Source of the DNA: Cladosporium halotolerans
Taxonomy: Eukaryota
DNA: 64,000 nucleotides
Assembly (NCBI RefSeq): GCF_011745625.1
Contig: NW_027191481.1
Span: forward strand, 124,001-188,000
Direction of reading: 5' to 3'
Positions within the stretch are counted from its first letter, which is position 1. The number at the start of each line of letters is the position of its first letter. A program made the position numbers and the translations under genes. Shown here piece after piece: positions 1 to 64,000 of this stretch. A model generated the notes under the pieces. That model did not search any database and was not told where the DNA came from. It saw only the letters and a list, made by a program, of their open reading frames with translations.

Positions 1-1
1 G

Positions 2-1480
2 AAGGTTCCCCGTGTGAACCTCGCTGAGGTTGCGGAGGAGTACAAGGACACCTCTAAGATGGACGAGGCTGGCGGTCCTCAGATCGTCTTCCGCGGCATT
101 GTGGAGAATGCGAGAGCGCAGGGTGCGAAGCTCACCTTCATCACCTTCAGGCAGGGTCTGGACACCATTCAGGCCGTCGTCGCAGAGAGCGAGACTCTGA
201 GCAGGCAGATGGTCAAGTTTGCTGGCAAGATCCCGGCCGAGAGCGTCGTCCTCGTCCACGGTCTGGTCAAGAAGCCCAAGGAGCTGGTTAAGAGCACCAC
301 AATCCAGCACCTCGAGCTGCACGTCAAGAAGCTGTTCGTCGTCGCTAAGGCGGACTCTCAGCTGCCCATGCAGGTCACCGACGCGGAGAGGCCTATTCCT
401 GGTGATGGCGAGGAAGAGAAGACCGAGGATGACGGAAGGCCTATTGTCACTCTCAACACCAGACTGAACAACCGTGTCATCGATCTACGCGGCAAGCACA
501 ACACTGCCATCTTCACCATCAAGGACGGTGTGATTGCCCTCTTCCAGGAGTTCCTTCGCAGCAAGAAGTTCGTCGGTGTCAACTCTCCCCGCCTTCTGGG
601 TGCCCCCTCCGAGGGCGGTGCCAGCGTTTTCGAAGTCAAGTACTTCAACACCAAGGCCTTCCTCGCACAGTCTCCTCAGCTTTACAAGCAGATGCTCATC
701 GCTTCCCGCTTCGAGCGCGTCATGGAGGTCGGCCCTATCTTCCGTGCCGAGAACAGCAACACTGCCCGTCACCTTACAGAATTCACCGGTCTCGATATGG
801 AGATGGCTTTCGAGGAGGACTACCACGAGGTTGTTGGTCTTCTCGAGGAGCTCATGCTGTACATCTTCAACGGCCTCAGGACCCGCTACGGCCGCGAGAC
901 CGACCTCGTCCGCAGCATCTACCAAGTCGAGGAGTTCAAGCTGCCCGAGGCTGGCAAGGTGCCTCGTCTGCCCTTCAGCGAGGGTGTGCAGATGCTCCGC
1001 GACGACGGCGTCGAGATCGGAGACTTCGACGACCTCAGCACCCCCGACGAGAAGCGTCTCGGCGCCCTCGTGCTCAAGAAGTACGGCACCGACTTCTACG
1101 TCCTCGACAAGTACCCTCTCGCCATCCGTCCCTTCTACACCATGCCCAGCGCCGAGACCCAGGCCGCTTACGACCCCAAGAACCCCAACGCCGGCACCTC
1201 CAACAGCTACGACTTCTTCATGCGCGGCCAGGAGATCATGTCCGGCGCCCAGCGTATCCACGACGCCGCTTTCCTCGAGAAGCGCATGCGGGAGTGCGTC
1301 ACTCCCGTCGACCCCAAGAGCGAGGGCCTCAGGGACTACGTCAACGCTTTCAGATACGGCTGCCCGCCTCACGCCGGTGGTGGTATTGGTCTGGAGCGCA
1401 TTGTCATGCTCTGGCTGGGTCTTCCTAATGTCAGGCTGGCTAGTCTGTTCCCCAGGGACCCTAGCAGGCTCTCTCCTTAA
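2..1480 (+). CDS. DPS1: Cytosolic aspartyl-tRNA synthetase, 5'-truncated by the window edge
   Basis: OB-fold region (LTFITFRQGLDTIQAVV), GAPSEGGASVF, LAQSPQLYKQM, motif 2 FRAENSNTARHLTEF and motif 3 PPHAGGGIGLER. The frame is open from position 2, so the GTG at 14 is not the real start. Confidence 0.97.
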   Translation, partial: KVPRVNLAEVAEEYKDTSKMDEAGGPQIVFRGIVENARAQGAKLTFITFRQGLDTIQAVVAESETLSRQMVKFAGKIPAESVVLVHGLVKKPKELVKSTTIQHLELHVKKLFVVAKADSQLPMQVTDAERPIPGDGEEEKTEDDGRPIVTLNTRLNNRVIDLRGKHNTAIFTIKDGVIALFQEFLRSKKFVGVNSPRLLGAPSEGGASVFEVKYFNTKAFLAQSPQLYKQMLIASRFERVMEVGPIFRAENSNTARHLTEFTGLDMEMAFEEDYHEVVGLLEELMLYIFNGLRTRYGRETDLVRSIYQVEEFKLPEAGKVPRLPFSEGVQMLRDDGVEIGDFDDLSTPDEKRLGALVLKKYGTDFYVLDKYPLAIRPFYTMPSAETQAAYDPKNPNAGTSNSYDFFMRGQEIMSGAQRIHDAAFLEKRMRECVTPVDPKSEGLRDYVNAFRYGCPPHAGGGIGLERIVMLWLGLPNVRLASLFPRDPSRLSP

Positions 1481-2662
1481 GCTCTGTAAGAGCTGTCATG
1501 GGTTTATGATGCAAATAGAGATGCCATAAAAGTGTTCGAATTTCCTGATCCATGCTTTCGAACCTGGTACCACGTAATGCTGATTGAACGTCATCTTCCT
1601 ATGCCACGCCGGCAGATCTTTCATTGCCATGCCTCCTCAACATCGCGGCATCGTATCGTCAACTCCTGGCTCTGATTTGGCAATGCCTTAACGCGACGTA
1701 AAAGGCTTTATGGTGCCCGGAGAAGCAACATTTGAAGTTGTACAGGGTTGCTGCAGGTACGTAATTCACATGTATATTCTTTCAACAAGAGCGTCTCAAG
1801 CTGGAATTACCTAAAGCTGATGAATTTGAGTCTACACGTAATCTTTGAAAGTTTGAAGGTCAATTGTTTCTGCTCTGCGTGATCCCCGAAAGTTTCATGG
1901 TCAGTGTTTCTGCTCTGCGGGACGATCACATGCAAATGCTTCGCGCTTGACTTGTGATGCACATGCAAACAAAAGCAACAAATACTCGTCCTCGTCCGCT
2001 TCACTCGCAGAGCTGATCTCTTCCCACTCACATTAACCTCGACTGCTCTCTGCTCTCTTCAACTTTCCGTCCCCCATTCTCGGTACTGGGCTTCGATTCA
2101 GCCATGGTAATCAGTATCGTGACTCGATATCATACGCTTCTACGCCTTTCGAAAACCCAACAAAAAAGTGTACACATGGTCGGCATCCAGTCGCCAAGCC
2201 AAAGCCATTGCCATTTCCTGGGAAAGCGCGAGACTCACGCGTTGGTGACGCGCGGACGACGCGACGCCTTGGCCCCGGTGGGTGTGCTTCATACAGATCT
2301 TGGGCGTCTTCCAGCGCGCAACAGCCTCCGCTCCGACGAAAAGATCGTGCAACCATTCCTCTACACAAGCCACGCGCTGCATCAGTGCCATCGCCGTATC
2401 TATCATTCGCACTGGTACGCCTATCCTATCGCTTCCACACCTTGTACGTACGCATCTGACGGGTGAAGATAGGAGACGCGTCACCTTGGCATATCGCCTC
2501 GGAAAAGACCGCGCACCGGTGAATGCCATCGCTCTGAACAGTTGCCGCACTGGTAGGCCTACTCCCACATCTGATATGTACGCGTCTGACGAGCGAGCAT
2601 TGTAGACGCTCCAGGCACATCGCGTCGCACACGTACGTGCACCGCCTCACGATCATTTCATC

Positions 2663-4420
2663 ATGGCCCCCGAACGCAAATACGGCCAGCTCCAAGGACA
2701 GCAACAGCTGCAATTGGCAGTACCCGGAAACGCATACTACAACAAGTTCAGGGGTTCAGACCGGATTGAGGCGATGAACAACGATTACGCCTTCGAAGTC
2801 AGGTCGTTGGCTGAGACGACAGACGAACTCAACGAACTCGACAAAGAGGAGCGTGGAATGAAAGAAGCGCTCTATGCGCGGGTCCTTGCGCTGCGCTCAA
2901 CGCTGGAATCCGCAAAAGAGAAGCTGAGCCGCGAGAAAGAACCAGTCGAACATCTGAAGAGGTTGCTCGCAGATCTGACGGGAGACAAGGAATGCGATAC
3001 AGCGCCGGGTCTGCGGAGCAGGACAAGCGAGTCTGTGTGCTCTCTGACAAAAGAGCGGGCAATGATGCAACGGTCCTACGATGATGCCATCGCTAATAAA
3101 GAAGAGGAGCTTCAAATGCAGCTTGCCGAGAGAGACAGCAAACATCGGAAGCAGATGGACCAACGCGACGAAGAACACAGATCGAGCCTGGAGGTCGCTA
3201 TTTCTCAGCGGGAACAAGCCCTTGAAAGAGCACAACGGCTGTCCGAGTCCAGGGTCACGAATCAACGCATCATCGAGAACCTTGAAGCACAGGTCAAGAG
3301 TCTTCAGCAAGAAGAAGAGGGATCGAAAGAGCAACAGAGAAGGGATCGGAAGCAAATTGAAGACTTGGAGAAGGGTTCCAATTCCATGAAGGACTCGTTC
3401 GCGAACGAGAAGCATCAAGCACTGACTGCGCAACGTGCGCGATCGGACGAGAACAAAGACAAGGCTCTGCACGAACTCCGTGCAACGCTCGAGCGGCATG
3501 CGCCGAGAGAGAAGGATCGCGCTCTGTCCAAACTCCAAAACGACTTGTCCGAAAAGCACAGTTCAGCGCTTGAGGAGCTTCGCGTGGAAGTTCTAGCGAC
3601 TGCGACGAAGCAAAAAGACAAGGCGTTGCTGAGACAGAAAGACGCCTCGGATAAGGACATGGCAGAAGAGATGAAAGTTTTGCGTTCACAGTTGAAGGAC
3701 GAGTACAAAGCTCAGCAGGACAAAGCATTGTCCAAACAGCAACAGCAGATCGAAAAGCTCGCTGCGACCACGAAGAAGCGTGAAATGCAAGAGTTGGAGG
3801 CAAAGCTTCACAGAGACGCAAAGGTTCATCTCGAAACGATTTTGTCTACGCATCGTGGGCAAGCCGATGCACGGCTTCAGGAGATGGACTCGCGCCTTCG
3901 CAATGTGACCAAGGCACAAATAGACGAGATCGAAAAGTACAGGTCTAAGCTGGAGGACGTGACTTCCGAGCATACGCAAAAGCTGATGGATGTCAAACGC
4001 AAACACGCAGCTTCACTGGACAAACTGGCCGTCGAGAAGGCAACACTTCTTCGAAGCAACGAGCGAAAGCAAGCAGAACTCGACACTGCGGTCAATGCGA
4101 TGCGTTCTCTCCAGGTCTCCCAGAAATCTTTGACAGAAGAATATAAGGCATCGTCAGATACTCATCGAGTCCGAATCAAGGAACTGGACGAAAGTCTGGA
4201 GGCAGAACGCGAGAAAACGGCGTCCTTGCAGGCTGAGTACAAGTCTGCCCGGAAGGCTCGACGCGAGAAGGAGGAGCAAGTATACAAGTCAGTTGAGCAA
4301 TCGCTTGACGAGCTCAGACAGCTACTGTCGCAGGCCGGACGTGATGTCATGAGCCTCAGAGCCGAAAACAATCGACTTCAAGCCTCGTTGAATGCTGGGA
4401 AGTCACACGAGGCGGCATGA
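2663..4420 (+). CDS. Long coiled-coil protein of unknown function (585 aa); upstream exons possible
   Basis: Long E/K/Q/L/A-rich ORF almost lacking Pro after the N-terminus. Intron-like segments with CTGAC...AG at about 2415-2472 and 2553-2605 hint at a more upstream start that I could not resolve. Confidence 0.75.
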   Translation: MAPERKYGQLQGQQQLQLAVPGNAYYNKFRGSDRIEAMNNDYAFEVRSLAETTDELNELDKEERGMKEALYARVLALRSTLESAKEKLSREKEPVEHLKRLLADLTGDKECDTAPGLRSRTSESVCSLTKERAMMQRSYDDAIANKEEELQMQLAERDSKHRKQMDQRDEEHRSSLEVAISQREQALERAQRLSESRVTNQRIIENLEAQVKSLQQEEEGSKEQQRRDRKQIEDLEKGSNSMKDSFANEKHQALTAQRARSDENKDKALHELRATLERHAPREKDRALSKLQNDLSEKHSSALEELRVEVLATATKQKDKALLRQKDASDKDMAEEMKVLRSQLKDEYKAQQDKALSKQQQQIEKLAATTKKREMQELEAKLHRDAKVHLETILSTHRGQADARLQEMDSRLRNVTKAQIDEIEKYRSKLEDVTSEHTQKLMDVKRKHAASLDKLAVEKATLLRSNERKQAELDTAVNAMRSLQVSQKSLTEEYKASSDTHRVRIKELDESLEAEREKTASLQAEYKSARKARREKEEQVYKSVEQSLDELRQLLSQAGRDVMSLRAENNRLQASLNAGKSHEAA

Positions 4421-7400
4421 CATCCGGGTTGATGGCTCGACCACGACAGGCTTTGCTGATATGATAGCTTTTACGATGGGTGACGAAATCGGATATTCGG
4501 ACGTCAAACATTATTTTCGCTGATGCACAACAACGGGAGAGATATGGCTGGAACAGTACCATGTGCGCAATTAATAGTAGGTAGCTAATAACGCCATCCC
4601 GTGTCGTGAAAGTCTTCCTTTTCAACTATGAAACTCCTGGCTGCAAACAAAGCACACATCTCCTCTGCGCCCATTCAATTCGTCCAATTATGAGCAAAAT
4701 TTTCGAGGAGGCATGACCAGAATGTACGTATACACCGCAACTCATTGTGCGCGAGGCATATATGAAAATCGACGGGCGAACCATGAGCACGCACAACTGA
4801 TCGTCATCCCTGGCTGAGATATTCTTGTGTCAGCCAAACAAGGTTTCTAGACCTATCGTGCAGAATGTGGTTTATTGTTCAAGAAACAAGTACATCTGAT
4901 TCAAGCTTCAGCATTTTTCTGGGAATCAGTAGCGTTGTTCACGCGCGAGGCCCGTCGTATCTTAGCGGCGGGTGTGCTGCTTACAAGATTTGGGTAGCTT
5001 GCTGCAGCCCCGCAGCACGCTCCCCGCGCTCAAGGTGTGCAACTGCGCTTCATTCGGTCAAGACGTTCGTTCTTTCCGCTGGTTTTGTCTACGAGTATGA
5101 CGAAATTTGAGCCCAGTGGAATGAAAAGGAAAGTAGGACCGAAGGGATGAAGCGCTTGCGTGACTCTCTAGGAGTGTTGAAATCGGCATCGAAGAAGTTT
5201 GCCCAATCACGCGGAGCAGGAAGAAAGCTCATGGCAACCGGGGAGCAGCTTGACTCGAGACGCATTGCGGAGATTTTGCTAAAACTATTACAATAGTCTA
5301 TCTGAAGCGAACGATTGAGACTCTCGAGAATCTTGATGGTGGCACCTTGACCCACTTTGAGACCATGAAGATGCGTCCTAAACGCCCGAGCTCTTGGTAT
5401 CTCCGATATCCTAGGATTAAATGCTGTACTACCATCACCTACGGATTATAGAACAATGGACCTTCCATGGAGAGCATACGATCCAGCGAGCTACAGATTG
5501 GGTGAAGAGTCTGCATCTTGTATCCTCACGAAAACGATATGTGTGACCGTGCCAGCATGGCATCTAGCTGTCGAGGAAGTAGCCTATTTGCAGTTGTGAA
5601 TGGCCGCTCATGAATGCAGTTGACCTCTTCGTGAGCAGCAACGCGTAAGGGTGAAACGTCTGACGAGAGCGAGAACGCGAAGTTCGGAAACAGTCTTTGT
5701 TTGGAACTCGATGGGATACCTTGGTCTTTGGAAGTCGACAGGGAGAGGGGTTTCCTGCCAGGCCAGAACATGCTGTTGTCGCGCGTACTCAAGGATTTGT
5801 CTCAGACAGGCCTTGAGTGATTCTCGTGTGCAAGAAATATCCCCTTTTTAAGAGTCTTCACAGTCTCACGAAGACGCTGAAAACTGACACACGAGCGTCG
5901 CAGTTCACAAGGGTGATGGTGTCAGTAGCAGCAGCGCGTAGGAAATGAAGCGCTTCCGCACGCTGCTTCAAAGCATCATCAGCAGTTGGACTGCTCCATC
6001 GGAAGCATACAGCCAAAGGGGCTGAAACGATCTGCATCATGCCTGCGCGTATAGCGACACGCCGCTGCATGTATTGGAAACGAATGCAGTACTGCCTCTC
6101 CTTCAAGGCTGCAGAAGAACGCATGGCAGATTTACCGCGCTAGCCCGCCGAGGCCGCTCAGCGAATTGTAGGGCGCAACATGCTGACTACAATATTGACT
6201 AGTGAAAGAGACCGTCGCATCGCAGCGCAAGTGGGTCGCACGTGGACTAGACCATATACAGTAGGATGGGTGCCCCTTGTGGACCTCTGGGTTCATGGAA
6301 ACTACTGCCCGCAACGGCGTCGAAACTGATCCCCAGTCGTCCACATGGGGGAAACACCCATGGGCAAACCAAATGGGACTCGGCGTTAGGGCACATGTTG
6401 AGGACAGGGCCCACGCAGAGAAGGTCAGCCGGAGGTACTGTCCATGTGAGAAGAGAAGAAGTGAGATACAACAATATGCGTAGGGCGTACCAACAGGACA
6501 AGCGAAAGGCTAAGCCTTCTGGAAGTGAACGCCACAAGCAGAAAGATCTCCCGCGGCCGCAAATTTTTCAGCGGCCGGGAGATGCAAGGGCTCGTGGCAA
6601 CGGAACGCTCGGTACGCAGACGCCAAGCGCTGAGGTTACCTGCACGTCGGGCAACGCCGACGAGAACCTGCCACTTGCTTGACGGTAGACCACATGTGGA
6701 GGACGCCGGGGGCGGACCAACAACTCCATGGGTGACCCGAAGGTTCATTGGTAATTTCACTTATGAGCTTTGTGGGTCTCCGAGCAGAACTAAAGAGATA
6801 ACATACCGTCCCAGCCAGCATGCTGCGAGGCGTGTAGCAGCAGCAGAACCGAACGCTGAACTCATCATGCGCGAAGAGCTCCCAAGACTCGCGAACGCAA
6901 GGCCTCCAAGCTCAAGGCTGCGCCTTCGCAGCACAAGCACAGTTGGCGCGGATCTTGTCCTCAGCCGCCGCGGCGCTGGCAATTGACGGCTTGACATCAT
7001 CCCGCTTCATCAGCCGCGAAACGTTTGACCGTTGATCTCTCCGGGGGGCCGTGCGATCCGCCGATTGTATGCGCAGCAAGAAGCGGCGAGACTAGCACGA
7101 CGCGATGGTGGTCCTCTGGCCGCTTGAGCGTATGACACTCGTCCTCGGCGCCCTGGATCTCGGTAGCGGCGGGTCCTGAGACGCTCTCGCGAATCAACGT
7201 TGGTCTTCGCTCGCGCGAAGATTGGCCCACGCGAGCAATGACATCTCCCAACAGGTTGAGAGAACCCTCGGGGTCTCTGCCTGTCTACTGGCAGTATATG
7301 ACCCCGCCTGCGTATCGCCTGAAGGCTAAAGATCTTCTTGTCACCTTCCCTCCTTTACCAAAATTTCCTGGGTGTACTACTCTCTGGCCGGCATCTCTTA

Positions 7401-7785
7401 TCTAGCAACAAGGAAAGGAAACAGTGTCTACGCACTACCCCCACCTGAGCCACCGATCTGCGTCCTTAATTGTGACCTCAAGGTTTCGCATTGCGAAGTG
7501 AGCCGACTGGACCGACCACAGCACCATCCGCCCAAGCACTCTCGAAACTGGACCAAGACGACTTTCCCCTCCCACAGCGCCAAACCCTCACGCGACCTCC
7601 GTGCAACCAGCATCAGCCCTAGCAACTGTACTGTTGGACCATAGCGACATCAACCATTGCGCCAAAGCCCGGAATACCCACCCTCGATTGCCCGGATCCC
7701 TCCCAAGCAGCACCTCAGCACGCGACCATATCCGACTGGACTAAGCCCTTGCGACAACCAGATCCCCTCGCGAACCAAAGCAACA

Positions 7786-9604
7786 ATGCCTCGCCTCCTC
7801 TTCACTAACCCTTTCGCGAAACACGATGTGTCCGAGTTCCCTGACGTTGTTATACCTTTGGCCCAAGCGCAGCGACACAACTCTATTACCTCGAAGGAGA
7901 AGCCGGACGATGCATCCAGAGGTTCTAGCGATGTCCACGGCGGCTCCGCTCTGACCGTGGAAGCTCTGAGGGCTGAAATCGATACAGACCTTGCAGCGGG
8001 AGGACACGATACCGCATATGACCGTGAGTCGCTACGATAGTTGCGGTGGCTTTCGCTGCGAGCTTTGAAAAAGTGAAATTCTCACACAATTGCAGGCAAG
8101 AGCAAGGTCATCAACAAAGCGCTTACCGACATTGGAATGGGCAAATACCAGTGGTGCCTGTTTGCCCTCTGCGGTTTCGGTTGGTTTGCCGACAAGTAGG
8201 TTCTCCGCCAAACGCACCCATTCATCCTCTCGCTAATACCGTTTAATAGCCTCTGGCTTCAGGGTGTTGCTCTTACACTTCCTTCGCTCTCCAACGAATT
8301 TGGTGTGGATTCTAACACAGTGCGATACACCACCCTCGCTCTATTCCTCGGTCTTTGCATCGGTGCTTCTTTCTGGGGTGTCATGTCCGATGTCGTTGGT
8401 CGTCGACTTGCTTTCAACTGCACCCTTGGCATTGCTGGTGTCTTCGGTATTGCAGCTGGTGCTGCTCCCAACTGGATTGGAGCCTGCGCCCTCTTTGCAT
8501 GCGTTGGTCTTGGAGTTGGTGGCAATCTCCCCGTCGATGGTGCATTGTTCCTTGAATTCCTCCCCACTGCGAACGGCGGCCTTCTGACCCTTCTCTCGGT
8601 CTGGTGGCCTGTCGGTCAGCTAGTCTCGTCGCTGGGTAAGCTCAAGCCGCTTCCAAGCATCTCTTCAGGTTTGCTGACATCGTATAGTTGCTTGGCCATT
8701 CATCGTGGACTACCCGGACAACGAGGGCTGGCGCTACTTCATCTACACCATTGGTGCACTCACCTTCTTCATGTTCGCTTGCCGTTTCTGCTTGTTCCAC
8801 CTCTTCGAGTCGCCCAAGTTCCTCCTCTCACGTGGCAGGCAATCTGAGGCCGTTGCTGTCGTTCACGGCATTGCGTACCACAACGGCGTGAAGACCTGGC
8901 TTACCGAGGACATCCTCAACCAGATCGGCGGAGACCCCGAGGTCGGCGGCGACAAGCTTGCAACCACGGACATCATCAGGCGCAACCTGAACAAGTTCTC
9001 CGGCGAGCGCATTCGTCCACTTTTCGCCAACTGGAAGCTTGGTCTCACCACCGTCCTCCTCTGGTTCATCTGGACCTGCATCGGCATGGGCTACCCGCTT
9101 TTCAACGCTTTCCTGCCCCAGTACCTCGGCAGCGGTGACACCACACCTTACATCACCTACCGCAACTACGCCATCACATCCGTTGTCGGTGTTCCCGGCT
9201 CCATCCTCGCCTGCTACACCGTCGACATCAAGTACGTCGGCCGCAAGGGTACCATGGCCATCGCCACCGTCATCTCCGGCGTCTTCCTCTACGTTTTCAC
9301 CATCTCCTCCGACCCCGACTTCCAGCTCACTTTCTCCTCCCTCGAGGCTTTCTTCCAGAACATCATGTACGGTGTCCTCTACGCCTACACTCCGGAAGTT
9401 TTCCCGGCACCCAACCGCGGCACTGGCACTGGTATTTCCAGCTTCCTTAACCGTGTCGCGGGCCTGTGCGCGCCTATCGTCGCCGTCAACGCCGGCTCGG
9501 CCAACCCGGCCGCGCCCATCTACGCCTCTGGTGGCCTGTTCTTCGCCGCCTTCCTGGGCATGCTGGCTCTTCCTATTGAGACCAGGGGCAAGCAGAGCTT
9601 GTAA
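7786..9604 (+). CDS. MFS transporter (SV2/sugar-porter-like), 4 exons
   Basis: Exons 7786-8023, 8096-8195, 8250-8635 and 8688-9604 with GT..AG introns. Motifs SDVVGRR, GGNLPVDGALFLEFLP, FESPKFL, YTPEVFPAPNRGTG and LPIETRG. Confidence 0.92.
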
Positions 9605-9979
9605 GCGATTCGTGGAGGAGAGAAAGAGTCGGATTTGTCGTTAGATGTTAAAGCGACGCATGTATACCACGATCGAGGACTCGCAGAGGCAATAGTCTCG
9701 AGGCCCTCAGATCCCAGATACCCAAAAAGTCAAAGTTTTGTTACATCGCGCGCTTTTTATTTCACACCCTGAGCCCTGTTCGCGATCGCTCCATTCGTTT
9801 AGGGACACCCGCATGCTATCAAAGACCTTCCTGTGTCTGGATGTGCCCACCCTCTAGGCCTGAGAAAGGCTGGGACACATTGATGCAGGCGGCCCTGAAG
9901 TGGATGCGATGGCTGATCGCTCGCACCGATCAAGACGCGAAACACGCCGTAGGAGAGTACAAGCTTCCCAAGAGATTTA

Positions 9980-10600
9980 AACGAAATCGACGTGCTACCC
10001 TCACCTACATACCATCTCGACTTGGCTTACAACGACGTGTGGCTTCACAGCCTCTATTCTCGACGTATCCTATTCTTCGAAAACCCACCCGAGCCATCTC
10101 ACGAGAAAGCCATCGGCGTCTTAGAAGCGGCCCTGTAATCTCTCGTCGACGGCACACCAGAACTCGGCCGACAAGTCGTCGTGATGCCTGCGGTGGATGG
10201 GGACAAGGTGCCCTGGAGGGGCATTCGTCCGTCAAGGGGACAGAATTTGTTGTCAGAGACCTTGTGCCAAAGTTCCCGAGCTATAAGGAGCTTGGAGGGA
10301 AAGTATTCCCCATCGGCGAGTTCAAAAATGATTTGCTGGCACCTGTGCCTCTGGGCGCGGGCGACTTTGATCGAGGGTGGTCTGCTGCTCACCGTTTGTC
10401 TGTACCACCAGTTGGCCGATGAACATTATATGAATGCTGTCATGGCTGCGCTTGGCGAGCAGTGTAGGCTGGCTGAGACGAGTGAATCATTGTCGCCGAG
10501 GAAGATGAACACCGACCGAAAGGTCCTGCTGCGACTTGATGGGATCGAAATCGAATATGAAGCACCATTCTGGTTACGGACGTAAGGAGCGCGCGATGTA
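9980..10600 (+). pseudogene. Decayed BAHD/Tri101-like acyl-CoA acyltransferase, N-terminal half only
   Basis: Stitched translation LAYNDVWLHSLYSRRILFFENPPEPSHEKAIGVLEAAL*SLVDGTPELGRQV...VVRDLVPKFPSYKELGGKVFPIGEFKNDLLAP...ARATLIEGGLLLTVCLYHQLAD...MNTDRKVL. It has the HxxxD motif, an in-frame TAA at 10136, frameshifts near 10235 and 10350, a stop at 10583 and no DFGWG. Confidence 0.75.
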
Positions 10601-10924
10601 AGCTTGGGTCTACCTGGGGAGGAGTATGAGTTGGTCAAAGAGGATCAGGTTTGGAGGGAAAGCACGAAAGAGCTGAGCAAGTGAATGCAGTGCAACATCT
10701 GTCAAGGATTGGTTATATTGAAGTGAAGTCGAGTGCAGGCTGTCCCCATTCGTTGACTGCTGCCTGGCGCGCCTTGCGTTCCTTCCTTGTCTGTGAAATA
10801 AAGCCGGGCCCACACCATCCATCCAACACCACAACACCTCCTATCCAACACTCACCCAACGACGACGCACCAACTCCCGAGCTTCATCCTCCCAGTTCAG
10901 AAACGCTCTACCCTGCCAATTCTA

Positions 10925-12649
10925 ATGGCGTCAGCCAACGACGCTCCCATGCCACTGGCACTTGCTCACCAGGCCCAGCCAATTGTTGCCACGGCTGCTA
11001 TCATGCCAGTCGAACAAACAAACACCAGCGATCAAGCTTCGAACAACACCACCACCACCAACAACAACGCAATCATGCCAACAGTGCAAGCTTCTCCTGG
11101 CACCAACCCACAAAACACAGTGCAAGCCAACCGAGATCCCGATGCAGACCAAGGTGCTGAGGATAATGATGAGAGCAGCAATGACAATGAGAGCGACGAC
11201 GATGACATGAGCCATTACACTTTCCGCGAGTCAGACTACGATTCTGATGGCAACTCCGTCGATGAATTGGACAAAGCACAGGAACGGAAGAACAGGCTGA
11301 TGCAGTTTGACGAAGATGGTGTGCTCCAGTGGCTACAGAACGAGAGCTCTTACACAACAAGCGAGCCTGGCCGTCAACCGACGTCTAGTGAACGACGCTT
11401 GTACGATGCCGCATCAGTCTTCGAGCTCCGCCAGTATGTCAGAGAGCGCGGACTGTGCGACCCGTACCGGGAAGGCCTTACTCTCAAATACTTCTACATT
11501 CGCGTTCTGGAACAAGCCGATCGGAACAAGAAGTTCCGCTTTCTCGACTTGCCACCGGAGATGAGGAATATCGTCTATAGTGAGCTTTTAACCTTCGGCT
11601 ACTGTTGCTGCCGCATGTGTGTGGAGTGCGGGTCCGATCACCAATGCATTTGCTTGGCTCGTCGTTGTGACATTGCGATTCTGCAAGTCAGCAAACAGGT
11701 GTACAAGGAGGCCAAGGACATCCTCTACGCAGACAACACGGTCGAGTCCAAGATCTTTTTCCTGTCCGACCCGGTTCGCTCTGCCAAGATCCACAACACA
11801 GAGTTCGGCGATGCCTTAATGGCGAGACGTGAGGGTTTCTACGCTGGCATGTACTGCTTGCCAGATTGGTTTCGCAGAATACAGCATTTGCAACTGACCA
11901 TTGGTGCTCATGGCCATGGCGAAATGGCACGAGGATTCGAGTTCCTCCAAGGCTGCCTCTTGAACATCGCTTCGTTTCTTCTGGAGGGTCATAGTCTGAA
12001 GACGCTTCGCATCCACGTCACGAATCATCTCTACGACCCTTTGACTGAAGCCGAGGACGCGGAGCATTTCATGGACATCCTCCTCTACCCTCTTCGCCGT
12101 CTAAGCGGCTTCAGGAACGTGGTTTTCACTGGAGATGTAGACGATGCATTGTCCCTGGACATCAAGACTCAGATGCAAGGACCGAAGACGCAGACCTTCA
12201 ACACAGTCAAGCATTTGCATCACCTGCGCAAAGAAGCTCATGCCTTCGTATCGATGGTGGAAGAATTAAATCCGTCCGACTTCCGGGATTCGATCTACGA
12301 GCTTCACGAAGTCTGGCAGGGGCCAAGTCTGGTGAATCGTGTCAAATGGCTGCTTGAGGAGACCGCATACTTTTCATATTTCGAAGAGGACGGAGAAGGA
12401 GAGTTTCGAGACGCTCGCGCCGAGGAAAATTTGCATATGAAAATGTGGGACCTGGAGTCCTGCTTGAACGGTGCAGACTTCAGGCGATTCGAGCAGAAGA
12501 AAGTCGGGTACGAAACAGCAAGAGCGAGCCGGATGGCACTCGATCCAAAGGAGACTTCATTTGGAAAAGGCGGCAGGGTTGAGGAGGATCCCTGCGAATA
12601 CTATGATCGCCCCTGGACAAGTCGTATTGTGGACGACATATTTGACTAG
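10925..12649 (+). CDS. F-box-like protein with an upstream SAP-like helix and an acidic, low-complexity N-terminus
   Basis: Single 574-aa ORF containing YDAASVFELRQYVRERGL, then FRFLDLPPEMRNIVYSELL, then ILQVSKQVYKEAKDILYADN. Confidence 0.8.
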   Translation: MASANDAPMPLALAHQAQPIVATAAIMPVEQTNTSDQASNNTTTTNNNAIMPTVQASPGTNPQNTVQANRDPDADQGAEDNDESSNDNESDDDDMSHYTFRESDYDSDGNSVDELDKAQERKNRLMQFDEDGVLQWLQNESSYTTSEPGRQPTSSERRLYDAASVFELRQYVRERGLCDPYREGLTLKYFYIRVLEQADRNKKFRFLDLPPEMRNIVYSELLTFGYCCCRMCVECGSDHQCICLARRCDIAILQVSKQVYKEAKDILYADNTVESKIFFLSDPVRSAKIHNTEFGDALMARREGFYAGMYCLPDWFRRIQHLQLTIGAHGHGEMARGFEFLQGCLLNIASFLLEGHSLKTLRIHVTNHLYDPLTEAEDAEHFMDILLYPLRRLSGFRNVVFTGDVDDALSLDIKTQMQGPKTQTFNTVKHLHHLRKEAHAFVSMVEELNPSDFRDSIYELHEVWQGPSLVNRVKWLLEETAYFSYFEEDGEGEFRDARAEENLHMKMWDLESCLNGADFRRFEQKKVGYETARASRMALDPKETSFGKGGRVEEDPCEYYDRPWTSRIVDDIFD

Positions 12650-12703
12650 ATGGAGAGGCGATGTCTGAGTGAGCTTCTTCGCACGTGGCCTTTCCGCGTT
12701 GAG

Positions 12704-13943
12704 CTATGTGGTCTTTGCTATTCCTTCTTTGACACCACCGGACCACTTCCCGTTTTTCCTTTCCCATGAGACAGTGCCAAAGCTCGTAGTACGTAGCACG
12801 TTAGCCTTCAATGAAGACAGTTTATCGCATTTGCTTGACAGAGCATCCATGTCAGCAGCCGAAGGGAAAGTCTTCCCAACAACGCCTGACCGTGGGTTTT
12901 GGACCTGAAGTAATCATGAGCTTGAAATCACGATGCGCCAATGTCATGAATCCACATACCTCCATGAAGAATTGCAGGCTCGGGTTGGCCACAATCTCGA
13001 CCTGCTCGAGCTGCGCACACCCTTCCAACCCCCTAAGCAGCTCCTTCTTGCATGCCTCACCCGGCTCTGCCTCCAGCGTGGCGTTCAACACCATCACGTT
13101 CTTCTGCACGCCGAGCACCTTTTGAAACTGCTCCAGCGTGAACGTGAACAGCGTCGAGTTCAGCGCCCTCAGACCCCGCGGCCTGCACTCATCCGCCGTC
13201 AGAGCCTCCACCACACTCGCCGACAGCGTCTTGTTGAACGCCATGACACCTTCTTTGCTCGCCGCCTGCGCAATATTGCTCGGATCCTGCTCATCCTCGC
13301 TCGCGTCCTCCGGCGCGGAAATATTGAACGAGCAGCTGATGAGCCCCGGCCCGATCAGCGCCGCCAGCTCCGACGCCGGAATCTGCGCCATGAAATCCTC
13401 ATCCTCGTGTCGGAAGGTGTAGTTGACCTCGAGGAACATCAGGCCGCGGCGCGCGCGGCCGGGGTCATCGGAGGCATCGTATTTCAACCAGGGCGCGATC
13501 TGCGCGAAGAAGCCGGGCTTCGCGAAGACGTCGAGCAGGTGTAGGGCGCGGAGGTTGGGAAGTTTTCTGAAGAAGGCCGCGGCATCTTCAGCACTCTCTT
13601 TGCTGATTCCGCCCAGTAGCTGGCTGTAGATGACAACGCTCTTGAGGTTGGGCAGGCGCTCGGCGAGCCGGTTGAGGAAGCCTGGTGGGTAGCCGAGGCT
13701 GAAGAGCTCGAGAGTGAGGGATTCGATTGCGAAGGGGATCGAATCGGGAATCGAGTAGGGTTGCGAGAGGAGGGTCTGGTACTCGTCGACTATGATGTCG
13801 CAGGTGAGGGTGAGGGCTTTGAGGCCGCGGGCGGCCGGAGGGAAGTCTGGTAGGCTGAATGACTGGAGGGGTATTTGGGCTCCCTGGGCTTCGGACGGGT
13901 TGACTGGAGCCCCAGGAAGGTTAGCTGGGTTTGTGGTTGCCAT
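12704..13943 (-). CDS. Hypothetical protein with LRR-like segments, 2 exons
   Basis: Strong codon bias. Segments IESLTLELF, LPNLKSVVIY and LPNLRALHL. Intron 12905-12959 (GTATGT..CAG) leads to a last exon ending ...KEGIAKTT* at 12704. Confidence 0.82.
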
Positions 13944-15194
13944 CGTTGGGAGGATTGGGCTGATTCAATTGATAGGCGATGGGGGAGTTGAGTTGGGGAT
14001 TACAGAGAGTTCAAGGAGGGCGCCGCAGCCGAATGGGTTTCAGACTCGGCTTGAAAGAGAGGAGATGTGAGGGGTATGATAGAAGGGCTGTCATGCAGGC
14101 CATGGCGAACACTTGGGATGCGGTCTGCGTGCCCAGTCGTGAGCTCGAAGCTGCCCGTTCGCACATGTCAGCCTGCGGAGAAGTGGGGTCTCGGAGTTGC
14201 TGGATGACGGAGAGACAAGGATTCTGTCAGGACAAGACGGAGAATATGTGCAGCTCGGCTTCTGAGCGCCGATCTTTCTGCCGAAGAGTTTCGATATCTC
14301 TCTAATCTCGTTTGCGAATCCAGGAATTCACGCGACTTCCGCATATTCCTCTCACATGCAGGCGTGGTGTTGTACACAAGACCAATTGAGCCCCACCAAA
14401 CGCTCAGTGGTTTCGGATCTCCGCCATATCCATGAGCACTGACGTGAATGTACTATACGAGCATTCGCGGCCCTTCTCACAAGGACATTTGTAAATCTAC
14501 GGCTGATTTTGCCAAAGCCTTTGGCATGTGGTCCATGACTCTCTCTGTGGACAAAATGTTTCTCGGTGGTTTGTAGGTGAGGGTAGTACGTCACTTTACC
14601 TTATATCTTATGAGATGCTTGTGAACTCAAAGCCTTGTGCCATGCGACCCACGACTCTCTCAGGGGAAATCTTCTTTTTTGGCTGGGAGCGAGTTTGGAA
14701 TGATGCTATCTCTTGGTTTACCGTCGACTGAGGACCAGAAGCGAGAGGAACAATAGCGCATGGGTAGGTGCGACGGATCTAAATCCATGTCAGCAATCCT
14801 TGCTACCGTCAGACAAAGCACTATCATACTCGTGCAGCTGGTCGTGGGATTTTAACTGTGGTGTGCAATAAGAGTGCTGTGCAATCTGCGGCTTCGGCCG
14901 GAGCACCTTCAGACCTGCGACGTTTCCTGAAGGATCATGTTCACCCGCCCTTATCTTGAAGCTGACATTGTCTGACATTTTTGGGACGGAAAAGGGTAGG
15001 CACTGTACATCAAAATCGTTGGTTGTAGGACAGTCAATTTCGAGACGTTGAACATCTTGGATCTATTGTGTATACGTGCCGAAAAGCGCTGGTACAAAAG
15101 TTTTGATGTACGAAAGCCGAAGATTACTCACTTCCGGCGATAGGGTATCATGCTATCCTTGCCATATCCACCATTACTACCGAGGGCTGAGACC

Positions 15195-16916
15195 CTAAAC
15201 ATTTTCCTCCATAAGATGCTCGGGCGTAGCCGATGTCTTGGAGATACGGCGGCCACCAGTCTTCTCTCTTTCGCTGGCAAGCTCCTTCGCGAACTTGGAG
15301 CGGTCTCTGATCTGTGGGCCAAACCAGTAGAAGATGTAGATGGGAATGACAATGACGCAAGACAAAGCGCCGAGGATTGTCGTCGCGTTGTTGACGGCCG
15401 GGTTGGGGAAATGGCCGATGTTGTGGTACAGAGGTGCAGCGTACATAGCGGAGATACCGGCGAAGAAATCACGCGCCCATGCGTTGCCACCTGTCGCGGA
15501 AGCGGCGTAGACACCGTAAGATGCGACCATGTAATCGACCGATGAGAAGTAGATCGTGTAGTTGGCAATGCCGATAAGGGCGGAGAAGATCATCGGGGCG
15601 ATCCAGTGGTTGATCGCAGGTCCTTGGGTAGTCCATGCGAAGCAGAACAGACCGATGGGCTCAAGCGGAGCTGTCCAAAGGAGCCACTTGAGGCGACGTT
15701 CCGGAATCATCGAGTTCCTGCCATTCTTCTTCCTGTGGTGTTCATCCCGCCAGAACCATGGATAGTACGAGAAGTAGGCGATGAAGTAGGCCGCGTTGAT
15801 GGGAATGAAGGCCCAAGCGATGGCGAGGATACCGAATCCCCACTGCTGATACACCGGCTTGAAGCTCTCGAGGAACGTGAAAATGAGGGCGTCGGAGAAA
15901 CCGGAGAGGAGGGAAAGGCAGAGGACGATGGGCTCGGTGAGCAACATGATCCATGGACGCATCCAAATCGTGCCGATCTCCTTGACAGAGATACGCGGCT
16001 TCTTGAGCTCGTTCGGACCATATACATTGGGATCCTCGCCAGCCTTGCGTCTCCTCTTGGCCTCCTTGTCCAGAAGGATTGTCGCACGGCTTTCAGGCAT
16101 GAAAAAGTGAATGGCTTGAGCGCCACCGTTGAAGATCAGTTGGATCCAGAAGTTCCAACGCCAGTGGAGGACTGAACAATATTGTCAGCATTGGGAAGAT
16201 GTGATGATATGGTAATGGTGGCTTACATCGCTCAATAGGTCCACCAATCACACCACCGATACTAGTGCCGATGCAGGATGCAAGAACGATGAAAGCAAGA
16301 GGCCACTGCTGGTCTTCCGGTTCGTACAAGTCTGCGATGAGACCAAGTGTGACACTGCCACCAGCGGTGGAAAGACCACTCTGTTAAATCGATTAGCACG
16401 TGACGCGTCAGAAGCATATCCGGTCAAACATACCAGTGCACGACCAGCAAGAATACCACTGAAGCTGTTGGCAAGAGCTGCAGGGAGAATGAAGATGTTG
16501 ATGAGCGTTTCGGAGAGCTGGAGAATGGGCCAACGTCCAAACTCCTCACTCCAAGGAGCCCAAAGCTCGCAACCGAATGAGTAGAAGACCAGATAGATCA
16601 TCTGACCAGTACGAGCACCCTGCTGAGAGATACCAAACTCCTCCACAAGCGGCGTGACCGCGTTCGGATAAACCGAGGTGTTGTAGTTCATCGCGATTTG
16701 AATGAGCGCAACCGAGGAGAGGTACATCCATTTCTTCCATGTTGGCCAGTTGTAGGCGAGAATCTCATACGCCTCATCTTCCGTCAATTCGCGCTTGCCA
16801 TCGGGGCGCACGTTCGACTTTTCGGTATTCTCGTTGGTCTCGTTTGGAGGGGAGACCGTCTTGTCGTCCGAGTCGCTCACGTCCGGCGTGGCGGTTGCCT
16901 GCTGGTCGTTCGCCAT
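15195..16916 (-). CDS. MFS multidrug transporter (DHA1-like), 3 exons
   Basis: WPTWKKW, LWAPWSEEFGRWP, MPESR, LLTEPIV, PERRL and YGVYAASATGGN motifs. Introns near 16380-16432 and 16172-16227. Start taken at MANDQQ. Confidence 0.92.
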
Positions 16917-19211
16917 GTTGACAGTATGGGGATGGAGAAGGAGAACGGATGGAGAAAGGCAAATCACCCATGGAGATAGAGCGTGATTATTAGCACTTCA
17001 ACGGCCAGATCCACAGCATGACGTCGGGCGATGGGATGTGGGCGTACGGGTGGACGCACCCTCCTCGCCATGGCGCGTGGTACATCCATCTCACGGCGCC
17101 CAGCAATTTTTGTTGGGTCTCTTCCGGAGAGATGGGGTTTACCCAAAGCCGCGCATGACCCGAGCAAACGCCTAGCAGGCATGTGGTTCGCGAGATCATC
17201 ACCCTTCGGCAATGTGGGCAGGGACACTGCTCGGGGTGTGACGAAGGTTTTGAGCAGATCGTTCATTTGAATCAGCATCGACGCTGAACGTTCGCTGGGA
17301 TCCACACGTCAAATCCACCAGACCCGATCTGCCAAGCGTGTGGATCTCGGACGGTCAAGACTCCGCCCAAGAGAGCCAAAGATATGGCTTGCTCGAATTA
17401 AGCAGCAACACTAGGACGGACTCGGCAACAAAGTCGACTTCACCCATCGTCGATGCCTGCCACGGCACCGTGGACCTCGCTGCAACGCCGAATTGTTGTC
17501 GCGCACGCAATTCGCGGTACCTGACAAATGTGAGACTTATCGTCCGGGGCTCCTTTCGCTGGCAGCGTGGGTTCTTCGGGGAAATCGCTGGGGTTTGACT
17601 GGGTCTCTCCATTGGGCCCTGAAGGAAGCAAACTCCAGTGGATATGGGTTATCTCCTGTTGTCTTCTGGAAACATCAATCTCCGAGTCAAACGTCAAAAG
17701 CCGGAGTATCTCCCGCACAACGCAAGGAGACGGCGGTATCGGCAGCTGGTAGAGAAGAGTCAATACTTAGGGCTCGCTTGCACATTCGCAGACTCAGCGG
17801 CGAGAGTTTGCCAATCGACGCGGCTTCGCGTCTTCCTCCGACGCTTGTGACGGTCGCCAAGTGCAACCGTAAGAAAGAGTTGGAACTCAACCATTATTAA
17901 GGTGCGGGCCGTCCCTTGATTGGGTCAAGCGTCTTCGGGTGGCGTTTGCCCCCGGGCTAATCATCCGAACGACATCATCGCTCCACTTGTTGAGACGCGA
18001 AGAGCTCTTGCCACAAAATACTTATGGATGCAAACAATTGTTGTTTGCCATGGTCTGAAATTTTGCTGAAAGATCTTTCAGCGGCGTCGCATGCAGGGCA
18101 GGGGTGGGAGCCTGATCTACCACATGCCGGCGTCAAGCTCCGTCCTCTCCTCGTTCAAACGGCTTCGGTCATGCGGCCGCATCGCGGCTCTTCTCGGACC
18201 ACCTGGGGATGCTGGCTGACGTACTCATCTTGTCGTGGTCAATAGCGTAAAAGTTTGGCCTCTTGGCTTATCGCCGAATTGCTACAGCTCTGATGTCACT
18301 CCATCTTCCCGGCATCACATAATCTCGTGGCATTTTCTCGAATGGCGCTCTCCGCGCGCTCGTCTCCATGCGGGCGCAGCGGGTCCAAGCGGATCTCGTG
18401 ATCGCACAGAAGACAAATGTAACGCGAGTGGAGATCTATCAGTCGTTGAATTAGCCTGACTCGATGTCATTCGCCTACGCGCCAAAACGGAGACTCGGGA
18501 CATCCATCGCCATCACCTCTTCGACTCTCTCGCGTCTGCGCATCCGCCCACGCCGCCGTCAGTGAATGGGAGGCCTTCGTCGCTGGCGGTGTTTTGAATC
18601 CATCCCTCCGAGACTTCTCTTTCGAGGTTGAAGTGATCACAGATAAGCTGCTCTGGATTTTGCTCCTGCTCTGGGACGACAGCACTCATGTCCAAGAAGC
18701 TCTGAGCAAGAAGAGCACAGGAGCTATCTGAAGCTGCATGGCAAATCAACTTGGCTCAACCATAAAGGTCATATACAGTAAAAGACGCTTGAGAAATACA
18801 TACGACCACAGGTCAGTGAAAACTGGGCATCCCGTCCGCTCTGCCATACATAAGCACTGAACCGGGCGACTAGTACTAGAGTGGGTGACCATCTGGGAAT
18901 CCCGCCTGTTGTATGTTTTTTGCTTTTTGTGTGGGCCCTCCATCTTGGAAGAGAGGCGTGAAGACAAAGCCTGTAAAGGCAGCATCAGACTGATGTGTGC
19001 GATGGAACTGGCGGATAACTTGTGTCACAGTTGAGGTTGAACACAAAGGCACATGGAGATCGAAGCGGTACGGCTTCCTATAAACAGATGTGGGACGCAA
19101 ACCTTGAACCTTGTATGCACTATTCCTTTGAAACCGTTGTCCGGTATTGTGTTATGTACTCTCAAGGTCATTCTGCCTTGTCCGTTGGCAAACAGTTAAG
19201 TCTGATTACAC

Positions 19212-20276
19212 TTAGCAAATGTTCAAGGCAGCATTGCCAGTGATGTCGAAGGTCATGTTCTCTCCGCACGGGCTTTCACGGACAGTGTTGTCGTTGACCT
19301 CCAGAGACAGGGAGATATCGCGCGTGTTCTCAAATTCCGATCGTGCCGCAATGCGGACTTCTCCGCCACCCTGGACAGTGCCAGACTTGATGTTGACATT
19401 GTAGCAGTTCTCGATCAGGATGGCGTTGTTCCCGTTGTCCTGCAAGTCGATAGCGCCAATCACGGCGCCGCCGGATTCGGAGACACAGAAAATGCCACGT
19501 CCACCGCCACGGGACACGACTCGGTCAACGTTTATGTTGTCAGGATAGCTGCCGTCAGCGTATCTTCCGTTGCGGTTCGCGAAGCGCAGAGTCGCATAGC
19601 CGACGCCAGTTGCGACATTTGTGCCATCAACGAGACCGACTTGTGCATTGATTGTGTTCTGGATGAGCAGGCCACACTCTCCGACATCTTGGGCAATGAC
19701 TTCGTTGATGGTCAGGCCATCGATGTTCCAAATTTCCACAGCGTGCGAGCCAGCGCCCGTGACTGTAATGCTGTCCATTTCCACGTTTGAGTTGGGCGCA
19801 CCGTCGCGGTCGAAGCGGATGCCGAGACCATCGCTCAGATCCATCTCGATTTGACCCAGAGTGAGGTCGCTGACTCCCGAGAACTGAAGGCCGAAGTAAG
19901 GGCTTCCGGTCATCTTGAGGTATGGGATGCTGACACCGCTTTGGTCAATAGCACGGATAGCGCCACGACCGCTGTTGTAACCGACATCTATGGTGCCGCA
20001 TCCCTCAAAAGTCTTGCCGCTGGAAATGTCGATGGTGGTCGCACCGATGGAACCGGAGGCGAGGACAGAGACGCGCTGACCCGATGAAATGGAATCGAGG
20101 GCGGTCTGGATGGCCGTGCGATAGTTTGACCCAGAGTAGAGCTGCTGAGAGCCTTTCGTGGCGGTGAAAGAATTTACTGAACCGTCGACGACAGCGTCAG
20201 GGCTGCCAGAGCCGCATTGTGCATAGACGGAAGAGGCAAATGCCAGGACGGAGGCAAGAAAGGAGAGACGAGTCAT
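19212..20276 (-). CDS. Secreted right-handed parallel beta-helix (pectin lyase-like fold) protein
   Basis: Signal peptide MTRLSFLASVLAFASSVYA. Repeating beta-strand/Gly/Asn pattern (GSHAVEIWNIDGLTI, GECGLLIQNT, GGGRGIFCVSESGG, NNAILIENCYNVNI). Intronless. Confidence 0.8.
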   Translation of the reverse strand: MTRLSFLASVLAFASSVYAQCGSGSPDAVVDGSVNSFTATKGSQQLYSGSNYRTAIQTALDSISSGQRVSVLASGSIGATTIDISSGKTFEGCGTIDVGYNSGRGAIRAIDQSGVSIPYLKMTGSPYFGLQFSGVSDLTLGQIEMDLSDGLGIRFDRDGAPNSNVEMDSITVTGAGSHAVEIWNIDGLTINEVIAQDVGECGLLIQNTINAQVGLVDGTNVATGVGYATLRFANRNGRYADGSYPDNINVDRVVSRGGGRGIFCVSESGGAVIGAIDLQDNGNNAILIENCYNVNIKSGTVQGGGEVRIAARSEFENTRDISLSLEVNDNTVRESPCGENMTFDITGNAALNIC

Positions 20277-20877
20277 GCTGCAGAAGATTTGAGCAGTATC
20301 TTGATGGAAGAGAGGATGACCTGACTCTCAAGGTCGGCGCCTTCTCATGTTACATATGCTTCGTGAGAACGCCATACGTACTTCAGCCCTCCCCGGTCGT
20401 GACAATGCCACGCCCCAGGGCTACCACGCTCGGTGGCAATTATTTCATTCGAAACTCGGTTCGCCCTCCCAAGAGGGATCGTCATGTCACGCTGCATATC
20501 TAGTCGCAAGTAGCGCACAGGCTTGTACAAGGATAGGTGGAAGTTCAGTGGAAGTCGAGCGTTTCGGCCAAATACGCCCCGACTTGACAAGACCGCTTGG
20601 CGGGGATTTCAATCAAACCGAAACTTAAAGCCAAGATGCCCAATGTTTTGGAGTCGAGCAGAGGATAGGGCAAAATTCGCTGACGTGCAATTATAGACCA
20701 TGTGATTATATAGTACAAACTTTCTCCTCGTGGGAACAATCTTCACGGGGCATGTCTCTCCGTGCGCCAAACCATGTCTTAATGAAACCCTCCTCGGCAG
20801 GACTTCAAACCCAGCGTCTCTATGGCCTGCCCTAACATGCGTGCAATAGCATGTTTAGTCCAGACCTTGTATCAAAC

Positions 20878-23800
20878 TCAGCCTGCTGTCTTTGTGGCCT
20901 TGCTGCGCAGCTTCATCATGAGGAACACCAATGCATAGCTGGAAATGCAAAATAGTGCCGTGATACCGACATCCCTCCAACCATAATATTTCTCGTTGAT
21001 ATTCATCGTCTTCAAATAATCGGCACCAGTAGTGTATTCGCAGTACTCGCACATTGTGCTGTTGCTTGCATCTACAATGTAGCCTGCGTTGGAGCTCAGG
21101 AAATCGGCCATGTATTCCCCACAGGTGGTTCCAGAGGGTAAAGGAATTCGTGTGAGCTCGTTCGGTTTGCATTGTATGTCCACGTCCCACACAACTGGCT
21201 CGAGGAGACCGCCGATGAGGTACGTGAATGGATCCAAGTAGTACATCCAGTAGCGCCAGAAGGCCTGAATCTGCGCGTACGGGACTACGACGCCGCAAAA
21301 GTTGATAAGCGCGGCTCCGATGATGACGGGGTTGGCCAGTGCAGCGAAGTATGCGTTCGGGCTGTAAGCAGCGATAGCCTGCCCAATGGACGTGTATAGG
21401 AATTCGTAGAGTATCATCTGGAGGTACACTTGACCCGAAGCGCTTGCCTTTACTGGTAGACCGGAAGTGAAGTACCAGCACGCGAAGAAGAGAGTTGCGC
21501 AGACAATCAACACCGGGATTTCCGACACGAGCTGTGCTGTAATAAAAGCCAGCCAGTGGTAAGTCTTACTCTTCTTCTCTCGCGATTCGAAAATATCTCG
21601 ATTGCGAATGAAGAAGGGCTGCAACTGGTTAATACACCCAGGTGCGACGAAGACAAAGTTGAAGATCGACATGAGACGTAGTTGCAGGTCGAAAGTTCCG
21701 TTTCCAATCTTCCAGAAAGTGAAGCCTGCGAAGAGACTGTTCGTGACATGAAGCCCAATTTTGTTCCAAACGTAGTCCGGGTTACGCCACAGAGAGATGA
21801 ACTGGCGCTTGGCGACCAGCGCTATCTGATGCTTGATTGGTGTCGCGAAGTCCGCATTATCCTCGGGTGCGTCAGGCTGGGTACTTGTCTCTTTGGCCTG
21901 CATGGCGTTGATCTCCTGTAGTCGGCTCATCATGTGCTGGCATTCTGGAGAGGCGAGCCAACATTCAGGCCAGTCGATGTTATCGCCTTGTCGGCCTTGC
22001 ACAACATCGACAATATGCTCTGCCGGATTGGTGTCTTCAGGGCAGACGGCGCCGTTCTTGGCAAAGTAGTCCAGGAGGATAGATGAGTCTTTTCCGGTCT
22101 CACCGAAGTAAGTCGTCCGCCCTCCCCTGGCAAGAAGCAAGAGCACGTCGAATGCTTCAAACAATGCTGCGGACGGTTGATGGATCGTGCAAATAATGGT
22201 CTGCCCAGATGCAGCTAACTTGCGCATAAATCTGCAGATCTCGAAAGCAGACTGCCCATCCAGTCCAGAGGTGGGCTCATCCAGGAACAGCAGTGTTGGT
22301 TTGGCGACTAGTTCAGTGGCAAGTGTGAGTCTTTTGCGTTGCTCGATCGAAAGACCAGATCCAGGAGCTATCTGTATGTCAGCTGTGATTGTTGAGATGA
22401 GGCAGATGCTTGAACTTACCACCAACGATAGCATGTTGAAGAGGTGTGAGTTCGAGGAGATCCATAATCTGATGAACGTAGTCGATTTTCTCTTCGTCGG
22501 GAATACTGTAGCTTTGACGGAGGCGGGCAGAGAATAGCAGTGACTCAAGGACGGTGGCGGTGGGTTCGTGGACGTCGTTCTGCTCACAGTAACCGGTGGT
22601 CCTTTGAAAGCTAATACCCTGAGGCTTGCCGTTGACCTGAGATGCATTGTTAGCTCAAAAACATACTAGCAGTAAGACAAGGTGCTTCGTTTTCCCTACC
22701 ATGATGCTACCCTCAATGCGGCCGCTATCTTTCCTTTGCGCGAGTACATCCATGAGAGTGGTTTTACCAGCTCCAGAGCTACCCATCAAAGCAACCAGTT
22801 GGCCGGGCAAAACGTAGCCAGACACCGACTGAAGTAGCTGTTTCTCCTTTCCCTGATGATGGACGAAATAGTCGATATTCTCGAACGTGAAGATGGTTTC
22901 ACCAACAGAAACGGTACCCTCATGTCCAGAACTACCGCTGGAATAAGAGCTGACGGCCTTCTCGGGATCTTGAGTTCGCGCAGTCTCTTTCTGGCGACTG
23001 CGGCGATCGAACAGGATTCGGGAGCCAGTGTCCGTGGAGAGATTCAGCTCAAATCCAACGGCAGTCATGAAAGCCCAGAAAAGCCAGAAAGCCACAATGA
23101 TGCCGAAGTTGCGCCAGATTGTTCCAGTGGATGCATTATACTGAGTGTTCACGTAAGTCTCGCCATTGATGCTATCAGCTCCTGGCAGGGATCCAGCTAC
23201 GGTGCAGCTTTTAAAGGAATCATCCGTGTACGAGGGTCCGAAAGGGACGTACTGTGGTGCCACACATGCGATATCAAGGTTACCCATTTCCGTGGCGAGC
23301 AATGCCTGCAAGCAGTAACTCGCGGGGTCGATGTATGAGATCCATCGGAACCAAACGTGCATCTCCGGCACTGGAATTAGATATCCCGCGTACACCATCA
23401 TGCCCATGATGCATACGCCGGCTATTTGGGATGCTATTCCGAAGTGACGACACCATGCTCCAATCATACGGAAGAATGATAAGAAGCACAGCATGGTTAC
23501 CAATAAAAGCACCCATTGGGTAAAGAATTTGCCGGCGTCGTGTTGAAACCCAACCATGAAGTAGTAGACGATCTCGAATAAACTGAGCGCGACCATCGTC
23601 AGCGGAATATCAGTAATGACATTCGCAATCGCATAGGCCGAAGGACGGGTGTACGCAAGGCGCTTGTGTCGTGAGATGATAGGTCTGCCAAGGAAGGACG
23701 CTTGAACCTCCGACATTGCGTTGAGACCAAACAGCAAGATTGGGAAGAAGAGCGCTCCAGGCCTTGGAAAGATCGAAGTGCTATCGTTCGGAAGATTGTA

Positions 23801-25158
23801 GAAAAGGGAGGATGTGACCAGTGACATGATAAGGGCGGAGCTGATGTTGAGGATATTCGTTAGGCGATCCCCCCAGATGATTTGGAATTGTCGTTTGGCA
23901 CATGCCAGAATCTGTTGACCGAGAGACACATGGTACGGACTCTTCTTGCGAGAGAACCACGAAGAGAGCGAGCGATTCTTCTCCAAGCCTCTGACTTTTT
24001 GCATGTCTCGTATTTCCAGCTCCAAATTGTTGTCAGTAATCGGAGTAGCTTGCGCGGTCATACGCTGTCTCACGTCGCTTTGCCCGAAGCGTGCAGCAAA
24101 ATCGGCTGCACTTTCCGGTACCGTAGCTTCGTATCCTGGCCTGATCTGGCGCTCGGTTGGGACGGTGACAGAGGTCAAGAAGTCGGCGATGTTGGCACCT
24201 GGAGAACACACAAATCCCATGTCCTCGAAATATGCCTTGGCTTCTGATGTGGCTCCGTAGAAGATTTGTCTGCCCTCTGCGAGCACCAAAACCTTATCAA
24301 ACTGTTCGTAGATGCCGTTACCAGCCTGGTATAGAGTCGAGATAATTGTCTTTTGCTCTGTGCTTGCTGCCTTTCGCAAAACCTTGGCAAAATCCAGAGC
24401 GTTACTGGCGTCTAGTCCACGTGTGGGGTTGTCCCAGCACTGAAGTGGTGCCGTAGAGGCAAGGACTTCTGCAAGAGACACGCGCTTCCTCTCACCTCCG
24501 GAGACACCGCGCAAGAACTCGTTGCCAACTACAGTGTCCGAGGTATGCGATATTCCGAGAGAATCCAGGATCGACTGATTCTTGTCTGTGATGTAAGCCG
24601 ACTTCTTCTCCAGATGGTCTGGGCGTGTTCCAGGTAACTTTGCTGATGTTGCAAAATCCAAGGTCTCTGCTACCTTGAGCGTGGGAAAGTGCAGGTCCTC
24701 CTCAGTGTTCATCACAATTTGATGACGGAATTGCCCAGCCTCGCATGATCCAGCATTTCCGTACCACACGTCGCCGGTGACATTTTTGAATTCTCTACGC
24801 GAGTTCGAGAGAACTTTGAGTAGACTGGTCGTGCCTGAGCCGGGCCTACCAAGTACTAGAAGCTATTCTTGTGGTTAGCACTGTATCAAGCATAGTCGGT
24901 GCGGCAACCATACCATTTCACCTGGCCGTACTTGACCGGAAACACCCTGAAGGATTCGCTAATCGAATGTTAGTTATGAGCTGAACCGTTCGATCACTCT
25001 GCACATACTCTTGAACTGGCGCCATTCTTGGTGAAAGAGGGGATGAGGTCCGCGACCACAGAAGCTACGGTCGAGCCATAATTTTCTCCCAGGCCTTCAA
25101 CCTCCACCGCCACTTCGTCGAACGTGACAGTCAAACGTTTCTGTGTGGTGTCTGCCAT
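20878..25158 (-). CDS. Full-size PDR/ABCG transporter (NBD-TMD)x2, multi-exon
   Basis: NBD1 has GRPGSGTTS, GVSGGERKRVS and CWDNPTRGLD. NBD2 has GSSGAGKTT, GYCEQNDVH, LSIEQRKRL and FLDEPTSGLD. Two TMDs with Cys-containing extracellular loops. Frame changes coincide with GT..AG introns (for example near 24865-25010, 22640-22698 and 22370-22420). Confidence 0.95.
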
Positions 25159-25270
25159 GTTCGTCAGTCTGTGTGAGAGAAAGGAACGAATTGATTCAAC
25201 GAACCTGCGGAGTATATGTAGCCTGCGTTTTGCGTACGGAAAAGGAATCCAATTGACAATGCAAAACTTG

Positions 25271-25386
25271 TTCGGATTTGGCAAGCTTCCCGAAACAGAC
25301 CGCCGATGACCAGCAAGACTCAAGGCAGAATGTGGTCGTCAAGGTGCTATCGCGTCAAGCACGCTAGCGGCAAGGCGGAATTACGG
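25271..25386. promoter_or_regulatory. Candidate Zn2Cys6 binding sites in the ABC/TF divergent promoter
   Basis: Inverted TTCGG-N14-CCGAA at 25271-25294, plus three CGG triplets at 8-bp periodicity (25368, 25376, 25384). Confidence 0.4.
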
Positions 25387-25906
25387 ATTTCCAAGCTCGC
25401 GGCGTCCGACTCCATGGGACGGTGGGTTACGCGACAGGCAAGGGCATTACGGTGTGATATCCTTGTGTGTGATTCGGCGGCAGATCCTGGGCGCAACATA
25501 ATCTACCCTCGAGCCGCACACAGTGGTAATGATCATGGGCTGGTCATGTCATCTTTCCGGATCGAGCAGTTCTGGCCAGGAAGAGAGGATGCGGACGCAT
25601 CTTGGACGTGTCACATCTGATATTATTCTGCATGATGTCGACCCTCGCATATCTGAAGGCACGTTGATCAGAGACTGCGAAGTTTTGGGCAGTATCGTTG
25701 ACGGCGGTTGCTGCTCGGCATGTGGTTTGATGCTCCCGTGAGCGAGAATCGCATAAGCTCGAGACGAATCACGTGACATGGCTCTATCGTAGATGGTGCA
25801 GCACGTGCACCGGATCTACGGATTTGCGACGGAGTTTGGTAACGCATCTTTATCCATTCTTTTATCCGTCACTCCTCGGCAGAAACATTCCTTTGCAGGC
25901 AAGATA

Positions 25907-28154
25907 ATGAATCATTCTGCCGCTGCGAACAAGATCTCGAAGGCTTGCGAGCCATGCCGCCGGCGGAAGACACGGTGCAATGGGCTTCAGCCCTGCAACG
26001 CTTGCCACTCCCAGCCAGGCCAATGTGCGTATCGGGTGAAGGCGAGAAGCCGCAAATCCGCCGCACAAACGGCTGCCAAACCTGCTACGCCTGCGAACAC
26101 CCCCAAGGCAGCTCAAGAGGTGCCTCCCACAGCAGAGCTGGCTCCTCATGCAGAACATGATGAGACCGCTCAGGACACACCCAATCCGAGCGTCTATCAC
26201 GGAATTACGGCAACCCACACGCACGGAGCCGAGCCTGTCGAGTGCCCTCAGCTTTTCTACGGACCATCTTCGAACTTCGCGTTCCTTCAGCAGCTCCATA
26301 GGAGCATTCTCCACTTCGGCGCTGTGCGGCAGCCTGAGCTACGAGAAGATCATGAGGGTAGCGAAGGTCTTGATATGTTTGTACAAAGGTCTATCTTCTT
26401 CGGCACACCACGAAGGGTCACGGCGTCACATCCCATCACAAACGTTCCATTGAGCGAGGTGGTAGATTTGCCGCAAGCACTTTCCTTCCTATCCGAGTTC
26501 CTGTCAGTGAGCTTACATCTACTGCCCATGTTCACTAGACCGGAGCTCGAAGATTTGCTGCAGAGCTTCTATTCCGGAGCTGGCAACCCTCACCTGCGGC
26601 CCCAGCAAAAGGCTCTTCTGTGTGCAGTGCTGGCAATCGGCGCACTATCTACAGACCATACCGACCAAGCCGAGCTCCTTTACGAGCAGGCAAAAGTCAC
26701 AGCTTTTGCATTCGATGAAGCTGTCACATTGTCCATGATTCAACTCTCTATTCTGTTTGGTGATTATCAGATCAATATCGGCCGCCCCAATTCTGCATAC
26801 CTTCACCTTGGTGTCGCCGTGAGGAAGGCTTTTGCCATGGGACTCAATCGGGAGGCGATTGGCAAAAATCCAAGCGATCATTCGCTCCAGAAACGGCGCT
26901 CTACAATGTGGTGCCTCTATTTTCACGAAAGGTGTGTATCTTGCCCTGCTTTTGGATATGCAGCGCTCACATACTATAGGTGGCATGCTTTAGCAATGGG
27001 AAGACAAGGTGCACTCAAAATGCAAGACATCACCACCGTGTTTCCGGCTAATGAACCCGTCCTCATTGCCTTGTGCGAAGTTGCACGTGTTGCTGAGGCC
27101 AATGCTGAAGTAATGTATCTTCAAAAGTCCGAATCACTTCGCGTGCTCTATCTCATGGCAGAAAAGGCATACGATCAGCTGCGTCGCGTAATGGAGCAGG
27201 CTGATACAGCCTCCTCACCAAACGGTACACATAGCGAAATAGCGTCGCTTCACCTGCGCAACAGTAACTTTCTCCAAATCCGCCTATACAACCTGGATGC
27301 TAATTTCACTTACTAGTATACTATCATGCGGTTTTATTAAATTTCCGGCCGTTCCTTGTGGCTGATACATTTATCAGTGACCAGCAAAGGCTCGAAGCAA
27401 TGTGGCTTCGGGAGGCCTGCAGGCATGCTGTGAACGCCGCGCAAGACTCTCTTGTCTTTATGAGCTCTAAATATGCGTCAAGCGACACGTGTAAGGTATG
27501 TATTGGCGTCTTTCAGAAGCTTCGCACTAACGTACTCCGTGAGGAGCTGCAAGACACGATACTGACTATTTACATCAGAAGTCTCGGTTCACAGGGTTCT
27601 TCATCGAATGCAATTGCGCTGTGCTGCTCTACGATTCGCTGTGGCACCCTGCGAAGCATGCATACAATCTGGAATACATTCACATAGCGCTGCGGTGCTT
27701 GGACGACATGGTTCCTGATGTCCCCACCATTAACGCCAGAGAATCCGTCAATCAGATTTTGAAGGCAGTTGAGCACGCGATCTCAAAGAGGTCGATACGA
27801 CAGATTCAAGATTCCGGCTTGACTAGGGTGGCAGATCAGGGCACGGATGGTCCGACGCAACGCCCTCTCTCCGCTCATGGGCACATACACTTCCCATCAT
27901 CAGCTCGACAGGCTTCACCGACTAATGCAGGCGATTACATCTACTTCAACAGTCGGCAGAACAACGTTTCAGGCCATCCGCCTCCGATGACGAGTAGCGA
28001 GGGTAATGCTTTTGCACCGTCACAAGACATCGGCACCTGGATGTACGATCCCATGTCCTCACTTGACTTTGATGTGTTGACAACTGATCTGTTCAATTTC
28101 CTCCCACCACCTATGGAAGACCTCGCAACCGGATTTGGATCCAGTCAGCCATGA
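25907..28154 (+). CDS. Zn(II)2Cys6 transcription factor with fungal-specific TF domain, about 4 exons
   Basis: CEPCRRRKTRCNGLQPCNACHSQPGQC, FYGPSSNFAFL and AYLHLGVAVRKAFAMGLN...RRSTMWCLY. Introns near 26932-26980, 27265-27316 and 27496-27578. Confidence 0.93.
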
Positions 28155-28591
28155 GCCGAATCGCAATCACCGTTGAGACACGCCGAAGACGTTTCTGGGC
28201 GCATCTGTAAGGTATGGGACATAGCGACCCACTCTCACCAAAGAATGCGGAAGAACCATCGACTTTTTGGGGCGGTCGTTTTTGCCCCATCTGGCTGTGA
28301 TCACCGTCGTTGCTCGCTTCGCTTCGTCCTGTGTGTAGAGGCTCCAACAGTGCAAGACTGCGAGCTGCGACTGCAAAGCTTGACTGCAGATGGGGGCAAA
28401 TCAGGACAGACCGCATTATCAGCTAGCCTGTTTGGGTCATCTCTCGTCGATTTGCAGGAAACAGATTTGCAGCATCTCCTCCCAAGTCCCCACGACGTTG
28501 CCATAAACGGACTCAGAGTCGTCTTATAATCCATCGCTTTCGATGGCTGAGGGCGGCGCTGGCTGAAATGGCCGCATGGTGGTTTCAAAAA

Positions 28592-28882
28592 TCAGAAAGC
28601 GCGTCCAAGAGCCTGGTCGTCGTGGGTTGTGATCTTGCGGTGTAGCATGGGAAGAGTCGCAGCGGAGGCTTCCTCGCGCTCCTTCAGCGGCGACGGACCT
28701 TTCGGCTTGCCGGCATGAGGAGGACCTTGAGGAGGAGAAGGAGGGCCGTAGGCAGGAACCTTCCGGTCAGGTTGAGAAGGCGGAGTGCAGGCAGCCTTAT
28801 TGCCATGGCCTGGCTTCGGTGGTGCGGCCAGGCCCAGGCCTGCTGAAGCCAGCATGCAGAGGGTGAGGATGTCGAAACGCAT
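28592..28882 (-). CDS. Small secreted Pro-rich protein (96 aa)
   Basis: Signal peptide MRFDILTLCMLASAGLGLA. Shares its leader and the [15 protein letters not shown] motif with the 29917-30285 gene. TATA-like sequence about 75 nt upstream. Confidence 0.7.
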   Translation of the reverse strand: MRFDILTLCMLASAGLGLAAPPKPGHGNKAACTPPSQPDRKVPAYGPPSPPQGPPHAGKPKGPSPLKEREEASAATLPMLHRKITTHDDQALGRAF

Positions 28883-29916
28883 TATGAGAGTTGATCGGAG
28901 GTTTCGGATGGTTGGTACAGACGCTGTACGTTTTGAGACTTGAAAGGCGCAATCCCTTATATACTAATAAGATTGACCTCGGGATGCGGGTTATCTAGAC
29001 CTACCAAGATGCTCCCTGACCAATGCCAAATGGTATATATGACACGGCTGGGTGAAGTTTGAACGCCACCAGGAGGCCGACAACCGACTAAGGCTTCGCT
29101 TAGGGGCGACTTCTCGATGGCCTAGTGCTAGGCTCCGCGGTAAATCTGATGTGGCAAAGGGAACCATATTTCGCCTCCCTGACTTTGAGACACCAGGATA
29201 GTATGTCGCAGAATCGTAACTGTATCGACTACGAATCTTCTTTGACGTCAGTTCAGTGGGCGATCGAGTGTTCTATAGCAGTTTCGCGCTCGTGTCGATC
29301 TGCTTCCTGTACCTCTGATGCCCCTTGAGGCCGTTGGAGGGTGGATCCCGTTTTCGGCCCTAACGTTGATAATTTCGGGATGCGCGCCGGCTGTTCGGAT
29401 TGCCGCCGCGATACATTCAAGATCACAAATACCAGATGCGCTCAACTGCGAGGAGAAAGCCATTGAGGAGATTATAAATTGTTGTGTATATTTTAGAGAT
29501 TCTGGAAATACAGATAAAATGCGAAGAAACGCTGGCATCAAGTTTGAGCGTAACTTCACAACATGTGATCATTGATACTGGTGTTGCCGTCTCTTATCGC
29601 CGTGAAGACAAATCCTTGTCGCGTGCGGAAATCGACTTTCTCTTTCGTGAAGAGAGCAATTTCTCAAAGCCCTCTTGCTCCAAGTGAAATTCCGTATCGT
29701 ACCTTGGCCAAATGACTCTTTTCACCTTGTGCGGCAAGCACTCTTTTGACTTGCATGACAATTGCAACAAGTCGAGGATGTGGTTCGATGCAATTGTTCA
29801 TTATCGGAACATGAGACCGCCGCGTCGAGCGCTGCGATTCCCAGATACATCGGAGGCTCTGAATTCCTCTAGATTCGACAGTCCAACCGATCCATTCTAT
29901 CCCGCAGTTTGTGTCT

Positions 29917-30285
29917 CTAGGACGAAAGGCATTGGGAGTAATATTCATCTTGCTTCTTACAAGTGGCGGGGGCCGCGCACTTGGTAGGTCCTTCATAGTC
30001 CTTGCCACCGCACTGCCCGTAAAGTGTCTGAATGTCGGCTGGCCCCTCCATACATTGTGAATACCAAGCGTTCTGTTTCTTGCAAGACCATCCGTTTGAG
30101 CACTTGGTAGGACCATCGTAGTCTTTGCCGCCGCATTGGCCCCACTGAGTTTGAATAGAAGGGTAGGCCTCAACCTTGCGATCAGGCTGAGAAGGTGTAA
30201 TGCATGCGGATCCTTGGAAGTTTTCCGCAGCCAGGCCGAGAGAGGCTAAGGCAAGCATGAAGGGGGTCAAAGTCGAATACTGCAT
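29917..30285 (-). CDS. Small secreted protein made of two tandem CBM1 cellulose-binding modules, with no catalytic domain
   Basis: Signal peptide [19 protein letters not shown], followed by [34 protein letters not shown] and [34 protein letters not shown] (123-bp tandem unit). Confidence 0.92.
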
Positions 30286-31281
30286 GGCGGGGATGTCTGT
30301 TGTGTTGTCCGAGGAGGTGAGGTTGGACAGGGCTCGAGGTTGTTGATGCTGTAACTTAGGATCAGTCAACATCATATTATGATTTCAGGCATTTTATCTG
30401 CTTCTACGCCGCGCACTGCTGAACGTTCAGGCGCCTGAAAGTAAGTGGCTACTATGAATCGCTCAGCAATGCCAAATGCGTCCGCTGATGCTGGTGTGTA
30501 GTCGGCCGACCTCTAGATGCTCAAGGCCCATGAAACGGTCGGCAAAAGAAGCTCGAAATGGCTAACAGGCTCCACGAACTATTGGCGTCTAGATGGTAGC
30601 TAAGATTGGCCTTCTTCGGCGGCAACGGTCCCAAGATAACAACGACATGGAGAAGATTTGGTCCACCCGTCTGGAGAGCCTTTGCATGATTGAACATGTC
30701 TTCTGTTCACAAATGATGCACTACGATCTCAGCCGCGAATGGCTTGGCTGGGAGCGCTTTTGTGATCTTCACAAGGTAGTGAGCATTGGTCAAGGAACCC
30801 CTGGCGCGAATGTCTCACCCGTGTCGCCCGTGCGAAGTGGAGCCTCGAATTCCGGACAATTCCGTCCCCTCTTGTTCTACTCCCCGTCCGGCGGCGGGAT
30901 GAGCATTCCCACATCGAGCGACGTAAGGAACCACGTATTCGGCAGACGTCCTTACTCGCGACAACATCGCCATAGCCTGCCACTGCATGCTTCCTCTTGC
31001 CTTCGCTCGACGAATATACAAGCCTGAATTTGTAGATCAGCTTGAAGCGCAATCTGACTTCGCCTTTTCCAGCACGCTAAGTTATGTACTAACCATGTAC
31101 CATATGCGGCTGAGTAAAGATGGCTCATGCCATTTATGAGGATATAAATCATAGGTGCTTCCCCGGGAAATAAGTAAATGCCGATACCATTTATTTGACT
31201 GCCGTTGTCTACCGCCTCGAGAGCCTGTACATCATTGACCATTTGGACGAAGCACCATCACCGCCAGTTCTAGCCATCAAA

Positions 31282-32184
31282 ATGACAACAGACTGGGGCA
31301 CAGCAGGGCTAGGCACATTTACCTCACACTCTCACACTGACGTTCATCTGTCCATCGACCCCGCAACGGTGTCCTTACCCAAACCCTTCGTCGTCTGCAT
31401 AGTTGGCGCATCAAGAGGTATCGGAGCTGGTGTCGCCTACGCTTACGCCAAAGCATCTGCTTCGGCCTTGGTATTAGCCTCTCGGAGAACCTCAGGCCTC
31501 GAAGCCACAGCTGCAAAATGCAAGGAGATCAACCCCGATGTCGAGATTGAGGTTGTCGAATGCGATATCACTTCCGCCGATTCCGTCTCCGCGCTCGGAA
31601 ACAGAGTCAAAAATAGATTTGGCAGGCTCGACGTGGCGGTGGTCAACTCAGGCTACTCTGGACCGGTAGTGCTGAAGCTCACTGAGACCGACCCTGCGAC
31701 TTTCCAGCAAGCGAGCGATGTCAACTACGTTGGTCTTTTCCTCTGCGCAAAGTACCTGATCCCACTCCTCCTCGGAACCGAGAACGGCGCAAAAAACTTC
31801 ATCACAGTGTCCAGTTTTGCAGCGATGATAGTGCGTGGTCCTATCGCCAACGCGCAGTACTGTGTGTCGAAGCTGGCTCAACTCAAACTCATGGAGCATG
31901 TCCACGAACAGTTCCGCGGAGAGGGATTGTTGAGCTGGTCTGTCCACCCTGGTGCTGTCAACAGTGAAATGGCAGCCGAAACCACACCTGAAGTCTTCAA
32001 ACCTTATCTCACAGATTCGTCCGACCTGTGTGGCGCCTTTTGCACATGGCTGACTAGGGCGGGCAAGGAGAGGGATTGGCTTTGCGGAAGGCTGCTAAAT
32101 GCGAAGAGCAATGTGGGAGAGCTGGTAGAGAAGAAAATTGAGATTGTGCAGAAGGATCTGCTGAAAGTGAAGCTAAGTCTGTGA
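31282..32184 (+). CDS. Short-chain dehydrogenase/reductase
   Basis: VGASRGIG Rossmann motif, RLDVAVVNSG, catalytic YCVSK (YxxxK) and VHPGAV. Confidence 0.92.
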   Translation: MTTDWGTAGLGTFTSHSHTDVHLSIDPATVSLPKPFVVCIVGASRGIGAGVAYAYAKASASALVLASRRTSGLEATAAKCKEINPDVEIEVVECDITSADSVSALGNRVKNRFGRLDVAVVNSGYSGPVVLKLTETDPATFQQASDVNYVGLFLCAKYLIPLLLGTENGAKNFITVSSFAAMIVRGPIANAQYCVSKLAQLKLMEHVHEQFRGEGLLSWSVHPGAVNSEMAAETTPEVFKPYLTDSSDLCGAFCTWLTRAGKERDWLCGRLLNAKSNVGELVEKKIEIVQKDLLKVKLSL

Positions 32185-32358
32185 TTGAGGCTTTGTGTGA
32201 ATCGAGCTTCAAAGTAGTGGGAAGAATTTGGAGATTCCTAATGCTACCCCAGTGAAGACAGCCATGCTCCAAATTTCTTGACTAGATTCATATAGTGATC
32301 TATTACACATCATCCAACGTCTATACTACACATTTCATCTCAATCGTTCACCGCGTGA

Positions 32359-33911
32359 CTAATATCCTGTACCATTTCCCCTGAGGGTATCAATGATCTC
32401 AGTAGGGCCGTAAGGTGCGCCCTCGCCGTTCTGCAGCGAGCCCTCAAGTGCGGGCCACTCGGTCTCCGCCCAGACCTTTTGGATCCTCTTGGCCGAAGCA
32501 GTGAGGCGGGAACGCAGTGAAGCGTAGTTCGAGTACAGTAGCTTGCCGGCGCGCTTGACGTAGGCACCGTTGACGATCACGTCTTCGATGTCCCCAACGT
32601 CGGCGTGCAGGATGATGGCGGCGACGGGATCGCTCCATCCGAGCATGTTGGGCGAATCGGTGCTGTAGACAACGAAATCTGCCTTCGAGCCGACTTGGAT
32701 GGTTCCCAGATCAGGGCGGCGAAGAGAGAGGGCGCCGGCGCGGGTAATCAGATAGAAGGCTTGCTCTACTGACATAGGGCTGTTGGTGGGGACCTCCCAT
32801 TTCTCGAGGGTGTTGAGGTAGCGACCGGCCCTGAGATTCTGTAGCCACATGCGAGCCTGGTTGACCATTGAAGAACTGTAAGTGAAGTGGCAGTCCACAC
32901 CCAGAGAGGCTTGGTCCTGAATACGGTTGGCGTGAGGGTGGTTATGACCGAAGTGAAACTCAGACTCTGGGGTTGTTGAGATGTACTGATTTGTCTCGCG
33001 GAGCAACTGGGCGTCCTTATAGTTCAGGAAGCTGCTGTGCGAGAAAACGACAGGGATGGTATCGTTCAGCCAGCCGTGAGAGTGCAGCGCCGTCGGGCTG
33101 TTCGTGAACCCCCACGGACCGCCAAGGTGGTGAGTGGTGACGACGGACAGGTTTGCGCCCTTAGTGATGTTCCACAGCGTGCTAAGATTGGAGGCGGGTG
33201 CGTCGAAGAAACGGTCGTAAGCAAGACCCAATGTCAGGAGGCCATTGTCGGCATGAAAGCGGTCGTCCTTGGTCAGACTTTGCAGCTTGCTGATCTGTTC
33301 GTCCCAAGACCAAGCGCCAGCCACCTCGTGGATTGCATGTGCGTAGACTGTCCGCACTCCGCTGTCGGCTGATCCATTAATGCAGCTGTCGGTACCCTCC
33401 CTAGACCAGCTCGCGTGAGCGTGGTCAAGAACCGTCGTGGTGCCAACGTGGACACGCTCAAGACTTCCGGCGAGCTGACCGAGATAGAGATCCTCAGGTG
33501 TGAACACGCTCGCGGATTGGCCGTACTCGCCAAACTTCTGAAAGTAGTCCGCCAAGGATGTGTTTGAGCCAATTGTCTTGAAAGCCGTTTGCCACAGATG
33601 CTGTAGGGGTGTCAATACAACAGTAGTTGCGCAGCAGTGTTTAGACTGACCGTGTGGGTGTCGATGAATCCAGGGCTTATGATCTTGCCGGTCGCATTTA
33701 CGCGGGTCGTGTTGCCAGGAATTCCACTGTCAATCGTTCCCTCGGAGAGTGCAGCGATGGTGTCACCATCGATGAGCATCGAAGCATCATCCAAGATTGA
33801 TACACGCTCGTCGTTCTCGTTGAATGAGATGATCGTAGCACCTTCATAGAGAATGGCACCTGAAGCACCAAGGGCAAGAGGAAGAAGAAACCCTGCTGAC
33901 CGCATGTTCAA
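32359..33911 (-). CDS. Metal-dependent amidohydrolase (MTA/SAH deaminase-like) with signal peptide, 2 exons
   Basis: PGFIDTHT|HLWQ (HxH completed across an intron at about 33602-33650), GTTTVLDHAH, SLGVDC and GTIQVGSKADFVV. The N-terminus is hydrophobic and there are many N-x-S/T sequons. Confidence 0.9.
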
Positions 33912-35671
33912 GATAATCGTCAGATATGGTGAGAGAAGATTGTGTAACGAGAGCTCCAGTTCACCTTGGAGCAGAGAAGGCTGCTTTTGTCATTTCCTTC
34001 TTCTCGGCTCGTGCTCTACACTGCCGAAGACTCGGCATTCGACTGGAAGTGGCCCGTATTTTCGGAGCTGAGCCCTATCGCCTTTCTTCTCAAGAAATTG
34101 TTGGATGACGAGACCCATGCGCTGATCTGCTGGCCACAGGCCGGTACATGGATATAGCACGTGGTAAAGTTGCCACTAGCGCTCTTCGCGGATAATAGAA
34201 TCTAGTTTCCCTGTCAATGAGCTGAGTAATGAAGACTAATCTGGCAGATCTGCTTCAGTAGCTATTTGATGGCATTTACTGTAAGGAGCAACAATGTGCA
34301 TGAAATCCTCTAACATTTACCAAATTGGTGCGAAAATTCTGTGTTCGCTGCATTGCAAGTGCGGTGCTATCGCTTCGTGGTCAGTCAGGCAACTGCCGAG
34401 TTCTATGATCAAGTGCCGAGACGCCCCTGCGAATTGGGGGCCCGAAATATCTGCTAAAGGAGTCCGTGGGTGATGCTCGGTATTCGAGCTTGCGCCCAAG
34501 CTTGTCAACCACAAACACCACGCGAAGAAAGACTTGCCCGGCGAAGCCCCCGTTCGAGGTAAGCGGCCCGTCGATGAGTGCAAAGCCTTTGTCGAGATCA
34601 AATACCTTGGCAATTCTGCAAGCCGGAGCAAAATTCCGACGGCTGTTGTGCTTCCAAGAGCCATTCATCTGGTGGAGGTTGTCCGAAAAGACCACTTGTT
34701 CAGGAATGTAGTGCCAAATTTTGAGCAGCAACAGGCACTCAGTTCAGCTTTTGCAAGCTTCATCATACTGCAAATGACCCCATTGGAGTTTCCGTTGGAT
34801 CAATAATGCTTATGGCGGCCCTAGAAGAAATGCTAGGGGCAGAATTGAGGTTCGGAAGCAGATGCCGTCGGGTGAGAAGTGTACGCTACGCATAGATCGC
34901 CATATCATCGCGTGTGTAACATACATTGTCATGCGATGAGCCGTTCGCAGGAGTCCAAACGCCTTGGATGTCTTCCGGTTGAGTTGCAAACATTGGCATT
35001 TCCGCGATCAAGGCGATGTCGTTTGATGGCAGCTCGAACTTGACGCCCAGCGGCTCAGGTGACGACTGCCAACGTGCCAAGCGCCGTGCGAGCCGGCGAG
35101 CGAGACGCCGAGGACACAGACATCGGTTTCTCGCTCCGCGGATCTCATCACGATCATCTGCTGTATCCATGAGTTTGCGCGAACGCTCATACACCGACGC
35201 ATTCCATCGTTGGTGGATGGCTTCAACCATGGCGCAGTACCAGTGTTAGTCTCGACAACAGCGAAGAGCACAAAGCATGACATCGACAATGACAGCAATG
35301 CCCTGTCTCTGGGCAGAATCCTCATCCGCCTTGGAAGTCACGGATAAAGTGACAGAGGAGCGGCATAAGGCCACTCTAGTGTAAGTGTCTCCGGGCTAGC
35401 GTTGCTGATCATGCTCCATTCCCAATCCTCGAGCGTTCCTGTTCGTTTCTTGCGTACCCCTATGATGTCGGTAGCCAATACGCTCTTGAATTTTCGCTTG
35501 CTGGACCAAGCGACCATCATTAGGAACATCAAATAGCCCCATTGAGTCAGAACAAGAGTCAGGATATGTGAAGGATCGACAGCACGCGTGGTGGTCTCGA
35601 CTTCGGCACCGATGTTCTCTCTTCTTCACTGCCCATTCCGAAGGAGCCTCTAGCTGAGGTTGGTCACTTCA

Positions 35672-37552
35672 ATGAGGGGACGTCACGCCGAGGACTGGAC
35701 CTCCAACAAGACTTCTTTTGGCGAGTCCGACAACAGACTAAGATCTAGGAACTTGGTCCTTGTTCGGAATGCTCTTGTAGGCCTGACAGCCTCTTCAATC
35801 CTCCTTGTCTTATCGTGGCACCTCGTTCTGCCGCTCCTGGTCTACTATTACCCGGCTGCCGAGAGTCTTCTCCTTGACGCTGCGGTTTACGGCGCGTACC
35901 CTTCACGACAATATGTCTCGGCAAATTTCACATCACCACGTGCTAACGTGCTACAATCCGACGATGCGTGCTCCAGTGGCCTGGTGCTATTATCTCTTGA
36001 CGGACAATCAGTTACCGATAGCGGTCCCATAATATTGGACATGGCAGGCAACTTGGTATGGTCAGCACCTGGCCAATACGGTGATGCTTCCGCGAATACG
36101 AAGATCCAGCGCTACGACAACCAGAACTACTTGACTTTTTGGGCGGGCAAGAAATTGCAGGAATCAGGTCTGGGTAGTTATTACATGCTGGACTCTTCAT
36201 ATCGACTGGCGTATGTGATCTCGGCCGTGGGAGAAGGATTGCAGGGCGATCTCCATGAGTTCAAAATTACTGCGGAAGGCACGGCACTCATCACGGTGTA
36301 CGAGAGGAAGCACGTCGATCTTGGAGATACCAACTTGGCGCATTCCGCAGATGAGGACATTGTTGATGCATTGTTCCAAGAAGTTGATATAGCATCTGGA
36401 GAGCTTCTATTTGAGTGGCGGGCGTCCCAACATCTGGGCCATCCTGCTCTTCAGACATCCTCCGGAGGCAGTGTAGCGGACGGTGCGCTGGACTACTTTC
36501 ACATCAACAGCGTTGATAAAGACTCAAGAGGGCATTTTCTAGTATCCATGCGGCACTTGCACACCGTAGTGTGCGTGAACGGCGATACTGGTGAGCTATT
36601 ATGGACACTCGGCGGCGTTGCCAGCGACTTTGAGGATCTATCTATGGGCGGAGCGACAGCATTCCGGTGGCAACATGATGCGCGCTGGGTTTCAGAGACT
36701 GAAGGAATCATCAGCCTGTTCGACAATGGTATCGCACATAAGCATCGGGATGCGCCATACAGTCAGGGAATGATAATCCAACTGAACTTCACAGATTGGA
36801 CGGCGACGCTTCTACAAAGCTACACAGCTCAAACTACGATTGCTTCGCCATCTCAGGGTGACGTCCAGATCTTGGAGCAGCCTCTTCACGCTGACCACGT
36901 GTTCATTGGATGGGGCGCCTCGGCCGCTTTTACAGAACATGCTCTCAATGGCGACCTGTTGTGCGAGATCCATTTTGGCGCATCCTGGCTTTTTTACTTC
37001 GAGCGAGTGAAGTCTTACAGGGCGTTCAAGACTTTGAGTTGGAAGGGCATTCCAGCCGATTGGGACCCCGTGGCGCGTGTAAACGGTGACCGGGCCTTTG
37101 TGTCCTGGAACGGTGCTACGGAAGTCATGTCCTGGTCTCTCGAAGCGCAGCACAACTTGAACAATGACAAGCAGCAGCTGTCAATCAGAGACCAAGACTT
37201 TGGAGAGGTCCGCACAATAACCAAAGGAGCAGACTTTGAGTCGTCTTTCCTGCTCCCATCGATGGACGATCCTATTGTCTATCGAATTGCCGCCCTGGAC
37301 GCCGAAGGTAAGGTCTTACGCTATTCCAATAATTTTGTTTGTGAGCCCGCCACGTTTAGGGTGTGGCTGCTCTCGGCGATTTTGTTCGGGATGTCCCTCC
37401 TGGGAGTGTTGTCTTTCGCATGCCGGCAACGGAGGTGGCCCCGAAGTTTGTGGAGGGAGCATCTGAAAAATGCCACTGATTCGGAGTATCATGCTCTCGT
37501 GGATTGGGAACCTGGCCCAGAGAACACGCGCGAGTGCGAAGATAATACATGA
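35672..37552 (+). CDS. Arylsulfotransferase (ASST)-domain protein with N- and C-terminal TM helices
   Basis: GPIILDMAGNLVW, YLTFWAG, DLHEFKIT, FQEVDIASGELLFEW, DYFHINSVDKD, QHDARW, SLFDNG, SQGDVQ, SYRAFK and SWNGATEV. Confidence 0.9.
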   Translation: MRGRHAEDWTSNKTSFGESDNRLRSRNLVLVRNALVGLTASSILLVLSWHLVLPLLVYYYPAAESLLLDAAVYGAYPSRQYVSANFTSPRANVLQSDDACSSGLVLLSLDGQSVTDSGPIILDMAGNLVWSAPGQYGDASANTKIQRYDNQNYLTFWAGKKLQESGLGSYYMLDSSYRLAYVISAVGEGLQGDLHEFKITAEGTALITVYERKHVDLGDTNLAHSADEDIVDALFQEVDIASGELLFEWRASQHLGHPALQTSSGGSVADGALDYFHINSVDKDSRGHFLVSMRHLHTVVCVNGDTGELLWTLGGVASDFEDLSMGGATAFRWQHDARWVSETEGIISLFDNGIAHKHRDAPYSQGMIIQLNFTDWTATLLQSYTAQTTIASPSQGDVQILEQPLHADHVFIGWGASAAFTEHALNGDLLCEIHFGASWLFYFERVKSYRAFKTLSWKGIPADWDPVARVNGDRAFVSWNGATEVMSWSLEAQHNLNNDKQQLSIRDQDFGEVRTITKGADFESSFLLPSMDDPIVYRIAALDAEGKVLRYSNNFVCEPATFRVWLLSAILFGMSLLGVLSFACRQRRWPRSLWREHLKNATDSEYHALVDWEPGPENTRECEDNT

Positions 37553-37604
37553 CAATCATCCGTACTATGATATGAACTGAATCAATATGTACAGCGCAAC
37601 AAGT

Positions 37605-38603
37605 TCAGTACGCGTTCATGCCCCATTCAACGTCAAAAACGTCTCCCTCGTTGAAAAAATCCACCAAGAAGAAGTTGGGTCTCTTTCCATACATCTCCCG
37701 ACATCTCACCGCGTGTTCTCCCATCTCTCCGACATGAAAACCAGCAGCGTTTGTAGTACCCGCGTAAGAAGCGTTAGGGAATCTAAATCCGAGAAATTTC
37801 GCATAGAGGAAATGGTTCACCAGCGAAAGTCTGTCGGGAATGAAATTACCGGGGAATTGCGGTCGGGCAGGCAAGCATGTATATTGATCTGGGCTCTCGA
37901 TACCAAAATTCGTTTCGAATAGGTAGTCGAACTCTGGCAGGATGAAGGGCACTAGGTCCTCGTCTGCACCCGAGGAGATGAAGGTAACCAGCCGCTTGTT
38001 TGCTGCGACCATTTCAGAAATCAGTGGCCAGTCGCCCGTACGCATGTTGCCGCCTCTCTTGTCGGTAGACGGTCTGTACGACATTACGTCCAAGCCAGCA
38101 TCGAAGAACGCTTTCGCCCAGGACCGCAGCGGCACGCCCGTGTTGACGAACAGCAGCGTGACAACTTCATCCTCGTACCTTCCGAGAAAAGCTTTGACTG
38201 TCGCCAAATGTTCATCCAGACTCCCGCCGTCCATCAGCGCGCAGTTGAAGTGGCACAAATGGATTTCATCGCCACCATCCGGGTTACGATGGCCTTGGGC
38301 TTGTAGTAAGCGAACGCCTGCCGCTAATTGGGTGGAGACATTGAAATACTGGTTTCCGGAAAGGGACCAGTTGTTATCTTTGGTGCGAATGGCAGCGGAG
38401 TCGTGAGTGCCTATGAAGGTCTGCTCGGAATAGCGCTGGTTGTACAGAGACGGGACCGGTTGCCGTGACCCCGGTGGACTGGGTTGGAAATCCGATGGAT
38501 AGAGAAAAGGTCTCGAGGTATCATGGTTGCTGCAGAATGCCCACTGAGCTTGAAGGATACACCACGATAGTATGTAAGACGCGACCCGCATGCTTGGGTG
38601 CAT
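37605..38603 (-). CDS. Secreted PLC-like phosphodiesterase (PI-PLC X-domain-like)
   Basis: FIGTHDS, NQYFNVSTQLAAGVRLLQAQGH, IHLCHF, VVTLLFVN, LVNHFL and RPNFFLVDFF. Signal-like N-terminus; start is at 38603 or 38591. Confidence 0.88.
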   Translation of the reverse strand: MHPSMRVASYILSWCILQAQWAFCSNHDTSRPFLYPSDFQPSPPGSRQPVPSLYNQRYSEQTFIGTHDSAAIRTKDNNWSLSGNQYFNVSTQLAAGVRLLQAQGHRNPDGGDEIHLCHFNCALMDGGSLDEHLATVKAFLGRYEDEVVTLLFVNTGVPLRSWAKAFFDAGLDVMSYRPSTDKRGGNMRTGDWPLISEMVAANKRLVTFISSGADEDLVPFILPEFDYLFETNFGIESPDQYTCLPARPQFPGNFIPDRLSLVNHFLYAKFLGFRFPNASYAGTTNAAGFHVGEMGEHAVRCREMYGKRPNFFLVDFFNEGDVFDVEWGMNAY

Positions 38604-38896
38604 GAAAGATGCTCGTTCACCGAGCTCTGAAGAGGTGCACTTCCCCGCTTTGGTCGATCGACAGGAACATCCTGTCTCGGCACTCCAGCAGTGTGCTCCC
38701 AAAAGTCACAAACACACATTGCCCTTATGTAGTTGAGATCCCACTGATTTTCAACACCGAACCGACTGATCAGACTATATGTAACATCGATAAAACGTAC
38801 GGAATTACGAAAAGCCCGGGTATCGACATTTTGTGCACCGCGCACCCCACCCTATCCAACCAAGAACGCCAATGCCGAGGAAACAATTGCGATGGA

Positions 38897-41800
38897 TCAA
38901 GCAGCGGCCTCAACAACCTTGCAACCTTCGCCGACCATCTTCGTGATATCTTCGTTCTTGTGCGGCAGCAGACCAAGGGCGTAAGCGACGTCGTTCCACT
39001 GTCTCTCGCTCTCGGCCCTGGCCAATCTGGGAGCCAACTTGCTGGCCAATTGTTTGGCGTGCTTGTCCTGCAGAAACGGTTAGTTTTCCGACTTGGGATC
39101 TTGGAATTGAAGTCACAGCTTACCTTCTCGATGAAAGAAGCGAGGAACTTGATGATCCGCTTGAAGCGATCTTCATCCAAAGCCTCATCTGCGGACAGCA
39201 GACTGAACATGTCGACGAAGTGATTGTACACAGCATTGTCTTTGCCCGCAAGCTCCGCGAAGAACATGCGGCTCATCTCGCGGATCTTGTCATCGTCGTC
39301 CTCAACACACTTCGCCATCTCGCCCAGCTGGCCCTTGACCTTGACCTGTCCGGCCAGAATCAGGAATGTTAGAGTCATCAAGCACGTACGCTTGACTTGC
39401 AGACTTTGGTCGCTGAGACGAGTGTAGAGGAAGTCGGTGTTCTCGTCGATGAGGTGGTTGAAGCAGACCGCCATGTCGCCAAGCGCTACAACAAGGTTGC
39501 TACGAGTGTTGGCGTAGGGCGAGCGCTCCATGATGGTGATGAGAAGGCCAAGGTTCGACTCGCAGTATTCGGAGCTAACACACATGAGCTTCGCCATGCA
39601 CAGCGCGGCTTGTGCCTGAAGTTCTGCGTTGGGGTAGGATGTGTTGTTGCTGCAGATTTCCTTTACAAGGGGCCCAAAGTTGGTGAGGAGCGACGTCTGA
39701 CCGTAGAGAAGCTCGCGCTCACGGATGTGTGCAATAGCGTCTGTGAAGTCATCTTCTGTAGTGCCACCGATAAGGTCCATTTCGTCTTTCTCCTCTTCAG
39801 GCTCTGGCTTCTGGCCCTTCTTACCACCAGCTTTGCCGCCGGACTGGTCAGAAGATGAAGCTGCGCCAGCCTTCTCTTTCTCAGCCTTTCGGCGCTTGAA
39901 GTCTTGCTCGATTAGCTCGAGGTGGACGATCTGCTTCAGAGCAACGTGCCCGACGACGAAAAGCAGCTGTGACAGTGCAAGTGCTGACTGGCCGTTTTCG
40001 TCAATGGCTGGATCCTCAGGCTGCTCGACGTCGTCTTCTGGCTCAGGTGGAGGACTCGGGAGGTCGCTCATCTCCACATCACCATCCACGTCCATCTGAC
40101 TATCATCGCCTTCCGCTTGCTGCTTCTGCTGAGCGTCCTCCGGAGCTGCCTTCGCCTGGGGAGTGAAAACGAATTTGGTCTTGCGCCTGATCACGCCAGA
40201 GCACAGGACGTCCGGGTGCTTGCTGAGAGCGTAGATTGCACCCACAACCTGCTCAGCAAGACCATACCAGTCTTTGCTGTCACTCTCGAGATCGATCAAG
40301 GCTGCAAGGCGAACGAGCACAGCGTGATCATTGGGCAGTCTCATGCTTGGCTTGCCTTCAGTTCCCTTGGTAGGCTTGTTATTGGTCATGCGCATCAGCG
40401 CAATGCAAGTGTATCGCGCAAGCACGAGATCCTTGCGACCAATCGCACCGAGACCGATCCTGAGGCAAGTTTCCATCTCCTTGACGACAATGTCGGGATC
40501 GGCGAGGGCCAGCATGCCTAGGATGATGATGGCACCCCGGCGTTGCTGCCTCGAAATCGCTCTCTTCTGCACACCGTAAACCTGCCACAGCTTGTCAATC
40601 ACGAGAGCGTTGATGGCTTTCTCTTTCATCATGGTCGCCAGGAGCTGCTCCAGACTCGTCAATTCTGCAGGAGAAGCACCAAAAGTCAGACTGATCATGT
40701 TGCGAGCCACGTAATTGGCAGCATCGTTGGCGCTGAAGTTGTCCGGCGCATGGAAGAAAAGCCCCTTGTAGCATTCGATCAGGTGGTTTTGCACACCCTT
40801 GCCTTCATCTGAATTGCCTTTCGTCCAGATCAGGCGAAGCATACGGCGGATGCCCGACTTGGCTGTCTCGATGTTGTAGGCGTCTGCCACTACCAAGAAA
40901 TCCATCGCCTCGATGACTTCGCTCTTATTCTTGGAGGCAAGCAGTTGATTGACGTGCGGCCCAGCCTCGTGGAGAGTATCAATGAATTTCATCGCCTCAA
41001 CGTAGTATCGGCGAGTGAGCTGCAATTTGTTGAGTGCTTCAGCAGTTGCAGCGTCTTCCTGTGCTTTTTGGAACGCAGCCATTTGTTGCTCTTCGGTCAT
41101 GGGCGGTTTTTCCTCAGGCATTTGAGTAGCATCATCCAAAAGTGACTCGTCAACGGTCTTCTCGCCTTCGGCTTGCTCAGCTAGTCCAGTCTCCGCTGGA
41201 GGCTTGATTGCATCCAGCTCTGCCTCGCATGCCTCCAAACGTTGGTGCCACTCTGAGTAGTTAAGCAGGCCACCGTGCATAACAGCAAACGGGTGAGTGC
41301 TAACCAAACGGCTGAGAAGCTTCAACGCATTGCGTCTCACGTTGCTGCTCTTGTCCTCCAAGCTCCGAGTTGCCAAGTCTGCAGCGGTCTGCCTGCGCTT
41401 AGGGTACTTTGTTTCAAGATCGCACAGCTTGGTGTAGACTTGAAGAGCACGACATCTGCAGTAAGGGTTCACGTCCAGGAAGCGCTCCTCCAACACATCG
41501 AAAAACGCGTTGATCTGGCCTTTGTGGTTCTCCGTGCGGTCTCCCTCCTCCATCCTGCTAAGCATGGCGATCAGGTTTCCGCATACTTCGATGATTGCGC
41601 AGCGGAGGGTGTAGTTTTCGCTCTCGAGCAATTTTGCAAGATAGGTAACCTGCTTCTGCACAACCCTCGGGGCGAGCTCACTGAGTCGTGCGATGAAAGT
41701 TGAGACAGATTTCGGTCCCTTGGTGTCATTTGCCGCAAACTCCTTGTTCGACAGCTCTTTCATGACCTCTTCGGCTAACTGTGCGTAGTCGTATTGTTCG

Positions 41801-42708
41801 GCCAAGATGTTGAGGAACTCGGCCATCGGTTCAGCCAAATGTTCGAAGTAGGTGAGATTCTGCATGACGCTCGTCTGTGCGCCATACGCATGTCCGTGGT
41901 GCTTGACGGCCACACACAGGACCTTGAATACGTGCATACGGATAGTCGTGTTCTTGACTCTTGCTTCGTTCTCCAGTAACAGGTAGACTGGTCTTGTGAA
42001 GAGGCTGATGAATGTGTCCCTCTCACTCGTCGTCACAAAGATCTTGGCCAGCTTCAGCTTCATGACCTTTGCCATAGTCTCCATTGCTATTTGTAGCTGA
42101 ATTGAGGGATCCCAGCTGCCATCTTTCTGCGCCGCCTTGCTTTTTGGGCCCTTCTTTCCACGTGCTGCGGCTGCGGAGACCGGTTTCTCTAGGCTTTTTG
42201 TCTCTGCAGCTGAGATGCACCATTGCAGCAAGAATGCAAAGGTCTCCAGTACTTGCTTGTGGTGGGCCGTTTCGGTCTCACCATCTTGTTCTTCGTGGTG
42301 AATGGTCTCGGCCTCGGCACCAAGTCCAGAGAGAATCAGCTCGAGGAGTTTGCTGAGAGATGTCGCTGGTATAAATGATGTTTGCCTAGAGCGCGAGAAG
42401 AGCTCGCAATCAGTATGGGGTTTTTTGGACAGCGGCCCGGGTTGCTGGTCGGAGGGAATGGTGGGCGCGCACTTGAGGAGGAACTGCAGACTGTCAAGGA
42501 TCCCAGGCTGGAGCACAGCTTCTGGATTCTCTCCCACAGCTTCCGCTATCGGGTTCAGGACACTATTCACCAAGCCTGGCGTGAAAGCATCAGGATCATT
42601 TTCGCAGTCGAGCAGCGCAGGGTCGGCTTGCGGAGACGGGATGGACTGCGGGTCGTCGAGGTATGCCTTAAGCGCAGCGTTCACGTCGAAATCGTCGGAG
42701 TCGCCCAT
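38897..42708 (-). CDS. YCS4: Condensin complex HEAT subunit Cnd1/Ycs4 (CAP-D2)
   Basis: LEERFLDVNPYCRCRALQ, SLEDKSSNVRRNA, RSNLVVALGDMAVCFN and CLMTLTFLILAGQVKVKG. An intron at about 39069-39123 gives the C-terminus DKHAKQLA...VVEAAA*. Probable in-frame intron at 42386-42472. Confidence 0.95.
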
Positions 42709-42989
42709 GATGGCGTGTGTGGTGCGCAAGAGTGCGCGCTGGTGCGACGGCGATGTCGTCCGTGTTGGCGTCAACCTGGCGTCGCAGCGTTTGTTTACAA
42801 TTTGCCTAGGCGGGTTGCTTGTTGTGGTTGCGGCTGCCCCGCGTCGGGCTGGAGCGCGCACGCGCTTTGCTTTGCTTTGCGGGCATGCAACCATTCACGC
42901 AAGCTGCAGCCAACACCGCTCTTTCTACCGTACGACACTTGGCCCGCCACTGACTGCAGGTGAGGACAGGGTCTTGGTCGGTACACAGC
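42709..42989. promoter_or_regulatory. Bidirectional promoter shared by Cnd1/Ycs4 and Cdc7
   Basis: About 280 bp between the divergent ATGs. Forkhead consensus TTGTTTAC at 42791-42798 and MCB-like CGCG cores at about 42840 and 42855-42864. Confidence 0.55.
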
Positions 42990-44363
42990 ATGGCTACGGC
43001 ACTCAGAAGATCAAGGGAACCTATGGCTCTTGACGACCCACAGCGGACGGGCTACGGTGACAGCACAGAAGACGAAGAGCCGCAGGACATGGACGAGAGC
43101 AAGGGTCCGCTTGAGGAGAGTGGATGTACCATCTCGGAAGACGGCGAGGAAGAAGAAGAGGTCGACGACATGGTGCTTGAGGATATGGAGCGGTTTGAGG
43201 CCAGCTTCAAAAACATCACTCAGCGGTACCGTCTGATCAACCGCATCGGGGAGGGCACGTTTTCCACCGTCTACAAAGCCGAGGATCTTCTCTACGAGCA
43301 CTACAAGAACGACTGGGACATCGATGCAATGGAGGAGGAGGCCAATGGCAAGACCAATGGCAAACCTAAACCCCGATACGTCGCCATTAAGAAAATTTAT
43401 GTCACCTCGTCGCCGCTACGCATTTTGAACGAGCTCGACCTGTTACACGACTTGCGAAACTCGCCCAACGTGTGTCCTCTGATCACTTCGTTCCGGTATC
43501 AGGATCAGGTCATTGCAGTGTTACCCTTCTTCCAGCACAAGGACTTCCGAGATTACTATCGAGATATGTCGATCCCCGAAATGCGGACATACTTCCACAG
43601 CCTTTTCACTGCACTTCAGTCTGTCCACTATGCGGGGATCATCCACCGTGATATCAAGCCAACCAACTTCCTGTATTCACCAGCACGTCAGCGCGGCGTG
43701 CTCGTGGACTTCGGTCTTGCCGAACGCGAGTTCACCGACGCCAGCCAATGTGCTTGTGAATTCAAACCCGCGGAGCGACAAAAGCGTATCGACAACTCGG
43801 TTTACGCATCGACGTTCGCCGCAGCACAGGCGAATGGACAGCAACCAAGACCGGCGTATCCAGCAAACGACCAGCGTTCTTCGCGCCGTGCGAACAGGGC
43901 CGGAACGCGCGGTTTCCGCGCTCCAGAGGTCCTTCTGAAATGCACGCGGCAGTCATGCTTGATCGATATCTGGAGCTGTGGTGTCATCCTTTTGACATTC
44001 CTCAGCAAGCGTTTCCCATTCTTTCACTCGGCCGACGACATTGACGCGTTTATCGAATTGTGCACCATCTTTGGCAAGAAGCGAATGAAGGAAACCGCGC
44101 TTTTGCATGGCCAAGTGCTGCAGACCAACATCCCGACCATTGGCGACTCCGGTCATACCTGGGAGAAGGTTCTCTTGTGGTGCACGGGCAGGAACAAAAA
44201 GGATGGCGTTGTTCTGAGCAAAGAGGAATTGGAGGCTGTTGAGTTCATGAAATGTTGCCTCGAACTTGACCCTGCGAAGCGCATCACGGCTGATGAGGCG
44301 CTGCAGCATCCATTCCTGGCAGCTGCTAATGGCACGGAATACAGCGATGGGTCTTACGAATGA
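42990..44363 (+). CDS. CDC7: Cdc7/Hsk1 (DDK catalytic) protein kinase
   Basis: IGEGTFSTVYKA, VAIKKIYVTSSP, HRDIKPTNFL, LVDFGLAE and RANRAGTRGFRAPEVL, with the Cdc7-type kinase inserts. Confidence 0.96.
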   Translation: MATALRRSREPMALDDPQRTGYGDSTEDEEPQDMDESKGPLEESGCTISEDGEEEEEVDDMVLEDMERFEASFKNITQRYRLINRIGEGTFSTVYKAEDLLYEHYKNDWDIDAMEEEANGKTNGKPKPRYVAIKKIYVTSSPLRILNELDLLHDLRNSPNVCPLITSFRYQDQVIAVLPFFQHKDFRDYYRDMSIPEMRTYFHSLFTALQSVHYAGIIHRDIKPTNFLYSPARQRGVLVDFGLAEREFTDASQCACEFKPAERQKRIDNSVYASTFAAAQANGQQPRPAYPANDQRSSRRANRAGTRGFRAPEVLLKCTRQSCLIDIWSCGVILLTFLSKRFPFFHSADDIDAFIELCTIFGKKRMKETALLHGQVLQTNIPTIGDSGHTWEKVLLWCTGRNKKDGVVLSKEELEAVEFMKCCLELDPAKRITADEALQHPFLAAANGTEYSDGSYE

Positions 44364-44970
44364 TGAGCGCATTTTTCACATGGACATTGGCGTTTTGACA
44401 GGGGAGGAAGCATCTGCTTGCGCTCGAGGAGAGCATGGATTGCAGCAGCATCGGCGGTGGAGTTTGATGTTATCGAGATACCCATTTATATAGCTTCACA
44501 GACATAGGTCATGCCACACGATGTCCGTTTCGGATCTCACCAGTCGCCGCCTATATTTCGAAGCACGTATTGATGCCTCAGGCGAGTGTGGGGAAGCCAA
44601 ACACCAGGCAAGCTGTTCACTCACCGACCAGCGGCAACGATAGATTGGAAGTGTGCCCTCCTGATTAGTTGGCCTGCAATCGGTTTAGGCTCGCGCTTTC
44701 CGTTGCTCTAACATTTTCTTCCTTTCACACGTCGGAACGAGTCTTGGTGGACAGCTTGCCGTTTTGCGTAGCGGTCAATTAAACCCCCGTTCTCGCCAAC
44801 ACCTCCCACCGAACGTTCGTCCCACATCAAGCGCGCATTGACACTCCGAGGCCTCCTACATACCACGACACCTCCGCACCTTCTCCTCCTCGAAACCGGA
44901 AATACCGCCTCCACTACAGCTTGGCCGTCGATCTTCTCTCAGGCTATACGCGTAGGATCATAGCCCGGCG

Positions 44971-47889
44971 ATGGCCAACCCCTACCAAGAAGGCCAGCAA
45001 TATGGCCAGCAAGAGCAGGACGGCGCATACCAGCAACCGGCTGCCAATCCAGCGCCGGCAGCTGGTGGCAAGAAGAAGAGAGCATACGCTGGCCAGGCAT
45101 TTGATTTTGGATCAGGCGCAAACGCAGGTCTGGCCGCGGCACCTCAGGGCGGTCAACCGCCTGCCGCAGGCGCATTCGGGTACCCTGGCCAGCCGCAACA
45201 GCAACAGCCTGCGTATGGTATGCCCCAACAACCAGCATATGGCCAGCCCGGCTACGTGGATCCCGCCGCACAACAGCAAGCCGCAGCGTACGGCCAGCCT
45301 GCTTATGGCCAGCCGGCTGGGTACGAGCCTCCTCAAGCTGGATACCCTCAGCAACCCACTCCTGGCGTCCAAGGTGTCACCCAGCAGTTTGCGCAGATGG
45401 GTATGGGTGGACAGGCAGCAGCGCAGCCTCAGCAGGTCCCTCAGGCTGCTCAGAGACTCAACCCGTTGATCCCGACGGACATCAGCATGCAAGGCCAACC
45501 TTTCCATGTGGCCGATCTAGATCAGCCTCCTCCTCCCATCATCCTCCCACCTAACGTATGTACCTGATCGAGGATGTCAACGGGTGAAGCTAACGTGAAA
45601 GTCAGAGCTCGGTCACGCCCTCTCCTCATGCGAACTGCCCGCCTAAATACGTCCGATCCACGCTTAACGCGATGCCCACGACCTCTTCCCTCCTAAAGAA
45701 GAGCAAGCTTCCGTTCGCGCTTATCATCCAGCCTTACGCAACTCTCCACGATGCGGAAGATGACGTTCCCGTGCAATATGATCAGGTCATTGCCAGATGC
45801 AGGAGATGTCGGACATACATCAACCCGTTCGCCAGCTTTTTGGACCACTCCCACAGATGGCGCTGCAACATGTGTAACTTGACCAACGATGTTCCGCAAA
45901 GCTTCGACTGGGATAGCGCAAAACAGCAGTCCGTGGATAGGTGGCAGCGCCCTGAGCTGAACTATTCCGTGAGCGAATTCGTTGCGCCGCAGGAGTACAT
46001 GGTTCGCGCTCCCCAGCCATTAATCTACCTTTTCCTCTTCGATGTCAGCTACGCTGGTGTGACGAGTGGTCTCCTGGCCACTGCCGCTAGGTGCATTCTC
46101 GAGAGCCTGGACAGGATACCGAACACCGACCGCAGGACTAGACTTGGATTCATGGCCGTCGACAGCTCGCTGCACTACTTCAGCATACCCCGTGACGGCA
46201 GTGAGAACAGCGACCCCAAGATGCTGGTTGTCAGCGACTTGGAGGAGCCTTTCCTGCCTACCCCTGAAGATCTTCTGGTCAACCTCACCGAATGCCGCGC
46301 CAACATCGAGAACTTCCTCGGCAAATTGCAGGGCATGTTTGCCAGTACACAAGACAATGGCTCTGCGATGGGATCTGCTCTCAGGGCTGGACACAAGCTT
46401 ATCAGCCATGTCGGCGGTAAGGTTGTATGCTTGTCTGCCAGCTTGCCCAATGTCGGACACGGAAAGCTTGATATGCGCGAAGATAAGAAATTGCTCGGCA
46501 CTTCTAAGGAGAACTCATTGTTGCAGACCCAGAACAGCTTCTACAAGAGCTTTGCGGTTGAATGCAGTAAGACTCAGGTGTCGATTGATATGTTCCTGTT
46601 CAGCGCACAGTACCAGGATGTGGCAAGCTTGAGCAACCTGCCTAGATACACTGGTGGCCAGACATATTTCTATCCTGCTTGGAACGCCGCTCGGACAGAG
46701 GATGCCATCAAGTTTGCGACAGAGTTCAGCGACTACCTGTCTTCCGAGATTGGGCTGGAGGCTGTGCTTCGTGTCCGTACCACGACTGGTCTGCGTCCTA
46801 GCGCCTTCTACGGAAACTTCTTCAACCGATCAAGCGACCTCTGCGCTTTCCCCGCCATGCCCCGTGACCAGGCGTACGTTGTTGAGATCGCGATCGACGA
46901 GAGCGTCACCAAGGCTTTCGCATGCCTGCAGGTCGGTGTGCTGCACACGACTTGCAACGGCGAGCGTAGGATTCGTGTTCTGACACTGAGCATTCCCACT
47001 ACGCAGAATCTGGCTGAGGTCTACGCGAGCGCGGATCAGCAGGCCATTACCCACTACTTCTCGCACAAGGCCGTTGAGCGTGCTTTGAGCTCTGGTTTGG
47101 ACGCTGCTAGAGATGCGGTCCAGGCCAAGATCATTGAGCTGTTGCAGACGTACAAGAAGGAGCTTGGCGGTGGAAACATGGGTGGCGGTGGTCTGCAATT
47201 CCCTGCAAACCTGCGTGCGCTCCCCATGCTGTTCCTTGGTTTGATGAAAAACGTAAGATTCTATGATTTCTTTTTCATTGTCAACGGTATACTGACACAC
47301 CCTCCAGCTTGGCCTCCGCAAATCCGCCCAAATCCCCACCGACCTCCGCTCCGCAGCTCTCTGCCTGCTTTCGACCCTCCCTCTCCCTCTCCTGATGCAG
47401 TACATCTACCCCCGCATGTACTCCCTCCACGATATGCCCGACGACGCCGGCCTCCCCGACTCCCAAACCGGCGCAATCGTCATGCCTCCGCCCCTCAACC
47501 TCTCCTCCGGCAACCTCGTCCCCTACGGTCTGTATCTGATCGACGACGGCCAGACACAGTTCCTGTGGCTCGGCCGCGACGCCGTCCCGGCCCTCATCGC
47601 CGACGTCTTCGGCACCGAGGACAAGAACCAGCTCAAGCAGGGCAAGACCACCCTGCCCGTCATCGACAGCGAGATGAACGAGCGCGTGCGCGCCGTGGTC
47701 GAGAAGAGCCGCGATCACCGCGGCAAGGGCTGCGGCTCCATCGTCGTGCCACCGCTCTACCTCATTCGCGAGGATGGCGAGCCCAGCCTGCGCCTCTGGG
47801 CCCAGACGCTGCTTGTCGAGGACCGTGCCGACCAGGGCGTCAGCGGCGCGCAGTTTATCGGCATGCTGAGGGAGAAGGTCATTTCGTAA
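44971..47889 (+). CDS. SEC24: COPII coat subunit Sec24, 3 exons
   Basis: Q/P/G-rich N-terminus, zinc finger [12 protein letters not shown]...WRCNMC, trunk [15 protein letters not shown] and a gelsolin-like end. Introns 45556-45605 and about 47252-47308. Confidence 0.96.
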
Positions 47890-48880
47890 TCACGATCAAG
47901 GCTGTTGCGGAAATGATGCTGGAATGGCTGGCGTTTATTGACGACTGGGGCGGGCTGTGGTCTGATTCACGAGGATGGAAAAGCGAATCACTTGCGTGGC
48001 AGATGGTGTAGAGTAGACGCGCGATGGGTTGATTGAAAGTATTTTTTCCACTTTTTAGCTCTGCTTATTGTTCCTCCCAGACCCTTCCTCCCAAGAACGC
48101 GTCAAGTGCTTCCTTGATGCCTCTTTGCTTCCGAGTATCGATGCCCTTTACACGTTCGTCCCACGTCGAATCTGCAGTCCGCCGACTCGGTTATTGGATT
48201 CCTCATTGATTTGTTTGGGCATTACAATTCGTCTAATTCGTTACAGTCCGTCCCCGCCTTCTGCTTCCTTAGCGATATCTTGCCGCGCCGAATCCTCCGT
48301 TCTTTCGGCTTTGACGGCCTTGCGATCCCTTGAGACGCCGCTATACTCCCGCCGTACGACTCTTGCTCCTCGATCGCCAATGTGTGCCGGTCATCCGCGC
48401 GCAAAACCCCACAACATGCTTTTATTGCTTGCAAGTGTTTTCGGATCGCTGGTAATTGCTGCTTTTCAAGCGTCTGCTGGGGCCGTGGTTGTTGAAGGTT
48501 ACGGAGCGTACGATGGGCTGTGCGATCGCCATGCGTACGGGCAGCGGGGCCTTGAGACTGACGATGCGCATGCGTAACTATGCTGGATTCCCGCTTTTCA
48601 TTTCGTAATCCTGCCATTTGATGGGCCTTCCGATGAAATCGGTTGCGAGAGAGTGTGAGGATGATGAGGGTGGGTCGCCCGTTGGTCTGAGCGTTTCAGG
48701 TAAGTGAGGTGTGTCGTTTGGGAGACCTTCATCTCCAGGTAATTTTTCGTTGCGGGGCGTGTTGCTGATATGAAATCCAGGCCATCATAGCATGCTGTTT
48801 ATTCTGCTTCGTCGCGCAACCCATTCCGGCATCGTGCTCGCCGAGCCAGCGCCGAAGCGCAGGAACTCAGCCAGCGATTC

Positions 48881-49258
48881 TCAGTAATGGCTCTGGCTGC
48901 CCGCCCTCGACTCGACGTCCTGCGCCACCGGCCGCAGCTCGTACTTCCAGCCGTACTTGTGCAGCAGCTCCTGGCGGTTGCGGTCGCGCACCTGCGCCAT
49001 GTACGACGCCTGGCTGAGGTCGCTGACTTGGCCGTCGACGCCTTCGATGCCGGCGGAGTTGCGTCCCTGCCGCTGGCCCATGAAGCGGTGCGAGATGGCG
49101 AAGCCAACGAGGACTGCGAAGCCGGCGCCGACGATGACGAGGAAGGTGACGAGCACGCCGTTGAGAGCTGGTGGCTCGTTGGCTGCTTGGCCGGCCACTG
49201 CGAGGGGTTGGTTAGGTGGCTCGTTGGAGAGTGGGGTTTGAGGGGTGTTTCGCTTACT
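48881..49258 (-). CDS. Small single-pass membrane protein (105 aa) with an intron-split start codon
   Basis: A at 49258, intron 49198-49257 (GTAAGC..CTAAC..CAG), then TG at 49197-49196 gives the ATG. TM segment VLVTFLVIVGAGFAVLVGFAI. Strong GC3 codon bias. Confidence 0.8.
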   Translation of the reverse strand, partial: SKRNTPQTPLSNEPPNQPLAVAGQAANEPPALNGVLVTFLVIVGAGFAVLVGFAISHRFMGQRQGRNSAGIEGVDGQVSDLSQASYMAQVRDRNRQELLHKYGWKYELRPVAQDVESRAGSQSHY

Positions 49259-51558
49259 TGTTGATGGGTTGGGTGGGTCAAGAGGTGGATTGGAAGGTTG
49301 TGGTCAGCGGTGTTGCTGGTCCAGTGGTGAGAAGGAGGGATGCGCGAGGTCAGAGTCGCGCGGGTGGGTATATGCTGTCCGTGGACGGGGCGCGTTCACT
49401 GCTGACACGTGAAAAGGCGAGGTCGTATGCGAAGATTCGAATAGTGCGAAGAGTCAAGGAACATCGCATTCATCACAAGGAGCGTCGTATCAGTCGGAGT
49501 CGTATGGAATACAAAGGGAAGGCTCGAAGCGAGTCCGTGGCCACCGGAGGCAGGCGGCATGCGGTTGATGTAGCGCACGGCGGAGGCGCATAGGTACAAC
49601 ACACACACCCCATCCCTCGCACGCCCTGCGGCCGGCCACCACCCACCACGACACCCCAATGGGACGTGTCAGAAAGTCACACCACATGTGGGAAGCGCTG
49701 GGTCGCGGATGCAGGGCTGCCGCTGGCCCTGTCCAGTGATATGACCCCACTCTCGTCAGGCCGCCACGCGCTGATTGGCGGCGCGCGCGGTGGTGTTTGG
49801 TACGTACGGGTGGCTGAGCTGAGCTTGTCTTCGCTACCGCACACCAACCTCAAATCTAGACACGCGGTATACGAGCCGCCCGCGTGGCAGGAGAATAATG
49901 CAATGCAGGTCGGCTGTACGGATGCTTACCCGCATCGTTGCAACAGTCGCATGCCGTAGCACATCTTGGAGCGCTTTGCACATACGCGATTTCCTTCGAA
50001 TGGCCGAACTCGCTTCTCAGCAGTCAGTCGCAACCAGTCTTTTTGCCAAAGAAACACCAGACATGCTATTGGTATGCGCCCGTCAAGATGTGTGAATGTT
50101 GTCAAAGCCTCGGCAGGGGGATGCGATGCGAGAAAGGTCATGGTTGCTTGCGCGTCCGGGATCCGCTACTTCCGGGCATCAAAAGCAGCATTCTTCGGAA
50201 CACAAACCCAGTGCGGGCCGCGCGTATCGACCACTTTTGCCTAGGCGGCTTTCTTGACATCTAAAAATGTCTTTTTCCTTTTTATCACTGGGCTGACATG
50301 CCAATTGCGATGGCGGTAGGTAGTTTTGTGCCATTTATGCCTGGAGCACTCACTCATCTTATCGGCCGTGAATATGCTCAGCCAACCGGTCGGGTATCAG
50401 AGGCAAATCGACAACATGGATCGATAACACCGGCAGTCACCACGCAGGTAGCTCCGATACGGCCGCTTCCATGCAAGCATTACCTGAGGTCATTATCTCT
50501 TCGTGTTATGACAACGAACTGCAGCGCGTGAGTCGCGTTCGCGTTCGCGCTTTCCCCGCTTGCAGCTTTCCAACCTCACCTCTAAGGCTCTACCTGCGTA
50601 CCAACGACACAAGTAACATTATATCCTCTGCACAAGATGTCGCTCGCTCTATCAATGCAGTTTCTACGTGATTCAAATCCGGTCGATCAGGATCGCGAAC
50701 GCCGAGATAGGCTTAGAGGTCCCATGATGCTTACCAGCTTTCAGGAAGATCGCGGAACCACCGATTTTGTGTTTTGACCTACGTGGTCGCGAACTTCTTC
50801 ATGCAAGGTCAACCAGAAGTCCTCGGAATTGACACGCGATGTTTCAAAGTAAAAGTATCCCTGCCCGCGCCGCCGTTGTGTGCTTTCTTTCTCGCCTAGC
50901 CAGTTTCTTCTCCGGTCAAGCTCTATAGCCGCCATCTTATACTTGCACTGGTGGGCTCTGAAGCGTCGACGTCACATAAGATTGCTGATGAGCAGAAAAG
51001 ACTTTTGGTGTCCTCCAGGCTTGTATGATAGAAATAGCGCGCAGCGACTCTGCTCACGGCGGGCCCAGGCCACCTGTATGATTGGCGTATAGTATCCACG
51101 GACCCCACCACATTCAGCGGACGCGTTTAAGCCTTGGGCAAAGCCATTTTCTGGTAAGTATGCCACTTGCCAGGAACGGTAACGAGATCAACCAGCTGCA
51201 CGGCAATATCCGTCGTGCGGCGTTCGGAACGTTCACTGTCAATGCTTCACCTGCAGGGGTTTTCTACTTCCTTGCATTACCTTGCTTCACATTGGTGATT
51301 TCTGTATCAAGCTTGTTTGTCTGAGGGGTAAAACGATCATTGATGCCGCAATGGAGAGACCGGCTCAGGGGCTGCTTTGCTGCAGAATGAATCCAGGGCG
51401 TTTCGCTGATGCTATTCGACTCTCGTTTCAACATCAGGATCGCTCTTCTGTTTGTACTAAGCGTGGAAACACCACAGTAGCCTCGCGGAAAGACTGCGCA
51501 AAGCAAGTCAAATTCTGGTAATCCTTTTCTGCAGCACAATTCCTCAAGAAGCGCAGAG

Positions 51559-54543
51559 ATGACTACATTACGTCTCATCGTTGCAATCCTTGGGGTGCTC
51601 TCGCCAAATCTAGCTGCTGCTGCGCCGGTACCCCAAGAATCTTCAGAATACATCATTGTCAACTCATACGAGTTCCCGGACCAGTCGACGCTCGATGCCG
51701 CTGTCAAAGGGGGCTCCTGGCACCAAAGCAAGAATGACCCAGCAGCCTACTGGACCTCCGAAAGGCGCGACGTGGACAAGCTGAATGCTACGCATGTGCC
51801 CTACGTCTACAACGTAGAAAAATCGAATAGACGCCACATCGTGTTTGCTGGTATTATAGTCTATGGAGAGCCGGATCCTTGGAAGTTCAAACCAAACCCA
51901 CAGATTTCAGGCGTCAACACTGCAAATATCAAACCTCCTCCAGGCGCCCCAAACCCTGGCCCTCCGATTACAGAAGCAGTGCCCCATTGCACACCAATGA
52001 CCCCGGAGCAGGTGCCTCGGCCTCCGCAAGGCCCATCAACTGTACCCCATCATACTCCACCGCAGGAAGTCACTTTGCCACAAGAAGTCAGGCCACCTCA
52101 CACCGTGCCGCAGGGCACTAGGCCTCAGTCGAACACGCCGCAGGAACCGAGACCGCCACAAGAGCAGCCAAACACTCCTCAACAAGAGCCTAGGCCTCAG
52201 AATCCGAACGAAGGTAGACCTCCACCTGCACCCGAGCAGCCTCAGCCTCAGCAACATGGATCTCCTGAGACGGCACCGCAACAACCACCCGCACCCGAGC
52301 AACCAAGACCCCAGCACCCTGCTGAGCAGCCTAACCCGAATGCAAACCCAGATCCTCATCCAAACGAACCTCCAGCAACGGAACCGCTTAAGCCCCAGCC
52401 GAAGCCAGAAAACCCGAATCCCCAGCCAGCTCCTGAGCAGCCAAATCCTCCGTCTCAACCAGAGCCACAACCACACCAGAATCCACCTCCTGGCACGGAG
52501 CAGCCGCGTCCGGCGGAGCCTCCGCGTGGCCCAGAGCAGCAACCAAAGCCGCAGCCAAACCCGGAGCAGCCGCCACCGAAGCCAGTACCGGAACCAGTGG
52601 AGCCTCAACCCAACCCTCCGTCTTCACCTGAGCAGCCTAAGAATCCACCCCCGCCTGAACAACGCATTGACAATGGAGGACCGAAGTCAAGACCTGACTC
52701 TCCCGAACCAGAACCACACGAAGTCGAGCCACCTACGCAGGACTCCGCTAAGCCTCAGAATGTGGACAATGCGAAGCCAGATCCGAAGGACGTGAAGCCT
52801 GAATCTCCAAGACCTGACTCTCCGCGACCTGAGTCGCCCAAGCCGGATAATATTAGCCCTGAGCCCAACTCACCGAAACCTGAGCCTCAGAAAGCGAATG
52901 AGGTGAAACCTGACGTGGATGGCCCAAAGCCTGAGTCTCCCAAACCTGACCAAAATGCCCCAAAGCCTGATTCTCCGGGACCGGACGGGGCGAAGCCTGG
53001 GGCCGACGGTCCAAAACCTGAGCCTCCGCAAGCGAACGATGTGAAACCCGACACGGACAACACGAAGCCTGGGTCTCCGAAACCTGATCAAAATGCTCCA
53101 AAGCCTGAACCTCCAGGGCGTGACGGAGTGAAGCCTGGGGCCGACGGCCCAAAACCTGAGCCTCCGAAGCCTGAAGCTGACGCTCTCAAAGCTGAGACAC
53201 CCAAACCTGACTCTCCCAAACCTGACAACATCGATTCTGATACGCGCCGGCCCAAACCTGACTCTCTGAAGTCTGAGCCCGACGCACTCAAACCTGAGCC
53301 TCCGAGAGCCGACTCCCCCCGACTTGACTCTAAGATAGATGGTCCGAAGCCTGAACCTCCAAAAGCTGATTCGCCAAAACTTGAGCCTCTCAGGCATGAT
53401 TCACCAAAGCCGGAACCTCCAAAAACACCTGGCAATGGTCTTGACCCTCAGCCTCCAAGACCCAATCCTCCAAAGCCGGGCTCAGATGTTCTTCCCAATA
53501 CTCCAAAGGAAGTGCCAAGGCCTCCTTCTCCAATGGAAGGCGGCACTGGCCCAAGACCCATTGGAGACGTTCCCGACCTTCCCAAACCTAACACCCCCAA
53601 ACCCCCGAAGAATGTGGGGAACTCGTTTACCAACGGAGGCTCTAACACTGGCTCCTCTTTCCCCTACCCTGGGTCCTCTTCGCGAGGAAGCGGGTACACC
53701 GGGAGACATTGGGACAGTCCAATCAGACCCAACGAAGGGTTCAGGAGACCGCTCGATCCAATGTCTTGGATGGACCAAGCTCAGGGTTACGACATTAACG
53801 CCATAGAGCAAAGGCTTCACGGAGAAGGGGTCAAGCCAAAACATTGGGAGCCGTCGACGATGGAGCAGCTCGATGGGGCTATTTTCGAGGGCCCCCGCAA
53901 CGTTGATCAGCTTCCCGATAACATCGATGGCAGGAAATTTGGCGAGGAGATGGCAAAGAAAAAGAAGGGCTTGTGGAAGAAATTTCTCGAAGCTGTCGAG
54001 AAGATTTGGAAATGGGTCAAGGAAAATGTGCGGTGGTTGCTCAACAAGATCTCGTCCGGCTTTGGTACTAAGATTGTTGGATATCTAGACAACATCGCGA
54101 GCGCGATGGGCAAGGCGCTCGGGCCAGCTCTTCATGTGCTGGAAAAGGCTGGGAAGGCCATCGCCAGGGGCTGGAAGGCCATTGCTGGGGCTCGTATTGG
54201 CCGAATCTTGAGCAGGTCGTTTCCCTGGCTCTTTCGGCTGGGGAACAAGTTCATGACGAAAGTCGGCGGCCCTACACTCCTGGTTTTGGGAGCTATCATC
54301 GACACCATCGACCTCGGGCTGTCGACTTGGTGCGCTGTGGAGCTGGGGAAAAAGACCTTCGGGCCAGACCCCTTCGGCTACAAGATGAGCCCGTATTGCC
54401 GGCAGATGGAGAAGGATATCGAATGGTTTTGGGAGGCTTATACCTGGATCGGAAGGCAGATGTGTAAGGTCTTGCCTTTCACATATGAGAGCATGCGCCG
54501 TTACGAAGGTTTCCTCGAGTGGAAAAAGGAAGTAGGCCTGTAG
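51559..54543 (+). CDS. Secreted 994-aa protein with a small N-domain, a long Pro/Gln/Lys/Glu/Asp repeat stalk and an amphipathic helical C-domain
   Basis: Single long ORF with signal peptide MTTLRLIVAILGVLSPNLAAA, PEQP repeats followed by PKPE/PKPD repeats, and a Trp/Lys-rich C-terminal region of about 190 aa. Confidence 0.85.
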   Translation: MTTLRLIVAILGVLSPNLAAAAPVPQESSEYIIVNSYEFPDQSTLDAAVKGGSWHQSKNDPAAYWTSERRDVDKLNATHVPYVYNVEKSNRRHIVFAGIIVYGEPDPWKFKPNPQISGVNTANIKPPPGAPNPGPPITEAVPHCTPMTPEQVPRPPQGPSTVPHHTPPQEVTLPQEVRPPHTVPQGTRPQSNTPQEPRPPQEQPNTPQQEPRPQNPNEGRPPPAPEQPQPQQHGSPETAPQQPPAPEQPRPQHPAEQPNPNANPDPHPNEPPATEPLKPQPKPENPNPQPAPEQPNPPSQPEPQPHQNPPPGTEQPRPAEPPRGPEQQPKPQPNPEQPPPKPVPEPVEPQPNPPSSPEQPKNPPPPEQRIDNGGPKSRPDSPEPEPHEVEPPTQDSAKPQNVDNAKPDPKDVKPESPRPDSPRPESPKPDNISPEPNSPKPEPQKANEVKPDVDGPKPESPKPDQNAPKPDSPGPDGAKPGADGPKPEPPQANDVKPDTDNTKPGSPKPDQNAPKPEPPGRDGVKPGADGPKPEPPKPEADALKAETPKPDSPKPDNIDSDTRRPKPDSLKSEPDALKPEPPRADSPRLDSKIDGPKPEPPKADSPKLEPLRHDSPKPEPPKTPGNGLDPQPPRPNPPKPGSDVLPNTPKEVPRPPSPMEGGTGPRPIGDVPDLPKPNTPKPPKNVGNSFTNGGSNTGSSFPYPGSSSRGSGYTGRHWDSPIRPNEGFRRPLDPMSWMDQAQGYDINAIEQRLHGEGVKPKHWEPSTMEQLDGAIFEGPRNVDQLPDNIDGRKFGEEMAKKKKGLWKKFLEAVEKIWKWVKENVRWLLNKISSGFGTKIVGYLDNIASAMGKALGPALHVLEKAGKAIARGWKAIAGARIGRILSRSFPWLFRLGNKFMTKVGGPTLLVLGAIIDTIDLGLSTWCAVELGKKTFGPDPFGYKMSPYCRQMEKDIEWFWEAYTWIGRQMCKVLPFTYESMRRYEGFLEWKKEVGL
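52877..53166 (+). repeat. 138-bp (46-aa) tandem duplication within the PKP[E/D] repeat array
   Basis: GAAGCCTGGGGCCGACGG occurs at 52992 and 53130. ANEVKPD at 52894 pairs with ANDVKPD at 53032. Confidence 0.85.
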
Positions 54544-55334
54544 ACGTGTCTTTAGCCGATTGGTCGGTCTACAAATAACCCTCCAATGTCAACTAGGAGC
54601 GTTGGGTTCTAGCGAATTTTTGATAGCAACGAAGCTACATAATGGGTAATAGATTGTCCTTCGCTAGCTTCGACAGTGCCTTCAATGTGACTTTAAACAT
54701 GCTACAACCTTAAGAGAGGATGATGGCAGACTCTCGTAGCCAAACGTCAGATGACGATCCTACACATAGGGACGTTTAGAGATAATCCTCGTTATGAATT
54801 TCGTACCTCATTCAGGCGCTGATGCTGGCACTTCAATCATGGGTCGGCAATGGCCAATTGAGGTGGTATCTGATGATAGAGCAAGGCTTCGACGAGCCGC
54901 GTGCCAGTCTCGGTCTGACGCGCATGGAATGCTGCAGGCTCGCGGTCAGGTAGGTTTGATTGGCTTTGGAGGGGGAGCTGCACAGCAGGAGGCTTGTGCG
55001 CGCTGCGCGGTTTGTGATTGCCCTCCAACGGCCACTGCTGTTTGCTGCCATGCACCTCTACACCCTCTATCTGCATGGCCAAACAGTGAAGTCTGCCCAC
55101 CGAAGGACGAATCCCACCTTCGTCAAGGCCAACGCCACTCGGCGGCAATCGACTCTTCTATTACTCTCCTTCCCGTGTATATCTCTGGTTCAGTCTTCTC
55201 GAAACGACGCGCGAGAGGAACACGCTCAGGCTCCACTTTCCACAACGCGTCTGCAGCCACTCACATCGCCTCACGACCAGCGAACAACACAATAACACGC
55301 ATTTTCAACCGCTTCTCAAGGCACGCAAAAGCAC

Positions 55335-57947
55335 ATGGCGCGTCCTCTGAGCGCCGACATGACGCGTGAGCCCTCCGTCGACTCCTCCGTGCTGTCCACC
55401 ATCCACGTCCACGCGTCAGAGGAGGACAGCTCTTCCGACCGCGTGCCGGCTTCAACGCCTCCCACCAGCCTCGGGGACTCCAGCAGCGTCGGCTCCGTCA
55501 AGGGCGCCACCGCTCCCTCCCACCAAGATCCACCCACCATGGCCATCGCCGAGGAAGACGCCCCCGCCGGCCGCAGATCGCGCCGCTCCAGGGCCAGCGT
55601 CAATTACAACCTCACCGAGCTGTCCAACGCCCAGGTCGTCGAGAGCGCCAATGCAAGCCGCAATGTCTCTGGCCTGACCGGACGCACGCTCGTCAGCGCC
55701 GCGGACGACGACGACCAAGAGCACTCCCCGGGCACCTCCTTCGGCGACAAGGTCGAGAAGGCCATGCAGATGGACTGGGAGATTCCTGAGGACCTGCCGC
55801 CTCGCCCGGCTTCCGGCGCCACGTTGCAGCGCAAGACGAGCGTCCGCGACCGCGTCAAGAAGGCCGCGGGCAAGGTTGGCTCGGTGCTCGGCAAGCGATC
55901 GCGCGAGATGATGGAGGCCGGCAAGAGGAAGGTCGGAGAACTCAAAGGCGGGAACGACAGGCACAGCAAGTACCTGAAGGAGCTGGACACGGGCGTTAAG
56001 GGCGTGCTGGACGAGATGGACTTCGACCTCGACGATGAGGAGGAGAAGGAGAAAGTGAGGCCCGCGAAGAAGGCTAAGAAGGAAAAGGCGCAGGCTGCGG
56101 TGAAGCCTGTCGCGCCGCCGTTGGTCAAGACTTCCAGTGCTTTTGGCAATGTTACCGCGAAGAAAGGCAAGCGGTGGCAGAGGGAGGGTCTGTACGTGGG
56201 CCAGAGTATAGACACCGACGGCACGCAGCCCGGATCAAAGAAGAAGCTGCAGAAGAAGAGGCCAGGTTCTTCGGGATCTGCTGGAACCCTTGACTCTCAA
56301 GCGTCGCGAGCCAAGCGGACAATGATGCCTATGCCCATGTTTGGGTACCTGGGAGAGGAAAAACAGGTCGATTTCAAGATTCCTTACGACATCTTTGCAC
56401 CGACCTTCAAGAAGGGCGACGCGAAGCCGAAAGACTGGACCGACAAGCCGAACCGCCAGAACCGTATTGTGGGCGACGCAAGGGAGATCTGGTTCAAGAA
56501 AGGAAGCCTCGCACAATCGCTATGCATTTGCCAACCTCCTGCAGAAGGAGAACAAGGCTGCGACTACGACTGCCTCAACCGCGCCATGCACTACGAATGC
56601 AACGAAAACAACTGCAACCTCAACGGCGTCGGCTGCAGCAACCGACCATTCGCCCAGCTCAACGCTCGTATCAAGAAAGGCGGACCCTACGACATTGGCG
56701 TCGAGGTGGTCAAGACGACCAACCGCGGCTTCGGCGTGCGAGCCTGCCGCACTTTCGCTCCTGGCGAAATCATCATGGAGTACACGGGCGAGATCATCAC
56801 GGAATACGAGTGCGAGCGCCGCATGACCGAGATCTACAGCAAGAGCGACAACTACTATCTGATGCAGTTCGACCGCGGATTGGTCATCGACGGAACGAAA
56901 GGTAGCATGGGTCGTTTTGTCAACCATTCGTGCGCGCCGAACTGTGAGGTCCGCATGATGAGAGGCGCCGACGATAGGCCGCACATGGGCATCTTCGCGG
57001 GTGATGACGGCGTCGTGACTGGCGAGGAGTTGACCTATGATTACAACTTCGACAACTTCGGCTCTTCGCAGCAGACGTGCCACTGCGGCGCGTCTTCTTG
57101 CAGAGGCTTCCTGTCGAAGCGTCTGAATGCTGTTGAACAGAAGCTACGCGACAAAGAGGAGAAGGAGCGGCAACGCAAGGCTGCAGAGGAGGCCATGAGG
57201 AACGCGGAGGCTGCTGTCCAGGCGAAGAAGGAGAAGGATGAGAGAGGTCCGGGCTGGAGGGGCTGGCTTGACCTGACGGATCGCCAGGTCAGGGAGCAGT
57301 TGAAGAAGGAGAAGCAGGAGAAGGAAGAGGCGGCGAAGAACTCCGACCGCGCCAGACGTATGGCCGCCAGGCGAGGAGAGTACGTCCCGCCGCTTCCCAA
57401 GAAGGAAGAGCAGACCCCAGAGAAGCCCGCTACCGAGTTCAAAAAGCCCGCACGCAACTCCAGCCGTCGCCACACTTCAACCTCGACGATCAACACCCAG
57501 AAGTCCACCATCCGCAAAGTTCCCACTTCACCAGGCCAAGCGGCTCCCGAGCATCCGTCCATGACTCCCAAACCGAAGCGTCCAGGCCACAACCGAACCA
57601 ACTCGGCTGTGTCTGCCACCGGCTCCCGCTTTAGAGAGGAAATAAACTCGCATCGAGCCCGCCCAACCTCCTCCGGAAGCGCGACCGCGGCTCTCCTCCA
57701 GCAGGCTTCCTTCGCCGTCTCCGACAACGAGGATGACGAGAACGATAATGTCACCCTCGCCGCGACGTCTTCCAAGACCGATCAGAGCAAGAAGCGCAAA
57801 CTAGGCAACGCGTTGAAGAACGTCGCTGGCGCTGTGGGCATCGGGCGCGGGGGCAAACGTCCAGAGTCCTCGAGCAGCAGCGGCGTCAAGAAGGCGACGC
57901 CCGGCAAGCTTAGGCAGAGTACGCTGAGCTTTGCAAGGTCGATGTAA
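55335..57947 (+). CDS. ash1: AWS-SET-PostSET histone lysine methyltransferase of the fungal Ash1 type (H3K36)
   Basis: WQREGLYVGQ, AWS CDYDCLNRAMHYEC, RGFGVRA, EYTGEII, RFVNHSCAPNC, ELTYDYNF and post-SET CHCGASSCRGFL. No WW or SRI domain, which argues against Set2. Confidence 0.88.
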   Translation: MARPLSADMTREPSVDSSVLSTIHVHASEEDSSSDRVPASTPPTSLGDSSSVGSVKGATAPSHQDPPTMAIAEEDAPAGRRSRRSRASVNYNLTELSNAQVVESANASRNVSGLTGRTLVSAADDDDQEHSPGTSFGDKVEKAMQMDWEIPEDLPPRPASGATLQRKTSVRDRVKKAAGKVGSVLGKRSREMMEAGKRKVGELKGGNDRHSKYLKELDTGVKGVLDEMDFDLDDEEEKEKVRPAKKAKKEKAQAAVKPVAPPLVKTSSAFGNVTAKKGKRWQREGLYVGQSIDTDGTQPGSKKKLQKKRPGSSGSAGTLDSQASRAKRTMMPMPMFGYLGEEKQVDFKIPYDIFAPTFKKGDAKPKDWTDKPNRQNRIVGDAREIWFKKGSLAQSLCICQPPAEGEQGCDYDCLNRAMHYECNENNCNLNGVGCSNRPFAQLNARIKKGGPYDIGVEVVKTTNRGFGVRACRTFAPGEIIMEYTGEIITEYECERRMTEIYSKSDNYYLMQFDRGLVIDGTKGSMGRFVNHSCAPNCEVRMMRGADDRPHMGIFAGDDGVVTGEELTYDYNFDNFGSSQQTCHCGASSCRGFLSKRLNAVEQKLRDKEEKERQRKAAEEAMRNAEAAVQAKKEKDERGPGWRGWLDLTDRQVREQLKKEKQEKEEAAKNSDRARRMAARRGEYVPPLPKKEEQTPEKPATEFKKPARNSSRRHTSTSTINTQKSTIRKVPTSPGQAAPEHPSMTPKPKRPGHNRTNSAVSATGSRFREEINSHRARPTSSGSATAALLQQASFAVSDNEDDENDNVTLAATSSKTDQSKKRKLGNALKNVAGAVGIGRGGKRPESSSSSGVKKATPGKLRQSTLSFARSM

Positions 57948-58512
57948 GAGGGCTCACAGACCGGTTTTCAAGATCTCTATGTGCTTGTTTTCATGTTTCG
58001 ATTTGGGATTTTTCAGGCGCACGTATGGTTTCTAATGGCACTCAAGATGAGTGCTGCATGTGGGTGGATCATTATTTCACGGTATCATTACTTGCAGTAC
58101 GAGTGCTTTTCTCGCGATTTCGGGGTTGGCAGGCAATGCATGGCATAGGGCAGCATTCGGTAGTGGAGTATTTGCATCTTTTGCACGTCACACCTTTCTC
58201 GACTCAGATCTTTATTTCTATGTCATGAATGTTATAAATAGATGGCTCTATTTCTGGCTCGAAAATCGTGAGGTACTGAGAAAACGAAGCATCTAGAGCA
58301 AGTAGTCAGGGAGTCGTGCACGGGATGTTCCTCGAATCGATCGCACCCGCCCATACACGACGACACAACGCAAAGGCGCAACACCTAGGTCTTGGTCCAA
58401 GATGGCCAAGCGTATCTCGGGACGGACAACACTCCGATCGTCGCGCTCAGGTTGCAACGGAGGTCACCGTAGCGCGTCCTTGGCTCATCTAATTGCTCGT
58501 TTCAATGCCCAG

Positions 58513-58563
58513 AATCTGATTAGCCTGAAATCTAATCAGATTTTTCACATTGTCGATCTTATC
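58513..58563. promoter_or_regulatory. Candidate SreA/Urbs1-type iron-responsive GATA elements
   Basis: Perfect 11-bp inverted repeat AATCTGATTAG(58513-58523)-N8-CTAATCAGATT(58532-58542) plus GATAAG on the minus strand at 58558-58563, about 120-170 bp upstream of the siderophore transporter ATG. Confidence 0.7.
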
Positions 58564-58683
58564 AATCGGACCATTCTCATCCAACATTGTGCCCGTACTT
58601 TTCTGGTTATTCATTGTGATATAGACATTTCCTTTTCGTTGCTGCTTTTTGAATTCCCATTCGAAAGAAGACATTCTCGCGGA

Positions 58684-60656
58684 ATGGCTGAAGGTTCGTC
58701 AAGGTCAGAAGTTGGGCAAGCTCCTACAGCCTCGGCTGGCAAACCGATCCCAAACATCCGCGAGGAGTCCTTGACGAACACGTCCGGGAGCACCACATCG
58801 GATCAAAACGATGTAGTGCAGGATAAATCGCCTGGTATTGCCAGGATTGAAGCGATCAACAGAAATCTCACTCGTGCGGATCGCATTAGCCTGTTCATTG
58901 GTGTCTTCCTGATCGCCTATGCGTATGGATTGGATGGGACTATTAGAGCCACTTATCAGGTACGAGAGCGAAGCTACATGGCTGGGGACAATCGACTGAT
59001 TGAATTGACTCGTAGGCCACTGCATTGGCGGACTTCGAGAACCACTCTCTCATCTCGACCATCAACGTCGTCCGTACAGTCATCGCCGCCGCAGCTCAGC
59101 CCACAGCGGCCAAGATTGCCGATGTCTTCGGCCGTCTCGAGCTCGTCTACGTCTCGGTGGCTTTCTACGTCGTCGGAACGATCATTGAAACCTTTTCTCA
59201 CTCCGTGAGCACTTTCTGCGCAGGAGCCGTGATTTACCAGATCGGCTTGACCGTCGTCACCTTCCTCGTCGAGGTCATCGTCGCGGATATCAGCTCGCTT
59301 CGATCGCGTCTACTATGGTCTTATATTGCTGCGACCCCATTCATCATTAACACTTGGGTGAGTGGCGATGTTGCTCAAGCTGTGCTTAGAACGACATCGT
59401 GGAGGTGGGGTGTTGGCATGTGGGCTATCATTTACCCTGTCATGGCGATTCCATTGATCGCGTCGCTACTCCTGGCTGCGCGCCGCGCGAGGAAATCCGG
59501 CGACCTCGATGGTCACAAAACACTGCGTCGTCAGATTGGTTTCAAGAAGCTGATCATCAGTCTTTTCTGGCAACTGGGTAAGTCAGACTCAGGCTTAGGC
59601 AATCGCAAATGACCACTCAGCCTCACGGACATACTGACCAGCGAACCTCCAGACCTCATCGGTGTCCTCCTTGTCATCGTAACCTTCGCCCTGATCCTCG
59701 TCCCTTTTACCCTCGCTGGTGGCCAGACCCAATCCTGGGCCAGCGCACGCATCCTCGCGCCCCTCATAATCGGCCTCGCCCTGATCCCAGCCTTCATCCT
59801 CTGGGAACGCCGCGCGCCGCATCCTCTCGTCCCCTTCCCCCTCCTCACGGACCGCAGCGTCTGGGGCGCCCTCGGCCTCGCATGCATGCTCAACTTCGCA
59901 TGGTACTTGCAGGGCGACTACCTCTACACGATCCTGGTCGTGGCCTTCGACGCCTCCGTGTCTGCCGCGACCCGCATCGCGTCCCTCTACAGCTTCGTCT
60001 CCGTCCTCACGGGCGTAGGCTTATCCCTCCTCGTCCGCTTCCGCATCCCCTACCTCAAGCCCTTCGTCGTCTTCGGCACCCTAATGTTTCTCCTCGCTTT
60101 CGGCCTGCTCATCCACTTCCGCAACGGCGCTCTCGGCAATGCCTACGCAGGCGTCATCGCCGCCCAGTGCGTGCTCGGCTTCGCAGGCGGCTTGTTCCCG
60201 TATCCCACTCAAGTCCTCATTCAGGCCGCCGCACCCCACGAGCACCTCGCGCTGCTCACGGGGCTGTACCTGGCGTTCTACAGCATCGGGTCCGCCCTGG
60301 GCAACGCTGTGAGTGGCGCGATCTGGACGCAGATTTTGCCCGAGAGGTTGAGGGCGGAGCTGGGTGGCGATGGGTCGACGGCGGAGATGGCGTACTCGGA
60401 TCCGTTCGGGTTTGTGGCGGAGTTTCCGGTCGGGACGATGGAGCGCGCGGCGGTCGTGAGGGCGTATGCGGGCGCGCAGAGGGTGTTGTGTATCACGGGC
60501 ATTTGTCTTTGCGTGGTTTTGGTGGGGTTTGCGAGTGTGTTGAGGAATCCGAGGTTGGGGGTGGAACAGAGCTTAGTGGAAACTGATGGGAAGGTGAAGA
60601 GAGATGCAGCTGGAATGATGAGCGGAAGGAGGAATGGAGGGCGCGAGGAGGATTGA
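58684..60656 (+). CDS. MFS siderophore-iron transporter (Sit1/Arn/Mir family), 3 exons
   Basis: [52 protein letters not shown] and [16 protein letters not shown]. Introns at about 58960-59015 and 59578-59652. Confidence 0.93.
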
Positions 60657-61044
60657 AGGGGTTAGTCGAGGTCGAAGTGGGGCATCTTTTGAATTGTAGT
60701 TGAAGACAAGGGCGGTTGCATTGTAGAGAGGGGGAGGTCGCATGCGAAGCCCTTCATGTGTATATTAGATTGTCAGACACGCAATGGCGATCTAAGCTTA
60801 CCTCATGAATGACCTCCGCTGCATAACGCTAAAGAGATGAATGAGGGCCAGGCAATGAAAGCGATCACATGGAACCGAGTTGGCTTGAGTTACGCGAAGG
60901 AAAAGTGGCACCAGATATTTCGAGATGTTTTTGGGATTTACTACTTAATTAAATAGGCCATCCGATTGAGATGCCTTCAGTACTTCATGACCGTTGCCTT
61001 CGTGAAAAACTCGGGAAACTCATTCATGCCTCAGGTGAGAGCAT

Positions 61045-61368
61045 TTAGATGCCCTCCTTGTTGGCCTTGGCGGAGCCCTCGTGCTTCTTCTCGTCGATCT
61101 TGTCGCCAGCGGCGTCAAGGGCGCCAGAGGCGCGGTCGGAGAGAGAGTCAGAGCCGGGAACGTTGCCCTTGGCCTGCTCCTTGTTGGCCTCCTTGGAGGC
61201 GGTGGCGGAGCTGCCCTGGATGGTCTCGGAGACGTAGTTGGCGGCGTTCTAAGAGGAAAGTTAGATGATGTGGGAGAATGGCACCATGCGAAGAGGTCGT
61301 ACCTTGGCGGAGTTGACGGCCTGGCCGACAATACCCTCGTTGGGGCCGTTGGCGTTGGGAGCAGACAT
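61045..61368 (-). CDS. grg1: Glucose-repressible Grg1/Ccg-1-like small hydrophilic protein, 2 exons
   Basis: MSAPNANGPNEGIVGQAVNSAK|NAANYVSETIQGSSATASKEANKEQAKG...AAGDKIDEKKHEGSAKANKEGI*, with intron 61249-61302. Confidence 0.88.
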
Positions 61369-61512
61369 GTTGATGGAGGTGGTTGGTTGGTTGTTTTGTG
61401 AAAGGTGTTTGTGATTGATGAAGTTGCTTGTGTGTGATGAGGATCGGGTTGGAGGAAGAGATGGAGGGGAAGGGGTAAATAAAGGGTTCGATGGAGGGGC
61501 ACGAAGGGCACT

Positions 61513-61846
61513 TGACGTACTTGCCTGTTGCGGGGCCAGTCGCGCCCGCATTCCGAGAAGTGAAGTCGATCGCACCGATCATGTGAAGATGACCGCTTGT
61601 GACGTCGTTAAGCCCCGCAAATCATGACGTACTTTGTACAATGAACGGCTTCAGCGTTCTAGACACCTGCGAACAGGGGCTCATGCAAACAATGGCGTGC
61701 ACAACTGCGGGCGCCTATTCGCGGCTGGACGTGGCCCGCCGACGCACATCTCCATAGCTCGCCATGCCATTCTATCTCGTTGCCGTGTGATGTACATTCA
61801 GGGTCATGCCATTCTGCACAATGCTGGCCCGTCGTGGGGTCTGGAG
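61513..61846. promoter_or_regulatory. grg1 upstream region with CRE (TGACGT) and CreA-type (SYGGRG) motifs
   Basis: TGACGT at 61513, 61600 and 61625. SYGGRG at 61530, 61613 (reverse), 61834 and 61841. Confidence 0.5.
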
Positions 61847-62987
61847 TGCCCATCTTTAACACAGCCATACAGCAAAGACGCGTCTTCACACGGTCGACGT
61901 CACATCTCATTTACTGCGTGCTTCTCCTTGCTTCTTTAGCTGCGCGAATTATATTGTTGGATCGCATCCACCGTCCGAGCGCCATGATCCAGCCACATCT
62001 CGACTCGACTAGCCATCTCGAACCTTCGCGCTCGGCCTAGCCCAGCCATCGCGGTCTCACTTCGTGGTCACGCGCCGCTGTGGCCGGATGATGTGCTCTC
62101 GGAGCCTAGCGAGATATCGAAAGGACACGTGGTGTGACAGGAAAGCTTGGGAGCTGCAGGTACACTTTCGTGCGAACCCTCAATCCACAACGGTGACGCC
62201 ATACGTCAGCTTCCGCACGGCAGAGAACGAGACGGGCGGCCCTGATGGGTCTCAAACTTTGGTCGAGTCCTAATGCTATCGTGGAATCGCTCCTGTAGTT
62301 TGGAACCTTTCGAGGTAATCTTACTTGACATGATGCCTTCGCGTGTTTCTGTAGCATGCGTTGCTCTGCATGAGAACACTTTCCGTCGCAAATCTCACTG
62401 TTTGTTCTGATTGAGAGTCCTAATTGTTTCGCTGCTGGCCTGAGGTCCAGTGGTTGAATGGCATCGATGAGAGGCAGTGGGGCGGACGCGCGCTACAGTA
62501 TTTGTCAGATAATCTCAACCAAGCGAGATCAGCAGCATTACTGAGGGTACCCTCCTCCTGCGTACGACTGCTTGTGCCGTTTATCAAGGCTACGTACGTT
62601 CATCCACCATGACTTGCGCCAAGGGAATAATTCCACCAGCGGGTAGAGTCAAGGTGTAGATCACCGCTCCAAGGCGATCTCGCAAGATAGTTGCTGTGCA
62701 TGGCGCGAGGGCAACGTTCCAGACCTTTCGACTTGTTGGCGGATGTTGCTCTCGTTCCAATCGTATTGACTGTGGTCGTCCACAATGCTTGTGAGTATGT
62801 GGATATGTCGAAACCAGTTGTTGGGAACCATTGATACAGCTGAGAGGACATTTTCCCATGCGCACAGCTATTCGTCTATCTCGCAGTGGAGACAACATGG
62901 ACTTCTCCGTACGGAACGCCCACTGGCCGAAATTCATACTTCAATTCCATCACTCCATCTCCCATGTCACGAAATCTTCGTCGCATC

Positions 62988-63647
62988 CTACAACTTCGCC
63001 TCCCCATTGATCACATCCTTCAGCAACTTCAGCCCCTCCACCGCAAATTGCACCATGTTCGCCACTCTATCGCCACCCCACCCCGTCTTCACCTCCCTCA
63101 CAAAAGTCCCCCTCTCGCAATCCACCGCCAGCGCAACATATCCGGGTGTGCGATTCGGCGTGTTCCCACCCGTAGGTCCCGCCGTCCCGCTCTCAGCAAG
63201 CGTGTACGTGCTCTTCAGATCTTTCCGTACGTGCTGGGCCAGCCCGGACACGATGTCCGTTGTCGGGCCCGTGTAAGATGCGATACTCTCCTGCGTCCAA
63301 CCAGCGTAGGCGATGCGGGATGGCAGGGTGTAGAGCGTCAGGCCGCCGGCGTAGATTTTGGAGGCGCCCGGGCCGGAGAGGAGGGAGCTGCTGATGAGGC
63401 CACCGGCGGCGGTTTCGGCGACGGCGATTGTTTCGTTGCGGGACTTCAGTAGGGTGGTGACTTCTTCTAGGATAGGCTGGAGGGCGGAGGGAGGGAAGTC
63501 GCTGGTGGTTGATACGGACATCTTCGCGATAAGACGGGTTTTTGGTGATTTTGATTGGAATGAGGATGCACTGAGGGTAGGAGGAAGTCCTTGAGTTGTG
63601 AAATTTGCCAAAAGTGATGATCTGGGACGCTGGAATAGACGAAGCAT
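62988..63647 (-). CDS. CinA C-terminal domain (PncC/NMN deamidase-like) protein
   Basis: ETIAVAETAAGGLISSSL, GASKIYAGG, AESGTAGPTGG and GDRVANM. In-frame ATGs at 63647 and 63521. The C-terminus is -AKL. Confidence 0.85.
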   Translation of the reverse strand: MLRLFQRPRSSLLANFTTQGLPPTLSASSFQSKSPKTRLIAKMSVSTTSDFPPSALQPILEEVTTLLKSRNETIAVAETAAGGLISSSLLSGPGASKIYAGGLTLYTLPSRIAYAGWTQESIASYTGPTTDIVSGLAQHVRKDLKSTYTLAESGTAGPTGGNTPNRTPGYVALAVDCERGTFVREVKTGWGGDRVANMVQFAVEGLKLLKDVINGEAKL

Positions 63648-64000
63648 GAATATAATCCTAAAATTTCGATGTGAGCTACTACGCGTATAGGGTATATAGA
63701 AGACGACCCGCGCTGCTGTGATTATCAATCAATGTTGACGATTACATTGATGTTCGCAGCACATCGTGCCGTCACCTGGTCGGCGAGCGGAGTCGTACGC
63801 GGGGCTTATCGCCGCGCTAAACGCGCGATAATGCACGATAAAGCGGCCCGCAACCGACAGGCCGAGAAGCCGACGACTTTTTGAGATCTCCCAGAAAATC
63901 CGCCCTAGTTCTCGACATGGACTATCTCTCGCCATGGTACGTCTCGCCCTGTGTCGCGTAAGAAGACGATGTCGCAGATACTAACAGCTCCTGTAGAAAA

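Follow-up and report, generated by a model that had tools for sequence, protein, structure and literature searches.

Alpha-helical pore formers such as the colicin pore domain, Bcl-2/Bax and the diphtheria toxin T domain are all-alpha domains of ~170–200 aa in which cationic amphipathic helices lie on either side of an apolar one, and they contain a buried hydrophobic hairpin of ~40 uncharged residues. Pro-rich extended spacers between two functional ends are found in TonB and in Gram-positive wall-spanning regions, and plant hybrid proline-rich proteins join a Pro-rich domain to a small helical lipid-binding C-domain. Fungal wall proteins are built from a head, a stalk and a domain at the end, and stalked adhesins consist of a signal peptide, head, long low-complexity stalk and membrane-near C-terminal element. 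The same parts are described for Wsc-type sensors, where the stalk is Ser/Thr-rich (excerpt of PMC9024836). VdTRP of Verticillium dahliae, as far as the excerpted account goes, is a small secreted protein with a CFEM-like N-terminal domain that targets membranes, four toxic 14-aa Pro-rich repeats and a C-terminal region, and its toxicity needs membrane targeting (PMC11584738). The secreted fungal precursor Ece1 is a protein of 271 aa made nearly entirely of released peptides, which lie between seven KR sites and are freed by a Kex2 cut and then trimmed by Kex1; changing the P1 Arg to Ala blocks the release of candidalysin, an amphipathic helix that follows basic residues (excerpt of PMC5784256). 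Dermaseptins, in the excerpt of PMC4885059, are Lys-rich amphipathic helices of 24–34 aa with Trp at position 3, ended by processing and preceded in their precursors by a short acidic spacer and a convertase site.

The gene described here lies in a window of 64,000 nt (the whole stretch of DNA that was analysed). Its overall parts are as follows.

51559..54543, + strand: whole gene, one unbroken ORF of 994 codons plus stop
51559..51624, + strand: signal-peptide-like N-terminus, residues 1–22, with one Arg, the core LIVAILGVL and AAA before Pro
51625..51933, + strand: N-terminal head, residues 23–125, of mixed composition, with one NAT sequon and no Cys
51934..53718, + strand: Pro-rich stalk, residues 126–720 (595 aa, 32% Pro, pI 5.25)
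52876..53226, + strand: tandem repeat in the stalk, 138 bp (46 aa), ~2.1–2.2 copies plus 15-bp units

The 994 codons are free of stops, compared with 18 and 57 stops in the two alternative forward frames, and an in-frame stop precedes the ATG by 81 nt, at position 51478. The computed mature protein is ~106 kDa with a pI of 6.2. Contigs of relatives span the ORF, and their likeness breaks off 14 nt upstream of the ATG and 28 nt downstream of the stop codon (loose ends at 51545 and 54571), and in a more distant contig the likeness stops at the ORF borders. All seven of the indel events listed are net multiples of 3; the joints of one relative's contig (X15, record 11) total +56 nt, no multiple of 3, which may reflect a misassembled repeat or a broken copy. 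GC3 is 0.68 and GC2 0.41 in the C-terminal module, and neighbouring genes are alike in this respect. RNA library X18 contains contigs over 53970–54470 and 52878–53029, the basis for transcription being three short contigs from one metatranscriptome that may contain DNA. Judged from the sequence, the gene is real, has a single exon and belongs to a filamentous-type fungus. The gene is surrounded by housekeeping genes (Sec23/24-type, condensin Cnd1, a kinase and SET/AWS).

The Kyte-Doolittle hydropathy peak of the whole protein is at residues 6–24 (KD19 1.99). The signal peptide was called by eye and from hydropathy alone, and its cleavage site is putative. Since the start is signal-peptide-like and a conserved Cys pair further downstream fits an oxidising compartment, the protein probably follows the secretory route and is likely to be secreted. 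The head (~100 aa) gave no match in Pfam or in the ESM Atlas and nothing below E 0.48 in a PDB sequence search. Specifically, Pfam found no WSC domain (PF01822), and Cys is absent from the head.

The stalk agrees with the earlier note, which had described about 600 residues of Pro-rich repeats. It falls into a Q/E/P-rich half (residues 126–380, PEQP/QPNP-type) and a K/D/S/P-rich half (residues 381–720, PKPE/PKPD/SPKP-type), and the fourth Cys of the protein, Cys 144, is near its start. Across the tandem repeat the relatives' contigs show insertions of 15 nt as well as a skip of 102 nt. Of the displayed differences from relatives' contigs, 35 lie in the ORF (codons 2–613), 9 synonymous and 26 non-synonymous; because amino acids change almost freely while the frame and composition are kept, the stalk appears to be a spacer, and a role as a tether is plausible. 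Its PKPE, PKPD and KPEPP motifs are alternating Pro-Lys and Pro-Glu/Asp units of the kind found in TonB, Gram-positive and plant Pro-rich proteins, although these are from other kingdoms, have no sequence relation to it and carry unrelated terminal domains. Extended polyproline measures 0.31 nm per residue, giving an upper bound of ~180 nm for the reach of the 595 residues. The order of an N-terminal domain, Pro-rich repeats and a C-terminal region in a secreted protein is shared with VdTRP (PMC11584738, excerpt), but here Pfam detected no CFEM domain, the repeat region extends over ~600 aa, and it is the C-terminal domain that is the candidate for membrane binding.

The part of the protein that follows the stalk contains these features.

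53755..53955, + strand: acidic, conserved segment leading into the tail, approximately residues 733–799, aligning as MSW.D...GYD.NAI and with invariant LDGA (771–774)
53956..53967, + strand: KKKK run, residues 800–803, K802 invariant
53968..54051, + strand: helix 1, residues 804–831, GLWKKFLEAVEKIWKWVKENVRWLLNKI, amphipathic, W806 invariant
54127..54252, + strand: helices 3–4, residues 857–898, ALHVLEKAGKAIARGWKAIAGARIGRILSRSFPWLFRLGNKF, where the tail is most cationic and best conserved
54256..54339, + strand: TKVGG turn and 'hydrophobic' helix, residues 900–927, with invariant G904, G911, D918, C925 and V927
54331..54399, + strand: Cys pair C925...C947, invariant in all six members, as is K931 between them
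54400..54453, + strand: last conserved helix, residues 948–965, D953 invariant
54454..54543, + strand: lineage-specific C-tail, residues 966–994 including C969, and the stop codon; hydrophilic

The KKKK run, helices, hydrophobic stretch and three Cys quoted in the earlier note are all present where it had placed them: base 53956 opens codon 800, which encodes the first K of KKKK, the hydrophobic stretch corresponds to residues 904–927 (GPTLLVLGAIIDTIDLGLSTWCAV), and the tail Cys are at 925, 947 and 969. The tail has homologues in five unnamed database proteins, with identities of 95, 45, 29, 27 and 27%, and the tail is in this sense a real conserved domain. All five entries begin at an internal Met; the pairing of the domain with stalk and signal peptide is seen in close relatives, the farther homologues being known from these internal-Met entries. 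The six-member alignment has 25 invariant columns. Within helices 3–4 these include WKA (872–874), G881, P889, R893 and G895, and overall the Gly and Pro at helix junctions are invariant, as are D918, D953, R893, K901, K931 and C925/C947. Because conservation extends over ~230 residues, with invariant junction Gly and Pro as well as Asp and one Cys pair, the C-terminal part is better seen as a folded unit than as a string of peptides. The alignment places the domain at about residues 733–965, with a core at 800–965 and a pI of about 10, and its taxonomic distribution as represented in the databases is confined to a few lineages. A C925–C947 disulfide is likely.

The amphipathic character of the tail is pronounced. 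Its best 18-residue helical hydrophobic moment is 0.77, compared with 0.53 ± 0.08 for shuffled sequences (7 of 2000 shuffles reach 0.77), a calculation that the earlier note had proposed and that bears out its description. Windows with a moment of at least 0.55 number 36, against a shuffle mean of 1.4, and none of the 2000 shuffles reaches 36. Since the moments exceed those of the shuffles, the frame is open and homologues exist, the pattern goes beyond chance. The periodicity maximum is at 100 degrees in every member, and the net charge of the domain is +17 to +24 (pI 9.5–10; 9.97 for the tail of this protein), both features being kept in all six. Helices 3 and 4 have net charges of +4 to +8 and +2 to +4, respectively, throughout. 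For helix 1 the moment is 0.56–0.70 across the six members, and its net charge is +4, +4, 0, +5, +3 and +7, the zero belonging to P0003.

This physico-chemistry would fit membrane binding. Our tentative proposal, which we hold at somewhat below an even chance, is that a lineage-restricted, polycationic, all-alpha domain, carried at the end of a spacer, remains in one piece and attaches to anionic lipid surfaces. The protein would run from a signal peptide through a small head and an extended Pro-rich spacer of ~600 residues to the C-terminal domain, which is probably braced by its one conserved Cys pair. The intact domain would dock on anionic lipid or other anionic surfaces as a peripheral binder lying parallel to the surface, by means of amphipathic helices lined with Lys/Arg and Trp, and the acidic spacer would keep it linked to the wall and to the remainder of the protein. 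It would thus act as a membrane-attachment or contact module and not as the precursor of a free 28-residue peptide. If the domain binds or breaks membranes, it would represent a new fungal membrane-active family without a detectable Pfam or PDB relative and would be unusual in sitting on a very long Pro-rich spacer, which would matter for understanding how moulds attach to neighbouring cells, sense them or attack them.

The ligand of a highly basic helical domain could equally be a wall polyanion, nucleic acid or protein. A possible, if on balance unlikely, reading along these lines is that the domain is a soluble helical bundle for a non-lipid ligand (an anionic wall polymer, extracellular DNA, polyphosphate, a hydrophobic surface or a partner protein) and the protein a component of the wall matrix or of adhesion. 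Hydrophobic positions recur at a regular spacing of 3–4, and despite the high pI there are many conserved acidic residues (13–16 D+E within 162 aa in the close group), unlike in a typical lytic peptide. The nearest PDB sequences, at non-significant E-values of 0.05–0.4, are designed soluble helical bundles, and the succession of parts from head to stalk to terminal domain is like that of fungal wall proteins. On the other hand, Pfam and PDB searches recognised no ligand-binding family, and Lys/Arg-lined faces with ten Trp are typical of interfacial binding, although the homologues have only 3–4 Trp. If the domain were no more than a basic part of the wall matrix, the protein would be an ordinary lineage-restricted wall protein.

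The earlier note had proposed a protoxin, in which the stalk acts as a spacer or as an inhibitory propeptide, and a cut at KKKK frees a lytic peptide beginning GLWKKF, perhaps with further helices, of dermaseptin or candidalysin type. Helix 1 of this protein would suit such a peptide (moment 0.70, charge +4). K802 is invariant, and the invariant W806 is the third residue after the basic run, which reproduces the Trp-at-3 signature of dermaseptins in all six members, provided that cleavage after K803 is assumed; the acidic stalk and lead-in (pI 5.25, and 4.72 for residues 721–799) next to a basic tail (9.97) are also reminiscent of the spacers in amphibian precursors (PMC4885059, excerpt). However, the whole protein has no KR and five RR motifs, and at least two basic residues directly precede x-[LFV]-W in five of the six members, the run reading K-Q in P0004. 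The cationic character of helix 1 is lost in P0003, and helix 1 is followed by neither a processing site nor a stop but by ~135 further conserved residues that include the Cys pair. Release of a GLW peptide by kexin is not supported, and the protoxin as proposed is very unlikely; what stands of it is a conserved cationic domain, apparently of the secretory pathway, with properties that fit membrane binding.

The two model systems differ accordingly from the protein described here. An amphipathic, membrane-active-looking helix after basic residues in a secreted fungal precursor is common to both this protein and Ece1 (PMC5784256, excerpt), but in place of a short precursor of peptides between KR sites there are 994 aa without KR, a 595-aa stalk and a domain of ~230 aa with a Cys pair, of which the helix is only the first. 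Pfam and homologue searches found no sequence relation to Ece1. With dermaseptins it shares the Trp, the Lys-rich amphipathic helix and the acidic region upstream (PMC4885059, excerpt), whereas a convertase-type site is absent and conservation continues through residue 965. The Pfam antimicrobial-peptide families gave no match, and membership of the dermaseptin or cecropin families was rejected on the lack of a family-profile match and the charge of helix 1 in P0003; the likeness to dermaseptins lies in composition and not in family membership. Motifs such as a GLW start and K/hydrophobic periodicity can occur inside a conserved folded domain, and where processing sites are lacking they should not be taken for peptide precursors.

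Searches for a known fold gave little likeness. No Pfam family was found at E up to 1 with the whole protein, its C-terminal part or any of the six members, and the tail had no family match in NCBIfam or PDB. AF2 models reached a pLDDT of 44 with one sequence and with six; helix 1 is helical in both of these low-confidence models, and the modelled chain forms an up-down helical bundle. With such a model, the best Foldseek E-value was 0.21, and structure comparison found generic four-helix bundles at a best Z of 9.8, where the bar for helical bundles is ~13. The C-terminal domain is probably all-alpha and new. The HeLo and HeLo-like cell-death domains were considered and rejected, with no Pfam match in any of the six members and a signal-peptide-like start as against a cytosolic location.

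An intact alpha-helical pore-forming toxin, a soluble bundle that would open on a competitor or host membrane, possibly on contact by the stalk tip, would be compatible with the all-helical prediction, the up-down bundle of the low-confidence model, the strong conserved positive charge, the secretory route and the single apolar helix amid cationic amphipathic ones. We consider it unlikely. In place of the conserved hydrophobic hairpin of pore formers there is one apolar helix of ~22 aa that carries D915 and D918, the latter invariant, and that is weak in three of the six members; structure searches gave nothing better than generic four-helix bundles (Z 9.8; Foldseek E 0.21), the gene neighbours are of housekeeping type, and a stalk of 600 aa has no obvious use in a diffusible toxin. 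Slightly less probable still is an undescribed membrane-attacking family, in which a disulfide-braced, helical, polycationic warhead on a polyproline stalk could perturb or perforate the membranes of neighbouring microbes or host cells by contact; if true, this would be a fungal counterpart to bacterial contact-dependent weapons.

The hydropathy of the 'hydrophobic' helix is variable. Its KD18 maximum reaches 1.54, 1.58 and 1.56 in members of the close group, compared with 0.61, 0.56 and 0.92 in the distant ones, and so the hydrophobic stretch of the earlier note is apolar in three members but not in the other three, and D918 is present in all. This bears on a type I membrane protein acting as a wall sensor, in which residues 903–927 would form the membrane span, with the stalk passing through the wall and residues 928–994 in the cytoplasm. 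In favour of this, residues 907–925 have a KD19 of 1.58, although this is below the rule of thumb of 1.6 for membrane spans, and KK follows the helix, but D/E915 is conserved as well as D918, and ~100 residues with a net charge of ~+12 would be outside, contrary to the positive-inside rule for membrane proteins. The Cys pair spans the helix end and the 'tail', which fits a single oxidising compartment. The order of the parts, from signal peptide, head and long low-complexity stalk to a membrane-near C-terminal element, mirrors that of Wsc-type sensors (PMC9024836, excerpt), although there is no WSC domain and the stalk is only 10% Ser+Thr. A wall-integrity sensor of the Wsc/Mid2 type is, in our view, highly improbable.

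A GPI-anchored wall adhesin was also rejected. The final 40 residues have charged and aromatic side chains and finish with WKKEVGL, and because the C-tail is hydrophilic it is not a GPI signal. This tail (residues 966–994) is absent from the three distant homologues, and in one relative it contains a net insertion of 9 nt at 54482–54483.

The gene is a single uninterrupted ORF, and its product divides into the following parts, all on the same strand.

51559–54543 (+): complete ORF, 994 codons
Residues 23–125: head, following a signal-peptide-like start
Residues 126–720: Pro-rich stalk
Residues 721–799: conserved lead-in to the C-terminal domain
Residues 800–803: KKKK run
Residues 804–831: helix 1
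Residues 857–898: Gly/Ala-rich cationic helices
Residues 904–927: apolar stretch
Residues 925, 947 and 969: cysteines

The earlier note began its candidate lytic domain at 53956, where codon 800 starts; this codon encodes the first Lys of the KKKK run, and the stretches quoted in the note are all present at these positions. No stops interrupt the 994 codons, compared with 18 and 57 in the two remaining forward frames, and the ATG is preceded, 81 nt upstream, by a stop in the same frame. The C-module has a GC3 of 0.68 against a GC2 of 0.41, and neighbouring genes are similar. The N-terminus resembles a signal peptide (one Arg, an apolar core of nine residues, AAA, then Pro), and the protein is probably secreted, judged from its N-terminal sequence and hydropathy. 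This signal-like stretch is the hydrophobicity peak of the whole protein (KD19 1.99).

Contigs from four public sequencing runs were aligned to window positions 51300–54800, and no splice joints were seen in them. The ORF is covered by contigs of relatives with identities of about 87–99%. Seven indel events separate these relatives when adjacent entries are merged (+6, −6, +15, +15, +9, +3 and +9 nt), each a multiple of three, as is a 102-nt skip. Two joints in one contig of run X15 add up to +56 nt, a length not divisible by three; either misassembly of a repeat or a disrupted copy may account for it. Likeness is lost 14 nt before the ATG in a more distant contig, and 28 nt after the stop in another. 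Gaps in run X16 that fall beyond the ORF were left out of the evidence. An RNA library (X18) yielded three contigs, over 52878–53029, 53970–54301 and 54286–54470; such libraries can contain DNA.

The Pro-rich stalk of about 600 residues described previously is borne out: it is 595 aa long, with 32% Pro and 10% Ser+Thr. Its first half is built of PEQP/QPNP-type motifs and its second half of PKPE/PKPD/SPKP-type motifs, and it contains a 138-bp tandem repeat. Within the second half, 52798–53226 carries 15-bp (5-aa) units together with the 138-bp repeat; 15-nt insertions and the 102-nt skip distinguish relatives in this part, so that stalk length is polymorphic. Among the 40 differences listed out of 469, 35 lie in the ORF (codons 2–613), the five upstream being excluded. 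These 35 split 10/11/14 over codon positions 1/2/3, and nine are synonymous and 26 non-synonymous, indicating that the amino acids of the stalk are almost free to drift, with frame and composition maintained. The stalk thus behaves as a spacer. The strand opposite the stalk, 52036–53435 (−), has long ORFs (up to 190 aa) rich in Arg, Leu, Trp and Gly; they mirror the stalk's Pro codons and are no evidence for genes.

Homologues were found for the C-terminal domain. An exhaustive phmmer search with residues 744–994 against 1.84 billion cluster representatives gave two proteins at E ≤ 0.001 (P0003, 5.5e-56; P0004, 1.5e-10), P0005 (95% identity) came from word-index searches, and P0006 and P0007 from a profile search. 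All five come from Logan assemblies and carry neither a protein name nor a Pfam domain. A word search for longer relatives (proteins of 546–1740 aa) returned none among 702 candidates, two scans of JGI metagenome contigs gave 593 and 592 pattern matches with no confirmed relatives, and the full 994-aa protein is absent from the protein collection searched. All five database entries begin at an internal Met, equivalent to M768 or M735, or, in P0006 and P0007, 13 residues before M735. We suspect that these starts are truncated gene calls; the pattern looks like a systematic truncation of gene calls ahead of a Pro-rich region.

The homologues share a unit of about 230 aa, with homology running from near residue 733 to near 965. 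In the six-row alignment, identities to the studied protein are 95, 45, 29, 27 and 27%, with 25 invariant columns.

Columns invariant in the six-row alignment include (full-length numbering)
LDGA 771–774, K802, W806, A853
WKA 872–874, G881, P889, R893, G895
K901, V902, G904, G911, D918
C925, V927, K931, C947, D953

The last 29 residues, including the third Cys, are missing in the three distant members. By this alignment, the C-terminal domain defines a conserved family of narrow distribution, with six sequences in total.

The family appears to be undescribed. No Pfam family matched the protein as a whole, its head, its C-part or any of the six members, and NCBIfam, searched with five members, gave a single match at E 0.2, far below the cut-off. 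Searches of the PDB by sequence and by profile returned designed helical bundles that were not significant (best E 0.36 and 0.054), and the head gave a best E of 0.48. In the ESM Atlas the C-part scored 0.81, a level that shuffled proteins attain, and the head had no usable match. AF2 predicted long helices at low confidence, with a pLDDT of 44.2 without and 43.9 with the six-row alignment, and a pTM of 0.42 and 0.25, respectively. The first of these models (without alignment) was used for fold searches: Foldseek found generic helical bundles only (best E 0.21), and the best VIA wide hit, a FAT domain at Z 9.8, was under the threshold of about 13 that applies to helical bundles. No description of the protein was found in the main text of openly accessible papers, including by an exact-string search for helix 1.

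Several physico-chemical properties are maintained in all six members. Net charge from the basic run onward is +17 to +24, the pI is 9.5–10, hydrophobicity has a period of 100 degrees, and class-conserved apolar positions recur at a spacing of 3–4. The K/hydrophobic periodicity reported earlier is well founded, and the amphipathicity of the tail is far above chance: the maximum helical moment is 0.77 (0.53 ± 0.08 in shuffles; reached by 7 of 2000), and 36 windows have a moment of at least 0.55, against a shuffle mean of 1.4 and a count reached by none of 2000 shuffles. The pI is 5.25 in the stalk, 4.72 in the lead-in and 9.97 in the tail core.

Taken together, we tentatively favour, as possible rather than probable, a secreted protein in which the stalk would form an extended acidic spacer, and an intact, polycationic, all-alpha domain, probably braced by C925–C947, would bind anionic lipid or other anionic surfaces via its amphipathic faces. 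This might either anchor the protein to the membrane or wall of the fungus that makes it, or perturb a foreign membrane. We infer this function from physico-chemical properties. A soluble bundle whose ligand is not a lipid is less likely. Intrahelical salt bridges were examined as a sign of a soluble bundle, and in none of the six members did opposite-charge pairs exceed the shuffled level. Formation of a pore by the intact domain is less likely still; the apolar helix (903–926) bears D/E915 and the invariant D918, and its apolar character is not conserved (KD18 maxima of 1.54, 1.58, 1.56, 0.61, 0.56 and 0.92). A type I membrane protein of the Wsc kind, with the architecture described in PMC9024836, is very improbable.

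The note had suggested instead a protoxin releasing a lytic peptide by kexin processing, as in Candida Ece1. According to PMC5784256, the Ece1 precursor is 271 aa long and contains seven KR sites, candidalysin is made by Kex2 cleavage after Arg61 and Arg93 followed by Kex1 trimming, and KR-to-KA changes block its production. In contrast, the studied protein has no KR and five RR, and its basic run is Lys only (K-Q in P0004), so the Ece1 parallel is not supported. The likeness to dermaseptins holds in part. These are Lys-rich peptides of 24–34 aa with Trp at position 3, whose precursors carry an acidic spacer and a convertase site (PMC4885059); the studied protein likewise has an invariant Trp in third place after the basic run and an acidic region upstream. 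However, nothing terminates the 'peptide', and helix 1 has net charges of +4, +4, 0, +5, +3 and +7 across the six members, so that positive charge is not conserved and is lost in one homologue. Since conservation also covers a unit of about 230 aa, in which turns and a Cys pair are invariant, the AMP-like motifs read as part of a folded domain, and a released peptide is very improbable. VdTRP offers a loose functional parallel: this small toxin, secreted by Verticillium, combines Pro-rich repeats with a head that targets membranes (PMC11584738). The parts of the two proteins are unrelated.

The neighbouring genes code for eukaryotic housekeeping proteins (Sec23/24-type, condensin Cnd1, a protein kinase and a SET/AWS protein), and no paralogues of the studied gene occur within the 64-kb window, to which the search was confined, making it a single locus there. 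Other features of the window are as follows.

48012–51558: about 3.5 kb separating the Sec23/24-type gene from the studied gene, without an ORF of at least 250 aa; the longest ORF in 50000–51558 is 155 aa
58402–59208 (+): ORF of 268 aa, downstream of the SET/AWS gene
59609–60586 (+): ORF of 325 aa, also downstream of the SET/AWS gene
18798–18917 (+): complete 5S rRNA gene

The first of these may represent a long promoter region, or else a gene that is rich in introns or non-coding. The two downstream ORFs had no Pfam match at E ≤ 0.001. No tRNA genes were found in the 64-kb window, and the 5S rRNA gene, which matches Rfam RF00001 over the full model length (78.5 bits), stands isolated among protein-coding genes.
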